Source: Candidatus Latescibacterota bacterium (GTDB taxonomy: Bacteria; Latescibacterota; UBA2968; GCA-2709665). Taken from it: DNA of 64,000 nt. Below the pieces are notes generated by a model. The model was not told the origin of the DNA and ran no database searches. It saw nothing but the letters and a program-made list of their open reading frames with translations. The stretch spans positions 2,560,001 to 2,624,000 of the forward strand of contig CBDDDZ010000005.1 of the NCBI GenBank assembly GCA_965226795.1. The letters are read 5' to 3'. Shown here piece by piece: positions 1-64,000 of the stretch. A program made the translations under genes and the position numbers. Within the stretch, counting starts at the first letter, position 1. Every line of letters starts with the position of its first letter.

Positions 1-140
1 ATCAGGAGTCCGTCAAGCACGAGTTCGCCCGCCGCGTTCGGACCGAACAACGATTCGGGCGTCCGATCGGCATGACAGGCCGATATCAGCAAGCAGCATG
101 CGACAGCCAAGCGTTTATGGGCTGCAATCCGCGAATTCAT
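1..140 (-). CDS. Lipoprotein, DUF4249-like partner of the TonB-dependent receptor (5' part only, runs off the window edge)
   Basis: Hand-translated, not in the ORF track. GGAG RBS, then MNSRIAAHKRLAVACCLLISACHADRTPESLFGPNAAGELVLDGLL, with a lipobox-like ISAC. Directly downstream of the receptor on the same strand. Confidence 0.6.
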   Translation of the reverse strand, partial: MNSRIAAHKRLAVACCLLISACHADRTPESLFGPNAAGELVLDGLL

Positions 141-236
141 CACAAGGATCTCCCGTGCCGGGACACCGGCAGGAACGCCGGAAGCCACGAAAGGCGCATC
201 GATGGCGGGTCCGGCGACGTCAGATCCGTTCGTGTT

Positions 237-2474
237 TCAAAAGGCATAATTGATCCCCACCGTCGGAACGATCGGCAACATCTTCACGACCTCCGGATCG
301 GTTTGAACGGAATCCGGATCGAATTGCACAAACCATTCGTTTCGGTGGCTATAGACGTTAAACACCTGAAGGAACGCCTCGGCGTCCGCACCGAAAAGAC
401 GGATTCCACGCTTGACGCTCAGGTCCAACCTGTGGTACGGCAGCAATCGCGCGCTGTTCCGGTCCGCCGGCAGCGCATAGTTCCCGGTTCTTGCCTCGGG
501 CTCGGCGGGCCGCCTCAATCTGTATACCGCGGACGCCGGCGTAAACGCCTGCCCCGTCGCGTACAGCAGGTTGGCGCCAAAGGTCCACCTGCCCACGCGC
601 CAGTTGCTCACAAAAGAGAGATCGTGGCGCCGATCGTACTTTGGCGGAAACCGTTTCCCGCCGTTCAACTCCGCGAATCGTCGGCGCGTCCATCCCAGCG
701 TGTATCCGATCCAACCGGTGACCGACCCCGTGCGCTTCTGCAGGAAGAACTCAACGCCGGCAGCGACTCCGGTTCCGCCGCTCACAAACGTGTCTTCGGA
801 GGTGCCCGCTTCGGAGCCGACGGCAACGTTGTTGTCGAAAATCACCAGGTTTGCAAAGTCCGTATAGTACCCTTCCAGCGAAAGGTGATACCGCTTCGAC
901 GGTTCCCATTCCAAGCCCGCCACCCCCTGCCAGGAACGGCCGGGCTCCACGGTCTGGTCGAGAGGGACCCAGAGGTCGCCGCCACTGAACGCCTCGGTGG
1001 TCACGAACTGGAGGTACTGCCTGTATGACCCGCCGCCCAACTTCATCTTCAACGTCGGCGTGAACCCGTGGCTGAGGGCAAGTCGAGGCTCGAAGTGAAG
1101 CCGGTCGCCTTCGCTGAAATAGTTCGCGCGCGCGCCCAACCTCACGCTGGTCTCCGCCCGCGGCTGCCACAGATCCTGCACGTACGCCGAAAACAAGAAC
1201 GGGTTTTCGCGGATATCCAATTGATCGACCTGATTGAAACTCTGTTTGAACGCGAAGTCGAACCATGTGGCCAGAAACCCGGAATTCAACGAATGCCGGC
1301 TGCTCGCGAAAAAGTCCAGATCGCCCTTGAGCGTGAAATCCCGAATCCCGTTGGAAAACAGGATGGGGGTCTCGATCACGCGCAATTCCGTGTTACTTTC
1401 GTATCTGCTTCCCGAGACCACGAGATTTCCGAAAATCGCAGGCGAAAAAACGTGAGTCCATCGGCCCGTGAAAGCCGTATTGCCCCACCGTACGTTAAAA
1501 AAACTCCCGTCTTCGAAGTCGAAATTCAAGTCGTCGCGTCCGAAATATCCGCTGAACATCAGCTTGTCGCCATCTCCGAAATCATGATTAAACTTTGCAT
1601 TGGTATCGTAGAAATAATAGAACGGCACATCGGTGTCTTCGTCCCTTATCAGGGAAAGAACCGGTTCCAGATACGTCCGACGGCCGGAGACCATCCAGGA
1701 ACCGTTGCCCGCCGGTCCCTCCAGGGTCATTCGCGTTGAAATCAGGCTGATACCCCCCGTTCCCTCGAATCCCTTCCGGTTGCCGTCGCGGTTGCGCACG
1801 TCCAGAACGGAACCGAGCCTCCCGCCGTATTGGGCAGGATAGGCGCCCTTGTGCAGGCTCATATCCTTAATGGCGTCGGGATTGAAAGTGGAGAAGAAAC
1901 CGAACGCGTGCGTCGGATTATACAGCGGGATCTGATCCAGCAGGATCAGCGTCTGGTCCGGTCCGCCGCCCCGGATATACAACCCGCTGCTGATATCCGA
2001 AGCCGCCTGTATGCCGGGCAGTAACTGAAGGCTGCGCAGCAGGTCCGTTTCGCCAACGGCGGGCAACTCCTGCAACTGCGCCGTCTCCAGCGTCACAAAA
2101 CCCGTCTGTATATTTCGCTCGACCTCGTACGGGTCCGCTTCAACCACGATCTCCCGGGATAAAATCGGCTTGGGAATCAACTGCACATTCAGCTCCCGAA
2201 ACTCGGCCCCGGAAAAACGAATCGTATCCACAAAGCTTCGGTATCCGATGTAGGAGACGACAATCGTATATTCTCCGGGAGGAATGTGCTGGACCGCGTA
2301 GTACCCGTCCACGTTGCTCAACGCGCCCAGCGGCGACGTGGCTCCTCTCAAAACCACATTCGAATAGGGAAGCGACTCACCGCTGGTGCCGTCGGTCACG
2401 AATCCGCTCAACGTGGCCGCCCACACCCCGACAGGAAAAAGAAAAGCAAGTGCCAGTATCCGCATCCGGTTCAC
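237..2474 (-). CDS. TonB-dependent receptor (N-terminal carboxypeptidase-regulatory-like domain, plug, beta-barrel)
   Basis: Signal peptide; LSGFVTD..GESLPYSNV domain; plug motifs LQLLPGI, YIRGG, KGAYPAQYGGRLGSV; YDRRH; C-terminal Phe. Confidence 0.93.
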   Translation of the reverse strand: MNRMRILALAFLFPVGVWAATLSGFVTDGTSGESLPYSNVVLRGATSPLGALSNVDGYYAVQHIPPGEYTIVVSYIGYRSFVDTIRFSGAEFRELNVQLIPKPILSREIVVEADPYEVERNIQTGFVTLETAQLQELPAVGETDLLRSLQLLPGIQAASDISSGLYIRGGGPDQTLILLDQIPLYNPTHAFGFFSTFNPDAIKDMSLHKGAYPAQYGGRLGSVLDVRNRDGNRKGFEGTGGISLISTRMTLEGPAGNGSWMVSGRRTYLEPVLSLIRDEDTDVPFYYFYDTNAKFNHDFGDGDKLMFSGYFGRDDLNFDFEDGSFFNVRWGNTAFTGRWTHVFSPAIFGNLVVSGSRYESNTELRVIETPILFSNGIRDFTLKGDLDFFASSRHSLNSGFLATWFDFAFKQSFNQVDQLDIRENPFLFSAYVQDLWQPRAETSVRLGARANYFSEGDRLHFEPRLALSHGFTPTLKMKLGGGSYRQYLQFVTTEAFSGGDLWVPLDQTVEPGRSWQGVAGLEWEPSKRYHLSLEGYYTDFANLVIFDNNVAVGSEAGTSEDTFVSGGTGVAAGVEFFLQKRTGSVTGWIGYTLGWTRRRFAELNGGKRFPPKYDRRHDLSFVSNWRVGRWTFGANLLYATGQAFTPASAVYRLRRPAEPEARTGNYALPADRNSARLLPYHRLDLSVKRGIRLFGADAEAFLQVFNVYSHRNEWFVQFDPDSVQTDPEVVKMLPIVPTVGINYAF

Positions 2475-2677
2475 CAGGACGCCTCCCTACACCGTAAATT
2501 GCCGCGCCGGGGAACAGTCCAGCGATTCTCGCGGATCCCGCGGGAATCGAGGTCAATATAGGGGTGACCCCACGCGGGTCCGGAGTCACCAGGGGATATG
2601 TCGCCAGATCTGTTAAATAACCGGATTCCGCGCTCGTACTGCCGTGCCAGAATCCCATGCGGCTGGCATCGGTTTTC

Positions 2678-3709
2678 TCAGGACAACCATTTTAGCAGTC
2701 GAAGGACACCCTGTTTCACCGGATCCCGGTGAATGGACATCGCACCCGCTTCGATTTCCCGAGATCCATGCGATATATACCAATCGTAAGCCTGGATCAT
2801 CATCTCCACGTTGCCGTACCCGGGTTTCCAGCCAAGCTGTTCCATTGGCTCTGAAAGGTCGAAATAGAATGGTTTGTGGTAGGTCAGGTAGTGCCAGGGC
2901 GCAAGCGGACAGATTTTCAGGACATCCAGGACCTTCAATGCAGACACGGTCAATTCGACCGGCAATCCCACAACTTTCGTCTTGCTGCCGGCATGTCTGA
3001 TCGTTGCGTCCAGATCGTTGCGTAGCGTCGAATACCTGTCCGCGCCGATATTAAACACGCCCCGCGTCTCTTTCTCGGCGCCCAGCAGCGCGGCCGTCAC
3101 CAGGTCGTCGACGTGAACAAACTGGAACAGATTGTCGCCGTTGCCAATGACGTAGATATTCCGGTTGTCGCGAATCCATTCGAACAGGATCTGAAAAATG
3201 CCCAACCTGCCTGGCCCTAGAATGGTTCGCGGGCGAAGGATCAGACTGGGCAGTCCTTTTCGGGCAGCCCTTAAAACCTGCTGCTCCGCGGCGAGCTTGG
3301 CCCGACCGTAAATCTCGACAGGCGCCGCCGGGGTCGCACTGGTAATGGGACACGCTTCAGGCACGCCGAATACGGCCGATGACGACATGTGAATGAACAG
3401 CCTGACACCGGCGTCTAAGGCGGCGTGCGCGGCGACCCTCGTGCCTCCGACGTTGACATTCCAGAATTCCGGGCCCGCTTTCGCCAGAGGCACCAGCGCG
3501 ACGTTGTGGTGCACAAATTGCACACCCTTCATCGCCTCCTGCACGCCGCGGCGATCGCCAATATCGCACGTCACAAACTCCGTGCCACGCGGACGGTCCG
3601 GTGAATCGATGACATCCAGGACCCGAACGTCCTCGCCCCTGCCGTGCAGCCTTCGAACGAAATGGCTACCCAGAAAACCCGAACCGCCCGTTACCAGATG
3701 CATTGCCAT
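2678..3709 (-). CDS. NAD-dependent epimerase/dehydratase (extended SDR, 3-beta-HSD-like)
   Basis: TGGSGFLG nucleotide-binding motif; YGRAK catalytic YxxxK. Confidence 0.9.
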   Translation of the reverse strand: MAMHLVTGGSGFLGSHFVRRLHGRGEDVRVLDVIDSPDRPRGTEFVTCDIGDRRGVQEAMKGVQFVHHNVALVPLAKAGPEFWNVNVGGTRVAAHAALDAGVRLFIHMSSSAVFGVPEACPITSATPAAPVEIYGRAKLAAEQQVLRAARKGLPSLILRPRTILGPGRLGIFQILFEWIRDNRNIYVIGNGDNLFQFVHVDDLVTAALLGAEKETRGVFNIGADRYSTLRNDLDATIRHAGSKTKVVGLPVELTVSALKVLDVLKICPLAPWHYLTYHKPFYFDLSEPMEQLGWKPGYGNVEMMIQAYDWYISHGSREIEAGAMSIHRDPVKQGVLRLLKWLS

Positions 3710-4269
3710 GCGGAAGACCTGTCTGCTCCGACGCCGCGAACGACCTCTCGGGCCAGCGCCACCATTTCATAGACCAGGTGCAAAGGTTTAACCCGATAGT
3801 ACCAGAGGCGGTCGACAATACGCTCGTTGGGGAAAATCCTGTAGGGAACCCGGTGGACTCGTGCAATTCCGTAGCCCAACCTGGCAAAGCAATAACGCGC
3901 CCTGTAAGCGTGTATATTGGCGCAGATCAGGTCGACGGGACCCAGCGGCCATCGCTTCCGGTCGAGAAGGTACCTTCGCAGCAGAAGCGCATTGCCGAAG
4001 GTGTCGACATAGCCCGGCGCCGGATAGACGGGACAGTGAATCTGCCCGCAATCCATCCTGGCGTTCAAATAAGTGTACGCAGCCTCCTGCTCGTAGACTT
4101 CGCCGCCAAACCGATTCGCCGGCGCAAGGTACATGACAGTTTCCGTGGTTGCAATCGTGGCCACATAGTCCAATACCTGGCGAAAGACAAAACTGGGCTC
4201 TGGCAGGGTCTTTCCGCGGACGTTTTTGGCCAGACCCTCCGGTACAACGACCAAAGGCCTTGCTGTCAC
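3691..4269 (-). CDS. YdcF/DUF218 (ElyC/SanA)-like protein
   Basis: Probable GTG start at 4269 overlapping the upstream stop (GTGA). DTFGNA resembles the family T-x-E-N-A motif, followed by H..RA...F and a C-terminal YE motif. Confidence 0.55.
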   Translation of the reverse strand: MTARPLVVVPEGLAKNVRGKTLPEPSFVFRQVLDYVATIATTETVMYLAPANRFGGEVYEQEAAYTYLNARMDCGQIHCPVYPAPGYVDTFGNALLLRRYLLDRKRWPLGPVDLICANIHAYRARYCFARLGYGIARVHRVPYRIFPNERIVDRLWYYRVKPLHLVYEMVALAREVVRGVGADRSSAWQCIW

Positions 4270-5309
4270 GGCAGGAATCCCCGGTCGATACACCACCTGA
4301 TGGACCGACGCATGCCCTCCTCCAGGCCGATCCCGGGACGGTAGCCGAGTTCCCGTTCGGCTCTGTCGATTGAACACGCAATGGTTTTATTCATCTCTGA
4401 AAGTACATGCACCTCCTGGCAGTAAAGTCCTGCGCACTGGATCAACCAGTCGCAGGCTAAAGCGAATTCACTGGCTATTGCAGGCAATCTCAACCGCTTG
4501 TGCGCGACGGGCAGGTTGAATTCATGTTCCAGAAGGCTTTCGATGGTGTCGACCGTTTCGTTCATCGTGTAGGGTGTTCGATCTGCAATCCAGTAGGTCT
4601 GTCCATTTGCTTTCTCAATCTGGCCGGCAAGTAGAATGGCCTGACAGAGATTGTCTATGTATGACATGGAACGCCTGTTCTCTCCCCCGCCAACCACCGG
4701 TACGCGCCCGTTCCGGACCAATTTGAAAAATCGCGTCTGCCGCGGCGGTTGACCAGGGCCATAAAACCAGCAGGGACGAAGAATCGTGGTTTCAAGTTTT
4801 CCCGACTCATGTGCCACGTTGACGATATCTTCGGCCAGCTTTTTCGACTTGCCGTAACTCATGTATGGCCGATCCGGGGAATTCTCGTCGAACAGGCGCC
4901 CGTTATCCGTGTGATAACCTGCCGGACTGTTGGATGAAATCATCACCAGACGCTTCACGCCGTGCTTCACGGCGCAGTCGACGATATTGCGTGCGCCGCC
5001 CGTATTCACGTCGTAAAACTCCCTGACTCGCTTCGGATGTATGGTACCCATAAGATGAAAAAGCGTGGCGCCCTCGCATTCTCCGAAAAACGGCTGCAGG
5101 GACGCCTTGTCGCGTACATCTCCTTCCACCACGCTGACCTTCGGGGAAAAGCCGCGAAGCTCCTCCGAGTTGACGCCGTTCAATACAAAACAACGTATGC
5201 GGCGTTCCGCATACGGTTCCGTGAGCGACGGCATACCAGGCAGGCCATTGACGATCGTATCGACCAGACGGGTGCCCAGCCATCCTGGCGCACCGGTGAT
5301 CAGGATCAT
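4266..5309 (-). CDS. NAD-dependent epimerase/dehydratase (extended SDR)
   Basis: Start trimmed to MILITGAPGWLG (AAGGA upstream); YGKSK; LRPCWFYGP. Confidence 0.9.
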   Translation of the reverse strand: MILITGAPGWLGTRLVDTIVNGLPGMPSLTEPYAERRIRCFVLNGVNSEELRGFSPKVSVVEGDVRDKASLQPFFGECEGATLFHLMGTIHPKRVREFYDVNTGGARNIVDCAVKHGVKRLVMISSNSPAGYHTDNGRLFDENSPDRPYMSYGKSKKLAEDIVNVAHESGKLETTILRPCWFYGPGQPPRQTRFFKLVRNGRVPVVGGGENRRSMSYIDNLCQAILLAGQIEKANGQTYWIADRTPYTMNETVDTIESLLEHEFNLPVAHKRLRLPAIASEFALACDWLIQCAGLYCQEVHVLSEMNKTIACSIDRAERELGYRPGIGLEEGMRRSIRWCIDRGFLP

Positions 5310-5449
5310 GCGTGCAATTTCCTTCCTTCCATCGAAAATTCCCGACCGGCCGCTACCAATCGCAATTCGGTTCCCACACAAACCAATAGTGGACGGGACG
5401 AACTCCTTGCCCTGGACTTTTCGGGCGCCCGGTCAGGCAACGGTAGACG

Positions 5450-5866
5450 CTATGCCACACTGGCCCCGACCCACTCGCTCCTGTTGCCGGTGATATCGAC
5501 GACATTTCCGTCCGGATCCAGCACCTTGAACGAGACCGGCGGACGGACATGAGGATCGACCGGGTTGCGCTCTTTCACGTTCTCTCGCACCACCTCCGCT
5601 CCCCAGGCCACCACGCGGGCCCAGGTCGCGTCCAGGTCTTCCACGATCACGCCGAAATGGATATATTCGTCTCCCTCCAGGAGCAGCGGTCGATTCGAAT
5701 CCTTCGGCTGCTGAATCAACGTAATGTTGTTTGTTCCGTCACTCATATCCAGAGCATCGCCACGCGGACGGAGCGCAACAAAACGCCAGCCGATCACCTC
5801 CTCGTAAAACCGCCTGGACAGTTCCATATCGGCGCAACGCAGCGCCAGATGCCGCAACAGACCCAT
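5450..5866 (-). CDS. VOC/glyoxalase family protein
   Basis: LRHLAL..DMELSRRFY, HFG and DPDGN motifs; AGGAG RBS. Confidence 0.88.
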   Translation of the reverse strand: MGLLRHLALRCADMELSRRFYEEVIGWRFVALRPRGDALDMSDGTNNITLIQQPKDSNRPLLLEGDEYIHFGVIVEDLDATWARVVAWGAEVVRENVKERNPVDPHVRPPVSFKVLDPDGNVVDITGNRSEWVGASVA

Positions 5867-5940
5867 GGTGTCCTCCTTATTAGTCGGTTCCCGATATGGA
5901 GTTGTCCGGGTTCTCCCGCTGAACTCCTTGACCGCACAAC

Positions 5941-6921
5941 CTATAGGATACCTGCGGCACGGAGAACCGTTTCCTGCGCGATCAATTCATGATCCAGTGA
6001 ACGCACCGGCGGTTTCCGGCCCCTGATCTCCGCGACCATGGAGCGCAAGCTCCCGACGTACCTCGGCTCGTTCTCAACGGGCACCGTCTGCCATCCCCTG
6101 CTGAAGCCGTCGCGATCCTCGTCCAGACAGAGGCGTACCACCGGGTCGGGCTCGAGCGGCTCCATTACGATGCTCCCTCGCGTGCCGTACACCTCGAACC
6201 GCCGCGAAGGAAAGGCGGATACCTCCAATGCGGAAGACTCGACAATTGCCAACGCGTTTTCGTATTCAAAGATCGCCGCGGTATTATCCCTGAAAGCCGG
6301 CGCGGTTCCGCGCTCGTTCCTGAGGAACGAAGTCACCCGGTCCGGGCGTCCCAAAACCGCCACCACGATATCCATCAGATGGCATAGCAACTCAAACAGA
6401 ATGCCGCCCTCGTGTACGGCCAATTCCTGTCGTCTGGCGTCGTCAACCAGCGTGGACATCCGCCCCCGAACGGAAAAAACGTCCCCGAGCCTGCCGGATT
6501 TCACCCAGTCCAGGATAAATTGAAATCCGGCGTTGTAACGGAACATATACCCGAGCTGAAGCAGCAGGCCCTTTTCCCTGGCCATGGCGACCAGACTCTG
6601 AAATTTCTCCCAGTCATCCCCCGCCGGCTTGTCCAGCCAGACATGTTTGCCTCGTTCCAGCGCCTCGCGGGCGAATTCCAGATTCTGCGCTATCGCGCCT
6701 TCCACCGCGACAGCCGCGATGGACGCGTCGTCGAGCATGTCTTCTTTGGCCTCGAACCAGTTGACACCGGCATACGCCTCGATTGCGCCTCGCGCCGCCC
6801 GCACGGACGGGTCCGGCTCATACACGCCGCAGAAAGACACGTCCGGATTGGCTTTCAATACTGACGCCTTGCCCGCGGCGTGCGAATGCAGGATACCGTA
6901 TTGCGCAAACTTGACTTTCAT
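5941..6921 (-). CDS. Gfo/Idh/MocA family oxidoreductase
   Basis: GKHVWLDKP, GYMFRYN and GTRGS motifs; start trimmed to MKVKF. Confidence 0.9.
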   Translation of the reverse strand: MKVKFAQYGILHSHAAGKASVLKANPDVSFCGVYEPDPSVRAARGAIEAYAGVNWFEAKEDMLDDASIAAVAVEGAIAQNLEFAREALERGKHVWLDKPAGDDWEKFQSLVAMAREKGLLLQLGYMFRYNAGFQFILDWVKSGRLGDVFSVRGRMSTLVDDARRQELAVHEGGILFELLCHLMDIVVAVLGRPDRVTSFLRNERGTAPAFRDNTAAIFEYENALAIVESSALEVSAFPSRRFEVYGTRGSIVMEPLEPDPVVRLCLDEDRDGFSRGWQTVPVENEPRYVGSLRSMVAEIRGRKPPVRSLDHELIAQETVLRAAGIL

Positions 6922-7088
6922 CGTTCCCTTCCAGCGTGAGACGACAGAGAGTCCCGGCAGACCGGGTCTCATTTGGATTTACAGGCAGCAGCTCTTCGTG
7001 TGCTCCGGGAGCATCGGGGCACGCGTTGCCACTAGTAACGTTAGACCACTCTTTGCCCTGACGTTAAACCGGTCTGGACGCCGTCATC

Positions 7089-8063
7089 CTAGAACGGCGT
7101 CTGTACGCCCAGTTCCGCCGCAACCTTTGCCAGGTCCCTCTGGTGATCCGGCCCGATCGGAATCCCCTCAACAGCCCAGGTACGCTCCCGTTCCCATTCC
7201 AGGGCTCCCGGAAGCAACGCGCGGTCCTCGCCGGGAAACGGTTGAAGTCCTCTCACGGCGGCTATAAAGTCGTCCATCTGACGACGAAACGCGTCCGGCG
7301 ACGCGAAACCGGAAATATCCACTGCCAGAATAAACGATCCCTGGTTTACCGCCGGCCATTTCGGCTGCGCCTCCTCCACCGTCTGTATCCCCGCCAGCAG
7401 ACCTCCCAGCGCGTGACAGACCGCACCCAGACCCAGACTCTTGAAGAATGAGGAGGGCATGCGATGGAAAATCGTCTCGAATTCCGCGTTCCCCGCCAAC
7501 GCGACACCCGTTGACATGTCCAGAACCAGCGGGTGCTCACGGCCCGACGGAATTGCGAAACTCATTGGCGACGCGCCGTTGGCGGACATGATCCCTTGCG
7601 TTGGCGGCAGACGCCGGACGTGCGACGACACGACAAATCCCGCCATGCCGGCGCCGGATATCACACGGGAATATTTGCCGGCCGCGCCAAAGTGGTGATG
7701 ATTGCGTGTCGCCACCGCTGCCATGCCAGCAGCCCTGGCCTTCTCCACGGCGAGGTGGGCCGCCCGCCACGAAGCAAAATGACCCAACCCTCCGTCCCCA
7801 TCGATCGTACCCGTCGTTGCGGTCTGATGCAAAATGGTTACATCAGGGTTCGGATTCAGGTCGCCGTCGCGCAGGAGACGCAGGTAGCGCGCGGACTGTC
7901 GCGTCCCGTGACTGAACACGCCTCGGATATCGGTACCCACAAGCAGTTCTGCCATCAGCCGCGCCCGGTCCTGGGACATTTCCACCCGCCGATACATGTC
8001 GAACACAAAAGCCCGCATGTCCTCCGGCATCACCCGTACGAATTCCACAGGGACGACATTCAC
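7089..8063 (-). CDS. Ldh_2 family oxidoreductase (malate/L-lactate/ureidoglycolate dehydrogenase-like)
   Basis: RGVFSHG, IDGDGGLG, NHHHFGAAG, LDMST and LPG motifs. Confidence 0.88.
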   Translation of the reverse strand: MNVVPVEFVRVMPEDMRAFVFDMYRRVEMSQDRARLMAELLVGTDIRGVFSHGTRQSARYLRLLRDGDLNPNPDVTILHQTATTGTIDGDGGLGHFASWRAAHLAVEKARAAGMAAVATRNHHHFGAAGKYSRVISGAGMAGFVVSSHVRRLPPTQGIMSANGASPMSFAIPSGREHPLVLDMSTGVALAGNAEFETIFHRMPSSFFKSLGLGAVCHALGGLLAGIQTVEEAQPKWPAVNQGSFILAVDISGFASPDAFRRQMDDFIAAVRGLQPFPGEDRALLPGALEWERERTWAVEGIPIGPDHQRDLAKVAAELGVQTPF

Positions 8064-8104
8064 GCCATATCCCTCCCGGGACCTGCCCCAAAAAAGTCCG
8101 GGAC

Positions 8105-8824
8105 CTACATGATCCCAAACCGGTTAAACGCCTCTCTCGCGGACGTCCCGCCTTCAATTGCCTCCCGAACCCGGTTCTCTCCTCTTGCTTTTTCCAACGC
8201 CAGGTTTATTACGTCGGTCTCGGCGTCGCGTGGTACAATCACCACGCCGTCCAGATCTCCGAACACGATATCACCCGGTGAAACCACGGCTCCGTTCGAA
8301 AACGTGAGTGTACAACGAAAGTCGACCACGCGCCCCCGCACTCGCTGGTCCTGCGCGTATCGACCCGCGCAGAACGTCGGGAAATGCAATTCCAATATAC
8401 CCCGTGTGTCGCGGCTGAATCCGTCCAGAACGGCGCCAGCCGCGCCCAGCTTCATTGCCCTCGTACTCATCAGCTCGCCCCAGAGCGCATAGGTGGGCGA
8501 TGCCCCTGTACATATGTAGACTTCGTTCGCGGTCAGATCATCGACCGCTTCGAACATCAAACCGAACGGCCCTTGGCCGTCCCCGGAACGGATTGTCATG
8601 CCTGTAATATCGGCCTCCAGGACCGGCATCGCCCGACCCACAACGACCATGTCTTCGTGCAGCGGCTGAATCGACGGTGGCAGAAACTGCCTGACCAAGC
8701 CCGCCTCATCCATCACGTCGCCCACAACGGCGGTGAAAAGTTCGCGGTTCATGAGCTCAAAAAGGCTGGCATCGTCCCGCCATTCCGCCATAACGTCGTT
8801 CTCCGAAACTGCGTGTTTGCTCAA
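8105..8824 (-). CDS. RraA family protein (HMG/CHA aldolase-like)
   Basis: VVGRA, ALWGELMS, GAVLDGFSRD and PGDIVFGDLDGVV motifs. Start uncertain. Confidence 0.88.
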   Translation of the reverse strand: MSKHAVSENDVMAEWRDDASLFELMNRELFTAVVGDVMDEAGLVRQFLPPSIQPLHEDMVVVGRAMPVLEADITGMTIRSGDGQGPFGLMFEAVDDLTANEVYICTGASPTYALWGELMSTRAMKLGAAGAVLDGFSRDTRGILELHFPTFCAGRYAQDQRVRGRVVDFRCTLTFSNGAVVSPGDIVFGDLDGVVIVPRDAETDVINLALEKARGENRVREAIEGGTSAREAFNRFGIM

Positions 8825-8946
8825 GTCTGCCGGAACGGGATCGAATAATCCGGTGATTGGATCGAAAACTTCGGTTCCCGACAGCCGGCTGGTCTCGTTA
8901 CGGTGAACATCTTCCGCGCCCTATCGGATTCATGGACGTCTGGGCC

Positions 8947-11916
8947 CTACCATCTGGCTTCGTAGGTCCGCACGACGCGAAATTTCGAACCCACTACAAA
9001 ATCGTAGAGAAATCCCTTCGAATAGTCCATGTCGTCGACCATACCCCTTACGAAATCCACGTTCCCCAGGTCGATCAGCGTTCGGCCCCCGTCCCGGCGA
9101 ACCTCGTGAATCCGGTAAGTCGCATCTCGTTCGTTATCGTTGTCTATGGAAATGAACCCGCCTCTCAACGGATCCGCAGGCGGCTCCGCGGAAGTCCAGA
9201 TCCGGCCCGGCTCGCACGCTTCCACCTGACCGCGCCATATGCCTGACGCCTCCCGAATGGATCGTTCGCTCGTGCCAAGCACCGTACCCCCCACCAGCAC
9301 GGCCCAACGGGCTGTGCCGTTCACCTCCGAATAGACACCCAGATGCCCGTCGAACACAATTCGTCCGTCCACCTGTACGCAGGAAACACCGTCGCCGAAA
9401 ATCAACGTATCGACCCGGTCGCCGGGTAGTTGAACACTCAGTGACCTGGCGGGCCCGGACACATCGAGCGCTTCTGCTGAACGGACAACGCGGCAGCCGT
9501 CATAGGCTTCGATCAGACTCAGGAAGGTCGAATCAACCCCGTCGTCCCCCTCGTGCGACGCGACCCCGTAGGTCAATCGCCTCGGGTTTCCCGGTTTATT
9601 CTGTGGTGGATCCCCGTGGCAAATCGCCACTTCGCCGGGCGGATCGAACAGACTCCACCGCAAGTGTACATCGGTCTCCAACGGCACTCCTGCAGCGCGA
9701 GACCGTGCACGGACCTTCCAGGTATCTTTCACTGTCCAGTCCACCGAAACAACGCTCTCCGGCGCCGGGCAACGCCGAACATTGTAGAGATACTGGAAGC
9801 CGCTTCCCCTGTATCCGTTTAAATCCACGACTGAACCATCGTAAAACTCGCCGAAACCGACATCCGCACCCGCGTAGGTCCCGCGAGCCTGCGGCTGCAA
9901 AACCATCCCGTCGGTTTCCACTTCACCCTCTGCCGCGTGGAACATGAAATGGTGCGAACGCCCACCGGACACGCGGAAGAGATCGGCGACATAGAAATCC
10001 CGTTCCGATATCCGTACCAGAACGCTTTGCCGACCGTAGGCCGAACACTGCGGATATACATCCGTGGACGAAACGGAGACGACCTGAACATTGTCTGCAA
10101 TTCCGACAAAATCGACCTTTCCGGAATAGGTGCCCTTCTGCGGGCTTCGATCCACCAATACCGTGTTGTGCGAAACCGTATGATTCGTCCAGCCCGACCG
10201 CTTGGGCCACACACGAGCGTGCTCGGGATAACCAAGGTCCGGCAACATGTCGAGACCGAAGGCGTAAAGACCCAGATTGAGGCGATCCGCGTGCCCGTGA
10301 CCCATGTTGCGCCCGTAATAAAGCCACAGTGTCCGTTCGAGTTCCCCCTCACCGTCACGCAACATGGCCAGACCGTATCCCGTCATCACATCCGATGATA
10401 ACCGAAGCGGCCCGTGCCTGCCGACCGTTTCCACGATCCGGACTCGTATCGCCTCCGGATCCGGATCCGTAATTGCTCCGTGCACCCCTGACAGATCTCC
10501 GTCCTCGAGTTGGTATATCGCTTGCGACAGTTCGGTGTCGCCGAACATCTCAAACCCGTATAGACACTGCTCAATATCCGCGCCGGCCAATCCGGGACTG
10601 CCTGTACTGCCGCTGTCGCCAATGGAGGGGACATAGCGATTCAGCGCCGTCACCCGCGTAAACGCCAGGTACATCTGGCGGTATCGGTCGAAGTCGCTAA
10701 TCCTGTGGCGCGTATATGACGGCCGTGACCGAAGAATCATCTCCAGCGACCGCATCCCCAGGGGCCACCTCAGCCACCCCAGGCTGTATCCCGGCGCGCC
10801 CTCCGATCCCACGCCATCCCGATCGATCTCACTGGCGAAAAGCAGCGGAATGTGCCCACCTGTGGGCTGCCGGCCCCTCAGGAATCCCTCTTGAAAGATC
10901 CAATCCAACCGGTCATCGGTCCGATTGTCGTCCAGGGCGACGGCCAACAAGGCCATGGTAGCCTGATCGCCTGGCTCGTTATGGTGGATGTCACCCTGCA
11001 GGATGGCCTCGATCCCTTCACGCAGGACATGGGTTTCAAAGTGAGCACACAACGCATCCGTGGTGCAGTGCTCTACCAGACCGTGCCGCAACTGTTTCGC
11101 TCGTAGAAATCGAAACAGCGGATCTTCGTCCTTCCAGGCCGTACGCACCAGGTCGAAACATTCGGCAAACGCCTTCAGGAGGCCGGGCTCCCAGATTCGC
11201 CCGTAAATCCGACCCCGGCCGCTGAGTCCGTCGGAATTAAAAAACCCCTGTCTAGCCCAGAATGACCAGTCCATATCGGGGTATACGTCAGCGATCCGGG
11301 CGAGCAGCACCCCTGCCTTGTGGGCGTAGATACCGTCACCGGTGAGCAGAAAAGCCTCGCGGAGTGTCTGGCATGCGGAACTGATCTCCGACCAGATTCC
11401 ATAGTGCGCATAAACCCCTACCAGTTTGAACGACTCTCCATCTTCGTCCGTCCACCCCGTCCCATCGTCCACCGCAAACATGTGCTTCGCATCCTTCGGA
11501 TCCGGATGGCGGGAATTGAAGAGCAACCTTCTATCCGCGCGTTCTGGGTGGAATAGCCCGTCTTCCGCGATCCCGCTCCGGTAATATGCCTCGAAATCGT
11601 TGGTAGGGAAACGGCCGTCACACGAAGGACATCTGATTTTCCACGGATCCGCCAGCACATCGACATCGAAGCCTCCGCCATACCGATAGATCTCCTGACC
11701 GCATTTCGGGCACCCCTTTTCAACGCTCGCATTCGTGCTCCGCCCGATCGCCTGGCCCGTCACCATCGCCCATAGCCTGTCGTCGTCGAGTTGCACCCAT
11801 CTTGTCGCCTTCGCCACCGCGGCATCCCGCAGGGCGGCCGCCCAGTCGAACCGCGTCACGTTTCGCCGGGCGTTTCCGACCTGCTCCGGCGTCATCAGTT
11901 TCCCGCCTCGCCTCAT
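8947..11916 (-). CDS. Heparinase II/III family protein (polysaccharide-lyase-like)
   Basis: GHGHADRLN, PDLGYP and HNTVLVD motifs; CPKC..CPSC insert. Start trimmed to ATG 11916 (11895 is an alternative). Confidence 0.8.
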   Translation of the reverse strand: MRRGGKLMTPEQVGNARRNVTRFDWAAALRDAAVAKATRWVQLDDDRLWAMVTGQAIGRSTNASVEKGCPKCGQEIYRYGGGFDVDVLADPWKIRCPSCDGRFPTNDFEAYYRSGIAEDGLFHPERADRRLLFNSRHPDPKDAKHMFAVDDGTGWTDEDGESFKLVGVYAHYGIWSEISSACQTLREAFLLTGDGIYAHKAGVLLARIADVYPDMDWSFWARQGFFNSDGLSGRGRIYGRIWEPGLLKAFAECFDLVRTAWKDEDPLFRFLRAKQLRHGLVEHCTTDALCAHFETHVLREGIEAILQGDIHHNEPGDQATMALLAVALDDNRTDDRLDWIFQEGFLRGRQPTGGHIPLLFASEIDRDGVGSEGAPGYSLGWLRWPLGMRSLEMILRSRPSYTRHRISDFDRYRQMYLAFTRVTALNRYVPSIGDSGSTGSPGLAGADIEQCLYGFEMFGDTELSQAIYQLEDGDLSGVHGAITDPDPEAIRVRIVETVGRHGPLRLSSDVMTGYGLAMLRDGEGELERTLWLYYGRNMGHGHADRLNLGLYAFGLDMLPDLGYPEHARVWPKRSGWTNHTVSHNTVLVDRSPQKGTYSGKVDFVGIADNVQVVSVSSTDVYPQCSAYGRQSVLVRISERDFYVADLFRVSGGRSHHFMFHAAEGEVETDGMVLQPQARGTYAGADVGFGEFYDGSVVDLNGYRGSGFQYLYNVRRCPAPESVVSVDWTVKDTWKVRARSRAAGVPLETDVHLRWSLFDPPGEVAICHGDPPQNKPGNPRRLTYGVASHEGDDGVDSTFLSLIEAYDGCRVVRSAEALDVSGPARSLSVQLPGDRVDTLIFGDGVSCVQVDGRIVFDGHLGVYSEVNGTARWAVLVGGTVLGTSERSIREASGIWRGQVEACEPGRIWTSAEPPADPLRGGFISIDNDNERDATYRIHEVRRDGGRTLIDLGNVDFVRGMVDDMDYSKGFLYDFVVGSKFRVVRTYEARW

Positions 11917-12106
11917 GCAAACCTCGTAGTTAGGATCAGATCCATGCGCAGGAGAATGCGACAAGATACGCGCGCCCCGCGCGATGATCAACGGTTTTGT
12001 TGCCGGACGCATCTCCGCCTGTGGGCCTGCCGATAAGGGTTGACTTGAGGTTCCCACCCGGCTATCATGTCGCCCATCAGAAGCCCGCGCCAGGGAGGAG
12101 CATCCC

Positions 12107-13510
12107 ATGTCCCACAACAGTAACTTCTCGTTCCGAACCCATGGCGGCGTCTGCGCCGGCGAGACATGGATTTACGATCACGAAGAGCCCATCGCGCGTC
12201 TTGAAGACAAAGTGATCGAACAGCCTGAACAGAACCTGCGTTATTTCAATGGCAACGCCAAACCGGTCAACCTGCGAGACCTGAAACTGGCCCCCGGGGG
12301 CCGCCCGCTCGTGTGCGGCGTACAGATGTTCTGGGTGTTCCAGCACCGTGTCCTCGCCACCACGAATCTCATCGACATCCAGGTGGAGGGTCAGGAAACC
12401 GACCGCCTCGTTCTCACGGTGATCACCGCGGACCCGGGCGGCGTGGCCACCTCGCGCCGTGTGCTAACGCTAACCTACGACGCCGAATCGGCGTCGTATA
12501 TCTACGACTTTAAAGCCCACCTGGATATCCAAAGTCCGGAAGCACTGGACCGGGAAGAAACGGTCCACTTCGAGTATTGCGACCCCTGGTACAACGACAT
12601 CCCCGGTCCCACCGTCGAATTCCCGGGAATGTGGAAAAAACGATACTCGCATCTCCTGGCCGAAACCGGAGACGGCGCCATCTGGCAGATGCCGCTGAAT
12701 CACATGGCAACAGGCATACCCGGTCCAGGGCCGCTAAAGCGTGACGGCGCCCTCGTTCTGGCCTATGATCCCGGAAACAACCCCGCTTTTGAATTCATGG
12801 GCGAGACCGCCGAACGTACATCAGTGGGCGTCTGCAACTGGGGATACGACGTCCATTTCGCCGGTCGGTACACCCGCGACGAACTCTACGAGCCGTTGTG
12901 CCCTCACTTCCGCATCCGCCTCTGTCCGGACGACAAGGCGAAGCGAATGCTGGCATGCGCTGAACCGATTCCCACAGTGTCGTACAACGGCTTTGAAGCA
13001 CTCCCGCTCTACGAACGCAAGACCAGTTTCGCCCGAGGTCTGCGGCTCAACGATCCCACGCCGAGCAACACCGATCCCTGGCCCTGGCTGCCCGAGGGAG
13101 AGGGCGCGGAATGGTGCAAGGATCACGGACGATCCGACAAATTCTCACTTAAAATCAACAAACTGACAGACGGGCCCACCGAGTGGATGATGGACCGCGA
13201 AAGCGATGGCGCCTGGACCGAACGATGGACCCTTTCAACCGGCTTTAGTATTACCGTGCACATCAAGACCGAAAACGTCCAGGGGCGTGGCGCGTTTCTG
13301 GCCGTGCGCCGGGGCGTCTTCAACGAACCTGAGAAATATCCCTATATATGCTCGCGAAAACTCACCGGTACCAACGACTGGACACAGGTTAGTGTAGAGA
13401 TCCACGGTCCGTCGCCGCCGGACAGCGGGGCCGTCTACCTCATCCTGCGGCAGGATGGCAGTGGCACAAGTTGGTTCGACGACCTCGAAGTCAATCATAC
13501 CGCCACTTGA
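12107..13510 (+). CDS. Hypothetical protein with a C-terminal CBM4/9-like (galactose-binding fold) domain
   Basis: GGAGG RBS; C-terminal GTNDWTQVSV...GSGTSWFDDLEV pattern. Confidence 0.65.
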   Translation: MSHNSNFSFRTHGGVCAGETWIYDHEEPIARLEDKVIEQPEQNLRYFNGNAKPVNLRDLKLAPGGRPLVCGVQMFWVFQHRVLATTNLIDIQVEGQETDRLVLTVITADPGGVATSRRVLTLTYDAESASYIYDFKAHLDIQSPEALDREETVHFEYCDPWYNDIPGPTVEFPGMWKKRYSHLLAETGDGAIWQMPLNHMATGIPGPGPLKRDGALVLAYDPGNNPAFEFMGETAERTSVGVCNWGYDVHFAGRYTRDELYEPLCPHFRIRLCPDDKAKRMLACAEPIPTVSYNGFEALPLYERKTSFARGLRLNDPTPSNTDPWPWLPEGEGAEWCKDHGRSDKFSLKINKLTDGPTEWMMDRESDGAWTERWTLSTGFSITVHIKTENVQGRGAFLAVRRGVFNEPEKYPYICSRKLTGTNDWTQVSVEIHGPSPPDSGAVYLILRQDGSGTSWFDDLEVNHTAT

Positions 13511-13696
13511 ATATTTCCTTTTCCAGTACGGATGATTTCATTGGCGTTCCACACGGGGTCGACAAGCGTCACAAGAAGGATACGCGCACCAACAGCTCAA
13601 TCGCCGACCGGTGACGCCGGACGCGCTCAGACCCGCCGGTTTTCGCAGACGACAGCAGCCGCCAGGAACCCTGGAGTCCTCCAACAGGAACCCGAC

Positions 13697-14614
13697 ATGA
13701 GTCGACCTCTCGCGCCATCGCCGGTGGGCTTTATCGGCCTGGGCGAAATGGGAAGCGGTATGGCCCGTAATGTGCTGAACGCGGGGTTTCCACTCCTCGT
13801 CTACGACACGAGAACGAAGGCATTGGATCGGGTCGCCCGGTCCGGCGCACAGCCTGCGGCGGACATACCCCGGATGGCCGGTATATGTGAACGGATAATC
13901 CTGATGCTTCCCGATACCGGGGCCGTGGAAACCGTGCTCTTCGGAGAAAAAGGCCTTCAACCTCTGCTGAAGGCCGGGCACATTGTCGTCGATTGCGGCA
14001 CGACGCACCCCGATTTTACGCGCGAGGCTTCACGAATTCTGGGTGATCTCGGCGTTCATTTTCTGGATGCGCCCTGTTCCGGGATGAGTAGCCGCGCGGC
14101 CGAAGGAACCCTTACCCTGATGGTAGGCGGCGACAGAGATGCCTTTTGCGCCGTCCAACCGCTCCTGAATGCCATGGGTTCGTACGTTTTTTACATGGGC
14201 GGATCCGGCAACGGCCAGATTGCCAAGATCGTTAACAACACCCTCTTCAACATCTCCTGCGCCGCGCTGGCCGAGATGCTTCCACTCGCGGTCAAACTCG
14301 GCCTGAGCGCTGATAAGATATGCGACGTTGTGAACACCGGCAGCGGCCAGAGCTACGGTTTCGACACCTTCGCGCCTCTGATCCTCGAACGGGATTTCGA
14401 ACCCGGTTATCCCATGGCAAACGCCCGCAAAGATATCGACGCCATCGTCGAGATACTCGAAAGAGAGGGCGTGAGACTGCCTGTGGTCTCCGCCGCCGCC
14501 AATACGTTTCGCGCAGCACTGGACAGGGGTCTGGGAAACCTGAACAAAGGCGGAATGATCCACGTCTGGGAAGAGGCTCTGGGCGTTGAAGTCCGAAAGG
14601 ACCCCCGGAACTGA
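13697..14614 (+). CDS. NAD(P)-dependent oxidoreductase, 3-hydroxyisobutyrate/tartronate semialdehyde dehydrogenase family
   Basis: VGFIGLGEMG, FLDAPCSG, LTLMVGG and KIVNN motifs; start trimmed to MSRPL. Confidence 0.9.
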   Translation: MSRPLAPSPVGFIGLGEMGSGMARNVLNAGFPLLVYDTRTKALDRVARSGAQPAADIPRMAGICERIILMLPDTGAVETVLFGEKGLQPLLKAGHIVVDCGTTHPDFTREASRILGDLGVHFLDAPCSGMSSRAAEGTLTLMVGGDRDAFCAVQPLLNAMGSYVFYMGGSGNGQIAKIVNNTLFNISCAALAEMLPLAVKLGLSADKICDVVNTGSGQSYGFDTFAPLILERDFEPGYPMANARKDIDAIVEILEREGVRLPVVSAAANTFRAALDRGLGNLNKGGMIHVWEEALGVEVRKDPRN

Positions 14615-14743
14615 TCCGCTTTGGGTCATAACCATCGAATGACCGCGGCCCGACGATACCTTCGCGGTCGGCACGCGTGGCAATTGCAGACATCCCCCAT
14701 GCACGCCGTCGACTTTGACCGATCCCGCGGTAAGGTCCATACA

Positions 14744-16012
14744 ATGAAAACCAAAACCGACATCCTCATTATCGGCGGCGGCTCAATCGGCGTTTGTTCC
14801 GCGCACTATCTCTCAGAAGCGGGAAAGGACGTTGTCCTCGTCGACAAAACCGATATCTGCGCGGGCAGTTCCTACGGCAACGCGGGCCTGATTGTCCCCA
14901 GCCACAGCATTCCCCTCGCCGCCCCCGGCGTTATCGGCAAAGCGCTCAAGTGGATGTTCGATCCTGAAAGCCCATTCTACATCAAGCCCCGTCTGGACCT
15001 GGAACTCGCCAAATGGCTGTGGAATTTTCAAGCGGCCTGTACCCCGGCGCGCATGCAACCATCCCTGGTGGTCCTGAGGGACCTCAACCTGGCGAGCGTG
15101 CAGCTTTTCACGGAAATCGCCGCCATCGATGGCCTGGATTTCGGCTTCCGGAAAAAGGGCAGCCTGATGGTCTATAAGACCGAACAGGGGCTTGACGGAG
15201 GCATCAAAGAAGCCGGCATTCTGTCCGCAAAGGGAATCCAGACGGAAATACTCGACCAGGACGGCCTGCGAAGACTGGATCCGATGGCCAACTACCACGC
15301 CGAGGGCGCCGTGTACTATCCACAGGACGCCCACCTGGTTCCCGCAAAATTCGTAAGGGAACTTGCGCGTCACGTTATTGAAAACAGTGCAAACGTCAGG
15401 ATTCACCCATCCACCGAAGTCATCGGCTTCAAGGGCCGGAACCGCCGGATCCAGACGGTCGTCACCACGCGGGGCGAATTCAGTGCGAATGAAGTCGTGC
15501 TCGCCGGCGGCGCCTGGTCGCCCGCCATCGCCTCGGAACTCGGCCTGAAACTGCCCATCCAGCCGGCCAAGGGCTACAGCGTCACCTTCGAACGACCGGA
15601 CCGGTGCCCTGAGGTTCCCGCCTCGCTCGCAGAATCCAAAGTGGCCGTTACACCCATGGGCGACATGCTTCGCTTCGGCGGCACCCTGGAACTGGCCGGG
15701 ATGGACCTTTCAATCAACAAACGGCGCGTGGCAGCCATTCTCAATGCCGTTCCTCGTTACCTGCCCGACCTGAACCCGAACAACCTGAAACATATCGAAA
15801 CCTGGCGCGGCCTTCGGCCCTGTACCCCGGATGGTCTGCCGTTTCTGGGCCGAAGCCGAACCTACAAGAACCTTACCGTTGCCGCCGGACATGCGATGAT
15901 CGGGGTCTCGCTGGGACCCATCACGGGCAAACTGGTCTCGCAGGTGGTCACCGCCCACACTCCCGCGATTGACCTTGGCCCCCTGCGCGTGGACAGATTC
16001 GAAAATAAATAA
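14744..16012 (+). CDS. FAD-dependent D-amino acid dehydrogenase (DadA-like)
   Basis: IIGGGSIG, SYGNAG, AKGYS, WRGLRPCTPDGLP and GHAMIG motifs. Confidence 0.88.
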   Translation: MKTKTDILIIGGGSIGVCSAHYLSEAGKDVVLVDKTDICAGSSYGNAGLIVPSHSIPLAAPGVIGKALKWMFDPESPFYIKPRLDLELAKWLWNFQAACTPARMQPSLVVLRDLNLASVQLFTEIAAIDGLDFGFRKKGSLMVYKTEQGLDGGIKEAGILSAKGIQTEILDQDGLRRLDPMANYHAEGAVYYPQDAHLVPAKFVRELARHVIENSANVRIHPSTEVIGFKGRNRRIQTVVTTRGEFSANEVVLAGGAWSPAIASELGLKLPIQPAKGYSVTFERPDRCPEVPASLAESKVAVTPMGDMLRFGGTLELAGMDLSINKRRVAAILNAVPRYLPDLNPNNLKHIETWRGLRPCTPDGLPFLGRSRTYKNLTVAAGHAMIGVSLGPITGKLVSQVVTAHTPAIDLGPLRVDRFENK

Positions 16013-16231
16013 GAAGCCGACACGGACAACGGTTCAGAGTACACGGATGCGAGCCGCCCTGACTTTCGGCGTGTTCCATTGTACCTGGATGACCGGGAAC
16101 GAAGTTACTGCCGGGTAATCTGATTGGACGTATATCGACGCCGACGTTTCCCAGGCAAACCCGACCGCGAACGATCCCAACGCAACGGCCGAAACGCTCA
16201 TCCGAACCAATCATCAAACGAAAGGTCGCGT

Positions 16232-17710
16232 ATGCCCGAATTCATTCGGTCCGACAAGCCCAATGTGCTGCTGATCTGCACGGACCACTGGAGCGGAATG
16301 CTGACCGGCGAGGCGGGGCACCCCGTTGTCACGACGCCGACGATCGATCACCTCGCCCGGTGTGGCGTCACCTACACCAATGCCTATTCCGCGTGCCCCT
16401 CCTGCATACCCGCCCGACGCTCGCTGATGACCGGCATGAGCCCGAGGGCGAACGGAATGCGCTCCTATGCCGAAGGCGTGGACTTTCCCGACGCACCCAC
16501 CGTCGCACAGTGCTTTCGCGATGCAGGTTATCAGGCCTACGCCGTGGGGAAACTGCACGTCTATCCTCAGCGCCACCGGGTCGGCTTCGATGACGTCCTT
16601 TTGGAGGAGCAAGGCCGCCACATTCATCATGATATTCCCGACGGGATTGCCGATGACTACGAACTCTTCCTGGCAGAACAGGGTTACGGAGGGCAGGAAT
16701 ACGCGGGCGGCATGACCCAGAACGATTACATCGCACGTGCCTGGCACCTGCCCGAGTACTGCCACCCGATCAATTGGGCGGCAAGAGAGATGTGCAAATA
16801 CATTCGCCGGAGGGATCCGCGAAAACCCGGCTTCTGGTACCTCTCCTTTTCCGCGCCGCATCCGCCCACGACGCCGCTTCAGGCCTACATGGAAATCTAC
16901 CGGGATGCGCCCCTCGACGAGCCGGCCACGGGTAACTGGTCGGAACACTTCGATGACCTGCCTTACCATATCAAAACACTCACCAACCCTGACAACCTCG
17001 CGATGGCACGCGCCAAACAACACGAATGGGAATTTTCCCGGCGCGCCTACTACGCTACGCTCACCCATATCGACCACCAGATCCGGATCGTAGTCGGATA
17101 CCTGCGGGAATCCGGGTTACTGGACGACACCATCGTCGTCTTCACGAGCGACCACGGTCACATGGTCGGCGAACACGGCCTGTGGTGTATGACGCCGTTC
17201 TACGAAATGTCGGCCAAAATTCCACTGGTCATTATGCCTGTGAAGGACGACTCTCGTCTTCCCGGCGGAACGCGGGACGACCGTCTGGCAGAGTTTGGGG
17301 ACATCATGCCCACCTTGCTGGACCTGGCGGGCATCCCTAAACCGGATCACGTCGACCGGCAGAGCCTCGCCGGCGACCGGCGCCGCGACGAACTCTACGG
17401 CGAACACGGCGAAGGATCCGCGGCGATGCGAATGGTACACGACGGGCGATTCAAACTCATCTATTATCCCGTGGGCAACCAGGCCCAGCTTTTCGACATC
17501 GCCAACGACCCGCGGGAAACGCGAGACCTCGCAGGCGACACCGGCCACGCAGACACACTGAACAGACTCAAAGAACGCCTCGTAAAAAACCTCTACGGCG
17601 AAGATCTCAACTGGCTGAAAAACGGCGAACTCGTCGGCCTGCCCGCCAGGCAATACGTACCCGCTCCCTCGCGCGCGATGCGCGGCCAGCGCGGCCTTCG
17701 GTTTATGTAA
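16232..17710 (+). CDS. Sulfatase (formylglycine-dependent, Cys-type)
   Basis: KPNVLLI, CIPARRSLMTG (CxPxR), GKLH, PHPP and TSDHG motifs. Confidence 0.93.
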   Translation: MPEFIRSDKPNVLLICTDHWSGMLTGEAGHPVVTTPTIDHLARCGVTYTNAYSACPSCIPARRSLMTGMSPRANGMRSYAEGVDFPDAPTVAQCFRDAGYQAYAVGKLHVYPQRHRVGFDDVLLEEQGRHIHHDIPDGIADDYELFLAEQGYGGQEYAGGMTQNDYIARAWHLPEYCHPINWAAREMCKYIRRRDPRKPGFWYLSFSAPHPPTTPLQAYMEIYRDAPLDEPATGNWSEHFDDLPYHIKTLTNPDNLAMARAKQHEWEFSRRAYYATLTHIDHQIRIVVGYLRESGLLDDTIVVFTSDHGHMVGEHGLWCMTPFYEMSAKIPLVIMPVKDDSRLPGGTRDDRLAEFGDIMPTLLDLAGIPKPDHVDRQSLAGDRRRDELYGEHGEGSAAMRMVHDGRFKLIYYPVGNQAQLFDIANDPRETRDLAGDTGHADTLNRLKERLVKNLYGEDLNWLKNGELVGLPARQYVPAPSRAMRGQRGLRFM

Positions 17711-17764
17711 CCCGCGTCGCCGGAAGGCACACCCGTCGCGGTCAGTCACCGGAAGGAGCCATGC

Positions 17765-20125
17765 ATGCCCTCGTCCGCAACCCAATCGTCCGCCCGTGCG
17801 GTCACCGTGATGATTTACACCCGTTATGAATATCGCAAGGTGTACGCCCGGGTCCACCTGCTCGGCGAAGCCCATCTCGCACGTGGCGGCCGAGTTGAAC
17901 TGGTCCTGTACAGTACGCGCTCAGGGGAAACACGAGAACGCAGAGTCATCAGAAACATAGGGCATGACGAAGTCGCCTTCGACACCCGAAATATCCCGTC
18001 GGGATGCTGTGACTTCAAAGCCACGTTTGTCGACCGGTTCGGAACCCGGTTCGCCACCCGGACGCTTCAGGACAAATGGCCGGGCGACCTCCCATGGCTG
18101 GGGTCCCGTGCCGGAATCTCCCGCCAAGTGCCCGAACCATGGACGCCACTGGCCACGTCGGAATCCGGGGACGGCCTGGAAATCAGCTGTTGGGGCAGAA
18201 CATATGTTTTTTCAACGACCGCTTTCGCCTCGGGGGTGAGTTCCGCCGGCAGCCAGCTACTCGCCGGCCCCTTAAGGCCGGTCGCCCGAGTAAACGGCGA
18301 AAAAATCCGCTGGACCAGCGGCCATCTCGAACTGATCTCGGCAGAGAGAGACCAAGTGGTCTTCAATGTCCGTTTTGAATCCCCTGCTGGTCTCGCCGTG
18401 ACTGCCAGAACCGAGATCGACTTCGACGGAATGGCGCGAATAGACTGGTCCGTCACGGCCAGCACCATCCTGCGCCTCGACGCGCTTTCGGTTGAAATGC
18501 CCGTTCTCAAGAACCACGCCAAGTACCTGTACCACTTTCCGGGAAGCTGGGGCGAGGTCAGAAACGTCGGGGCGCTGTCGGAAAGCCATCTCAAGCTGGG
18601 GTTTCGCCCGTACATATGGCTTGGCGACGAGGATCGCGGCATTTCGTTGTTTACGGAATCGGACGCCGGCTTTCACATCCGAAATCCACGGAAAGTCACC
18701 GAAATCGACCGGCGGAAGAATCGTGTGCGGCTTCGCATCCACTGCGTCTCGACCCCAATCAAACTCGTTCCAGGCAGCAGCGAGGGCGGACAATTCACGG
18801 GCTTCGGAACCGAAGACGTCAAGCCGCTCACGCCCGGCGGCGTCGTTACAGATAGACTCCGATATACCTTCGGGCTGCAGGCCACCCCCGTCAAGCCCAT
18901 CGTAAACGACGCCTGGGATCAGCGTGTTTTCTGTATCGGCCAAACCACAACCGGCTTCAGCCCGCGCCTCAACGTCTCGGACGCTCTGTTGGACAGATGT
19001 GTAGAATCGGGCGTCGGCGCCGTCGTGCTTTTTGAACACTGGACGGATGCCGAAGCCTATACCCGGACGCCCCATGCCGCCGAAGTCCGAAAAATCGTCG
19101 AGGCCTGCAAGAGTCGCGGCCTCCAGATCCTGCTCTATTTCGGCTTCCTCATTTCGGACATCATCGACGAATGGCAGGCCCTGGGCAAAGACGCGCTCAT
19201 CCTGCCCAAGGGCGGGTATCCCGTCTTCCACTACCAGCCGCAGCCCGAACAGGCCGCCTGGCGAGTCTGCCTCAACAGCCCATGGCAGGACCTGCTCACC
19301 GACGGCATCGCAAGAGTGATGGATGAATTCGACATCGACGGCGTCTACCTGGACGGGACCGAATATCCGTTCGGCTGCTGCAACACCGAACACGGCTGCG
19401 GGCATGTCAGAGCTGACGGCAGTATCGCCCAGACCTATCCCATCTTCAGCGCGCGCTCCGCGATGCGGCGCATCTACGAAATCGTAAAATCCCACAAGAA
19501 AGACGGACATGTTAACGTTCACAACTCCACGTGCATGACCATGCCCTCCCTCGGCTGGGCGACAGGCTACTGGGACGGCGAGCAATTCCAGGGCGTCGGC
19601 AGCGGGGTGGACGTTGCCCGACTGTTACCCCTGGACGCCTTTCGCGCCGAATTCATGGGCCGCCAGTGGGGCGTACCCGCCGAATTCCTCCACGCAGGCG
19701 CCGCGTACACGTATGAACAGGCCTGGGCATTCACGCTGTTGCACGACGTGCCCGTCCGACCGCACAATGCGGACGAAGACCTGGACCTCGCTGCCGAAAT
19801 CTGGCGGGCAATGGACGCATTCGGCCGCCAAAACGCGGAATGGATTCCATATTGGCGGAACCACGACTACATACGCGTTTCTCCTAAAAACGCCCATGCC
19901 AGCATCTATCGCCACCCCGAAAACGGCGTACTTGCGGCTATTTCCAACATGGACAACAAACGCAAGACCGTCACGGTCAGGCTGAACATGAAGGAGTTAG
20001 GCCTCCAGGCTTCCGCGAATGCGAAGGATACCCTAAAAAACAAAACCGTCCCTATCAGGGACGGCGTTTTGGAATTTCCTCTTTCAAGCCTCGAGTGGAG
20101 ACTCATCCGGATCCGCAATGCGTGA
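17765..20125 (+). CDS. DUF6067-like putative glycoside hydrolase
   Basis: VPEPWTPL, WLGDEDRG, FGLQATPVKP, DGVYLDG, WDGEQ and FRAEFMG motifs. Confidence 0.65.
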   Translation: MPSSATQSSARAVTVMIYTRYEYRKVYARVHLLGEAHLARGGRVELVLYSTRSGETRERRVIRNIGHDEVAFDTRNIPSGCCDFKATFVDRFGTRFATRTLQDKWPGDLPWLGSRAGISRQVPEPWTPLATSESGDGLEISCWGRTYVFSTTAFASGVSSAGSQLLAGPLRPVARVNGEKIRWTSGHLELISAERDQVVFNVRFESPAGLAVTARTEIDFDGMARIDWSVTASTILRLDALSVEMPVLKNHAKYLYHFPGSWGEVRNVGALSESHLKLGFRPYIWLGDEDRGISLFTESDAGFHIRNPRKVTEIDRRKNRVRLRIHCVSTPIKLVPGSSEGGQFTGFGTEDVKPLTPGGVVTDRLRYTFGLQATPVKPIVNDAWDQRVFCIGQTTTGFSPRLNVSDALLDRCVESGVGAVVLFEHWTDAEAYTRTPHAAEVRKIVEACKSRGLQILLYFGFLISDIIDEWQALGKDALILPKGGYPVFHYQPQPEQAAWRVCLNSPWQDLLTDGIARVMDEFDIDGVYLDGTEYPFGCCNTEHGCGHVRADGSIAQTYPIFSARSAMRRIYEIVKSHKKDGHVNVHNSTCMTMPSLGWATGYWDGEQFQGVGSGVDVARLLPLDAFRAEFMGRQWGVPAEFLHAGAAYTYEQAWAFTLLHDVPVRPHNADEDLDLAAEIWRAMDAFGRQNAEWIPYWRNHDYIRVSPKNAHASIYRHPENGVLAAISNMDNKRKTVTVRLNMKELGLQASANAKDTLKNKTVPIRDGVLEFPLSSLEWRLIRIRNA

Positions 20126-20134
20126 ACTGTTTTC

Positions 20135-21115
20135 TCAGGGTTCGTTGACCGCCTGCAACAACGCGTGGATGTACCCGTACGTATAGGCGAAAGCGACCTG
20201 AGCAGGTTCCTCCCCCGAAATACCGGGGACGTGATCCGGCATGATCATATACTCGTAACCGACCTCTTTGAACGTCCGCAGCGCTCTGAGCATGTTAACA
20301 TCCCCTTCGTCGGGAAATACCTCCACGAAGTCCCTGAATCCACCCCTTATATTTCGAAAATGCAGGTTGAAGATCTTTTTGCGCCGGCCGAACCAGCGGA
20401 TAATTTCGTAGATATCTTCACCCGGATTTTCGAGGCTTTCGGATATCGTGCCAAGACAGAAATTAAGCCCGTTGTAGGGGCTGTCGTATAATTCAACGAA
20501 CTTCTTGAGCCCATCCACCATGCCCATCACACGGGCTACGCCCCGGTACGTGCGATCCCCTATACCCGGGTCAGACGGATGGCAGGCCATCTGAATACGG
20601 TACTCTTCGGCCACCGGCATAACGCGTCCGAGCCAGTAGTCGATGCGTCCCCACATGGTATCGGCATCGGCCGCCCCGCCTTCGAATTCTCCAAGCGACT
20701 GGTCCAGTTTCTTGTATTCAAAAGAGGACAACCGCGCCCCGCCGCGACCGTATCGGGATTCGGTCCGGAGGTGGCCCAGAATGGTAATATTGTAATTGAG
20801 ACCGCGAAGCCCCGCCCTGGACGCCATCCGGACGATATCGCACAGCCGGTCGATCTGCCGATCCCGTTCATCGCTCGGCCCCAGAAACACGGCACCCGCC
20901 GGGTTCCTGAAGGCAGAGCCTGACCCGAGTGGAATGTGAATCATCTCGAGATTGATGCCGTACCGGTCGAATCGTTCGCGCATTCGGATCAGCATTTCCG
21001 CCGTCCATTCGGTCCATTGCGCCGTTGGCATCTGGTCCACGTTGTACACGCCCAGCTGCGAAAGGACCTTTATATCGGTTTCATCGCGACATCCGACCTG
21101 GGTTCCTATGTACAT
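20135..21115 (-). CDS. uxuA: Mannonate dehydratase family protein
   Basis: PVAEE, ACHPSDP, NGLNFCLG, HFRN, EGDVNM and MPDHVP motifs. Confidence 0.85.
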   Translation of the reverse strand: MYIGTQVGCRDETDIKVLSQLGVYNVDQMPTAQWTEWTAEMLIRMRERFDRYGINLEMIHIPLGSGSAFRNPAGAVFLGPSDERDRQIDRLCDIVRMASRAGLRGLNYNITILGHLRTESRYGRGGARLSSFEYKKLDQSLGEFEGGAADADTMWGRIDYWLGRVMPVAEEYRIQMACHPSDPGIGDRTYRGVARVMGMVDGLKKFVELYDSPYNGLNFCLGTISESLENPGEDIYEIIRWFGRRKKIFNLHFRNIRGGFRDFVEVFPDEGDVNMLRALRTFKEVGYEYMIMPDHVPGISGEEPAQVAFAYTYGYIHALLQAVNEP

Positions 21116-21289
21116 GATACGTCCTTTCGGTTGATTTCAATTCACGGAAAAGGAACGACGACCTGAAAAGAAGGCGCCTGTTCTGTCCGGTTCGCCGTTT
21201 ACCGTCGGCGGACCAATTAACCCGGAATTCGGCGGACGGGCAAGGCAACCGGGAGATCATCGACAATCGGTGCCGTTGTTTCGTTGGGT

Positions 21290-22168
21290 TTACAGCTTAC
21301 CGATTGTGGGACGGGAGGGCAGCGCCATCGAAAACTGGGCTACGCTCTCCCATGGCGGTTTGAGTGCATGTCGAGAGGCCACCGGCTCGGGCTGACGGTA
21401 CCGCACATGCACCGTGTGCCTTGGACGCCGGGTGTGTCTGACGGATCCACAATGATAGCTGCAATTATTAAACACGACAGCCGTTCCCGCCCGCCCGTAT
21501 ATATCTACCCGACCCGTGCGGCGAGTCAGTTCGCGTCCGAAGGCGTCCACCCATGTCGGATTCTCCGGATCCACGTAGCTGACTTCGGCGTCGTCGATGC
21601 GCAGCCGGTCGACTGCACCCCAACCGCTGCTACCGGTGCGCGTTGTGGGCAGATTTCTCTTGGTATCGACGCTTTCCGGAATGACGCTAAAGCAGTGAGA
21701 TCGGGCGTCAACGTCGTCCAGATAAAATATCACCTGAAGTGCCGGCACAAAAAAGTCGTTCCGGTTGGCGCCTTCCACGTTTCCACTGTCTTCCCGGTGC
21801 CACACACGCGTGAGACACAGCGGATCGTCACCGTCCTGATCTTCGGGGGGCCGGACGTCACAGGGCTCGCGCCTGAGAAACGTCAGACCGGACATTTGCG
21901 CGCCCGGGCCGAGAATGCGCTTGGCGATGGGTGCGATTGAGGGATGGCAGGCCAGTCCGTCCAGAGCCTCGGTCCGCTGGAGGAGCTCGGGCGCATCGCA
22001 GCCCACGGATAGATGACCGGACGCGGCCGGAGCGGGCACCCAATATTGCGGGTGCGCGGCCCGATCTGCGGCGATTCCGTCGTTGACTTCGGCAACCTCT
22101 TCATCCGTCAGCGCGTCGCGCACGACAATGTAACCGTTTTTTACGAAGAACCTGATCATTTCCTCCAT
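21290..22168 (-). CDS. Phytanoyl-CoA dioxygenase (PhyH) family Fe(II)/2-OG protein
   Basis: FFVKNGYIVV, WHRE, YLDDV, VIPES and distal YHCG. Confidence 0.8.
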   Translation of the reverse strand: MEEMIRFFVKNGYIVVRDALTDEEVAEVNDGIAADRAAHPQYWVPAPAASGHLSVGCDAPELLQRTEALDGLACHPSIAPIAKRILGPGAQMSGLTFLRREPCDVRPPEDQDGDDPLCLTRVWHREDSGNVEGANRNDFFVPALQVIFYLDDVDARSHCFSVIPESVDTKRNLPTTRTGSSGWGAVDRLRIDDAEVSYVDPENPTWVDAFGRELTRRTGRVDIYGRAGTAVVFNNCSYHCGSVRHTRRPRHTVHVRYRQPEPVASRHALKPPWESVAQFSMALPSRPTIGKL

Positions 22169-22549
22169 GGGCGCTCTTCCTTTCTGTTATCCGTTCGTCC
22201 GCGTGAATCTCAGACCTCGCTCCAGCGCGTCTGATCCGATCATACCGCCGAATCTGAGGACGCGCGAACCGGTTTTGGCTGGTTGTCGCCCCGGACATCG
22301 ACGGCTTCGGTCCGCCTTTCCTCAAGCAATGAATAGATAGCAATGAAAGGCCATAAGTCAAGGTAAAAACTGCCGTAACCCTTGCTATGCGCAAGGGGGT
22401 TGCAGGACGCGAAGGCGATGGATATATTATACGAGATTTCATCGCTACGAAGCCGAATTTTCAATCTCACAGACCCTATGGATAGAAAATAGCAAATTGC
22501 GCCGGTACGCCACGCTCCGATCGCCGGAACCCGCAAGAAAGGACCCCCG

Positions 22550-24112
22550 ATGTCCAAACTCCCGGACGTTAACACAACCGATATCGCGGACGCCATCCGC
22601 CTAGGCTGCCGCACCATGTGCAGCGTGTTCAATGCCGACGACAACAACGTCCCCTTCTTCAGTTCCAGGGTGCTCCCGGAAGCCCGGTTGAGCTTCAGTT
22701 CCGTGCACTCCGAATCCCATGTTCCGGGGCGACACCTGAACGCCCTGCTCAACGCCGAAGACGCAATCGGCATCGAACTGGATGAACGCTGCGTCGACAA
22801 CCATGCCAATGCAGCCTTTCTTGCGTACAGCGGTCCGGTTGCCTTGCCGATCAACCGGGACTCCGTTGACGGGCCGCCGGTTAATTTCACACCGCACAAC
22901 TGCCGGGAAGGATTTCACGCGCTGTACCCGCTGGTCCGATTCCGGCATTCCGAACGCGCCCGGGAGATCGCCAAAGCCAGTATCCGGTCGATTCCGAAGT
23001 ACTGGAGTCCAGAAACCGGTTGGGATTACAATTACCTGGAAGGGGAACTCGGACTCCGGGTTCGTCGCTGCACCTTTATCGTGGGGCTCGGTCGATCCAT
23101 CGGCCCGCTGGTCAAGTACTATAAAGCAACGGGATACGGTCCCGCACTCGACCTGGCCATCGTCCTCAAGGACAAGGCGCTGGGGTTTTTCAACGACAGC
23201 GGCGACTACAACCGCGAGACCTTCGGGTCGCATACGCACTCCACCACATGCGTGATGTCGTCACTCGCCCAATTCGCCGAAGTGACGTCCGACGCCGATC
23301 TGATGAGCCGCGTGAAAGCCTTCTACGACAACGGCCTCCGGGAATTCAGCGATCCGCTCGGTTGGGTCATCGAAAACAGCGGGGACGATGCGCCTGCCGA
23401 CCGGGGAGAAATCAACAACTCCGGTGACATTCTCGAAACCGCCCTGATCCTCGGCCGCTGGGGATATCCTGAGTATTACGGCGACGCCGAACGCATCCTG
23501 CGGTGCCATATCCTGCCTTCCCAACTGCGCGACACATCCTTTATCAATGATCCACCCAACCCCGAATGCGAAGACGGCAAACGGGCCGTCGCCGACCGCC
23601 ACCTCGGCGCCTTCGGCTTTCCAGCCCCTTACGGTCACCATCCGATCGACACGGATTTCATCAGCTTCAACATGGATATCGTGGGGGGCGGGGTGGCCTC
23701 ACTCTGCGAGGCTTACCGGGAAATCGTCCGTACCGACGGCGCCGGCCACCGGGTCAATCTGCTCTTCGACCACGAAACGCCAGACCTGAGGATCGAATCA
23801 CCCTACACCCATCCGGCGCTGCGCGTCCGAGTAAAACGCGCGGGGCCGCTGTTCGTGCGTATCCCCGACTGGGTGGAAGCGTCACAAATCCGCACCCGCG
23901 GCGCGTGCGAAAAGCCGCGCCACACCAACGGCTATCTCTACGTGGCCCGGCCCCCGCTCAACCGTCCGATCACATTCGAGTTCCCACTCGTCGAACGGGA
24001 AATCGTCCTGGACCACCGAACCCGTCAGATCCGCACAAGCCTGCGGGGAGACGAAGTGGTGGCTATGGACAACTTTGGTGCGGATCTGACATTCTTCGAT
24101 CCGTACGAGTAA
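22550..24112 (+). CDS. GH127 (beta-L-arabinofuranosidase)-like fold protein
   Basis: 520 aa; HTHS motif, GEINNSGD, C-terminal LFVRIPDWV beta-sandwich. Lacks the CC motif of canonical GH127. Confidence 0.55.
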   Translation: MSKLPDVNTTDIADAIRLGCRTMCSVFNADDNNVPFFSSRVLPEARLSFSSVHSESHVPGRHLNALLNAEDAIGIELDERCVDNHANAAFLAYSGPVALPINRDSVDGPPVNFTPHNCREGFHALYPLVRFRHSERAREIAKASIRSIPKYWSPETGWDYNYLEGELGLRVRRCTFIVGLGRSIGPLVKYYKATGYGPALDLAIVLKDKALGFFNDSGDYNRETFGSHTHSTTCVMSSLAQFAEVTSDADLMSRVKAFYDNGLREFSDPLGWVIENSGDDAPADRGEINNSGDILETALILGRWGYPEYYGDAERILRCHILPSQLRDTSFINDPPNPECEDGKRAVADRHLGAFGFPAPYGHHPIDTDFISFNMDIVGGGVASLCEAYREIVRTDGAGHRVNLLFDHETPDLRIESPYTHPALRVRVKRAGPLFVRIPDWVEASQIRTRGACEKPRHTNGYLYVARPPLNRPITFEFPLVEREIVLDHRTRQIRTSLRGDEVVAMDNFGADLTFFDPYE

Positions 24113-24202
24113 TCCCACCGCGCCATCGACGAAACCGCTTTCTTTGTGACAGCACCGTCCTGGAAAGCAGGGACAGATTCGAGCCACGGAAAGGAGTACG
24201 GT

Positions 24203-25297
24203 TTGAAGATTACCCGCATAGAGGCCACCCCGATCCGCGTACCTCGCCCGCAAACCTTTACCAGCAGTCTTGGGCGCAGCCAGGAAACGGAAAACGCGAT
24301 TGTCGAAATCCAGACCGATGAGGGCATTACCGGGATTGGCGAAATCTGCAGCATCTGGGACCGCAAGGGCCGGGGTCAGGCCGAAGATATCAACGATCTG
24401 CTTGCAGAAGCCCTTTCGGGCCGGGATCCTTTCCGTATTGCAGAAACTCACGCCCTGATGAACAGCCTGCTCCACCGCTCCGAACCGGCGAAAGCCGGCG
24501 TGGATATGGCCCTCTACGACATCGTTGGCAAGGCACTTAACACGCCGGTTTACAACCTGCTGGGCGGGCTGGTCCGGGACCGCGTTCTGCTCAGCCATTC
24601 GCTTTCCATGGGCGAACCGGATCAGGTCTCCGAACAGGCCGCCTCTCTCGCGACCCAGGGATACAAGACGCTCAAGGCAAAAATCGGCATGGATCAGGAA
24701 GCCGATCTTGCCACGGTAAAGGCCATCCGTGAACGTGTGGGAAACGACGTCGTACTGCGTGTGGACGCCAACATGGGCTGGCGCAACGCCAAAGAGGCCG
24801 TGCGCAATATCAAATCCCTCGAACCCTACCGGCTCGAACTGGTGGAACAACCTCTTCACTTCAGCGATCTGGAGGGTTTGCGGCACATCCGGGATCACGT
24901 AGACACACCCATTATGGCCGACGAGAGTGTCTGGACGCCCACCGACGCGATGGCCTGCATCAAGGCCGGGGCGGTGGACGTCTTCAATGTCTATGTGGCC
25001 GAAGCCGGGGGTATCTATCCCGCGGCGCAGATCTTCGCCATTGCCGAAGCCACCCGGTTACCCTGCATCATTGGCAGCATGCCTGAACTCGGCATCGGGA
25101 CGTCTGCACAAGCCCACCTCGCCTTTGCCATGCGAAACCTGGGCTATGCCAGCGACGTCAACGGCTTTGTCTATCACGCGGATGACGTCATCGTCGAAAC
25201 CCTGAATATAGAGGACGGTCATCTTCTGCCGCCCCCCGGACCGGGGCTGGGCGTGAGCCTGGACCGGGACAAAATCGACAGGTATCGCATCGCGTGA
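24203..25297 (+). CDS. Mandelate racemase/muconate lactonizing enzyme (enolase superfamily) protein
   Basis: AAGGAG RBS before TTG; GIGE, KAKIG, DAN, EQP, ADES and PGLGV motifs. Confidence 0.9.
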   Translation: MKITRIEATPIRVPRPQTFTSSLGRSQETENAIVEIQTDEGITGIGEICSIWDRKGRGQAEDINDLLAEALSGRDPFRIAETHALMNSLLHRSEPAKAGVDMALYDIVGKALNTPVYNLLGGLVRDRVLLSHSLSMGEPDQVSEQAASLATQGYKTLKAKIGMDQEADLATVKAIRERVGNDVVLRVDANMGWRNAKEAVRNIKSLEPYRLELVEQPLHFSDLEGLRHIRDHVDTPIMADESVWTPTDAMACIKAGAVDVFNVYVAEAGGIYPAAQIFAIAEATRLPCIIGSMPELGIGTSAQAHLAFAMRNLGYASDVNGFVYHADDVIVETLNIEDGHLLPPPGPGLGVSLDRDKIDRYRIA

Positions 25298-25346
25298 ACC
25301 CTCTCCCGGGACTCCGCATTCCACCTATTGACCACTGGAGCGCAAC

Positions 25347-26681
25347 ATGACCACCGCCAGAGCAGGTTGGGCGGAAGTTGAAACCACGCCACCACTCGGG
25401 TTGCCTATGGGAGGACGCGGCCCTCGCTTTACACCTGGCGGGAACATCCTCGATCCGCTCTGCGCACAGGCCACGGTACTGGAAGACCCCGAGGATAAGC
25501 GGACACTCTGGATTTCCGTCGACCTCGTTGGACTCTCGCCGATTGTCGCGGAACCTCTCCGTTACGACCTCTCCGCACTCACCGGTATTCCCATCGAGGC
25601 CGTTATTCTCAATTTCTCGCACACCCACAGCGGCCCCATGGGCGGCTTTGAAGGTTATGCCACGACTTTACCAAAACCGCGCGAACTCCACGCGTATGAC
25701 GGGATGTTGTGCCGAAACATCGTCCGCGTTGCGCTCGAAGCCGTGGAAAACCTTCAACCGGTCAGGGTAACCGAACACCGCGGCGCGTCGGTGGTTGGCA
25801 TCAACCGCCGCAGGAAAGACCCATCCGGAGAAATTGTGATGGGTCCCAACCCGGATGGCGCACACAACCCGGACCTGTGGCTGATCGACGTTTCAGCGAC
25901 GGAAAGCGACGACCGGTGTGTGGTTTTCAACTACGGTTGCCATCCGGTCATTGTCTACGGTTACGCCTGGGACGGCATCTCCGCCGACTATCCCGGTGTT
26001 TGCCGCAAAACCCTGCGGTCGATACTCGGCGCCAACACCCATTGCCAGTTCATTCAGGGGTTTGCGGGCAACATCCGACCCCGCGTTCTGGCCGACCTGG
26101 ATCGGGCAAGGTTTCGCGAATCCACGCCCGCCGACACGCTGGCTGCCGGAACGGAACTCGCAAGCGATATTGTCGGTGCACTCCGCAACAAAGGCACAAG
26201 GTTGGACCTCGACATCACGGCAGTTCAGGGACGTTTCCTTGCCCCGAGAGACCAGAGGAAAATACCGCCTGTGGACCACTGGCGGTCACTATTGAATGCG
26301 GAAGACGAACTCAGCCGGAATCTGGGCGGATATTGGATCGAGCGGCTCGAGAGTGGCGTTCCACCGGTAAAGGCGGTACCCTGGCCCGTTGGTCTGATAC
26401 GTCTCGCCGAAGGGCGCCGGATCGCCTGGATTGCGGGCGAAGTTCTCGCCGAATGGCTTGATCTCGTGAGAGCTTGGATTAACGACCCGAACCTGATCGC
26501 CTGGGGTTACTGCCAGGAAGGACGCGGTTACCTTCCCACCGACGAACTTCTGCCGGAAGGGGGTTATGAAGTTGACCGCGCCAACACCTACACCACCACC
26601 GGCCCGGGGCCCTTCGCGGAAGGCCTCAATGCGTCGGCTCGGCAGACCTTTCAGTCGCTTGTCCGTCAACTCCAGGTTTGA
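25347..26681 (+). CDS. Neutral/alkaline ceramidase N-terminal-fold amidohydrolase
   Basis: TPPLG, SHTHSGP, NRR, NYGCHP, SADYPG, GYLPT and GGYE motifs. Confidence 0.8.
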   Translation: MTTARAGWAEVETTPPLGLPMGGRGPRFTPGGNILDPLCAQATVLEDPEDKRTLWISVDLVGLSPIVAEPLRYDLSALTGIPIEAVILNFSHTHSGPMGGFEGYATTLPKPRELHAYDGMLCRNIVRVALEAVENLQPVRVTEHRGASVVGINRRRKDPSGEIVMGPNPDGAHNPDLWLIDVSATESDDRCVVFNYGCHPVIVYGYAWDGISADYPGVCRKTLRSILGANTHCQFIQGFAGNIRPRVLADLDRARFRESTPADTLAAGTELASDIVGALRNKGTRLDLDITAVQGRFLAPRDQRKIPPVDHWRSLLNAEDELSRNLGGYWIERLESGVPPVKAVPWPVGLIRLAEGRRIAWIAGEVLAEWLDLVRAWINDPNLIAWGYCQEGRGYLPTDELLPEGGYEVDRANTYTTTGPGPFAEGLNASARQTFQSLVRQLQV

Positions 26682-26761
26682 CTTTCCGCCCCGCCTGCGC
26701 TCCGGCGTGCCTGCGGCGCCAGTCAGCGCGATAGCCGCATTCTAATTACAGCGTCGTCAAC

Positions 26762-28459
26762 ATGCCCGATAATTGGCGAAATAAAGCTGGTGCACCCTTT
26801 GAAGTTCAAAAACAGCCGGCATCCGGATCGCGCGGCGTGGTTGCCGCCAACCACCCGATCGGCTCCGCCGCCGGCGCGCAGATGTTCGCTCTGGGAGGGA
26901 ACGCCATTGACGCCGCGGTGGCCGCACTCTTCGCCCTCAACGTGGTCGAGCCTCAGATGGTGGGTCTCCTGGGCGCGGGTTGGATCAACATTCGCCTTGC
27001 CGACGGCACGCCCGTCATCCTCGACGCCTACGCCTGCGCACCCGCCGCGGCGACGCCCGACATGTATACGCCTGTTTCCGACACATGGCCGGATTACATG
27101 CGGGCCGAAAACGACGCCAACAAAATCGGCCCGCTGGCCACCGGTGTTCCAGGCGCGCTGGAGGGATGGTGCGAGGCGCTCAAAGGTTGGGGTGTCCTGG
27201 ACCTGAAGACCGTGCTTCAGCCCGCCATCCAGGTTGCCGAAAGCGGGTTTCCCGTTAGCCGTTACCTAGCCGACTCCGTGGCACAGAATGAGCCGCTCCT
27301 CAGTAGATTTCCTGAAACAGCCCGCATATTTCTGCCCGGAGGGCGCCCGTTAGAACCCGGCATCCGCCTTGTTCAACGCGACCTGGCGGCCTCCCTGCGC
27401 GACATCGCAGATGGAGGGCCGGACGTACTCTACAACGGCCCACTGGGACAGACGATCGTCGACCACGTCCAGCGTTGCGGCGGCATGCTCTCCATGGATG
27501 ATCTGGGCGCCTATCGCGCCGTCCGGCGGAGAGCGATCAGGGGAACATACCGTGGATATGAGCTCATTGTACCGTCTCCTCCCTGCTCCGGTGGCGTACA
27601 CATTCTTCAGATCCTCAATCTTCTCGAGGGATTCAACATTGCCAACCTCGGGTTTGGCACCGCGGACGGCATTCACGTCCTCGCCGAATGCTTTAAGGTC
27701 GCCTTTGCCGACCGTACGAAATATATGGGCGACCCGGAACAGATAGACGTGCCCGTAGACTGGCTGGTATCGAAAACCTACGCTGAACAAAGACACACAG
27801 ATATCGACCTGACAGAAGCGACCTTCCCGGACGCCGGCATTCCGCCGGTCTCCGAATCCGTGTGTACCACCCATGTGACCACCGCAGATGCGGCCGGCAA
27901 CATGGCCGCCATGACCCAGACCATCAACGAAGGATTCGGCTGTAAGGTCGTTGCCCCGGGGACGGGCCTCCTCCTGAATAACAATATGGCCCTCTTCGAC
28001 CCCCACCCCGGTATGGCCAACTCAGTCGGATCCAACCGGCGTATGCTCAGCAGCAACGCGCCTACAATTGTAACCAGAAACGGCGACCCCCATATCGCAC
28101 TGGGCACCCCCGGCGGTGTACGTATCTTTCCCGCCGTACTGCAGGCCCTGGTCAACCTCATCGACCACGGAATGACCCTGCAGGAAGCCGTGGAAGCACC
28201 CAGAGTCTGGACCCAGGGCCAGGAACTGGAAGTCGAACCCGCGATCCCGCAGACCGTAAGAACCCGGCTCATTCGACGCGGTCACGACATTCGCGAGGTA
28301 AACACGGTGGCGGGCGGGATGAACGGCATCGTCTACGATCACGGCACCGGGATCATCACGGGCGCCGCGTGCTGGCGCGCCGACGGGTCTCCCGTTGCCG
28401 TTTCGGGTGGCCCGGCGCGCCCCGGGATCAGGTTCAGACCCGACGCCGGCAGCACGTAG
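26762..28459 (+). CDS. ggt: Gamma-glutamyltransferase family protein
   Basis: GGNAIDAAVA, GVPG, catalytic TTH, LNN and GTPGG motifs; no signal peptide. Confidence 0.92.
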   Translation: MPDNWRNKAGAPFEVQKQPASGSRGVVAANHPIGSAAGAQMFALGGNAIDAAVAALFALNVVEPQMVGLLGAGWINIRLADGTPVILDAYACAPAAATPDMYTPVSDTWPDYMRAENDANKIGPLATGVPGALEGWCEALKGWGVLDLKTVLQPAIQVAESGFPVSRYLADSVAQNEPLLSRFPETARIFLPGGRPLEPGIRLVQRDLAASLRDIADGGPDVLYNGPLGQTIVDHVQRCGGMLSMDDLGAYRAVRRRAIRGTYRGYELIVPSPPCSGGVHILQILNLLEGFNIANLGFGTADGIHVLAECFKVAFADRTKYMGDPEQIDVPVDWLVSKTYAEQRHTDIDLTEATFPDAGIPPVSESVCTTHVTTADAAGNMAAMTQTINEGFGCKVVAPGTGLLLNNNMALFDPHPGMANSVGSNRRMLSSNAPTIVTRNGDPHIALGTPGGVRIFPAVLQALVNLIDHGMTLQEAVEAPRVWTQGQELEVEPAIPQTVRTRLIRRGHDIREVNTVAGGMNGIVYDHGTGIITGAACWRADGSPVAVSGGPARPGIRFRPDAGST

Positions 28460-28569
28460 CGTAGAAGGATGTCACGAGCACCTGCTCCGTACCGCGCAAG
28501 GGCCGCGAAGCTTCCCACTACAGTATCGGGATATTCAGTCCTGTAATAACACAATAGAGGGATATTTGC

Positions 28570-31332
28570 GTGTTAAACGACTGGCTTGAAACCTGGCATG
28601 GTGAATTTGATATCCAGGAGATGCAGGATCCGAGCCGATGGCAACAGTACCGGTCTCTTGTTCAGCATCCAGCAACCATCTTCTCACCGGGCGATATTGA
28701 CCGCGCCAGGGAGAATACCTCCCGTCACCCGTGGGCGCGAAGAGCCCTGGAGACGCTTCTGGAGCGAGTCGAAGCAGCCGGTACGGTTTCCGAGGCGTGG
28801 GCGCGGACCTATATTCCGTTAACCACCCCTTACTCACCGCATTTCACCATGTGTCCGAAGTGCGAGTTCGCGCCGATGCACGGCGCTTACGACTGGTTTC
28901 CCGGTGATCCCACGCACATCCGATGCAAGGGCTGCGACGCCGTGTATCCCAACGAAGACTATCCGGAAGACGTGGTTTTCGAAAGCCGTTTCGACCCCCG
29001 GCAGAAAATTACACTCTACGGTGGGAAATCCTGGGAAGCATACGGATATGCCGCCATCCACTCCAGCTTCTCCGGCCACGCTCGCATACATCGGTGCCGG
29101 CACGCAGCCAACACCGCCGAAGATCTGGCGCTGGCCTACGCTCTGACGGGAATGCGACATTATGCGACCGGCGCCGCAATCATCCTGAAGCGGTTTGCCG
29201 ACGTCCATCCCGTGTATCTCGTACATTCCTCATACGGCGACATTGCTGATTTCGATCCGAAGATCGCTGCAACCCGGGTGGATAATCTGCCCGAAGACGA
29301 ATGGTGCCCTCCAGGCAATACACCGAACCGAACGCTGCATCCCGGATACTGGGCCGTTCTGCGCTGGGGCTCCTCCGGAGGGATGGAAGGCACATCCCTG
29401 CAAAAACTCATCCTCGCCTACGATCTGGTTGCCGAAACCCTGTCAGACGCGGAAAAACGGCATATCGAGCACGACCTGCTCCTCGACGCGGCCGTGATGC
29501 TTTTCTCGGACGACGTCATTAACAACAAGACCGGAATGAACCGGTGCGCCGTCGGCCTGATCGGAATCGTCTGCGGCGACCCGCTGCTGGTCCGCTTCGG
29601 CCTGGACGGCTTTGTGAGGGCCGTACGGGACTGGTGGCTGCCCGATGGCGGAACACCGGAATCCATCGGGTACGCCGGCATGATGCTCTCCGGCATCTGG
29701 CGCATCGCCGAAGCCCTTAAGCGCTACTCGGATCCCGATAGCGTCGATTTTCCGCCGGCGCCACTGGACCGGATGGACCTCTACAGTTGGCCGCGCTACC
29801 GTGCAGTTTGGCAGAACATGGCCCGTCCTCTATTGCCGGATCTGAACTATCCTCTGCTTGCCGACAACCGGCTGCCCTGCCACCTGTCTGCGATGTTCGC
29901 CGATATTCTCGCGCGAAATTACCCATCCGAAAACCATCGCCTGCTTCAACGCGACATCGCAGGGATGGACCGCTGTTATGCCGGCCGAATTGCACAGTTC
30001 TGGTACGGCGGCAACCTGGACACGGCGGCTGCCTTCTACCGTCGGCATGTCGAACTGCCGGAACAACCGCCCCTGTTCACAGACGACCTCGGGCCCCACC
30101 TGAACATCGGAACCCAGCGAACGGGCTTCAATGGAAATGCCGCTGCAGTCATCCTTTACGGCGCAGACTGGAAAGGCCACCACCACCACGACCATCTCAA
30201 TCTGTACTACTGGAAAGAGGGTCGCGAACTGCTCACGGACCTCGGTTATCTCTGGGATATGGAAGACCTCCGTTACGGAGTCAACCGTACCCTTGCCCAC
30301 AATCTGGTGCTGGTAGACGGGGAAGAACAGTCGACACGCAGCCGACGGGCAACCTTCCACCTTTTTTCGGTGTGTCCGCATGCGAAGGTAATGGAGGCCT
30401 CTTCAAACGTCTACCCGGGCACCTCGATCTACTGCCGGACAATCGCCACCGTAGTTAACGGTCCGGACGAATACGTCGTGGATTTCTTTCGCGTCAAAGG
30501 AGGGGAAAGACACGATTGGGTCGTGCACGGGCCGGACCGCACCCTGAAGCTATCCGGCATCCAGACCAGCCCGACAAACGCGGAGATTTACGATCTTACG
30601 CGGATCCGCACGGGCGGATCGATGTCACCCTGGTCCGCCACGTGGACGCCCGGAAACGGGAAGCCCTTCCGTGTACACATCCCTGCATGCGAACGTGAAC
30701 AGGTGTTTATCGGCCAGGGATTCGGACAGCGCCAAGCCCGCGACCGGGGCGCCACCATACCGTATCTGGTGCGCCGCCGTAACGACGGCGTCGGTACTTT
30801 TGTGACGGTATATTCCAATGGGTCCGCCGTCAGATCCGTCCGTATCCTCTACCTGAACCAGACGACCCTCGCAACCGTTGTTGAGGTCACGACCAACGCC
30901 GGAAAGGATCTTATAATCAGCGCCGGATCCGGACAGACCCCCGAAGCCATCCAGCCGAACGACCATCCCCTGAGATTCAATGGCCGATTCGGCCTCATCT
31001 CGGGTAGAGATGCCTGGCTTGTGGGGGGTACATGTCTTCAACACGGCGATGTCGCCCTCGAACACGAATTCGCGGCGCTGGCCGGTCCCGTCCTGGAAAC
31101 CTACGTAACCGAAAGGGAATCCGGCCTGGTGACCCTTGGCGAGACGACCACGTTGCGCCAGCTGGAAGGCAGACACGTTTTCGTAACCGACAAAAAGCGA
31201 ATCATCCGTGCTTACCCTGTCCTCGGACTGACGCAGTCCGAAGGCCGTCCTGTGCTTGTCACCCGACGTGGCGACAAGGGCTACGATATCCGTGCCGGAG
31301 AGACGTGGAGGGCCTGGTCCGAGACGTCCTGA
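28570..31332 (+). CDS. Heparinase II/III family protein (second paralogue)
   Basis: GHHHHDHLN, TDLGY and HNLVLVDG motifs; CPKC..CKGC insert. Confidence 0.8.
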   Translation: MLNDWLETWHGEFDIQEMQDPSRWQQYRSLVQHPATIFSPGDIDRARENTSRHPWARRALETLLERVEAAGTVSEAWARTYIPLTTPYSPHFTMCPKCEFAPMHGAYDWFPGDPTHIRCKGCDAVYPNEDYPEDVVFESRFDPRQKITLYGGKSWEAYGYAAIHSSFSGHARIHRCRHAANTAEDLALAYALTGMRHYATGAAIILKRFADVHPVYLVHSSYGDIADFDPKIAATRVDNLPEDEWCPPGNTPNRTLHPGYWAVLRWGSSGGMEGTSLQKLILAYDLVAETLSDAEKRHIEHDLLLDAAVMLFSDDVINNKTGMNRCAVGLIGIVCGDPLLVRFGLDGFVRAVRDWWLPDGGTPESIGYAGMMLSGIWRIAEALKRYSDPDSVDFPPAPLDRMDLYSWPRYRAVWQNMARPLLPDLNYPLLADNRLPCHLSAMFADILARNYPSENHRLLQRDIAGMDRCYAGRIAQFWYGGNLDTAAAFYRRHVELPEQPPLFTDDLGPHLNIGTQRTGFNGNAAAVILYGADWKGHHHHDHLNLYYWKEGRELLTDLGYLWDMEDLRYGVNRTLAHNLVLVDGEEQSTRSRRATFHLFSVCPHAKVMEASSNVYPGTSIYCRTIATVVNGPDEYVVDFFRVKGGERHDWVVHGPDRTLKLSGIQTSPTNAEIYDLTRIRTGGSMSPWSATWTPGNGKPFRVHIPACEREQVFIGQGFGQRQARDRGATIPYLVRRRNDGVGTFVTVYSNGSAVRSVRILYLNQTTLATVVEVTTNAGKDLIISAGSGQTPEAIQPNDHPLRFNGRFGLISGRDAWLVGGTCLQHGDVALEHEFAALAGPVLETYVTERESGLVTLGETTTLRQLEGRHVFVTDKKRIIRAYPVLGLTQSEGRPVLVTRRGDKGYDIRAGETWRAWSETS

Positions 31333-31472
31333 CCATCGGAACGGACCGCGGGCGAAATTGTACCGGTAGATATCGGGCTATACGAACGGCTGATTGATGG
31401 AACTTCGAACCCACCGAAGTGTTTTAAAGGTTAACCCGTTTCATCATCCCTCCCTTTTCCGCAGGGGCCTCA

Positions 31473-32024
31473 ATGATGTCCGGACCGTTCTTCCGCGCCC
31501 TATCCGTTGCTGCCTTTATGCTTTTTTTTTCGGGTCCGACCGGAGGAGAGCCTCCGGCGCCGGCCGATTCACTGAAAAACCAGCCACCACAACGTTCGGA
31601 TGGTTTATCACGTCCGGAACTGCTGAAACGACTACGACAGAGACGAATGCAAAACCGGGAGATTCAGAAATACCATGCAATAATCGAGTTCGCACTTGAG
31701 CGCCTGTTGGTCCGACGATCACCCTTGGATAACATGCCGGCCGCCAGCCCCGGCTCTGGTTTTGCCTTCAACATGCCCATCGCGAAATCCGATCCCAACA
31801 TCGACTACAAGCTGCGTGTTCTCAAGACTCCGTCCGTACCATACCAGAGGGAGCCGATCCGCCCCAATCCCGACCATTCAAACGGAAGTAACGCGACGGG
31901 GCAATTGCCCTCCGAAGCAAAAAAGGCTCCGGCAGAAGCCGGAGCCTTTTCACCGTCTGGTTCAAACCGATACCGGGGTGATTTCGCCCTGGAACGACTA
32001 CGGAATCGCGCTACGCCAGGGTAA
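31473..32024 (+). CDS. Small secreted hypothetical protein (3' end doubtful)
   Basis: Signal-peptide-like N-terminus and NMP...NMPIAKSDPNIDYKL pattern. Runs through a terminator hairpin and overlaps the convergent gene by 14 bp. Confidence 0.5.
   Translation: MMSGPFFRALSVAAFMLFFSGPTGGEPPAPADSLKNQPPQRSDGLSRPELLKRLRQRRMQNREIQKYHAIIEFALERLLVRRSPLDNMPAASPGSGFAFNMPIAKSDPNIDYKLRVLKTPSVPYQREPIRPNPDHSNGSNATGQLPSEAKKAPAEAGAFSPSGSNRYRGDFALERLRNRATPG
31919..31950. terminator. Bidirectional intrinsic terminator
   Basis: AAAAGGCTCCGGC-AGAA-GCCGGAGCCTTTT, a perfect 13-bp inverted repeat 60 bp past the stop of the minus-strand gene. Confidence 0.85.
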
Positions 32025-33240
32025 GCGCGGTGTCGATCAATCGCTGCCCGGCCTCCCACGTTATCGGTGCGGGCAAATCGGAATTGAACATGAAAGCCGA
32101 CCGGACCTCGTAACCTCCTCCGTCCCATGCCTCTTTCGATGGGAAATAGCCGGCATGCGCGTTCGCCTGATTGACAATCAGCAGTCGATCGTCCGGCCAT
32201 CGACGCCTTAACTCAAGCCCCCACGAACCGAAAAGCTGTCCCGGAAAACACGCCAAAAACACATCCCCGATACGAAACCCCTGCACCTCCAACTGCACCG
32301 AGGTGGAAACCGCCTCACCCGCCGCTCGCATCGTCAGTTGATCCCGTGCCCAGCCCGCCTGGTACGAATCAGGCCTGGAGCGCGCCATCTGTTCGTTTAA
32401 GTCGGCCACGGTCGGTATGGCATCCAGCGGGCACGTGCAATAAAGCCGTTGCGCGTCGAGTCCACGATTGCCCTTTTGCGTGATGTCCCTAGCCATATTC
32501 AGCACCGAACCCGCCAGCCCGCTGCCGATCTTTTTCACTTCAGCGAAGTTCTGTTGCGGCCGGTACGGCCCTACATCGCCCAGGCAACCGTTGAAAAACG
32601 CGGCCGAACCGCCCCAGGCGTCTTCCAGTTTGTCGCAGACCACTCCGGGAAAGTCCGGGGACCAATGGAGATTCGCCCCAGTCAGGATCGTCGGATGGCA
32701 GCCGTAGTTGACCCAGGCTGCCACGACCCGTCCGTCCGTTCCCGAAAACCGCACCAGCCCGAGCGTGGAATCAATCGGTTGATCGTCTTTGCGCCGGTTG
32801 TGATGAAACTCGGGCTCCTGCATATGGGCGAACCCCATCGTTACCGGCTGCAGATCATCGGAAGCCCCGACCACCGCCTCGACGATCCGTTCGACAAGAT
32901 CCGCCATATACCCGGGATCGGGTACGGCGTCACGGAAACGGGTGGTTACCGGTCCAGAGTGCGTGTGTGTTGTTGCAACGAGGATATGGTCGATCGCAAT
33001 TCCCGTCTGCTCCCGGATCGCCGTCCGAATTCCCGCCGTGGTCTTCGCGCTGAAACCGACCACGTCCACCACGACAAGCGCAACACGCACTGTAGCCTGT
33101 TCGCACACAAATGCCCTCGCCCACAGCGGCATATGTGTACCGTTGGCCGTGCTCTTTCGACCTGAGTAGCCGGCCATTGACAGACCGACTGGCGGCGTCA
33201 CGTCAACCTTCGCGGCGCCCATCGTCAGGTTATCCGGCAT
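32011..33240 (-). CDS. Neutral/alkaline ceramidase N-terminal-fold amidohydrolase (second paralogue)
   Basis: DVTPPVG, THTHSGP, NYGCHPT, SPDFPG and GGYE motifs; start trimmed to MPDNL. Confidence 0.8.
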   Translation of the reverse strand: MPDNLTMGAAKVDVTPPVGLSMAGYSGRKSTANGTHMPLWARAFVCEQATVRVALVVVDVVGFSAKTTAGIRTAIREQTGIAIDHILVATTHTHSGPVTTRFRDAVPDPGYMADLVERIVEAVVGASDDLQPVTMGFAHMQEPEFHHNRRKDDQPIDSTLGLVRFSGTDGRVVAAWVNYGCHPTILTGANLHWSPDFPGVVCDKLEDAWGGSAAFFNGCLGDVGPYRPQQNFAEVKKIGSGLAGSVLNMARDITQKGNRGLDAQRLYCTCPLDAIPTVADLNEQMARSRPDSYQAGWARDQLTMRAAGEAVSTSVQLEVQGFRIGDVFLACFPGQLFGSWGLELRRRWPDDRLLIVNQANAHAGYFPSKEAWDGGGYEVRSAFMFNSDLPAPITWEAGQRLIDTALTLA

Positions 33241-33295
33241 ATTCTGCTCTTTCGATCTCGTTGTACCCGATGCGGCGGGTTCCATAGAATTACCC

Positions 33296-33324
33296 TTGAC
33301 ACGCAAACATCGCTTATGTATTTT
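33296..33324 (+). promoter_or_regulatory. Sigma70-type promoter of the tRNA gene
   Basis: TTGACA-17 bp-TATTTT, about 50 bp upstream of the tRNA. Confidence 0.6.
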
Positions 33325-33371
33325 ATACGCGCCGTATTCTGGACGATAATGATCTGTTTTTCATTGCCTTA

Positions 33372-33447
<76 letters not shown>

Positions 33448-33454
33448 CTTACAG

Positions 33455-33491
33455 AAAAGGGCCTGTGTGATTTGATACACAAGCCCTTTTT
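33455..33491. terminator. Bidirectional terminator between tRNA-Thr and the transaldolase gene
   Basis: AAAAGGGCCTGTGT...ACACAAGCCCTTTTT hairpin with A and T tracts. Confidence 0.75.
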
Positions 33492-33527
33492 CGTCGTCGT
33501 CTGTTTCGTTGGCCAAAAATCGACGGC

Positions 33528-34196
33528 CTATACGACAACCGTCTCTCGCTGATGATCCTTCCACGCGTTCCAATCGCGCAAGAAACGCTCCACGCCGTCA
33601 TCCGTCAACGGGTGCGCCAACAGCTTCTTCAGCACGTCCGGAGGTAACGTGGAGACATCCGCTCCGGCTCGAGCCGCGTCGATGACATGGAGGGGGTGCC
33701 GCAGGCTGGCTGCCAGAACCTCGGTCTGGAAACTGTAATTGTCGTAAATCTGCCGTATGGTCTTGATCAGGTCCATCCCAACATGCCCGATATCGTCCAG
33801 GCGCCCCAGAAAAGGACTGATATATGCCGCTCCGGCCTTCGCGGCCAGCAGCGCCTGATTGGGGGAAAAGCACAGCGTCACGTTGGTTCTGATCCCTTCA
33901 TCGCTGCAGGCCTTGATCGCCTTCAAGCCGTCCAGCGTTATGGGAACCTTAACGACCACGTTGTCGTGAATGCTTGCCAGATGGCGTGCTTCCTGAAGCA
34001 TTGATCGCCAGTCGGTACTTACGACCTCGGCGCTTACCGGACCGTCCACCAACTCACATATTTCCAATATTATCTGCTCAAACGTGCCTTCTTCCTTTGA
34101 AATATGCGTCGGATTGGTTGTGACACCATCCAGAACCCCCATTTCGTTGGCCTCACGGATCTCGTCCATATTGGCGGTGTCGATAAAGAACCTCAT
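33528..34196 (-). CDS. fsa: Transaldolase / fructose-6-phosphate aldolase (short form)
   Basis: FFIDTA, GVTTNP, VKVP, NVTLCFS, YISPFLGRLDD and AASLRHP motifs. The F in SPF points to transaldolase activity. Confidence 0.93.
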   Translation of the reverse strand: MRFFIDTANMDEIREANEMGVLDGVTTNPTHISKEEGTFEQIILEICELVDGPVSAEVVSTDWRSMLQEARHLASIHDNVVVKVPITLDGLKAIKACSDEGIRTNVTLCFSPNQALLAAKAGAAYISPFLGRLDDIGHVGMDLIKTIRQIYDNYSFQTEVLAASLRHPLHVIDAARAGADVSTLPPDVLKKLLAHPLTDDGVERFLRDWNAWKDHQRETVVV

Positions 34197-34315
34197 CGCT
34201 CGCCCTCCTGTAGAGTGGTTATCGGGGGAGACTTAATTTTCTATAACATCGGTGAAACTTCAGATGGTTTTTTCAAATAACTCGTTTGGCGGGACGAGTA
34301 CCGGTCGCATGTGAC

Positions 34316-35365
34316 TCAAAATACTCTATCGACCAGAAAACTGCACATCTCGCGCATCGTTTCCCGGGCATCGGACGGAGGAATCTCGTTCAGATGCGCT
34401 TCCGCGGCTGCCGCCCATTCCCGGCACGCGTCTTCGGCCCGTTCGATCGAACCGTAATGCTCCATAAGTGAGATCGTCCGCTCGACCTCGTCCATCCTCG
34501 TCTCGGAACGATCCCGATTCAGTATATCCCGCACCCACTCCTTTTCATCCGGAGAACAACGGTGAAAAAGATCGATCACCATCAGGGTCCGTTTGCCCTC
34601 CGCAATGTCTCCGCCGCGTTCCTTGCCGTAACCACCGGAGGTCGTCGCGGGGGCCTGGAGTGCATCCTCGGCCCGGACCGTCAGATTCAGCAGATCGTCC
34701 TTGATTTGAAACGCCACCGCCATTCGCTCTCCGAACGCGCCAACAGCCCGTTTACAATCCGGGGATGCGCCGGCAACGATTGCACCTGCGGTACACGGCC
34801 CCCTGCCACTGTACCAGCCCGTTTTCAGGCGTAGCATCTCCAGAAAAACATCGACTTCGGGAACCTCGCCCGACTCGATCCAGCCGATATCGTAAGCCTG
34901 TCCTTCAAATGTACGCTGCGCTCCGTAAAGCATCTCCTGAATCAGATCAAGCGCCACGGCATCGCCGAGAATCTCCCGATTGGAAGCGAGAATTTCGAAC
35001 ACCTTCGAATGTAGTGCATCGCCTGCGTTGACGCTCAGCGGCACGCCGTGGATGCGGTGCAGACAGGGTTTTCCCCTTCGCATTTCCGACCCGTCTTCAA
35101 TATCGTCGTGAACCAGCGCAAAAGACTGGAACATCTCAAACGCCGCCGCCGTCCTCAATGCCTTTTGCACGGCACCTCCCAGCCCCTCGCAAGCCAGCAA
35201 CACCAGTACCGACCGAAACCGCTTTCCACCCCGGATCGGATAATCACGCATCGGTTCGTACAGAAAGCCGAGTGGTTCGGCCTGAGGCAGAAACTTGAAC
35301 AGCTCTGCATCGATGAGAGGTACAAAGGACTCGAGATATGCCTTCAAACGATCGTTCACCGGCAA
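34316..35365 (-). CDS. Polyprenyl synthetase, type-I GGPP synthase-like
   Basis: GGKRFR, FALVHDDIED..RRG, GQAYD, KT, FQIKDDLLN and EGKRT motifs. Confidence 0.9.
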   Translation of the reverse strand: MPVNDRLKAYLESFVPLIDAELFKFLPQAEPLGFLYEPMRDYPIRGGKRFRSVLVLLACEGLGGAVQKALRTAAAFEMFQSFALVHDDIEDGSEMRRGKPCLHRIHGVPLSVNAGDALHSKVFEILASNREILGDAVALDLIQEMLYGAQRTFEGQAYDIGWIESGEVPEVDVFLEMLRLKTGWYSGRGPCTAGAIVAGASPDCKRAVGAFGERMAVAFQIKDDLLNLTVRAEDALQAPATTSGGYGKERGGDIAEGKRTLMVIDLFHRCSPDEKEWVRDILNRDRSETRMDEVERTISLMEHYGSIERAEDACREWAAAAEAHLNEIPPSDARETMREMCSFLVDRVF

Positions 35366-35649
35366 GACCCTCGGCTTCCCCGGGGCTCGAACGCCGCTCT
35401 ATTTTGGGGCTCTTCACCCCATTGGCGTGGCGCCACCTTGTATATGCAATCCGTCAGCGGCAATCGTACCCGTTCCGAAGAGGGGCTGGACACTCGACAA
35501 TATTCGTTCAGGATAAATCGGTGTGATGGAGTAATACGAAGGAAGGGAGAGTTTGGGGAAGAGTACGCACGACAATATAGCGACAAGCATGAATTCGGTC
35601 AACTGTTTTTGTATTCAAGGCGAGGATATCTTGAAAGGGCGCGGCGTTT

Positions 35650-36585
35650 TCACCACCGGTAGGCTTCAAACACGATTCTCAGATCCTGACTGGCTCTCAG
35701 AAAATCCGAATACGGCTTCCGGCTTCGATCTTCAAGACAACACAGGAAATCCCGGGTCATCTCCCGATAACCCATCAGATCCGACATTCCGGGAAAATAC
35801 ATCCGGACGCCGCGATCACCGGTCCGGAGTACATAGAGGCCATTGCTCTCAAATATGATCTGGCCACGCGTACCACGAATTCGGGAATGCTGGAAGATAC
35901 CCCTTGTGCGGCTCCTCGTGTTCCACGAATACCTCAACTCTGCCGTCGCGTCGCCGGTATAGGTCAGCCTCGTCACCGATGACCGCTCCGGTTGTCCCTC
36001 GCGGCGTCCGGGAAAACGCCCAATGACGCGTTCCGGTGCACGCTCGAACAACGCGGAAATCAACGCGACGAAGTGGATGCCGCCTTCCAGCAACGCGCCG
36101 TACTGACGTTTCCAGCCGAATGTCGACTGCGTAAACAGCTTTTTCACCAGTATCGACCTGATGTCTCCGATGCCGCGCTCCCCTGTCAGTGTCCTGATTT
36201 TCTTGAGCAATGGCTTATAATAGTAGTTTTCGGCCACCATCAACAGCGCTTCCGGATGCATCGCCAGCGCTGTTCCAACCCTCTCCAACTCCTCCGGAGA
36301 AACGCACATGGGTTTTTCGACCATCACAGCCTTATTTGCTGACAGCGCGCAGATCACCTGTTCCTTATGGAACGCCGGCGGGGATGCGATCACGACTGCG
36401 TCCACTTCGGGCGATGCCAGCGCATCCTCCAGACAGCTGAAGATACCGCTGCCGCGAAATTCAATATTGAATCGTCGGGCGCTTACTTCGGATCGACTGC
36501 AGAAAAACAGCTCGGCGGCGCCTGTCAGATTCTTCGCGTGCAGCCGAGCGATGTTCCCGCATCCCACCAGACAGATCTTTTTCAT
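35650..36585 (-). CDS. Gfo/Idh/MocA family oxidoreductase
   Basis: VGCGNIA, EKP, AENY and EGGIHF motifs; ATGA overlap with the upstream gene. Confidence 0.88.
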   Translation of the reverse strand: MKKICLVGCGNIARLHAKNLTGAAELFFCSRSEVSARRFNIEFRGSGIFSCLEDALASPEVDAVVIASPPAFHKEQVICALSANKAVMVEKPMCVSPEELERVGTALAMHPEALLMVAENYYYKPLLKKIRTLTGERGIGDIRSILVKKLFTQSTFGWKRQYGALLEGGIHFVALISALFERAPERVIGRFPGRREGQPERSSVTRLTYTGDATAELRYSWNTRSRTRGIFQHSRIRGTRGQIIFESNGLYVLRTGDRGVRMYFPGMSDLMGYREMTRDFLCCLEDRSRKPYSDFLRASQDLRIVFEAYRW

Positions 36586-38081
36586 TTTCCGTATTCCGTG
36601 CGGATGACATCCGCGACTCGTATTGCGTTGGCCGCGATCGTAAGGCTCGGATTCACCCCTCCCGACGTGGGCATAAAACTGCCGTCGAGGACGAACAGAT
36701 TGTCAATACCGCGAAATCGGCAGAATTCGTCGAGAACGCTGTCTCGGCCGTGGTTGCCGAAACGCAGCGACCCCACCGCGTGGGAGAATGTATCCAGCTT
36801 GTAAACGCGGCGGTAGAGGCTGCCCGCCTGCTTCAAAATGCGTTTGGCCCTTTCTGTCAGATATTTTCTGCGGATGCGGTCTTCATCCGAATATCGATGG
36901 AGGACGCCGGTGACCGCGATTCCGTAGTCGTCCAGGCGGGTCGTTAGACGCACTCGATTTTCAAATTGGGGATCGTCTTCCGCGATGCAGAGCAGATTTT
37001 GTACGTAGCCCGCTACAAACGCGGACATATTTCCGTATCCGAACGGTGCGTAGTGCTTCAGTACCTCCGGAGCGGGGGTGTAGATATCCTGAATCGTCCC
37101 CACTGATGTGCCCAATCGATCCCTCAGGTCTTCGTAGAAATCCGTAAAGCACAACTGCTTGTGAAATACACGGTCCGGATTGGTGCGAAATGGAAAGAGA
37201 CCGGTGACCACTGCATTACAATGCCGCATCAAAAATCTGCCGACCAGCCGATGGTTGTCGAGTCGCTCCAACCCGGAACGCAGCAAAATCGCCGGGCTAT
37301 GCAGGGCTCCGGCACTGAGAATCACGATCTTGGCACTGAAGTCCACCACCTGTTTTGAAGTCCCATCCAGACATCTGACCCGGACGACCCTTCCACTCCG
37401 CGTCTCCAGTTGCAGAACGATCATCCCGGGCATTATTACCAGGTCGAATTCCTGCGCTCTTGCGAGAAGTGTCATGGTCACATCGTTTTTGGCCTCGATT
37501 CGGCATGGAAAACCATCGCAGGTCGAACATCGGATACACGTCGGCCGATCTCTGTTCGTGAAATTCAGCGCCAGCGGTATCTTGAAGGGGCGGTGCCCGA
37601 GTGCCTTCGCGGCTTGGTTTATCCGCTTCGCCGGAGGCGTGAGTTCAATCCCTTCGAACGGATAGGCCCCGGACCTCGGCGGCTCGTGCATGTCCACCCC
37701 AGCCTGACCATGTACCTCCAGCAAATGCTCCGCCTGCGTATAGTACGGCTCCATTTCCGCGTAATCAATCGGCCAATTCGAGAAATCCTTCTCGCGCAAC
37801 CGCAGCGACGCGCCTCCGTAAAAAACCGACATTCCACCGACCGCTTCGTTCGGATAAACGGATTGAAGGCCTCGGTCACCTTCCACCGCCACAGGCGAAC
37901 GGCTTCTGTACCTCTGATCAATCAGGATCCCGCGCGGGCTCCAGTCCAATGCATCCCGTTTCACCCACCCGCCGCGTTCGAGCAGGAGCGTCCGGATACC
38001 CGCCCGGCTGAGCGCATACGCCGCGGCGCCGCCTCCGATACCGGACCCGATTACAATTGCTTCATAGGACCGTGAGTTCAT
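36582..38081 (-). CDS. GMC family oxidoreductase
   Basis: GSGIGG, LERG, WPIDYAEM, CxxCxxC..C, HAVGS and GVNPSLTIAANA motifs. Confidence 0.9.
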   Translation of the reverse strand: MNSRSYEAIVIGSGIGGGAAAYALSRAGIRTLLLERGGWVKRDALDWSPRGILIDQRYRSRSPVAVEGDRGLQSVYPNEAVGGMSVFYGGASLRLREKDFSNWPIDYAEMEPYYTQAEHLLEVHGQAGVDMHEPPRSGAYPFEGIELTPPAKRINQAAKALGHRPFKIPLALNFTNRDRPTCIRCSTCDGFPCRIEAKNDVTMTLLARAQEFDLVIMPGMIVLQLETRSGRVVRVRCLDGTSKQVVDFSAKIVILSAGALHSPAILLRSGLERLDNHRLVGRFLMRHCNAVVTGLFPFRTNPDRVFHKQLCFTDFYEDLRDRLGTSVGTIQDIYTPAPEVLKHYAPFGYGNMSAFVAGYVQNLLCIAEDDPQFENRVRLTTRLDDYGIAVTGVLHRYSDEDRIRRKYLTERAKRILKQAGSLYRRVYKLDTFSHAVGSLRFGNHGRDSVLDEFCRFRGIDNLFVLDGSFMPTSGGVNPSLTIAANAIRVADVIRTEYGK

Positions 38082-38862
38082 AAATGTATAGAATCATCAG
38101 ACCAACGATAATGATCCACGCCATATAATGGTATTTTTCGCGCGTCTCGATATACCGTGTTATCCGCGGGAGGTCCGGTCTGAACTTGCCGGACATGGTG
38201 CGTTGCACGTAGGTCTTGTAATACTCGACCAGAAATCGCTCCAATCCTCCGTTCAAGAAAATCAGATAACCGAGCGGCACCGGTGACAGCGGATTATTTG
38301 AAAAGAAAAACAGTGGAGTACAGATGGCCAGCACCGTTGCGGACCGGAAAAACTTCAGGGGGGCGAATCCTTCAAAGGGAGCGTCCTTATATGCCCCTCC
38401 AAGAGAAACCAGCAATCCCGTCGAAAAGGCGACCGCTGCAAATTCCGTGAAATCCTCGATTCGGACTGAAAGAAACAGCAGGGAAAAGACCCCCGACACC
38501 AGAACGACCCCAGCGAAAAGTCGCAACGGTTCGCTCGCAACCGACCGGCCAAAAAACGTAATTCTGGACGGCACAGCGTATTTCGACTGATCCTCCGATC
38601 TGAAGAATCCCTTGTACAGCTCCGCGAGGAACCGTTCCAGGCCCATGATGGCAAAGAAGACCTGGAAAAGGCTCAGTTGACGGAAGCTCCCGTGAAAAAG
38701 GGGCAGCCAATAAAGCGCAGAAAAAATAACGGCATGAAAATATACGCTGCGGGGAAAAGTGCGCCGCTTCAGCCCCTCATACGGAGAATCCTTGAAAGCA
38801 CCCCACAAAGAGGTGTACAAACCTGAAATTAAACTGACGACAAAAGAAATCCAGAAGTGCAT
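38062..38862 (-). CDS. Membrane protein with an internal two-fold repeat
   Basis: Multiple transmembrane segments; repeated GA[FY]KDxP[YF]EG and GLERFLxE motifs; start trimmed to MHFWI. Confidence 0.7.
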   Translation of the reverse strand: MHFWISFVVSLISGLYTSLWGAFKDSPYEGLKRRTFPRSVYFHAVIFSALYWLPLFHGSFRQLSLFQVFFAIMGLERFLAELYKGFFRSEDQSKYAVPSRITFFGRSVASEPLRLFAGVVLVSGVFSLLFLSVRIEDFTEFAAVAFSTGLLVSLGGAYKDAPFEGFAPLKFFRSATVLAICTPLFFFSNNPLSPVPLGYLIFLNGGLERFLVEYYKTYVQRTMSGKFRPDLPRITRYIETREKYHYMAWIIIVGLMILYIYELTVL

Positions 38863-39046
38863 GGATGGCCCTGGTCGGCTCCCGCAGGAATGCGAAACAA
38901 ACGAAATGGATACTTCCGCCAGCCTCACGGACCAGGTTTAGCCCGGAAGGATAAAAAAGACAGAACACGCGGCGGTGCGCATCTTCTGTCTTCCAAAAAC
39001 AGGGTTTTCGAACGGACCGTCCGGCGTCCAGGAACCGGGCGTCAAC

Positions 39047-41509
39047 CTACTTGGCCATGTCGGACGGCCGCGCACTATTTGCTCTCGCCGCGCCCCGGTT
39101 CCGTTTCCATCGATCGAGAATCTCGAGCACCGCGGGCAATACCACAATGGCCGCGACAAAACAGGTCAGCAGGCCGATCACGGCCAGTTTTCCGATGGAG
39201 TTCAACCCGGGATGTCTGGCGGTAATCAGGCCGAAAAAGCCGACCATCGTGGTCAACATAGATACGAGCATTGCGCCGCCGGTATTCCTGAGGATCACAG
39301 GCATCGAATTCGCACCCTCCTCCTGATACCGGTGGAACAGATGTACGCCGTTATCAATACCCATTCCGATGATGGTCGGCAAAGCAACCATATTGTAAAA
39401 GTTCAATTTCATCCCGAAAAGAAACATGCTCCCGCACATCCAGACCGCGCCACAGATGAGCGGCAACATCACAAGCAGCCCGTTGCGAATACTTCGAAAG
39501 TCGATGAACACAATCAGCAGGACGACAAGAAGCGTGATGCTGATCGCCCACCTGCTGTCCCGAATCATCAACTTAAGCATGTCGGCAAAAACGATGCTGG
39601 AACTGGAGGAATAAAACGTCTTGCCGGATTCGGTCGTTATCAAATGCGTGTCGTCCGCAAACTCAATGGCCTTTCGACCGTCTCGAAGTGGCACGCTGGG
39701 ATAAATGAACGCAAAGTGCGCCCGGCTTCCGTCGACGGTGGAGAATTTGCGCAGGATATTCCTCGGCAGGTCATCCACGTTTAGCCTGTTCACATCCATC
39801 AGCTTACGTAAGGCGTCCACCCGCTCCTTCTGCTCGCCCTTCAGCAACTTCGCGCCTTCACCGTCCACAAGCTCCCGCAGTTCGGCGACGACCGCCAGCT
39901 TTTCCTCCTGTTGTTTGGGAAGGAAGGTCCAGATCGTCCTGATCTTGTCGATCGTCGGCGTCGGGTCGTCCCCCGCAATCCTGACGTTCAAGACCGCGAC
40001 AATTTCTTCCAGTTCTTCTTTGCTGTCGGCCAGAACCACGCTCGGAGAATGGGACTCGCCTCTGAATTTGGAAAGCGTATTGATCTTGTCTTTCACCTTC
40101 TTGGATGTGGCAAGATTGGACCGCAAATTAGTAAAATCGTATTCGAATTGTATCCGGCCCAGATTGTAGCCCAGATAGACCGTGACCGCGACAGCAACCG
40201 CGAACACCAACCGCGCCATCGGAAACTTGCCCTTCCGGCCGCCTCGTTCGTGCCCCAGTACGTGTCGCATTCGAACCAGCTTCAGGCGTTCGTCAGCCAG
40301 AACGAGGAAGGCCGGCAGAACCATCGTCATCGACACCAGCGACATAACAATCCCCGTACCCACAATGAAACCGAATTCGGAGAATCCCTTGAAATCCGTA
40401 ATCGTCAGTGAATAAAACGCCATCGACGTGGTCAATGCGGCCGTCATGATTGCCTGGCCCGTCTGGATCAACATCGTCTCGACGGACTGCCTGACATCCA
40501 TCTTCGACATGCGGTCTTCCAGGTACCGGGCAAACATGTGAATCCCGAAATCGATCCCCAGACCGAACAGAATTACAAACAGAAATCCGGTCATTGTATT
40601 CAAGTTGCCAATGGTCCAATAGGTGATGGCAAAAGCCCATGTCAGCCCCATAACGAGCGGGATGGCAACAAAAAAGACAGCCAGCGGCTGCCTGAAATAA
40701 ATCGTGAGAATCAAGACTACACCCACAAAACCGAAAATCAGTGTCGACTTAATATCGTCTAGAATGACGTTATATTCATCGATCTTATTCTTGTACGACC
40801 CTCCAATGGAGATCGTCATCTCGGGATGATAGGATCCCGGATCCAGCGTCTGAGCGGCATTCTGGATTACGCCGTACATCTCTTTGGCGAATCCGATATT
40901 GCTCACCGTTCCCGATGCCATTACCTCCACGGCGACGATGGTGCTGTCCGGATTGGTATAATAGATTTCGTGGCCACGGTCGCCGTCTTCCTTGTACTTC
41001 GCTTCAATATCCGAAAGGTCCAGCGGCTCGTCGCCTTCGTCGTCGTCAAGCTTGAAAAACAACGGGGATAACTTCAGTTTCTCCTGGCGGATGCGATCGT
41101 CGATGCGAAGCTGGATTTCATCCAGATCCTCAAGATCCATATACAACAGCGCGTTTTCTTTGAAAAAATCCACTTCTCGCTTGTAATCGACGTAATTTAC
41201 GTATTTCCAGTACTTTTCGGCCTTCAGTTCTACAGCCAGATCTTCCACGAATTGCCTGGACGCCGTGAAATCCCCACACTCCGCCAGAACAACCAGACTT
41301 CCAACGCCACCCAGCCGTGCCTTAATATCCTCGAGCGTCTTCACGCTCGGATAGTACTCCGGAATCAGGGACGCGATATCCGTCTCGAGGCGCTGGATCA
41401 GACGATAGACAAAAAAGCCGCAAAAAATGGAAAGGAGGGTCGAAACAATAATAATAGCGGCGTACCGTCGATAGATGAAGTCCGCCAGAAACCGCAACCA
41501 TTCCTGCAT
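39047..41509 (-). CDS. MMPL/RND family (HpnN-like) transporter
   Basis: Two RND halves with GLGIDFGIH and GMGIDNGVH motifs. Confidence 0.92.
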   Translation of the reverse strand: MQEWLRFLADFIYRRYAAIIIVSTLLSIFCGFFVYRLIQRLETDIASLIPEYYPSVKTLEDIKARLGGVGSLVVLAECGDFTASRQFVEDLAVELKAEKYWKYVNYVDYKREVDFFKENALLYMDLEDLDEIQLRIDDRIRQEKLKLSPLFFKLDDDEGDEPLDLSDIEAKYKEDGDRGHEIYYTNPDSTIVAVEVMASGTVSNIGFAKEMYGVIQNAAQTLDPGSYHPEMTISIGGSYKNKIDEYNVILDDIKSTLIFGFVGVVLILTIYFRQPLAVFFVAIPLVMGLTWAFAITYWTIGNLNTMTGFLFVILFGLGIDFGIHMFARYLEDRMSKMDVRQSVETMLIQTGQAIMTAALTTSMAFYSLTITDFKGFSEFGFIVGTGIVMSLVSMTMVLPAFLVLADERLKLVRMRHVLGHERGGRKGKFPMARLVFAVAVAVTVYLGYNLGRIQFEYDFTNLRSNLATSKKVKDKINTLSKFRGESHSPSVVLADSKEELEEIVAVLNVRIAGDDPTPTIDKIRTIWTFLPKQQEEKLAVVAELRELVDGEGAKLLKGEQKERVDALRKLMDVNRLNVDDLPRNILRKFSTVDGSRAHFAFIYPSVPLRDGRKAIEFADDTHLITTESGKTFYSSSSSIVFADMLKLMIRDSRWAISITLLVVLLIVFIDFRSIRNGLLVMLPLICGAVWMCGSMFLFGMKLNFYNMVALPTIIGMGIDNGVHLFHRYQEEGANSMPVILRNTGGAMLVSMLTTMVGFFGLITARHPGLNSIGKLAVIGLLTCFVAAIVVLPAVLEILDRWKRNRGAARANSARPSDMAK

Positions 41510-41512
41510 GTA

Positions 41513-42136
41513 TCAATCCTTCCCTTTCCCGTCGGCCTCGTCCTCGTTGATTTTGTCCCTCAGTTTCTCTACAAGACCCTCGTACGACGACTTGCGAATT
41601 TCCTTGTAGAATTGGGATCGATTACTTCTGGCAACACTCAAATCGTCGATCACCATATCGTAAACCCGCCATTTTTCGTTAACCGGATGGAGTTTATAGT
41701 TGATGTCGCTCTGCTCATCCTTGTAATGCACGATGGTCTTCACAAGACCTTCCGTACTGTCGACTGCCGATCCCACATATTCGATTTTATCGGACTTCGT
41801 ATAGAGTTTCGGATCCGCGTAGTTCTTTACGATCAGACGACGGCAGAGGTCCGCGAATTCCGCCTGCTCGGCCTCGGTGCGCTGCTGCCAATAACGGCCC
41901 AGCGCGACCCTGCTGAACCGGTGGAAATCGAACATTTCTTCGACAATCGTCTTCAGTTTTTCCCGTTCCTCGGCCCTCTCTCCCCCTGTTTCCGAACTTA
42001 CAATCGCCTTTATCGATCTGTCCCGAGTCTTCATCATCTCGAGCAGCATCTCCGCCTGATCCGCACCCCACGCGGAGACGTCGCCTCTAAAACCAACAAA
42101 AGCATAAAACACAGTAATATATAACAATATTCTCAT
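41513..42136 (-). CDS. MlaC/Ttg2D (HpnM-like) lipid-binding protein
   Basis: Signal peptide; FDF..FSRVALGRYW, WRVYDMVIDD.S and RSQF motifs. Confidence 0.88.
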   Translation of the reverse strand: MRILLYITVFYAFVGFRGDVSAWGADQAEMLLEMMKTRDRSIKAIVSSETGGERAEEREKLKTIVEEMFDFHRFSRVALGRYWQQRTEAEQAEFADLCRRLIVKNYADPKLYTKSDKIEYVGSAVDSTEGLVKTIVHYKDEQSDINYKLHPVNEKWRVYDMVIDDLSVARSNRSQFYKEIRKSSYEGLVEKLRDKINEDEADGKGKD

Positions 42137-42251
42137 TTTAGCCAGTTCCTCGTGCGGTCTGAAATAAAACCAACCGGCAGAAGGACACCTCCCCGGCCGG
42201 CTCGATACCCGTTCAACGCTTCCAATGATTTTCGCAAACCCATTTCCTTCT

Positions 42252-43691
42252 TCAATCCGCCTTTCCCGAAACCAGCTTATCCGCTTCCGTCGTGCGGGTT
42301 CGCATAATATGTCCGATAAATCCGAAAACGGCGCTCACGACCAGGCCGGAACCGAGCACAAAAATCCAGAAAATCGCTTCGACGCAATTCAAAACCGCCA
42401 GGACACAGAACAAAGCCGCGGAGAAGTCTCGACGACAAGCGAACTTGAGTCCACAATAGATCCGGTGCAAATGTCCGCGACGCTCTTCGGGAACCTCGCT
42501 TGAAAACCCCATATTGAAGCTGACAATACTGCCCGACCCACTCTGCTTGAGGTACACGCAGATGAGCAAGACCGCCAGTACGTGCAGCGCGAGGGCAATG
42601 AATCCCAGGGCGATCATGACCTGTTCACCTGTCAATTTGTACATGCCGTAGATGACACCTGAGAAGAAAGCCAGATAGGATACGTTGTCCGCCACCGTAT
42701 CCAACCATTCCCCAAGGCGGGACCCCGAAAGTTTGAGCTTGGCGATCTCCCCGTCGCACCCATCCACAATAGAAGCAAACTGGAACAGTAGTCCGCCCAG
42801 CGCCACGTGGAAATGGCCCCCTTCCGCCATCGCCCAGCCGGCAAGAAAGGTCACCATCATCGTGGCGATCGAAATTTGGTTGGGCGTCACCGGCGTTCTT
42901 ACCAACAGTCTGGAAATCCAGGAGGAGATCTTGCGGTTGAAATGGCGCGATACAATCCCGTCGGTCGGCTTGCCCAACAGGCCGAACAACGCCCGTTCTC
43001 CCTGGAGCAATGCTTCCGGCGTATCCACATCCTGCCAGAACAGGCCATCGATTTCCACCGCCCGCATGTCTCCTCGCGAAGCCAGGACACGGACACCTCC
43101 CGAGAGCGTTTCGTCACCGCGGGCAACAGAACGCTCAAGCCCGTCAAACAGCGCCGGACTGCAGAGAAAAATACCGGTATCCACCGCGTCGTATTGGCCC
43201 AGCGCTTTTCCGATCTGCAGAATCCGGTCGCCGTCCAGGACGACTTTGGTTGCATCGTCCAAATCCTGAATTCGGTCCAGCCGGGTGTCAACGCACAGCG
43301 CCGATTCGCCGGTGCCCAGTAACAGGCACCGCATACGGGTGATTACCTGCGGTTCGAACAGATGGTCCGCCATCAACAGAAGAAACGGACCCTCCACGCA
43401 ATCCCGGGCTTTAAGGACGGAAAGCCCGTTGCCACGCGTCCATTCCGGGTTTTCAACCCAATCTATGTGCACGTCGATCTGCGGATCGTTTGCAATGGCC
43501 TCGCGTATCTCATCACCTCGATGTCCGATAACAATGGCAAACTCGATAATCCCGGCCCGTTTCGCGGTCAATATAGCCCGCTTCAGCAACCCGACGCCGG
43601 CCACTTTCACCAGCGGTTTTGGCTGGCCGCATCCGTGCCCGTTCAGGCGGCTGCCCATACCGGCAGCAATAATCACTGCCTTATCTACCAT
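42252..43691 (-). CDS. Bifunctional NTP transferase + CDP-alcohol phosphotransferase (IPCT/DIPPS-like)
   Basis: AAGMGSRL..PKPL, MADH and DTG motifs; then TPNQ and the DGCDGEIAK...G.WLD...D CDP-alcohol phosphotransferase signature. Confidence 0.9.
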   Translation of the reverse strand: MVDKAVIIAAGMGSRLNGHGCGQPKPLVKVAGVGLLKRAILTAKRAGIIEFAIVIGHRGDEIREAIANDPQIDVHIDWVENPEWTRGNGLSVLKARDCVEGPFLLLMADHLFEPQVITRMRCLLLGTGESALCVDTRLDRIQDLDDATKVVLDGDRILQIGKALGQYDAVDTGIFLCSPALFDGLERSVARGDETLSGGVRVLASRGDMRAVEIDGLFWQDVDTPEALLQGERALFGLLGKPTDGIVSRHFNRKISSWISRLLVRTPVTPNQISIATMMVTFLAGWAMAEGGHFHVALGGLLFQFASIVDGCDGEIAKLKLSGSRLGEWLDTVADNVSYLAFFSGVIYGMYKLTGEQVMIALGFIALALHVLAVLLICVYLKQSGSGSIVSFNMGFSSEVPEERRGHLHRIYCGLKFACRRDFSAALFCVLAVLNCVEAIFWIFVLGSGLVVSAVFGFIGHIMRTRTTEADKLVSGKAD

Positions 43692-43705
43692 GACGCCCTC
43701 CCCTG

Positions 43706-45088
43706 TTACTCCAGAATCGAATTACCCGTCGCACGCTTTAATGCGACCCAGGCCAGATTAAACTCCAACACCGCCTGATAGTACTTGGCGCGGATAATGC
43801 CGTACTCTTTGACCGCGTCGACCATCTCCCCCGCCTCCTCCAACCCCGCATTGAACCCATCTCTCGCCGAAATAAACCACCGTCTTGTCGCCCGGCGGGC
43901 TTTTCGTGCCGCCCTGATATTGGCTTCCGCCTCAATGAGCGACCGATAGGCGCGTTCGATTTCCAGCCGGGCGCCCTGTACTGCAAGTTGAGCCTGAAAG
44001 CTGAGTTTTTTATAGGCCAGACGGGCTTCTTTCACCTTCGTTGTCGTGGTCGCGAACGACAATGACTGCCGAAAGCCAAGGACGGCGCCAAACTGAGTAA
44101 CGTTAAACTCGTCTTTCAGGAAGGGATTCCGCTGCCGGTCCCTGTTCGGCGCTTTACCGTATTTAAACTGGCCGGCGATAAAAACCTGCGGAAACAGATC
44201 GGTTCGGATGGCGCGCACCTGCGCCGACTGCACCCGTAACCCCTCCCGTAGTTGCCCCAGATCCGGTCGACTCTCGACCAGCGACAGGTAATGTTCCAGC
44301 GGACGGATCTCGACGTTAACCGGTTTGAGGCTCCCGTCGGCGAGAACAAGGGAGTCGGACGGAGAAAGCCCCACGAGGACACGCAACGCCGACCGTGCGA
44401 GCGCCTGACTCTTGTCGACCTTATTTGCATTTTCCTCCACGTCGTACACAAACCTGTCAATCCGGAAAAGATCGGTATACGTAAAATCCCCTGTATCGGC
44501 TTCCAGCTTTTCGAAGATCGTTCGCCGCGCACCGTCAATCTCCGTCCGCGACTCGTTCGCCAAAGCCCGAAGCTGATTTGCCAATAAAAACAGATAGTAT
44601 GCCCTGGCTACCTGCCGCTCCAGGTCGAATCGGGATCTGTTCAGTCCGGCGCGCCGCGCACCGATGCCGCCGGATGCGGCCTCCACGGCCGCATCGAGTT
44701 TGCCGAAGGTGAAGAGTGGCTGAACCAGCGACAATTCGGTTCTCGAAAACACACTCATCTGCCGCCAATTGCTGACCCCTGTAATGGCGTCGCCCCGAGC
44801 TTCCGGCGAGGGTCCTAATATCCATGTCAGATCCAAACGGGGAAGAAATCGCGCGGCATGTACCTGCCTAAGCCTATTCTCAGCGATCTCCAGATCCGCG
44901 TGGGCGGCCTGAATGGACGGACTCGACGCGAGTGCCATCCGCACGCACACGGCGAGATCGTATCGACCCTGTCGCCCGGATTCCGAGTAACACGGACGGA
45001 TACCGATCCCCATCACGCAGATCAGCACAATTAAAACGGGAAGCCTTAACCGCTGTGAATTTTTACTACATGTGTGGATAAATTGCAA
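43706..45088 (-). CDS. TolC family outer membrane efflux protein
   Basis: QPLFTFG, ARAYY and RPDL OEP repeats. Start uncertain: TTG 45088 chosen, the ORF is open to 45178. Confidence 0.85.
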   Translation of the reverse strand: MQFIHTCSKNSQRLRLPVLIVLICVMGIGIRPCYSESGRQGRYDLAVCVRMALASSPSIQAAHADLEIAENRLRQVHAARFLPRLDLTWILGPSPEARGDAITGVSNWRQMSVFSRTELSLVQPLFTFGKLDAAVEAASGGIGARRAGLNRSRFDLERQVARAYYLFLLANQLRALANESRTEIDGARRTIFEKLEADTGDFTYTDLFRIDRFVYDVEENANKVDKSQALARSALRVLVGLSPSDSLVLADGSLKPVNVEIRPLEHYLSLVESRPDLGQLREGLRVQSAQVRAIRTDLFPQVFIAGQFKYGKAPNRDRQRNPFLKDEFNVTQFGAVLGFRQSLSFATTTTKVKEARLAYKKLSFQAQLAVQGARLEIERAYRSLIEAEANIRAARKARRATRRWFISARDGFNAGLEEAGEMVDAVKEYGIIRAKYYQAVLEFNLAWVALKRATGNSILE

Positions 45089-45271
45089 CGCATCACCCGT
45101 CGCCCTCCCTGTTTTTCGGCGCGTCAGTTTATGCACAAAAACTATATAAATATTTGTATATATTAATGATAATGTCATTCGATCCGGATTTTTCCGTTTG
45201 AAGAATCTATGAAGAATTTATATATCACTAGCGAAAGCCGTGCCACGAAACAGTGAACCTGCGACACATGT

Positions 45272-46528
45272 CTAAAGACCCAGCGCCTCAAACATAATGG
45301 TCTGCACCCGCCGGGCTACTTCGACTGCGTCGTGACGTTGAACCGCTGAAACGCGTGCGGCCGAACCCATTCGTTGTCGCAATTCCCTATTCTCAATCAC
45401 CCTGAGGATCGTCTCCGCCAAGCCGACGTCGTCGTTTGGCTTCACCAGAAATCCGTTGTATCCATCACGGATCAACTCCGGAACACCGCCGATTGCAGAC
45501 CCAACCACCGGAGTACCCAGTGCAAGAGACTCGATAACGCTTCGCGGACAGGGGTCAGGCGCCACTGAAGGTACAAGTGTGACATCCATATCCTTCAAAT
45601 ACGGTCTGACGTCAGTACGGAATCCCGTAAACACAACCCGGCCCGAATACCGCCCGTTCGCCACCTTGCGGCGATAGTGATCCAGCAAGTTCAACGACCG
45701 CTGCGGGCTCCCGCCAACAACCACGAGAACCACGTCCTTACGCCGGGCCAGGACATGCTCCATCGCCGACAGCAGAGTATCGATACCCTTCCATGCGACG
45801 ATACGACCGACGAAGCCAAGAACCACTTCGTCCGGTCCGATTCGGTACATCCGGCGCACACACCCCCGAACTCTTTCCGGGTCGAAACTGACCAGATCCG
45901 CGCCATTGTAAACAACACGTACCTTGTCTTCAGCCGACGGAAAATTTCCGGCGCACGCCTCGGATACTGCGACAATTCTCGTCACGGTCGAAGACCGCGC
46001 GAGCCTGTCGAAAAACCAGCCCCTGAAGGATTTACCGTAAAGCGTGCGGCAGTGCCAGACGACCGGAGTGCCGCACGCCATACCGGCCACAGTGCCCATG
46101 AGTTTCACCATCATCTGGTTGCAATAAATCAACGCAACACGCTCTCGGGAGACCATGCGAATCAGATCGAACGTAAACCGCACGCTATCGATCGCATTCA
46201 GAACCACCGACGCGATTCTGCAGACGCGGGTCTGACTCCGGTACCGCATCTCCGCCAGACGTTCCTTCAGTCGGGGTTCAATACGGTATCGGATCCGGTT
46301 TTCCACGAGCTTACTCTTCAACACGCCTTCGTTGGGCATTACGACAAGGGGCTCGATCACCGAAGGATCGAGATGTTTCAATAGGTAAAAGAGACTGTTT
46401 CCGGCGCCTCCCCGGCCCGTACATCCCGTAAGGAAAAGCACCTTGACTCTCTTTTCGCCTTTACCGACGTACAAAACGGGCGACGATACACCGGCCTCGT
46501 CGCCCGTTTGTGCGAATCGCACAGCCAT
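45272..46528 (-). CDS. Glycosyltransferase family 4 (GT-B)
   Basis: VYNG, VGRIVAWKG, GFR.DV and DPCPRSVIESLALGTPVV motifs; TGATG coupling with the upstream gene. Confidence 0.9.
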   Translation of the reverse strand: MAVRFAQTGDEAGVSSPVLYVGKGEKRVKVLFLTGCTGRGGAGNSLFYLLKHLDPSVIEPLVVMPNEGVLKSKLVENRIRYRIEPRLKERLAEMRYRSQTRVCRIASVVLNAIDSVRFTFDLIRMVSRERVALIYCNQMMVKLMGTVAGMACGTPVVWHCRTLYGKSFRGWFFDRLARSSTVTRIVAVSEACAGNFPSAEDKVRVVYNGADLVSFDPERVRGCVRRMYRIGPDEVVLGFVGRIVAWKGIDTLLSAMEHVLARRKDVVLVVVGGSPQRSLNLLDHYRRKVANGRYSGRVVFTGFRTDVRPYLKDMDVTLVPSVAPDPCPRSVIESLALGTPVVGSAIGGVPELIRDGYNGFLVKPNDDVGLAETILRVIENRELRQRMGSAARVSAVQRHDAVEVARRVQTIMFEALGL

Positions 46529-48159
46529 CAGTTCAGCCGCCTGACAATGTGATAGCCCAGAGGCGTCTGAACGACCCCGCTGGTCTCACCCACCCGCAAT
46601 TTCAGCACCGCTTCCTCAAACGCAGGATTCAAATCGCCCGGGGAAAAAAACCCCAGGTCGCCCCCGATCTCCGCTGAAAAATCATTGGAATGTTCACGGG
46701 CGAGTGCCCTGAAATCCTCACCCGCCCTCAGTTTTTCGAGCACTTCCTGCGCCTCGGCTTCAGTTTCCACCAGGATATGGTACACCCATAGCTTACCCGA
46801 TTGTATCCCCTCGATCTCGTCAATCTTCATCTGGGCCGCCCGTTCGATCTCCTCGTTCGGACTGAAGGCTATGGCCTTTGAAAAAGCACGCGCCGCCCGA
46901 TCAAACTCCCGCCTTGACGTATGGGCAAGTCCTATATTGAAATGCACACCCGCATTGGTGGAATCCACCGCCAATGCCCTATTGTACACCTCAAGGGCCG
47001 AGTCGAGGTCCTGCTGCCCCGCATAAATCAAGGCAAGATCACCATAGGGCTCCACTATGTTCGGGTTCAATTGAATAGTCGCCTCCAGCGCTTTCTTCGC
47101 CTGCTCGACGTCTCCTTTCTGCAGATAGACCTGCGAGACGCCGTACTGAATGCGCGCCCGTTCCGCCTCGGGAGCTATTTCCATAATCAGACGATACTCC
47201 TCCAGGGACCGGTCCCAGTTCTGTTGAACGGTATACAGCCTGGCAAGCGCGGACCGCGTATCCAGATCGCCCGGCACCAACCGCGCCACTTTCTCCCACG
47301 CCTCCCGGGCAACGTCCAGTGAGTCCACCTCGGCCGCCATCTGACCCATGGATCGGTGCACCTCCGGATCGTCCGGCGCCACGGAAGCCGCCTGACGGTA
47401 GGCGGCGAAGGCTTCCGTGCTCCGCCGCATCGAATGGTAGATGGCACCCTTGTTTACCAGCAAGGAAACGTCGTTCGGACTCTTCTCCAATTCCTTTTCG
47501 AGCACCAATATCGCCCGTTGGTACAGCTGATTCCCATCCTGATGTTTGCCCAATGCCCCGTAGATCTGCCCCTGATTGATCATCAATACAACACTCTCAG
47601 GGTTGTTCTTCAATCCCTGGTCGAAAACCGAAAGCGCTTTATTGGGGTCCTTAAGTGCGACATGCAACGCCGCCAGGGACTGGTACGCCTCGATATTTTG
47701 AGGATCCAGGGAAATCGCCGCCCTGAGGTCCTGCACAGCCAGCCCCGGATTACCGGCCTGCTTATACAGCATTGCCCTGTCCATCAGCAAGAGGACGGAA
47801 TTCGGAATCTGCCGCAACCCCTCATTCAACACCTCCAGCGCCTCACGACCCCTGTTAAGTTGTACATGAATTCTGAAGAGCGCGTCGTATGGCGCTTCTA
47901 TATTCGGCCCTGACTCGATCGCCTTCTCAAAGGCCCTGATTGCGCCTTCCGCCTGTCCCATCTGCGCAAATACCATGCCGAGGACGCCATGAGCATTTGC
48001 GCTATCCGGAAACATCTCTGCGAACAACCGCGCCGTGACCAGCGCGGAATCGGCTCGACCTCGAGCCCCATGGGCGCCAATCTCCGCCAGGAAATCCCTG
48101 GCAGCCGCGCCTTCGTTCCACAGTATCAGGCAACAGATTACGATAATCGTTCGTTTCAA
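46528..48159 (-). CDS. Secreted TPR protein with a C-terminal parvulin-type PPIase domain
   Basis: Signal peptide, many TPR repeats, HILV...GGDLG.F...GYHIV. Confidence 0.9.
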   Translation of the reverse strand: MKRTIIVICCLILWNEGAAARDFLAEIGAHGARGRADSALVTARLFAEMFPDSANAHGVLGMVFAQMGQAEGAIRAFEKAIESGPNIEAPYDALFRIHVQLNRGREALEVLNEGLRQIPNSVLLLMDRAMLYKQAGNPGLAVQDLRAAISLDPQNIEAYQSLAALHVALKDPNKALSVFDQGLKNNPESVVLMINQGQIYGALGKHQDGNQLYQRAILVLEKELEKSPNDVSLLVNKGAIYHSMRRSTEAFAAYRQAASVAPDDPEVHRSMGQMAAEVDSLDVAREAWEKVARLVPGDLDTRSALARLYTVQQNWDRSLEEYRLIMEIAPEAERARIQYGVSQVYLQKGDVEQAKKALEATIQLNPNIVEPYGDLALIYAGQQDLDSALEVYNRALAVDSTNAGVHFNIGLAHTSRREFDRAARAFSKAIAFSPNEEIERAAQMKIDEIEGIQSGKLWVYHILVETEAEAQEVLEKLRAGEDFRALAREHSNDFSAEIGGDLGFFSPGDLNPAFEEAVLKLRVGETSGVVQTPLGYHIVRRLN

Positions 48160-48242
48160 CCGACCGCCTCCATTTGAATGGTTAATTCGGCAACCTTCCT
48201 GATATCCTCAAATCGTTCCGGATCCGCATATCCGCGAAACCC

Positions 48243-48271
48243 TTGACAAGTGCCTGGAATCCCGGTATAAT
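48243..48271 (+). promoter_or_regulatory. Perfect consensus sigma70 promoter
   Basis: TTGACA (48243-48248), 17 bp, TATAAT (48266-48271). Confidence 0.85.
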
Positions 48272-48449
48272 CCTGAGACTTTCGATTCACCCGTCGCTGC
48301 GGCGTCCATTGACTTTCGTCGGCGCCTGTCCTGCCGGTCGTCGACTCCCCGAACTCAGTTTGACAGTGCTTTTCCCGCCGCGGCAGGCGACTTCCGCCCC
48401 GCATCCCCGGTCAACGTCGACAACGCCTTAGAACCCTCTGTTTCCTTGT

Positions 48450-49073
48450 ATGAGTGTCCTTCAACGGGATCCCATTGCCGCCATACTGCTCTCCCTCGTG
48501 GCGAGCTATATGGCGTATGACCATCTTCCGGAACGGATTCCGGCACACTGGGACGCGTTCGGACGAATCGACGCGGAGTTGAATAAACGGGTGTGCGTCT
48601 TTCTGCATCCCGGAGCAATGACGCTCGTCTATATTTTCTTCCGACTGATCCCATATGCCGACAAAACCCGCGTGCGCCAACTGAAAGAGATCGGCCTTTA
48701 CGATCCGTTCCGCAACGGCGCCGTGCTGCTTTTCGGATACAGCCATCTCCTGCTGCTGGGCATCGGCCTCGGTTGGGTAGACCGAGGGGCAAACCTCTTT
48801 GCCGGCCTGCTCTCGCTCGCCACCATCTTCGCCGGAAACCACCTCAAGAGCATACGTCCGGTACGTTTCGATCGTCTCCTCCGCCGGATCAACATTTCCA
48901 GGGATCCACCTGCACTGAATTACGTCTGCAATATCCTCATCCTGTGCGGGGCGTTCGGGCAGCTGGGCACCGCAACTGGCATCCTGCAAGTCGCCTGGCT
49001 GCTTCTGCCGCTCGGCGTCGGTTACTTTCTCGCTCGGCGGCGCTTTCCCGCCGACCGGATACAGGCGCCGTGA
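48450..49073 (+). CDS. DUF1648/SdpI-like membrane protein
   Basis: YDHLPERIPAHW...G.ID motif followed by transmembrane helices. Confidence 0.8.
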   Translation: MSVLQRDPIAAILLSLVASYMAYDHLPERIPAHWDAFGRIDAELNKRVCVFLHPGAMTLVYIFFRLIPYADKTRVRQLKEIGLYDPFRNGAVLLFGYSHLLLLGIGLGWVDRGANLFAGLLSLATIFAGNHLKSIRPVRFDRLLRRINISRDPPALNYVCNILILCGAFGQLGTATGILQVAWLLLPLGVGYFLARRRFPADRIQAP

Positions 49074-49963
49074 CCGTGCTCAACGAGCGCCTCACCGTCC
49101 AGGCCGGAAGCCTCGCCCTGCTTACGGCCATCCTGTGGGGCGGTAACTCCATCGCCATCAAAATTGCCCTGGACGGTCTGCCTCCGTTGGCCCTGGCTTC
49201 CGCCCGCTTTCTTCTGGGCGGGCTGGCTGTAATGCTATGGGCGATCTATGCCGGCATCCCCCTCTCACCGGGATCCGGCGAAAGAAGAGGCCTGTTTCAA
49301 CTGGTTCTGCTCTTTATCACGCAAATCTACCTGCTTAACGCCGGCACCCATTTCACGACGGCCGGCCGTTCAACCGTCTTCATCTCCACCTACCCTTTTT
49401 TTACGGCCGTCTTCGCCCACTTATTCATACCGGGAGACCGGCTCAGCCGCCTCAAAGTAATCGGTATGACCCTCTCTTTTTCGGGGGTGGTGCTCGTCTT
49501 TGCCGAAAGCCTCACAAGGGGCCACCTCGGCTATCTGCTTGGCGATGTTATGGTTCTCATGAGCGGTCTGCTGCTCGGCGCCCGGCAGGTCTACACCAAG
49601 AAGCTCACCCAATACATCCATCCCGCCCGTCTTCTGTTGTGGCAAGCCGCCCTCAGCCTGCCCGTATTTATCCTGCTCAGCGCCTTCCTCGAGAACCAGA
49701 TCCCCTCAGACATCCGACCTGACATCGTCGGCGCAATCTTCTACCAGGGTCTTGTGGTTGCCGGATTCTGTTTTCTTATATCCGTGTCTCTCCTGCGACG
49801 CTACAGAGCCAGTCGCCTGGGGGTGTTCGGTTTCGTTACACCCGTCGTGGGCGTCGTGCTCAGCAACCTGCTGCTGGGAGAGACCATCTCTGCGACACTT
49901 CTCGCCAGCGTGCTGCTGGTCGGTATCGGCCTGGCCATAGTCAATTCGGAGACCGGAAGTTAA
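49070..49963 (+). CDS. DMT/EamA family transporter
   Basis: GTGA overlap start; LWGGN..AIK, ARF and P..G...S.LLLGE motifs; about 10 transmembrane segments. Confidence 0.9.
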   Translation: MTVLNERLTVQAGSLALLTAILWGGNSIAIKIALDGLPPLALASARFLLGGLAVMLWAIYAGIPLSPGSGERRGLFQLVLLFITQIYLLNAGTHFTTAGRSTVFISTYPFFTAVFAHLFIPGDRLSRLKVIGMTLSFSGVVLVFAESLTRGHLGYLLGDVMVLMSGLLLGARQVYTKKLTQYIHPARLLLWQAALSLPVFILLSAFLENQIPSDIRPDIVGAIFYQGLVVAGFCFLISVSLLRRYRASRLGVFGFVTPVVGVVLSNLLLGETISATLLASVLLVGIGLAIVNSETGS

Positions 49964-50035
49964 TCAGGTGCCACATAAGAGATTATTCTTCCACGGGTCG
50001 CGATCCCGGCGACCGCTTACAGGCGTTTCACCCGT

Positions 50036-51379
50036 CTAGGCCGCTCCGACCATGACAAACGCCACGTCCGCGACATTGGTTCCCGTCGGACCCGTCATCA
50101 CCAGATCGCCCAGCGGTTTGAAGAAGTGATACGCGTCGTTGTTCTTCAACGAACCGATCGCGGAAAGCCCCGCTGATTCCGCACGTGCGATCGTTTGGGC
50201 ATCCGCAATCGCCCCCGCCGCGTCCGTCGGACCGTCGGTTCCATCCGTCCCGCCGCTGAACAGTACCGTACCGTCCCATCCGGACAGATGCATGGCGCCG
50301 GCAAGCACCAGTTCCTGGTTTCGTCCACCCTTGCCACTTCCTCGAACCGTTACCGTTGTCTCCCCGCCGGCAATCACGCAGGCAGGAGCGGTCACAGGCA
50401 CCCCGGATGCGAGTATTTCCTTACCGATTGCCGAATATATGTGAGCGACCTCACGCGCCTCACCCTCCAGCCGCGTGGACAGCACCAACGTATTGTAACC
50501 CAGATCCCGGGCTCGTTCGTCGGCAGCAGCCACCGCCTGACCGTTGCTGCCGACAATCACGTTGTGGCATCTCTCGAGCACGGCGTCTCCAGGTTTCGGG
50601 GTTTCCGGAATCTCTCCCGCCACGCCTGCTTCGAACCGTTCTCGCACCGCTTCCGGCAGGAAATTCGAAACCTCGTACTTCTGAAAAATTTCCATACAGG
50701 TCCTGAACGTGGACGTATCGGGTACCGTCGGCCCCGATGCAATCACGTCCATCGGATCGCCGATGACATCCGATAACATGAGGGACACCACCGTGGCCGG
50801 AAAGGCTGTACGGGCCAGACCTCCGCCCTTCACCCTGGACATATGCTTGCGGACCGCATTCAACTCCACGATATTGGCGCCGCATTCGAGCAGCAACCGG
50901 GTTGTGGCCTGTTTTTCCGGAAGCGATATACCTTCCGAAGGAGCGGGCATCAATGCCGACCCGCCGCCTGAAATCAGGCAAATCACCAGGGTCCGGTCGT
51001 CGGCCGCCTCCAGCTCCCTCAGAATTTTCCGCGTACCCTCAACACCCGCCTCATCGGGAACGGGATGACCACACTCCACGATCCGTATTCTGACCAGCGG
51101 CTCCGCATGCTCGTACTTGGTATTGATGACCCCATCCGAAATCCTGTCGCCCAACACGGCTTCGAGCGCCACACCCATCCGCGGCGACGCCTTGCCGGTT
51201 CCCACCACTAGCACCCGGTCGAAGGTTTCCAGATCGTAGTCTACGCCCCCGATCCGAAACATCTGCCCATCCAGTCTCACGAATCGCTCCACGCATTCCT
51301 GCGCGTCCACGGCCACCACAGCCGATTCAAAGATCAACGCCGCGTCCGCGCGCATCCGGGCAACCGTGAATTCCCGCAT
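50036..51379 (-). CDS. Glycerate 2-kinase (MOFRL/TtuD family)
   Basis: GKA, HPVPD, ISGGGSAL, SGPT, GGETTV, GGRNQE, TDGTDG and GPTGTNV motifs. Confidence 0.93.
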   Translation of the reverse strand: MREFTVARMRADAALIFESAVVAVDAQECVERFVRLDGQMFRIGGVDYDLETFDRVLVVGTGKASPRMGVALEAVLGDRISDGVINTKYEHAEPLVRIRIVECGHPVPDEAGVEGTRKILRELEAADDRTLVICLISGGGSALMPAPSEGISLPEKQATTRLLLECGANIVELNAVRKHMSRVKGGGLARTAFPATVVSLMLSDVIGDPMDVIASGPTVPDTSTFRTCMEIFQKYEVSNFLPEAVRERFEAGVAGEIPETPKPGDAVLERCHNVIVGSNGQAVAAADERARDLGYNTLVLSTRLEGEAREVAHIYSAIGKEILASGVPVTAPACVIAGGETTVTVRGSGKGGRNQELVLAGAMHLSGWDGTVLFSGGTDGTDGPTDAAGAIADAQTIARAESAGLSAIGSLKNNDAYHFFKPLGDLVMTGPTGTNVADVAFVMVGAA

Positions 51380-51446
51380 GTTGAATGCTCCTCAAATTCG
51401 CAGACCGGCTCGTCCCGGGCGCCTGTTTACGACCTGGGCCGGGCAG

Positions 51447-53717
51447 CTACTGTCGAATATCGAAATTGATGGCCGCCCTGCCCGTTTGCCCGCTGTTTTC
51501 GTCGGTAACAGTAATCTTCAACAACTGCATCCCCGGTTCGGTCGCTCCCATATCCAGTTCAAGGTAAGCCCGTTCGTCCGGCCGGGTTCCGATATGATCG
51601 TATTCGATGCTGATGACGTTGCCCTCCTCCCGCTTCCCGATCAATCGCCCCAGGCCGCCCAATACCCGTGCACCCACGTTTGTCCGACGCAAGGACCGTA
51701 TCTGGTATGAAATGCGATATCGTGTGGCACCGAATTCATCACGCGTGAGGTTGTAAATTTCGTAATAGATAAACACCGGGTCGTCAGGGCGGTACGCTTT
51801 GGACGCCATAGGGATCACCTCGATATCGCCCTTTACAAATCGCCCCCGCTCCGCCACGTCGATTCGGGCGCCCATTTCCACGTCGCTCAACATCAATGCC
51901 GCCTCCGGATACGCCTTCAAGATGCGATCTTCCCTGTAAATTTGAGTCCTGCCTGAATTGCGGTCCATCACCTGCACATCCACCCGGTAGGTACCCGGAG
52001 GCAACACGACGCGATCTATCGCCGGAATGAACGCCCCGGCCGACGTATCCACCACGCCCGAAGCACGCAGGACCATTTCATCGTCGGTTCGGTACACGGG
52101 CTTATTCTCGTCGTCGTAGACCGCGACGCCCCGGACAAGGTGCGCCAACCGTCCGAGGTCACCGTCACGATACGTTAAATCGCGAGTTGGAATCCCGTAA
52201 TAGACCTCCATCGCCGTCTTCTCGTCGTCACCCCGAAAGGAGGCCGTATAGAAAAAAAAGTCCAACGGTCCCGTGGCAAATGTCGGACGATAGGCAGTCG
52301 GCTGCCGGGCCGCCTGATTGAGCATCACGGTTTTCGGGTTCATTCTTTGCCAGATTTGTGTGATTCGCCCGGTGCCCAAAGGCATTCTCGCGAACTCGTA
52401 CGGACCGGGAAAATTCGGCTGCACAAAGGTCAATTCGATACCCTGCCCCACGTGGGTATATATCCAGTATTCCCAAATCCCTCCCACAGGGTAGACCGGC
52501 CGACCCAGAATGGACGACTGGGCCACCTGTCCCAGGGATCGGACTTCGTCCTTCATAAGCTTCGCCGCGGCAGCCCCTGCCGCCGAAATCAGGCGATCCT
52601 TGACCGCCAGCACCCGCCGGTCCGTCTCGAACCGCACATCGCCGGACCGGCTGACATGATCCGGATCCCCGAAGCGCACGTAGACTTCCCCACGGTCGTC
52701 CCACGGGAATTTGTGCTTTCCGTGATTCTCCCTTGCCGTGGCCACGCGTCGATAATGCTCTACCATCCGCTCATTGGCGGCCGATGCCGGCGCCGGATCC
52801 TGCCAGACCCAGAATTCCTCGGCCGCGGCTTTCAGCTCCTCCAACGATTTGGTATCGGAATCATCCGCGGTATGGGTTACGAGACTCAAATCGTAGTAGA
52901 TCCGCTGTTTCTCAGGTTCCAGGCGGTCAATATAGGCGTCGTACAACGCCTGCGACCGGTCGTAATCCCGACGCCGCTGATGGATATCCGCCAGTTCCAG
53001 CACCGCCCGCCGCTGGTGCGGGTTCCGGTTCTGGACCACCGCCTTCAATTCAGCTATCGCCTGGTCGGTTCGATCCTGCAGTTTCAGAACAACCCCCAGC
53101 CGCAACCGCGCCTCGTAGTGATGTGGATTCGCCGAAATCTGATTCAGGTAGGCCTGTTCGGCCTTCCCGTATTCTCCCTTCGTTTCTTCAATCGCGCCAA
53201 CCTGGAACAACGCATCGGGATGGTCAGGGTCCATCTTGACCACCTTGTGGTAGGCTCTGAGCGTTTCGCTACTGCCGAACTGCCGGTAGGTCTCAGCCAG
53301 ATTGTACTGCGCCTCGACATACGCCTTATCCGCCCGCAGCGCGTTCCGAAACGCATCAATCGCCTGACGAAGCCCTTTGGGTCGGTTCCGGAAGACGAAA
53401 CCCAGGCCGTTAAAGGCGGACGCATACCGCTTTCTTTTGCGAAGCGCCTGCCGGAACAGCGCTTCCGCCGCATCCAGATCGCCCCGCTCGAGATGGATGT
53501 GCCCGAGACCCACATAGGACGGCGCGTGTCTGTCGTAAGCGTTAATGGCCGATTGAAACGATTCGGCCGCCTGCTCGGATGCACCCTCAGCCACCTGCGC
53601 GATCGCCCGATTGTAAAGCGCCTCAGCCCTGGCCCGGGCATCGTTGCCTTCGTCTCGCGCGTGTGCCGCTGCCACCAGCGCAAACACCGTGCAGAACAAC
53701 AGGGGCAACCGCCTCAT
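51447..53717 (-). CDS. TPR + GWxTD-domain secreted protein
   Basis: Signal peptide MRRLPLLF; TPR repeats; FW...DP and PWDDRGEVYVRFGDPD (GWxTD-like); start trimmed. Confidence 0.8.
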   Translation of the reverse strand: MRRLPLLFCTVFALVAAAHARDEGNDARARAEALYNRAIAQVAEGASEQAAESFQSAINAYDRHAPSYVGLGHIHLERGDLDAAEALFRQALRKRKRYASAFNGLGFVFRNRPKGLRQAIDAFRNALRADKAYVEAQYNLAETYRQFGSSETLRAYHKVVKMDPDHPDALFQVGAIEETKGEYGKAEQAYLNQISANPHHYEARLRLGVVLKLQDRTDQAIAELKAVVQNRNPHQRRAVLELADIHQRRRDYDRSQALYDAYIDRLEPEKQRIYYDLSLVTHTADDSDTKSLEELKAAAEEFWVWQDPAPASAANERMVEHYRRVATARENHGKHKFPWDDRGEVYVRFGDPDHVSRSGDVRFETDRRVLAVKDRLISAAGAAAAKLMKDEVRSLGQVAQSSILGRPVYPVGGIWEYWIYTHVGQGIELTFVQPNFPGPYEFARMPLGTGRITQIWQRMNPKTVMLNQAARQPTAYRPTFATGPLDFFFYTASFRGDDEKTAMEVYYGIPTRDLTYRDGDLGRLAHLVRGVAVYDDENKPVYRTDDEMVLRASGVVDTSAGAFIPAIDRVVLPPGTYRVDVQVMDRNSGRTQIYREDRILKAYPEAALMLSDVEMGARIDVAERGRFVKGDIEVIPMASKAYRPDDPVFIYYEIYNLTRDEFGATRYRISYQIRSLRRTNVGARVLGGLGRLIGKREEGNVISIEYDHIGTRPDERAYLELDMGATEPGMQLLKITVTDENSGQTGRAAINFDIRQ

Positions 53718-53941
53718 TACCTGCCTCCCCTGTGGAATGATACATGTACCGACAGATTTGTCCAAATCGGTGTCTATCCGGACGTATTGAGTACGCCCGG
53801 ATAGACACCGAACGTGGCGGTTCATTTGGCAAGGCGCGCGGTCTGTCGTTTGTGCATTGCGGCCGACGCCATATACCTCCGCCACCGCGTGCTAATGATA
53901 CAAAAAACCCCTGAAAAACACAAGCTCGGCCTGGCGACAGA

Positions 53942-54883
53942 TCACATGACGTCGCCACGTTCCAGACGCTCGTACAGGGGCCAATAATCCCGTACCCAGG
54001 TCAATGCCCGATCGTTTGACCGGTCGATGTACGCGATTCGCATCCACAGCGTCAACCCCCTCAAACCCGCCAGCCGCAGCGCGTCCGGAAGCAGGACCCT
54101 CTCCATGCGGGTCAGTGCCGCCTCGTCGTCGTACGCACGCAAAAAAGCGGCCATTTCCTCCTTCGTGAGCGGGCTGTCCGTAACCACCGCCTGAAAAAAC
54201 GTCAGCGCGTAAGCCACATCCCACAGCCGCGTGGCATGACATGCGGTATCCAGGTCCAGAACAGCGGCCACCTTCCCTCCGCGAAAGAGCAGGTTCTGCG
54301 CACGGTAGTCTCCGTGGATAACCGTGCGTGGCAATTCCGCCCATTCCCGCCCACCCGCGCTACCACGCAAGACACGACGAAAACGCTTCAATTCGGGGAC
54401 AACATCACCCGACTCATCCAGCGCGCCCCACGCCTGCTCCACTTCCCGCAAAACGCTCTCATAAACGGACCCACGGGTCTGCCCCATGGGAATCGACATT
54501 GCAGAACCAACCGTATGGATTCTCCCCAATACCGCGCCCGCCTGTTCAATCTGCGTGGTTTCGCCGGGCACAAAGGCCTCACCTTGGACGAAAGCCCAAA
54601 GCTGAAAGAGATTCTCACCTTCGGCGACCACCGCCATCCCATCAGTTGCCGGAATCAGTTCCGCCACGGGGATTCCCGAATCGCGCAGCCGATTGCCCAG
54701 CTGCGCTCCGAATGCAATCTGGTCGGATGCCACCAGGTCACTGTCGAACACTTTCAGCAGATATACCTCAGTGTCTCTCGTCATCCTGACCGTCGTACTC
54801 ATCATTCCGAACCGAACGCGATCCACCAGAACACGCAGACCGTACCGATGAAACACCATTTCCACGATCTGTTCCAGAGGCAT
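53942..54883 (-). CDS. APH/choline kinase-like phosphotransferase (type II homoserine kinase-like)
   Basis: YLLK, LGRIH, IHGDYRAQN and LDLD motifs; own GGAG RBS before ATG 54883. Confidence 0.85.
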   Translation of the reverse strand: MPLEQIVEMVFHRYGLRVLVDRVRFGMMSTTVRMTRDTEVYLLKVFDSDLVASDQIAFGAQLGNRLRDSGIPVAELIPATDGMAVVAEGENLFQLWAFVQGEAFVPGETTQIEQAGAVLGRIHTVGSAMSIPMGQTRGSVYESVLREVEQAWGALDESGDVVPELKRFRRVLRGSAGGREWAELPRTVIHGDYRAQNLLFRGGKVAAVLDLDTACHATRLWDVAYALTFFQAVVTDSPLTKEEMAAFLRAYDDEAALTRMERVLLPDALRLAGLRGLTLWMRIAYIDRSNDRALTWVRDYWPLYERLERGDVM

Positions 54884-54890
54884 CCGCAGG

Positions 54891-55823
54891 CTACTCCGGT
54901 ACGTCACGGCCGTCTCCTTCGGGTATGCGAAGCCCGCGATCGTTTCCAGATGCATTTCCAGGTACCTCAGAAACGCCGCAGCGGCACGTGATAGATGTCC
55001 GCCTTCGCGGCGCACCATACCCACCTGACGGGCCGGATAGCCCCGTCACTCGAAGCGCCGTCAGCCTGCCCGATCTCACTTCGTCCCGAACCGCCACTTC
55101 GGGCACAATTGCAATTCCCAGGCCGATCTCAACGAAGCGCTTGATCACTTCAATGCTGCCCAACTCCATCGTGACGTGCGGTTGTAACCCCGCCTCGGCG
55201 AACATCCGATCCATCAATGCTCTGCTTGTACTTCCCCTCTCGAGCATCAACATCGCACGGTCGCTCAGCGAATACAGATCGACCGTTTCCGTGGGGGCCA
55301 GGGGATGCGCGGGACTGCAGATGGCTACGTCTTCTCTGGTAAAAAAAGGCCTGGTCCTCACCCTGTGTTCGGTTACCGGCAGCGTCGCCAGCCCGAAATC
55401 CACCGCCCCCTCCAGCACCAGCCGCACCACCTCCGGAGACATCCGGTCGGTCAGGCGGATCTCGATTCCGGGATACGCCTGTCGAAACGCCTTTACCGCG
55501 GGAGGCAACGCATAGGCACAATTCGTATCGCTCGTTCCAATACTCAGTCGACCCGTTCGCAACTCGCCGAGGGCCGTCATGTCCTGCCGGATCTGCTCGG
55601 CCATCTCCAGAATGGCCTCGGCCCGCGCGAATAGAAACCGACCGGCCTCGGTCAATAGAATCTGCTTGCCGCGGCGTTCGAACAGGTCTTCGCCGAGTTC
55701 GTCTTCAAGTGCCTTCACCTGGAGACTCACCGCCGGCTGAGTCAGGAACAATTTCTCCGCTGCACGGGTGAAGCTCTTCTCGCGCGCCGTTTCCACAAAC
55801 CCCTTGAGCCGATCCAGATCCAT
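54891..55823 (-). pseudogene. LysR family transcriptional regulator with a +1 frameshift near 55025-55045
   Basis: SFTRAAEKLFLTQPAVS HTH. The typical LysR tail RQVGMVRR..LSRAAAAFL lies in the adjacent frame. Confidence 0.75.
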
Positions 55824-55910
55824 TTGTCGGTGCTCCGCTAACGCATTTGAGGCGCAGCGTTGTACCCGGACGCTATCTGTCGAAGCGATCGCGATATTTT
55901 TCAAAATATC

Positions 55911-55947
55911 ATAAAAATTCAATATAACAAAAATAAATTTTTATTAT
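55911..55947. promoter_or_regulatory. Tandem LysR-type operator boxes
   Basis: Two ATA-N9-TAT (T-N11-A) motifs at 55911-55925 and 55933-55947 in AT-rich DNA upstream of lysR. Confidence 0.6.
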
Positions 55948-56142
55948 TTATCCTGAATAATTCAAGAAAAAGGTAGTTTCCTTACCCAAGTCATTGTATT
56001 ATATTATGGTTACGCAAATAACCTTACAACAATGAACTGGGGGAAACTACCGTGTATGTTCAAGATAAACATCACAGGATGTCTTTCGCAAGTCTTTCCG
56101 GCAAACAGGTGGAAGCCGCCTTCGATGGGGGCATTCTGACCA

Positions 56143-56174
56143 GCCTGCCTGTGCGTGTACGCACGCAGACAGGC
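56143..56174. repeat. Palindromic mini-insertion 1 (30 bp plus duplicated GC, in frame, LPVRVRTQTG)
   Basis: GC-CTGCCTG-TGCGTGTACGCACG-CAGACAG-GC splits the LTS|DSG motif. Confidence 0.85.
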
Positions 56175-56689
56175 GACAGCGGGGTAATGCTGCTGCGGGA
56201 GGTGGCGTCCAAAATCGGCATTTTGTGTCGGATCATTGAGGCCATAACAGATCGTCGGCATGCAAGTTACGTGGATCACCCGACGGCGGACCTGGTCAGT
56301 CAGCGTGTTTTTCAGATGGCGTGTGGGTATGAGGATGCGAACGACTGCAATGCGTTACGCGGGGACCCCGGCTTCAAGACGGCCTGTGATCGGTTGCCCG
56401 TCACCGGTGCGGATCTGGCCAGTCAACCCACGATGAGTCGGTTCGAGAACCGGATCACCAGAGGTGACTTATATCGGATCGCGAAGGCCTTTGCCGATGG
56501 GTTTATCGCCTCGTATAAGAAACCGCCCAAAGCCATCCTGCTGGATATCGATGACACGGAAGATAAGGTGTATGGGTCTGGGCAGTTGTCGTTATTCAAT
56601 GCGTATTTTAAGAGTTATTGCTACCAACCGTTGCATATCTATGAAGGGCAAACCGGCAAGTTGATCACGACGATTCTGCGTCCTGGCGT

Positions 56690-56710
56690 GCCTGCCTGCT
56701 GCAGGCAGGC
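56690..56710. repeat. Palindromic mini-insertion 2 (19 bp plus duplicated GC, frameshifting)
   Basis: GC-CTGCCTG-CTG-CAGGCAG-GC; removal gives LRPGVRPSGKQIV and joins the two ORFs. Confidence 0.88.
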
Positions 56711-57124
56711 GGCCTTCGGGCAAACAGATCGTTTCGATTCTCAAACGGGTGGTCGCCTACCTGCGTCGAGCCTGGCCCAATGTGGCGATCCTGTTGCGTG
56801 GCGATTCTCATTTTTCGTGTCCGGAAGTGCACGCGTTGTGTGACACACAGAATGTGTATTTTGCCCTTGGACAAAGCGGCAACGCTCTGCTGCTGCCCCT
56901 GGCGCAACCCTTGATGGACCAGGCCAAAGCGCTGTATGCCGTTTCCGGCAAAACCGTGCGCCTATATAACGCGTGGGACTATCAGGCCAGCACCTGGGCT
57001 TCGCCACGCCGCATCATCTGCAAGGCGGAAGTAACACCGCAAGGAGACAATATCCGTTTCGTGGCCACCAACCTGCAACGCGCCAACCCTTCATTCATCT
57101 ACAAAACCGTCTATTGTGGACGCG

Positions 57125-57147
57125 GCCTGTCTGCCGGCCAGGCAGGC
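57125..57147. repeat. Palindromic mini-insertion 3 (21 bp plus duplicated GC, in frame, LSAGQAG)
   Basis: GC-CTGTCTG-CCGGC-CAGGCAG-GC splits YCGRG|RME. Confidence 0.88.
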
Positions 57148-57351
57148 AGGATGGAAGGCTTCATCAAGAATCACAAGACCTTTCTCCATTCCGATCGCAC
57201 CTCTTGTCACACCTTCGAGGCCAATCACTTCCGGCTCTTTCTCCACAGCGCCGCCTATGTCCTGTTGCAGACCTTGGCTGAAATGGGATTGCGCGGCACC
57301 AAGTGGACGAACGCCCAGTATAATACGCTGCAAAATCGCCTCTTGAAGGTC

Positions 57352-57383
57352 GCCTGCCTGCGCCGGATGCTCGGCAGGCAGGC
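57352..57383. repeat. Palindromic mini-insertion 4 (30 bp plus duplicated GC, in frame)
   Basis: GC-CTGCCTG-CGCCGGATGCTCGG-CAGGCAG-GC; removal gives RLLKVAGRV. Confidence 0.88.
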
Positions 57384-57741
57384 CGGACGCGTCTGTGAGA
57401 TGAAAACCAAAATCACGTTCCATCTGCCAACGGCATTTCCACTCAAACACCTCTATGCCAAGATCCTCTACAATCTGGCAACGTCCGTACCATAACGCAT
57501 CGTCCGGTTAAATCCGCCTTCACGTCTTGATCGACACCACCAAAACACAGGGAGACCTCTGTGCTTTTGACCGCGACAACAAGGTCAACCTGACGCCCCC
57601 GCCCTACCGTGTTACCAGCACGTGCCACTGAAGCGGCTTGAAAACTCCAAATCCGGCACAGCCAGGTCTTTCCTTCCGTTTCTCGATTCACTCGGAACCT
57701 GTTTCTGCTTCCTGAAACTGCAATCCGTGACGATTCATGAA

Positions 57742-57770
57742 TTGATCAGGTTAACATGGTTCGCTATAAT
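57742..57770 (+). promoter_or_regulatory. IS/host hybrid sigma70 promoter upstream of the purA-like gene
   Basis: TTGATC inside the IS right inverted repeat, exactly 17 bp from a host TATAAT. Confidence 0.65.
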
Positions 57771-57846
57771 ATTTCCGTTCCGCCCAACCTGGCAAGTCAG
57801 ATGTTTTCGCAGAATTAACCGACAATGCCCGACGTAGAGGTGTATT

Positions 57847-58863
57847 GTGTGCGCAACCCTTGTTGTGGACGCGCTTTGGGGCGATTCCGGAAAAGGAAAA
57901 ATCTCCGCTTATACCGCCCTCAAACAGGAAGCCGCCTTCTGTGTACGCGCAGGCACCGGCACCAATGCCGGTCACAGCATCTACTTTGAAGACGGCTCTG
58001 AAATTCGGACGCATCAACTGTGCTGCGGTTGGTTACATTCCCGAACGCAGCTTCGAATAGGAAGCGGAGTCGCGGTAGACCCTGAAATGTTCCTCCGTGA
58101 AATACACAGCTACAAACTCGCCTCACGTACCGGGGTGGATCTGCGCTGTCCTGTGATTACGCCCGAACATCGCGCGCGTGAGGCCCGGGACAGGCATCTT
58201 GCTGACACTTTGGGCAGTGTATGCAGCGGCAGCGGCAGCGGCGCCGCCAGAGCGGACTTTGTCCTGCGCCGCGCCAGGCAGGCCCGCGACATCCCGGAAC
58301 TTCAGGATTTCCTCACCGACGTACCACGAGAAATCAACACGGCCTGCACACAGGGACGGGCCGTTGTCATCGAATCCAGCCAGGGCACACACCTGTCTCT
58401 TGCACTAACCACGGACTATCCCTACTGTACTTCCGACAATTGCACCGCTGTTGCCGCGGCGGACGATGCAGGGCTGAACTGGCAGTTTATAAAGGAAGTC
58501 ATCCTGGTGGTCAAGGCCGTACCGAGTCGCGTGGGCCCGGGTCCGCTGCCGTTTGAAATGTCTGCGGGTGACCAGGATCGACGCGGTATCGTCGAATACG
58601 GTGTCACTACCGGGCGACGCCGCAGAAAAGCCCACCGGATCTCATGGCGGTACCTGGAAGAGGCGGTTATGCTCAATGGCCCCACCCAGATTGCCCTCAC
58701 TTTCTGCGACCACCTTGACCCGGATGTGAGGGGCGCCCGCGCCCGTGAGGCGCTCACGGAACCCGTGCTGAAACTGATTCACGACGTTAAAACCCACACA
58801 GGCGTACCGGTAACGATTGCAGAAACGGGCAGGTATTTCGGTGACATTGTGGACCTATCCTGA
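57847..58863 (+). CDS. purA: Adenylosuccinate synthetase homologue, short archaeal-type (338 aa)
   Basis: WGDSGKGK, NAGH, E.SQG..LS, YPYCTS, SRVG.GP and EYG.TTGRRRR motifs. Confidence 0.85.
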   Translation: MCATLVVDALWGDSGKGKISAYTALKQEAAFCVRAGTGTNAGHSIYFEDGSEIRTHQLCCGWLHSRTQLRIGSGVAVDPEMFLREIHSYKLASRTGVDLRCPVITPEHRAREARDRHLADTLGSVCSGSGSGAARADFVLRRARQARDIPELQDFLTDVPREINTACTQGRAVVIESSQGTHLSLALTTDYPYCTSDNCTAVAAADDAGLNWQFIKEVILVVKAVPSRVGPGPLPFEMSAGDQDRRGIVEYGVTTGRRRRKAHRISWRYLEEAVMLNGPTQIALTFCDHLDPDVRGARAREALTEPVLKLIHDVKTHTGVPVTIAETGRYFGDIVDLS

Positions 58864-58890
58864 CAACGGATCGATTGCACAGAAAACCGA

Positions 58891-58918
58891 GGGCGGATTT
58901 TCCAATGAAAATCCGCCC
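58891..58918. terminator. Intrinsic terminator-like hairpin between convergent genes
   Basis: GGGCGGATTTTC-CAAT-GAAAATCCGCCC, perfect 12-bp stem; TCGGTTTTCT follows on the minus strand. Confidence 0.75.
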
Positions 58919-58940
58919 ACCATAACCATCGGCGACCAAC

Positions 58941-59114
58941 CTACCAATGCCAACTCTCTACCCACCTCCCTCGCAGGTCGAGTGGAAGAAGGATCGGCAG
59001 ACCCCGTAACGCGGCTGAGGCACTTGCCTTCCCGGCATTACAGGGTATTCGACGGGGCGCCATCCTCCGTTGATCGGAGTGGCGCCAGGTCCCCATCCGA
59101 ACAACATGACCCAT
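58941..59114 (-). CDS. Possible 57-aa small protein
   Basis: Fills the gap between the 98-aa ORF and the terminator; weak RBS. Confidence 0.3.
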   Translation of the reverse strand: MGHVVRMGTWRHSDQRRMAPRRIPCNAGKASASAALRGLPILLPLDLRGRWVESWHW

Positions 59115-59132
59115 ACCCGCCACCGCGCCGCG

Positions 59133-59429
59133 CTAATTCCGTCTGTCACGCCCACTGCGGATTATTTCCAGCCATGCCGACTCATAGTCTAAGAGCGCGG
59201 TTCGCCAGGCATCACGGTCTCCAAGACCGCGTTGCAACTCCAGTGCCAGTGCATCGACGGTCTGCTCGGCTGCATCGACGGTTACCAGCCGTTTCGAATC
59301 CATTGCGTGCAAGGCGACGCCGTTGAGCTCGGTTTGTATACGTTCCACAACCCGTCGAAAGTCTTCGCTCAAGCACTTCACTGTGGATCCGCCGGTGATA
59401 TCCCTCTCCTGCACCGCATGGTCAGACAT
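59133..59429 (-). CDS. Hypothetical helical protein (98 aa)
   Basis: AGGAGG RBS, upstream TTGACA, amphipathic helical composition. Confidence 0.7.
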   Translation of the reverse strand: MSDHAVQERDITGGSTVKCLSEDFRRVVERIQTELNGVALHAMDSKRLVTVDAAEQTVDALALELQRGLGDRDAWRTALLDYESAWLEIIRSGRDRRN

Positions 59430-59861
59430 CTTGGACCTCCTTGCCTGGGCTCTACGCTCGCCTTTGCGACATCCCGTATATCGAAGATATACTAAACAAA
59501 TGTGCAGTTGTCAAGTCGTGTTATTATAAGAAAAATGACAGTCTTTGGACTATCTTCCAACGCATAGGCGGTGTTTTGGATATCAACTCCTCATTCAATG
59601 GCTGGCTACTGCCCGGCGCCCGAGTACTCTTGCGCTTCCGTGATTTGACTTTGCACGGGCTATGGTTCTCTCATATATTGGGTGTATCGGGCGACAGATG
59701 ATTCAACTTGAGGAAAAAAGAGCGTCTTTGCATTGGAGAGGGTATCGACGCCGGTTCTTCTGCACGCCCTGTCCTGGTTCAGCCGGATGACCGCTGGTCA
59801 GAAGTCAAATTTGAGTTCCTTGCGAGATATCGAAAACGCATTTCGTTTGCGGAGACAAGCT

Positions 59862-61383
59862 ATGTTCAGAAGAATTCGCCGTGCGTTCGTCCTCACACTT
59901 GCCGCAGGCCTTGGTATGGGCTGCGGTGGCGAACCCCCGACGACGCCACAGAATACTCGGGCAGAGAAACCCATAGCCCAGCCGTTGGGCAAACTGGCCG
60001 ACGATGAAAACAAGACGCAGGCCGTAGCGGTAGCGCGCCTTCGGCAGGACCAGTCACCGGTAAGCGGCACAACCGTTGAGTTCGCGCGGTCGGCCTCGGG
60101 CAGGGCGGCCAGCTACGAGTGGACCGGTACGACAGATGGCCGCGGGCAGGCGCGAGTTGAGGTCGGCCGTGTGCAGACGGGCGGATACTTTCGCGCGCAA
60201 GCCCTGAAGGACGGGGTCCTGATCGGGTCGTGGTCGAGCATCCGGATTAACCGTGGCGTCGAAGTCACGGTCGAACTACCGGTTGGCGCAAGGGCACGCG
60301 TTACGGGTACAACCGAACTGACGCCGGGCGGTCTCCCCGGGGAAATCGCGATCGGTGTCGTCGCGCCGCTAACAGGCAGGCAGACCCAATACGGGGCGGC
60401 CATTAGAAGCGGGCTTGAACTCGCTCTCAAAGAGATCAACGCCACTTCGACACTGGGGGGCGCAAGTATCGTGTTCATTGTAGAGGACTCACGGGGCACA
60501 GCGCAGGGCGCCGTCGACGCGTTCAACAAGCTGATTTTTCAGGATTACGTACCCGTCATCCTCGGCCCGGCCCTCTCCACCGAAGCCAAAGAGGCATTTC
60601 CCGCCGCGCAGCAGAACCAGGTTGTAGCCTTTAGTACTGACGTCAGCAGCCGCGGGGTTGAGCGCAATAGGAGACTTTATCTTCCGTGCGAGTCTGAGTG
60701 TTGAACTGCTCATCCCGGGAGGCGTCGCCAGGACAAGTGAAAAACTGGTCTACCGAAAGGTGGCCCTGATGGTGGACTCGACGGACGTCTTTTCCCGGAG
60801 CAGCGACCAGGCGCTGAGAAGCACACTCGCGGAAGTCGGTATCGAAATCCTGGCGAGAGAGACATTTGGAACTGACGATAGCACCTTTGCCGATCAATTG
60901 GCAAGAATAAGGGGCCTGAACCCGCATGCGGTCTTCGTTTCCGCTTTATCGCGGCAACGGATTCAAATTCTGGTCCAGGGCCGGAGCCACGGCATTTCTG
61001 CCAACGTCCCCTTCATTGTGCCAGTGATGACCCAGGATGAAGTTCAGGCCGCAGGCGATGCGGCGGAAGGTGCAATCGCCTTTACGGGCTGGACGGGCGC
61101 GGCATCCACACCTGGAAATCAATCTTTCGTTGAAAATTACAGGACGAATTTCGGCGCTGAACCGAACAGGTGGGCGGCACAGTCGTACGCCGCGCTGCAT
61201 GTGCTCTCTGAGGCGATCGCAGATGCCCGATCCACAGATCCCGGCGCGATTCGTAACGCGATGGCGGAAATCTCGGACCTGGACACCATATTGGGCCAAT
61301 TCTCGTTCGACGTCAACGGAGACGCCGTTTACGATCCTAATGTACTGATCGTGAGAAACGGAAAATACGAGGTATTCGAGTAA
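59862..61383 (+). pseudogene. LivJ-like ABC substrate-binding lipoprotein with an extra N-terminal beta-sandwich domain, frameshifted near 60636
   Basis: Lipobox LGMGC; IGVVAPLTG..GLELAL.EIN; the sequence continues as LTSAAAGLSAIGDFIFR in the +1 frame. Confidence 0.8.
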
Positions 61384-61412
61384 CGTAAACGAACAACAGG
61401 AGGAGAAATACG

Positions 61413-62237
61413 ATGTGCGAGATGCCGGTTGGTGTCATGATGAGCGTCGGATGGACAGTCGACCAACTCAGGGAAATCCGTGATCTGGGATTCGGAAACG
61501 TACAGATTGCCGCCCCTTCTGAGGATGTCCTGGACGATAAACTCAGTCGTGCCGGGCTGATTCGAGACATTCATTCGGTTGGCATTGAAATTACCACCGT
61601 CTTCGCGGGGTTTTCAGAAGAAAGTTACGCTGACATTCCCACGATCACCGAAACGGTGGGGTATCTCAATCCATCCCTCCGGGAGGAACGCATTAAAAAA
61701 ACCGGGCGCATTTCCGATTTTGCAAGAGCGCTCGGCGTTGACAATGTGGCCGCACATATCGGCTTCGTCCCGGAAGACCCGGATCACCCTGACCACCATG
61801 CGATGGTTGAATGTGTGAGAAGACTAGCGGACTTCTGCGGTGGGAACGCGCAGGACTTCTGCCTGGAAACCGGTCAGGAAACGGCTTCCGCGCTGCGCCA
61901 CTTTCTTGAAACGCTGAATCGAAACAACGTGAAAGTCAACTTCGATCCCGCCAATATGATCCTTTATGGAAGTGGAGACCCCATCGAAGCCCTCGGTATT
62001 GTGGCCGACTACGTCGTCAGCGTCCACGCGAAAGACGGAAAGTGGCCCCCGGGCGAAGGACAACTCGGTCGAGAGTACCCTCTCGGGCAGGGGGACGTTG
62101 GTATGGATCGTTTCATTGCCAAACTTAAACAGATCGTATACCGTGGTCCAATCACCATGGAACGCGAAATCCCGGATTGGGACCAAAAGGTGAAGGACTT
62201 GATCCAGGGCAAAAAACTCCTGGAAAGCCTGACGTAG
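61413..62237 (+). CDS. Sugar phosphate isomerase/epimerase (AP endonuclease 2 TIM barrel)
   Basis: HIGFVP, LETGQE, NFDPAN, VHAKD and ERE motifs; AGGAG RBS. Confidence 0.9.
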   Translation: MCEMPVGVMMSVGWTVDQLREIRDLGFGNVQIAAPSEDVLDDKLSRAGLIRDIHSVGIEITTVFAGFSEESYADIPTITETVGYLNPSLREERIKKTGRISDFARALGVDNVAAHIGFVPEDPDHPDHHAMVECVRRLADFCGGNAQDFCLETGQETASALRHFLETLNRNNVKVNFDPANMILYGSGDPIEALGIVADYVVSVHAKDGKWPPGEGQLGREYPLGQGDVGMDRFIAKLKQIVYRGPITMEREIPDWDQKVKDLIQGKKLLESLT

Positions 62238-62262
62238 CGGATGCCGGTTGGGCCTGACACGC

Positions 62263-62346
62263 AAAAACGCCCTTTCTCCGTAGAGTAACCTTTTGGCGGG
62301 AGGGAAGGTCCAAAAGGACAACGACGGGAGAAAGGGCGTATCTATG
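62263..62346 (-). ncRNA. Candidate ~85-nt hairpin small RNA with a CU-rich apical loop
   Basis: 13-bp basal stem followed by a U5 tract, 8-bp upper stem, loop ACCUUCCCUCCCG; ECF-type promoter directly upstream. The 5' end is estimated. Confidence 0.55.
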
Positions 62347-62352
62347 TCCTTA

Positions 62353-62378
62353 TACGTCTGCGCCTTGTCAGAGTTTCA
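62353..62378 (-). promoter_or_regulatory. ECF sigma-type promoter (TGAAAC-N16-CGTA)
   Basis: Exact match to the Bacillus SigW-type consensus on the minus strand. Confidence 0.55.
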
Positions 62379-62538
62379 ACATAAACGGAATCCGCTTCGG
62401 CGACAACGCCACCTGGCAGGGGTCTCGTTGACGATATCACATTGGCGTCTCAGATTCGGAAGATACGTCCTTCTTCTGACAACCACGCCCGGTGCGGCTT
62501 CATGTCGGCTATGGCGATGAACGATCGTTCGCACCGCC

Positions 62539-63432
62539 TCAGAAATACTTCCCGACGCCAATTGACAGGGAGAATCCACTCAGGTCTCCGGGGCTGCCCA
62601 GCGCATCCGAGAAACGCGCCAGGGTGTAACGCCCGTCGGTCGTTACGGCCAGATCCTTGTCCTTTCCAAATCGAACATTAAGCCCTGACAGAACATACCC
62701 GCCCAGCGTGAACGAAATATTCGAGAATCCGCCAACCGGACTCCCCCATTGCGTCAGCCTCACATCCATGCCGTTATACCCGCCTCCCGTCCCCGTACCG
62801 AAGTCCAATCCGCCAGAAGGGTAACCGCCGTAGCCGCCCCGATGGTCGAATCGAACGTAGGGTCCCACTCCGAACCCGACGTGGGGCACAATTCGTCTCT
62901 TCACCCCAAACTGCCGCTGCAGCCCCACCGGCATCGATATGAGTGTCACGCGCTGCACCCCGGGACGCAGATGCTCGCCAAGCTTCTCCGAGGCTTGCAG
63001 CGGACCAAACGTCATATATTCGTTCCCCGCAATCAGCCGAAGGAGCGGTGAGAGCCGCCGGTCGTACCCCATACGGAATCCGAAGCCGCCCGTGGCGCTT
63101 GAGAAATACAGGCTCAATCCATTCGTATTTCTCAAGCCATTTTGCGGCATGAGAATATCTACATCCTCCGCGTATTCGGTCCACCTGACCGGACGAACCC
63201 CATCCGAAGGAACGACCAACTGTCCAAATCCGGTCGACACCGACGGAACATCGTTATCCGGACCCTTCCACGGCATCTCGCCAGCGGGGGTTTCGCCGTT
63301 GCCATCCTGAATAACGCACGCCCACACACCCACACCAGGCGCCTCCGTGAGAGGGTCTGCCTGAGACGGTGCAGGTGACGACACCGCTGCCAATATCCCG
63401 AAACAGATCAAATTCGTCAGAACGCGTCTCAT
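62539..63432 (-). CDS. Secreted protein, probable small outer-membrane beta-barrel
   Basis: Signal peptide, alternating amphipathic strands (PHVGFGVG, GRYT), C-terminal GVGKYF beta-signal. Confidence 0.65.
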   Translation of the reverse strand: MRRVLTNLICFGILAAVSSPAPSQADPLTEAPGVGVWACVIQDGNGETPAGEMPWKGPDNDVPSVSTGFGQLVVPSDGVRPVRWTEYAEDVDILMPQNGLRNTNGLSLYFSSATGGFGFRMGYDRRLSPLLRLIAGNEYMTFGPLQASEKLGEHLRPGVQRVTLISMPVGLQRQFGVKRRIVPHVGFGVGPYVRFDHRGGYGGYPSGGLDFGTGTGGGYNGMDVRLTQWGSPVGGFSNISFTLGGYVLSGLNVRFGKDKDLAVTTDGRYTLARFSDALGSPGDLSGFSLSIGVGKYF

Positions 63433-63504
63433 TGCGCACCTCCATTTGATAGGCCATTGGCTATCCGGACCGCCTTTGGATGGCGGCAGATTTCTCGCCC
63501 GAGA

Positions 63505-64000
63505 CTATGGCGTGACGACCAGGATGCGATCGTCTTCCGTCCGTGGCTGACCGCGGCCGTCCCGGTTGCTGGTGGCCAGGTACACCTCGCCTTCGGGCCC
63601 CACCAGCACATCCCGAAGACGGCCGAACCTGCCGTTGAACCGTTCGTCCCGCGCCATGACACGTTGGCCGTCGGCGGACAGGGAAATTACCCAAAGCGCC
63701 TGCCCCTTCAACGTCGTAAGCAGAAGGCTCCCTTTCCAGGCCGGTATCAGGTCCTCGTTATATATGTCTGCGCCCGCAGTTGCGATTGTCGGCGTCCACA
63801 CAGCGAGCGGTTCCACGACATTATTTGACAAGCAAAATGCAGTCTCCCCCGTTAAGACGTCATTGTCGCAAAACCCGCGCACGTCTGGCCAACCATAATT
63901 CCGCCCTGGCAAAATCAGGTTGACCTCGTCATTGTCAAGAGGTCCGTGTTCCGTATTGTATAACAACCCTGTCGCCGGGTGAAACACGAGGCCCTGCGGA
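63505..64000 (-). CDS. PQQ-dependent sugar (glucose/sorbosone) dehydrogenase, 3' part
   Basis: PQGL.F, TEHGP..DEVN...G.NYGWP, GRLRDV..GP.G and TSNRDGRG motifs; the ORF is open at the window edge. Confidence 0.9.
   Translation of the reverse strand, partial: PQGLVFHPATGLLYNTEHGPLDNDEVNLILPGRNYGWPDVRGFCDNDVLTGETAFCLSNNVVEPLAVWTPTIATAGADIYNEDLIPAWKGSLLLTTLKGQALWVISLSADGQRVMARDERFNGRFGRLRDVLVGPEGEVYLATSNRDGRGQPRTEDDRILVVTP

Follow-up and report, generated by a model that had tools for sequence, protein, structure and literature searches.

We found that an IS1380-family element in the window (the whole 64,000-nucleotide stretch of DNA that was analysed) contains a transposase gene that is split by four short palindromic inserts. 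The features are listed here, with ^ at the point of insertion.

55952..57750, plus strand: IS1380-family element (the host), 1799 bp, with ends CCTGAATAATTCA and TGAATTGATCAGG and flanks TTAT and TTAA
56052..57495, plus strand: IS1380 transposase gene, split by the four elements, with a frameshift at element 2; 447 amino acids once the elements are removed
56144..56173, minus strand (the bulged strand is the minus strand): element 1, 30 nt, T.G-wobble subtype, at site CCAG^CGA (LTS^DSG)
56691..56709, strand not assigned: element 2, 19 nt, a minimal, frame-shifting variant with no inner stem, directly after the invariant RPG motif
57126..57146, plus strand: element 3, 21 nt, at site CGCGG^CAGG (RG^RME), two codons ahead of the invariant Glu341 (numbering of an intact sister)
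57353..57382, plus strand: element 4, 30 nt, at site GTCG^CCGG (KVA^GRV)

The inserts had been described in a sequence-only reading of this DNA, and all four were found at the coordinates given there. Their pattern matches four times in the window and 0 times in 100 shuffles. As had also been claimed, removal of the 100 bp marked in that reading converts the gene from 1444 to 1344 bp, with a single terminal stop and 447 amino acids. Both halves of the transposase match PF13701 in a profile search, and the intact transposase of a sister copy matches NF033539 (IS1380) at 392.8 bits (cut-off 180). The host element has an NF033539/PF13701 transposase, terminal repeats and a 4-bp duplication, as expected of the IS1380 family; in sister copies TTAG or CTAG is duplicated at the flanks.

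We compared the four sites among sister copies of the insertion sequence (IS), since homologues carrying the same peptides would have pointed to ancestral sequence. Sites 1, 2, 3 and 4 were empty in 17 of 24, 22 of 25, 18 of 27 and 23 of 28 mappable copies, respectively. Thus, the inserted peptides are not ancestral. Support in sequencing data was partial. Elements 1, 2 and 4 were bridged gap-free by contigs from the runs of three studies, but element 3 was crossed by only 4-10 bases among the pieces listed; such contigs show presence only and may derive from sister IS copies.

The 30-mer of element 4 is found, identical, at unrelated sites in other genomes, with 9 loci in Candidatus Latescibacterota records. 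Holders of the window stretch include sponge metagenomes, and the host is presumably a sponge-associated member of the Latescibacterota. The IS is adjoined by a LysR regulator gene (window 54891-55922, minus strand) whose substrate-domain match ends at position 184 of 209 and whose tail looks out of frame. Downstream of the IS is a short adenylosuccinate synthetase gene (338 aa; window 57847-58863, plus strand).

Element ends and fold

Each insert had been thought to sit at a duplicated GC dinucleotide; the ends of the elements turned out to be different. The genome from which the window comes contains 86 strict and 101 relaxed matches to the pattern. After trimming, the bases flanking the 101 sites were G^C (85), A^C (8), G^T (5), A^T (1), T^C (1) and C^C (1). 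That is, 16 of 101 sites were not G^C. Exact empty alleles were found in this genome at two A^C sites (C2:529897, 2/4; C4:450952, 2/2) and at an A^T site (C5:3051343, 3/5); at an A^T site in another genome (G016) an empty allele was found in 0 of 4 genomes. Because exact empty alleles exist at sites other than GC, the element is CCTG...CAGG, inserted blunt between two bases with nothing duplicated, and the G^C sites merely mimic a duplication. In addition, the terminal C and G were kept in 77 of 79 stem-bearing elements, which argues against a 2-bp recombination core. On the exact non-GC empty alleles and the intact element ends, we reject both the GC duplication model and the 2-bp core model.

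The elements are 19-38 nt long with 7-bp arms, and their fold is polar. One strand reads CCTGYCT, an unpaired GC bulge, an inner hairpin and AGGCAGG. The inner stem was paired in 131 of 144 cells, with compensatory changes (24 distinct 33-mers), compared to a mean of 98 and a maximum of 118 in 5000 shuffles. It is absent from the 19- and 21-mers. At stem pair 5, the 42 orientable variants had C-G in 28 cases, T.G in 13 and C.A in one (p=0.002, a value that is overstated because the variants are related and not independent). Some elements sit inside other elements.

Most variants keep the reading frame. In a set of 68 variants that probably includes a few chance matches, 53 had a length that is a multiple of three and 51 had no stop in any frame; the other 17 had a stop triplet in some frame. 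All four elements in the window are stop-free in six frames.

Distribution and repeated insertion at the same bonds

It had been claimed that the elements are inserted only into the IS1380 transposase. This holds within the window but fails genome-wide. The 101 copies have many hosts, with 92 in mobile or repeated DNA, 4 in other genes and 5 in single-copy spacers. Based on flanks, Pfam and Rfam, 48 copies are in an unnamed repeat A, 10 in a repeat B, 16 in this IS1380 family, 3 in IS256, 2 in DUF772/IS1182-type transposases (one assigned by tblastn), 2 in group II intron domain I (RF02003) and 11 in low-copy REP-like repeats. The copies in other genes are in frame in a homocysteine methyltransferase, a solute-binding protein and HsdM, and out of frame in one short gene.

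The preference for mobile DNA was also seen when events were counted. Sites were multi-copy for 88 of 101 elements and for 251 of 2000 random G^C sites, a difference inflated by shared descent. Counting each combination of site and variant once, we found 9 events in 55 kb of transposase and reverse transcriptase (RT) coding sequence and 5 in 865 kb of low-copy non-coding DNA (28-fold, p=1.5e-8), or 17 in the 865 kb with low-copy repeats counted as non-coding (8-fold transposase excess, p=1.2e-5); these enrichments rest on 9 events and lean high because the gene caller was home-made and the transposase mask came from 15 queries. The motif is therefore not equally frequent in neutral DNA, the density of transposase events being 8-28 times that in non-coding DNA. 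None of the elements in this genome was in the second IS1380 family (14 kb, 10 copies), IS3, IS630, IS481 or RT genes.

Taken with the site census and the empty alleles, the event densities support the earlier proposal of a family of mobile, ultra-short, non-autonomous palindromes that have no enzyme of their own and are concentrated in mobile DNA. We regard it as near certain that the element is real and mobile.

Repeat A, also the main element host in G016, was filled in 44 of 68 parsed copies. The filled state was not linked to repeat subtype (nearest-neighbour concordance 0.553 compared to 0.536 +/- 0.047). This suggests that an element was precisely gained, lost or converted at one bond more than once. 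Both unnamed repeat families are non-coding, with ~77 copies of A and ~70 of B (e.g. C2:261100-261250 and C5:2152900-2153010). We also noted group II introns of ~730-770 nt, too short for an RT gene (L035:1338-2067, L070:1462-2226), the second with three mini-elements. Long segments duplicated between contigs (C2:1-18458, C3:1-60000, C4:788000-931000) are probably strain haplotypes and may slightly inflate some copy counts.

The idea that the window copy took four fresh hits is not supported. Among nine aligned IS1380 copies of this genome, three at different loci have all four elements, one has elements 3 and 4, one has element 3 and four are empty. Three of the empty copies are identical and intact. 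The four-element copies are mosaics (pN/pS 0.31-0.47, differences clustered), so part of the recurrence pattern reflects recombination; in copy C5_1914k, site 4 was acquired in a tract 93-98% like the window copy. The spread of four-element copies despite the frameshift suggests movement in trans or conversion.

Sites in the IS were also filled repeatedly. We compared 29 IS loci, consisting of representatives plus loci of anomalous length, so that filled copies are over-sampled. Sites 1, 3 and 4 had been filled anew in separate IS lineages and genomes; site 2 was filled in the clade of the studied genome only. Site 1 held four variants in three genomes: the 30-mer, two different 27-mers (one of them reversed) and a 19-mer. 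The 27-mer of one genome (G013) could be a descendant of the 30-mer. Site 3 held the same 21-mer in three IS lineages and a 33-mer in a fourth (G007), and the three lineages with the 21-mer were 96-99% like empty copies and 81-92% like one another. Where filled, site 4 held the 30-mer or, in G010, a different 21-mer in the opposite orientation with flanks 100% like those of an empty sister. In 132 genomes CCAG^element^YGA had 6 matches, all of them IS1380 site 1; the site-1 7-mer occurs 1,442 times in the studied genome, 181 of these non-coding. By analogy with the DDE family, Glu341 beside site 3 would be the catalytic Glu.

Further irregularities were seen at several IS loci. One copy (L006; G000:C5:1553150-1554672, G000 being the studied genome) is 99.3% identical to the intact ones but has more than 15 small deletions, either an assembly error or an unusual deletion process. 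In another comparison (L083:1645 with L082:1585-1736), the span between two mini-elements is missing from one IS copy, as if by arm-arm recombination. Beside the site-3 element there is a duplicated stretch of ~30 bp in one locus (L005) and a 4-bp deletion in another (L001), a hint of hairpin repair events.

Matches were found in 24 of 41 relatives and in 48 of 132 genomes of the class, at 0-253 per genome (reversed-pattern control, at most 1); a narrower pattern matched in 36 of 140 genomes of the phylum. In G016, four elements lie in one IS256 gene, and there are others in IS3, IS1182-type, IS1380 and HsdR genes. Elements also cluster, with 29 of 94 within 1 kb of another compared to 7.3 expected; host sequences cluster too. 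At least 137 viral and at least 130 metagenome stretches had matches. Many of the viral matches are chance or terminators; yet identical variants recur, element 1 twice. Among the matches listed, neighbour clustering around viral matches gave only shared phage genes. About 45 metagenome loci are mostly in ordinary or restriction-system genes, with 3 at IS91-type transposases, which speaks against an account confined to transposases.

One 8.8-kb metagenome contig (L417-L422) has at least six elements, several of them in frame, together with a DUF1156 and helicase defence cluster. Some DUF1156 methylase-like genes contain in-frame Y1 or GIY-YIG modules (L094, L095, L417, L512), and an HsdS gene contains DUF559 (L321). 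Nuclease modules appear to insert into defence genes.

We looked for what determines the choice of target. Among 210 non-redundant oriented sites from genomes, viral and metagenome contigs, position -1 was a purine in 79% and position +1 a pyrimidine in 87%; A^T accounted for 16 sites and A^C for 43. N^C sites exceeded G^N sites (76 compared to 35), indicating that insertion is polar, in front of C. Homology between the centre of an element and its target was no greater than in shuffles (4.83 compared to 4.80 +/- 0.07; 91 of 300 shuffles reached the observed value), which rules out a guide-like homology. Folds of empty sites, inspected by eye and with no statistic, had no consistent loop or stem position of the insertion point. 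We think it likely that insertion is site-selective beyond purine^pyrimidine.

Mechanism and candidate enzyme

Our preferred reading, to which we give a probability of roughly 0.45, is that these are 19-38-nt non-autonomous hairpins inserted blunt at purine^pyrimidine bonds in fixed sites of mobile DNA, likely by single-strand transfer in trans by an HUH enzyme of the Y1/RAYT type. HUH transfer would fit the blunt joints, the single active strand, the conservation of the bulge and cutting 5' of C, in the target as at either end. HUH enzymes, as described for IS200/IS605 and TnpA-REP, act on folded single strands and select short cut sites (PMC8266576, PMC6006769). The folded single strand would be the substrate, and one cut specificity, 5' of C, would serve excision at both ends and insertion. 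Hot sites may reflect local single-strand exposure or structure, and one element may draw others nearby. In the IS lineage of the window, four hits would have accumulated, the 19-mer breaking the frame; intact sisters, together with recombination among the copies, probably account for the later spread of this dead copy. The element would be a low-cost parasite of mobile DNA, with transposase damage a by-product. Several findings speak against the preferred reading: no circle junction or excision was seen in contigs (which show presence only), no enzyme gene is bracketed by the elements, and some IS families of the studied genome are not hit.

We hold more tentatively the broader proposal that the hairpins form a distinct class of minimal mobile elements. 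Each would be a single bulged hairpin of 19-38 nt. A dedicated enzyme, guided by some property of mobile DNA (its structure or its exposure as a single strand, not its sequence), would insert the hairpin without a scar at the same bonds of introns, repeats and transposase genes, in bacteria and phages alike. Such elements might be hyperparasites or editors of the mobilome.

It is possible, though unlikely, that there is no targeting. Insertion at nearly any purine^pyrimidine bond, with survival only in dispensable DNA, would be multiplied by hitch-hiking on ISs and repeats, by IS passage through many hosts and by gene conversion. The three mosaic four-element copies and the tract around site 4 of C5_1914k fit this notion. 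So do the frameshifting 19-mers common in transposases, the preserved frame in 3 of 4 hits in other genes, and the fact that host genes and spacers are hit as well. However, low-copy non-coding DNA had 5-17 events in 865 kb compared to 9 in 55 kb of transposase. Different variants, some reversed, were found at the same phosphodiester bond. In addition, bases specific to a lineage lie within 6-10 nt of the site-3 21-mer on either side, an interval too short for ordinary conversion.

A host-maintained defence that writes hairpins into ISs, introns and other invaders, as proposed for the repeat SMR-A (PMC3119063), is improbable. It would account for the 92 copies (of 101) that mobile or repeated DNA contains, for a site 3 two codons ahead of an invariant Glu and for a site 2 that shifts the frame. 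Moreover, many full-length IS1380 copies persist where a genome has 0-13 elements, and several high-load genomes have none or broken ones. The earlier suggestion of a defence against ISs nevertheless comes out weak. Most variants preserve the frame (53 of 68) or are stop-free in every frame (51 of 68), as are the four here; three identical intact sisters and a 10-copy second IS1380 family are untouched; and loads of 0-253 among congeners are parasite-like. The frame-preserving design, together with in-frame hits in host restriction genes, favours a parasite over a defence.

We also considered an RNA route: a group II intron or another RT would reverse-transcribe or reverse-splice a structured transcript, which would be inserted with no duplication. 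The T.G wobble on one strand suits RNA and single-stranded DNA alike, and RT genes occur alongside group II introns, which are hit in domain I. This route is quite improbable given the lack of centre-target homology and element ends that are sharp, invariant and tailless. In addition, no gap or joint excising an element was found among the matches listed for two RNA runs (in contigs, which show presence only).

Insertion of a mini-circle via a 2-bp GC core by a tyrosine or serine recombinase (integron-like or IS110/IS607-like) is very improbable. The 85 of 101 sites that are G^C, and a stem-bulge-stem shape like that of attC sites, recall such a reaction, but a 2-bp core is hard to reconcile with the intact ends of the elements and with exact empty alleles at A^T and A^C sites, and the attC-type R box is absent from the sequence. 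That the elements are micro-MITEs moved by the IS1380 transposase is largely refuted: the IS1380 ends also read CCTG...CAGG, so that the outer 4 bp are common to both, but IS1380 makes 4-bp TTAG/CTAG duplications at AT-rich sites and the elements make none, and three genomes with 132-253 elements (G001, G015, G016) have no match to this transposase, while G003 and G020 are the reverse.

A search for a mobiliser gave none. The proposal that a co-occurring enzyme gene would be flanked by the same repeats was not borne out; none of 31 Y1 loci and none of 30 GIY-YIG loci was bracketed by these elements. There was no sign of an autonomous partner with the same arms, unpaired arms being at background (318 compared to 365). 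Close pairs of elements in five genomes (G016, G001, G010, G007, G002) bracket transposases, repeats or ordinary genes, with no recurring small gene.

Several enzyme families were rejected. Y1 genes overall do not track element load, and one genome (G017) has 32 Y1 genes and no element. PaaX_M (PF20803) was found in 0 of 22 family genomes, a search in which divergent members could be missed. GIY-YIG has no match in the studied genome and does not track load; 20 of 21 family members do have a match, mostly in 630-700-aa UvrC-like frames, and its absence from the studied genome is possibly a loss or an assembly gap. IS91 Y2 does not track load either, and is intact only in the element-free G017 and G020.

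One RAYT gene remains as a candidate.

G000:C2:153938-154522 (L096:1243-1827): candidate RAYT, NF047646 at 103 bits (cut-off 80), with HVH and Tyr intact

Orthologues 77-91% alike are in five further genomes, each with 29-253 elements. Close orthologues were present in 6 of 8 high-load and 0 of 14 low-load family genomes (Fisher p=0.0004, for a load threshold set post hoc, a RAYT picked after the fact from five families tried, and kin that are not independent). Three high-load genomes lack it (G007, G015, G024). The gene is bracketed by inverted pairs of its own, different 19-nt REP (13 copies in the genome), the loop of which is itself an element target. Outside the class, elements (4) occur in G135 alone, together with a 49% match; the matches in G132 and G155 (46-53%) are accompanied by no elements. 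RAYT and load could both follow a shared gene pool, and we consider it doubtful that this RAYT is the mobiliser. The gene lies in a restriction-system island, a layout that is kept in five other genomes.

Relation to known repeats

We found no published description of this hairpin family in the open literature (subscription journals and several supplements lie outside this scope). To that extent the sequence-only reading, which had not recognised a characterised system, stands; yet the SMRs of Haloquadratum behave alike at larger size (PMC3119063). The hairpins are real, and are a variant of a known but unexplained sort of repeat.

The closest known elements are SMR-A and SMR-B of Haloquadratum walsbyi. 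As far as the account in PMC3119063 goes, these make no duplication and have no transposase and no known mobiliser, their terminal inverted repeats are unrelated to any transposon, they are strongly biased to mobile elements, and they were proposed as a defence. The hairpins likewise have terminal inverted repeats, no duplication, no transposase and a preference for mobile elements. In contrast, SMRs are 80-110 bp and archaeal, and the hairpins are 19-38 nt, bacterial and phage-borne; the targets given for SMR-A are subterminal palindromes in IS605/PATEs, for the most part not within the ORF (PMC3119063). Each element here is one bulged hairpin, mostly stop-free and of length 3n, and such hairpins are repeatedly found within the transposase ORFs of several families.

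The hairpins also resemble REPs and REPINs with their RAYT (TnpA-REP). Those are portrayed as imperfect hairpins of 20-40 nt in high, variable copy number, some of them intragenic, that insert into other palindromes with a single-strand signature (PMC3733652, PMC8266576, PMC6006769), and the elements here are also many-copy imperfect hairpins of 20-40 nt. Compared to REPs as described in these sources, the hairpins have no GTAG or CGTC foot, flanks that vary freely beyond purine^pyrimidine, pairing at the stem base at both ends and no cognate RAYT that they bracket. ISs are known to insert into REPs (PMC3184786); here the case is reversed, with hairpins inserting into ISs and into REP loops.

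A comparison to MITEs had been made from the start. Prokaryotic MITEs are similarly non-autonomous, with terminal inverted repeats (TIRs) and folds, but in the descriptions available they measure 50-800 bp, carry TIRs of at least 10-15 bp and make 2-10-bp duplications (PMC11602168, PMC3184786). The MITE-like reading fails on each count, since the hairpins are 19-38 nt with 7-bp arms and no duplication. Nor do they share TIRs with the resident IS1380, the IS whose ends were compared: only 4 bp are in common, and duplication and target differ. IS200/IS605 ends and PATEs are alike in lacking a duplication and in one-strand hairpin recognition, with a shortest form of 52 bp; as characterised in the same sources, PATEs have no terminal repeats, subterminal hairpins and a fixed target word, and the present elements consist of the hairpin alone and have a weak target word (PMC3119063, PMC6006769). 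Ssn (GIY-YIG), with NTS/SRM repeats, is presented as a small gene flanked by its repeat (PMC11893778), an arrangement that the hairpins lack, there being no GIY-YIG match in the studied genome and no bracketing at any of the 30 family loci.

The movement of REP-like and SMR-like repeats could be approached through this family, whose ends are exact and whose active strand is defined; there is a candidate enzyme, and one and the same bond can be compared between filled and empty alleles in many IS copies. The mechanism is thus open to direct study with oligonucleotides. An enzyme that inserts 20-36-nt hairpins scar-free, with a free inner sequence, would be a useful DNA-writing tool.

The Rickettsia palindromic elements (RPE) are longer than the hairpins here and CGTC-tagged, and they are not known to be biased to transposases. 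They are like the hairpins in lying in frame inside genes, where such palindromes are tolerated (as cited in PMC3733652). The elements described here explain puzzling broken transposases and inserts of 7-12 residues (LPAGRQ-like peptides) in proteins of uncultured bacteria.
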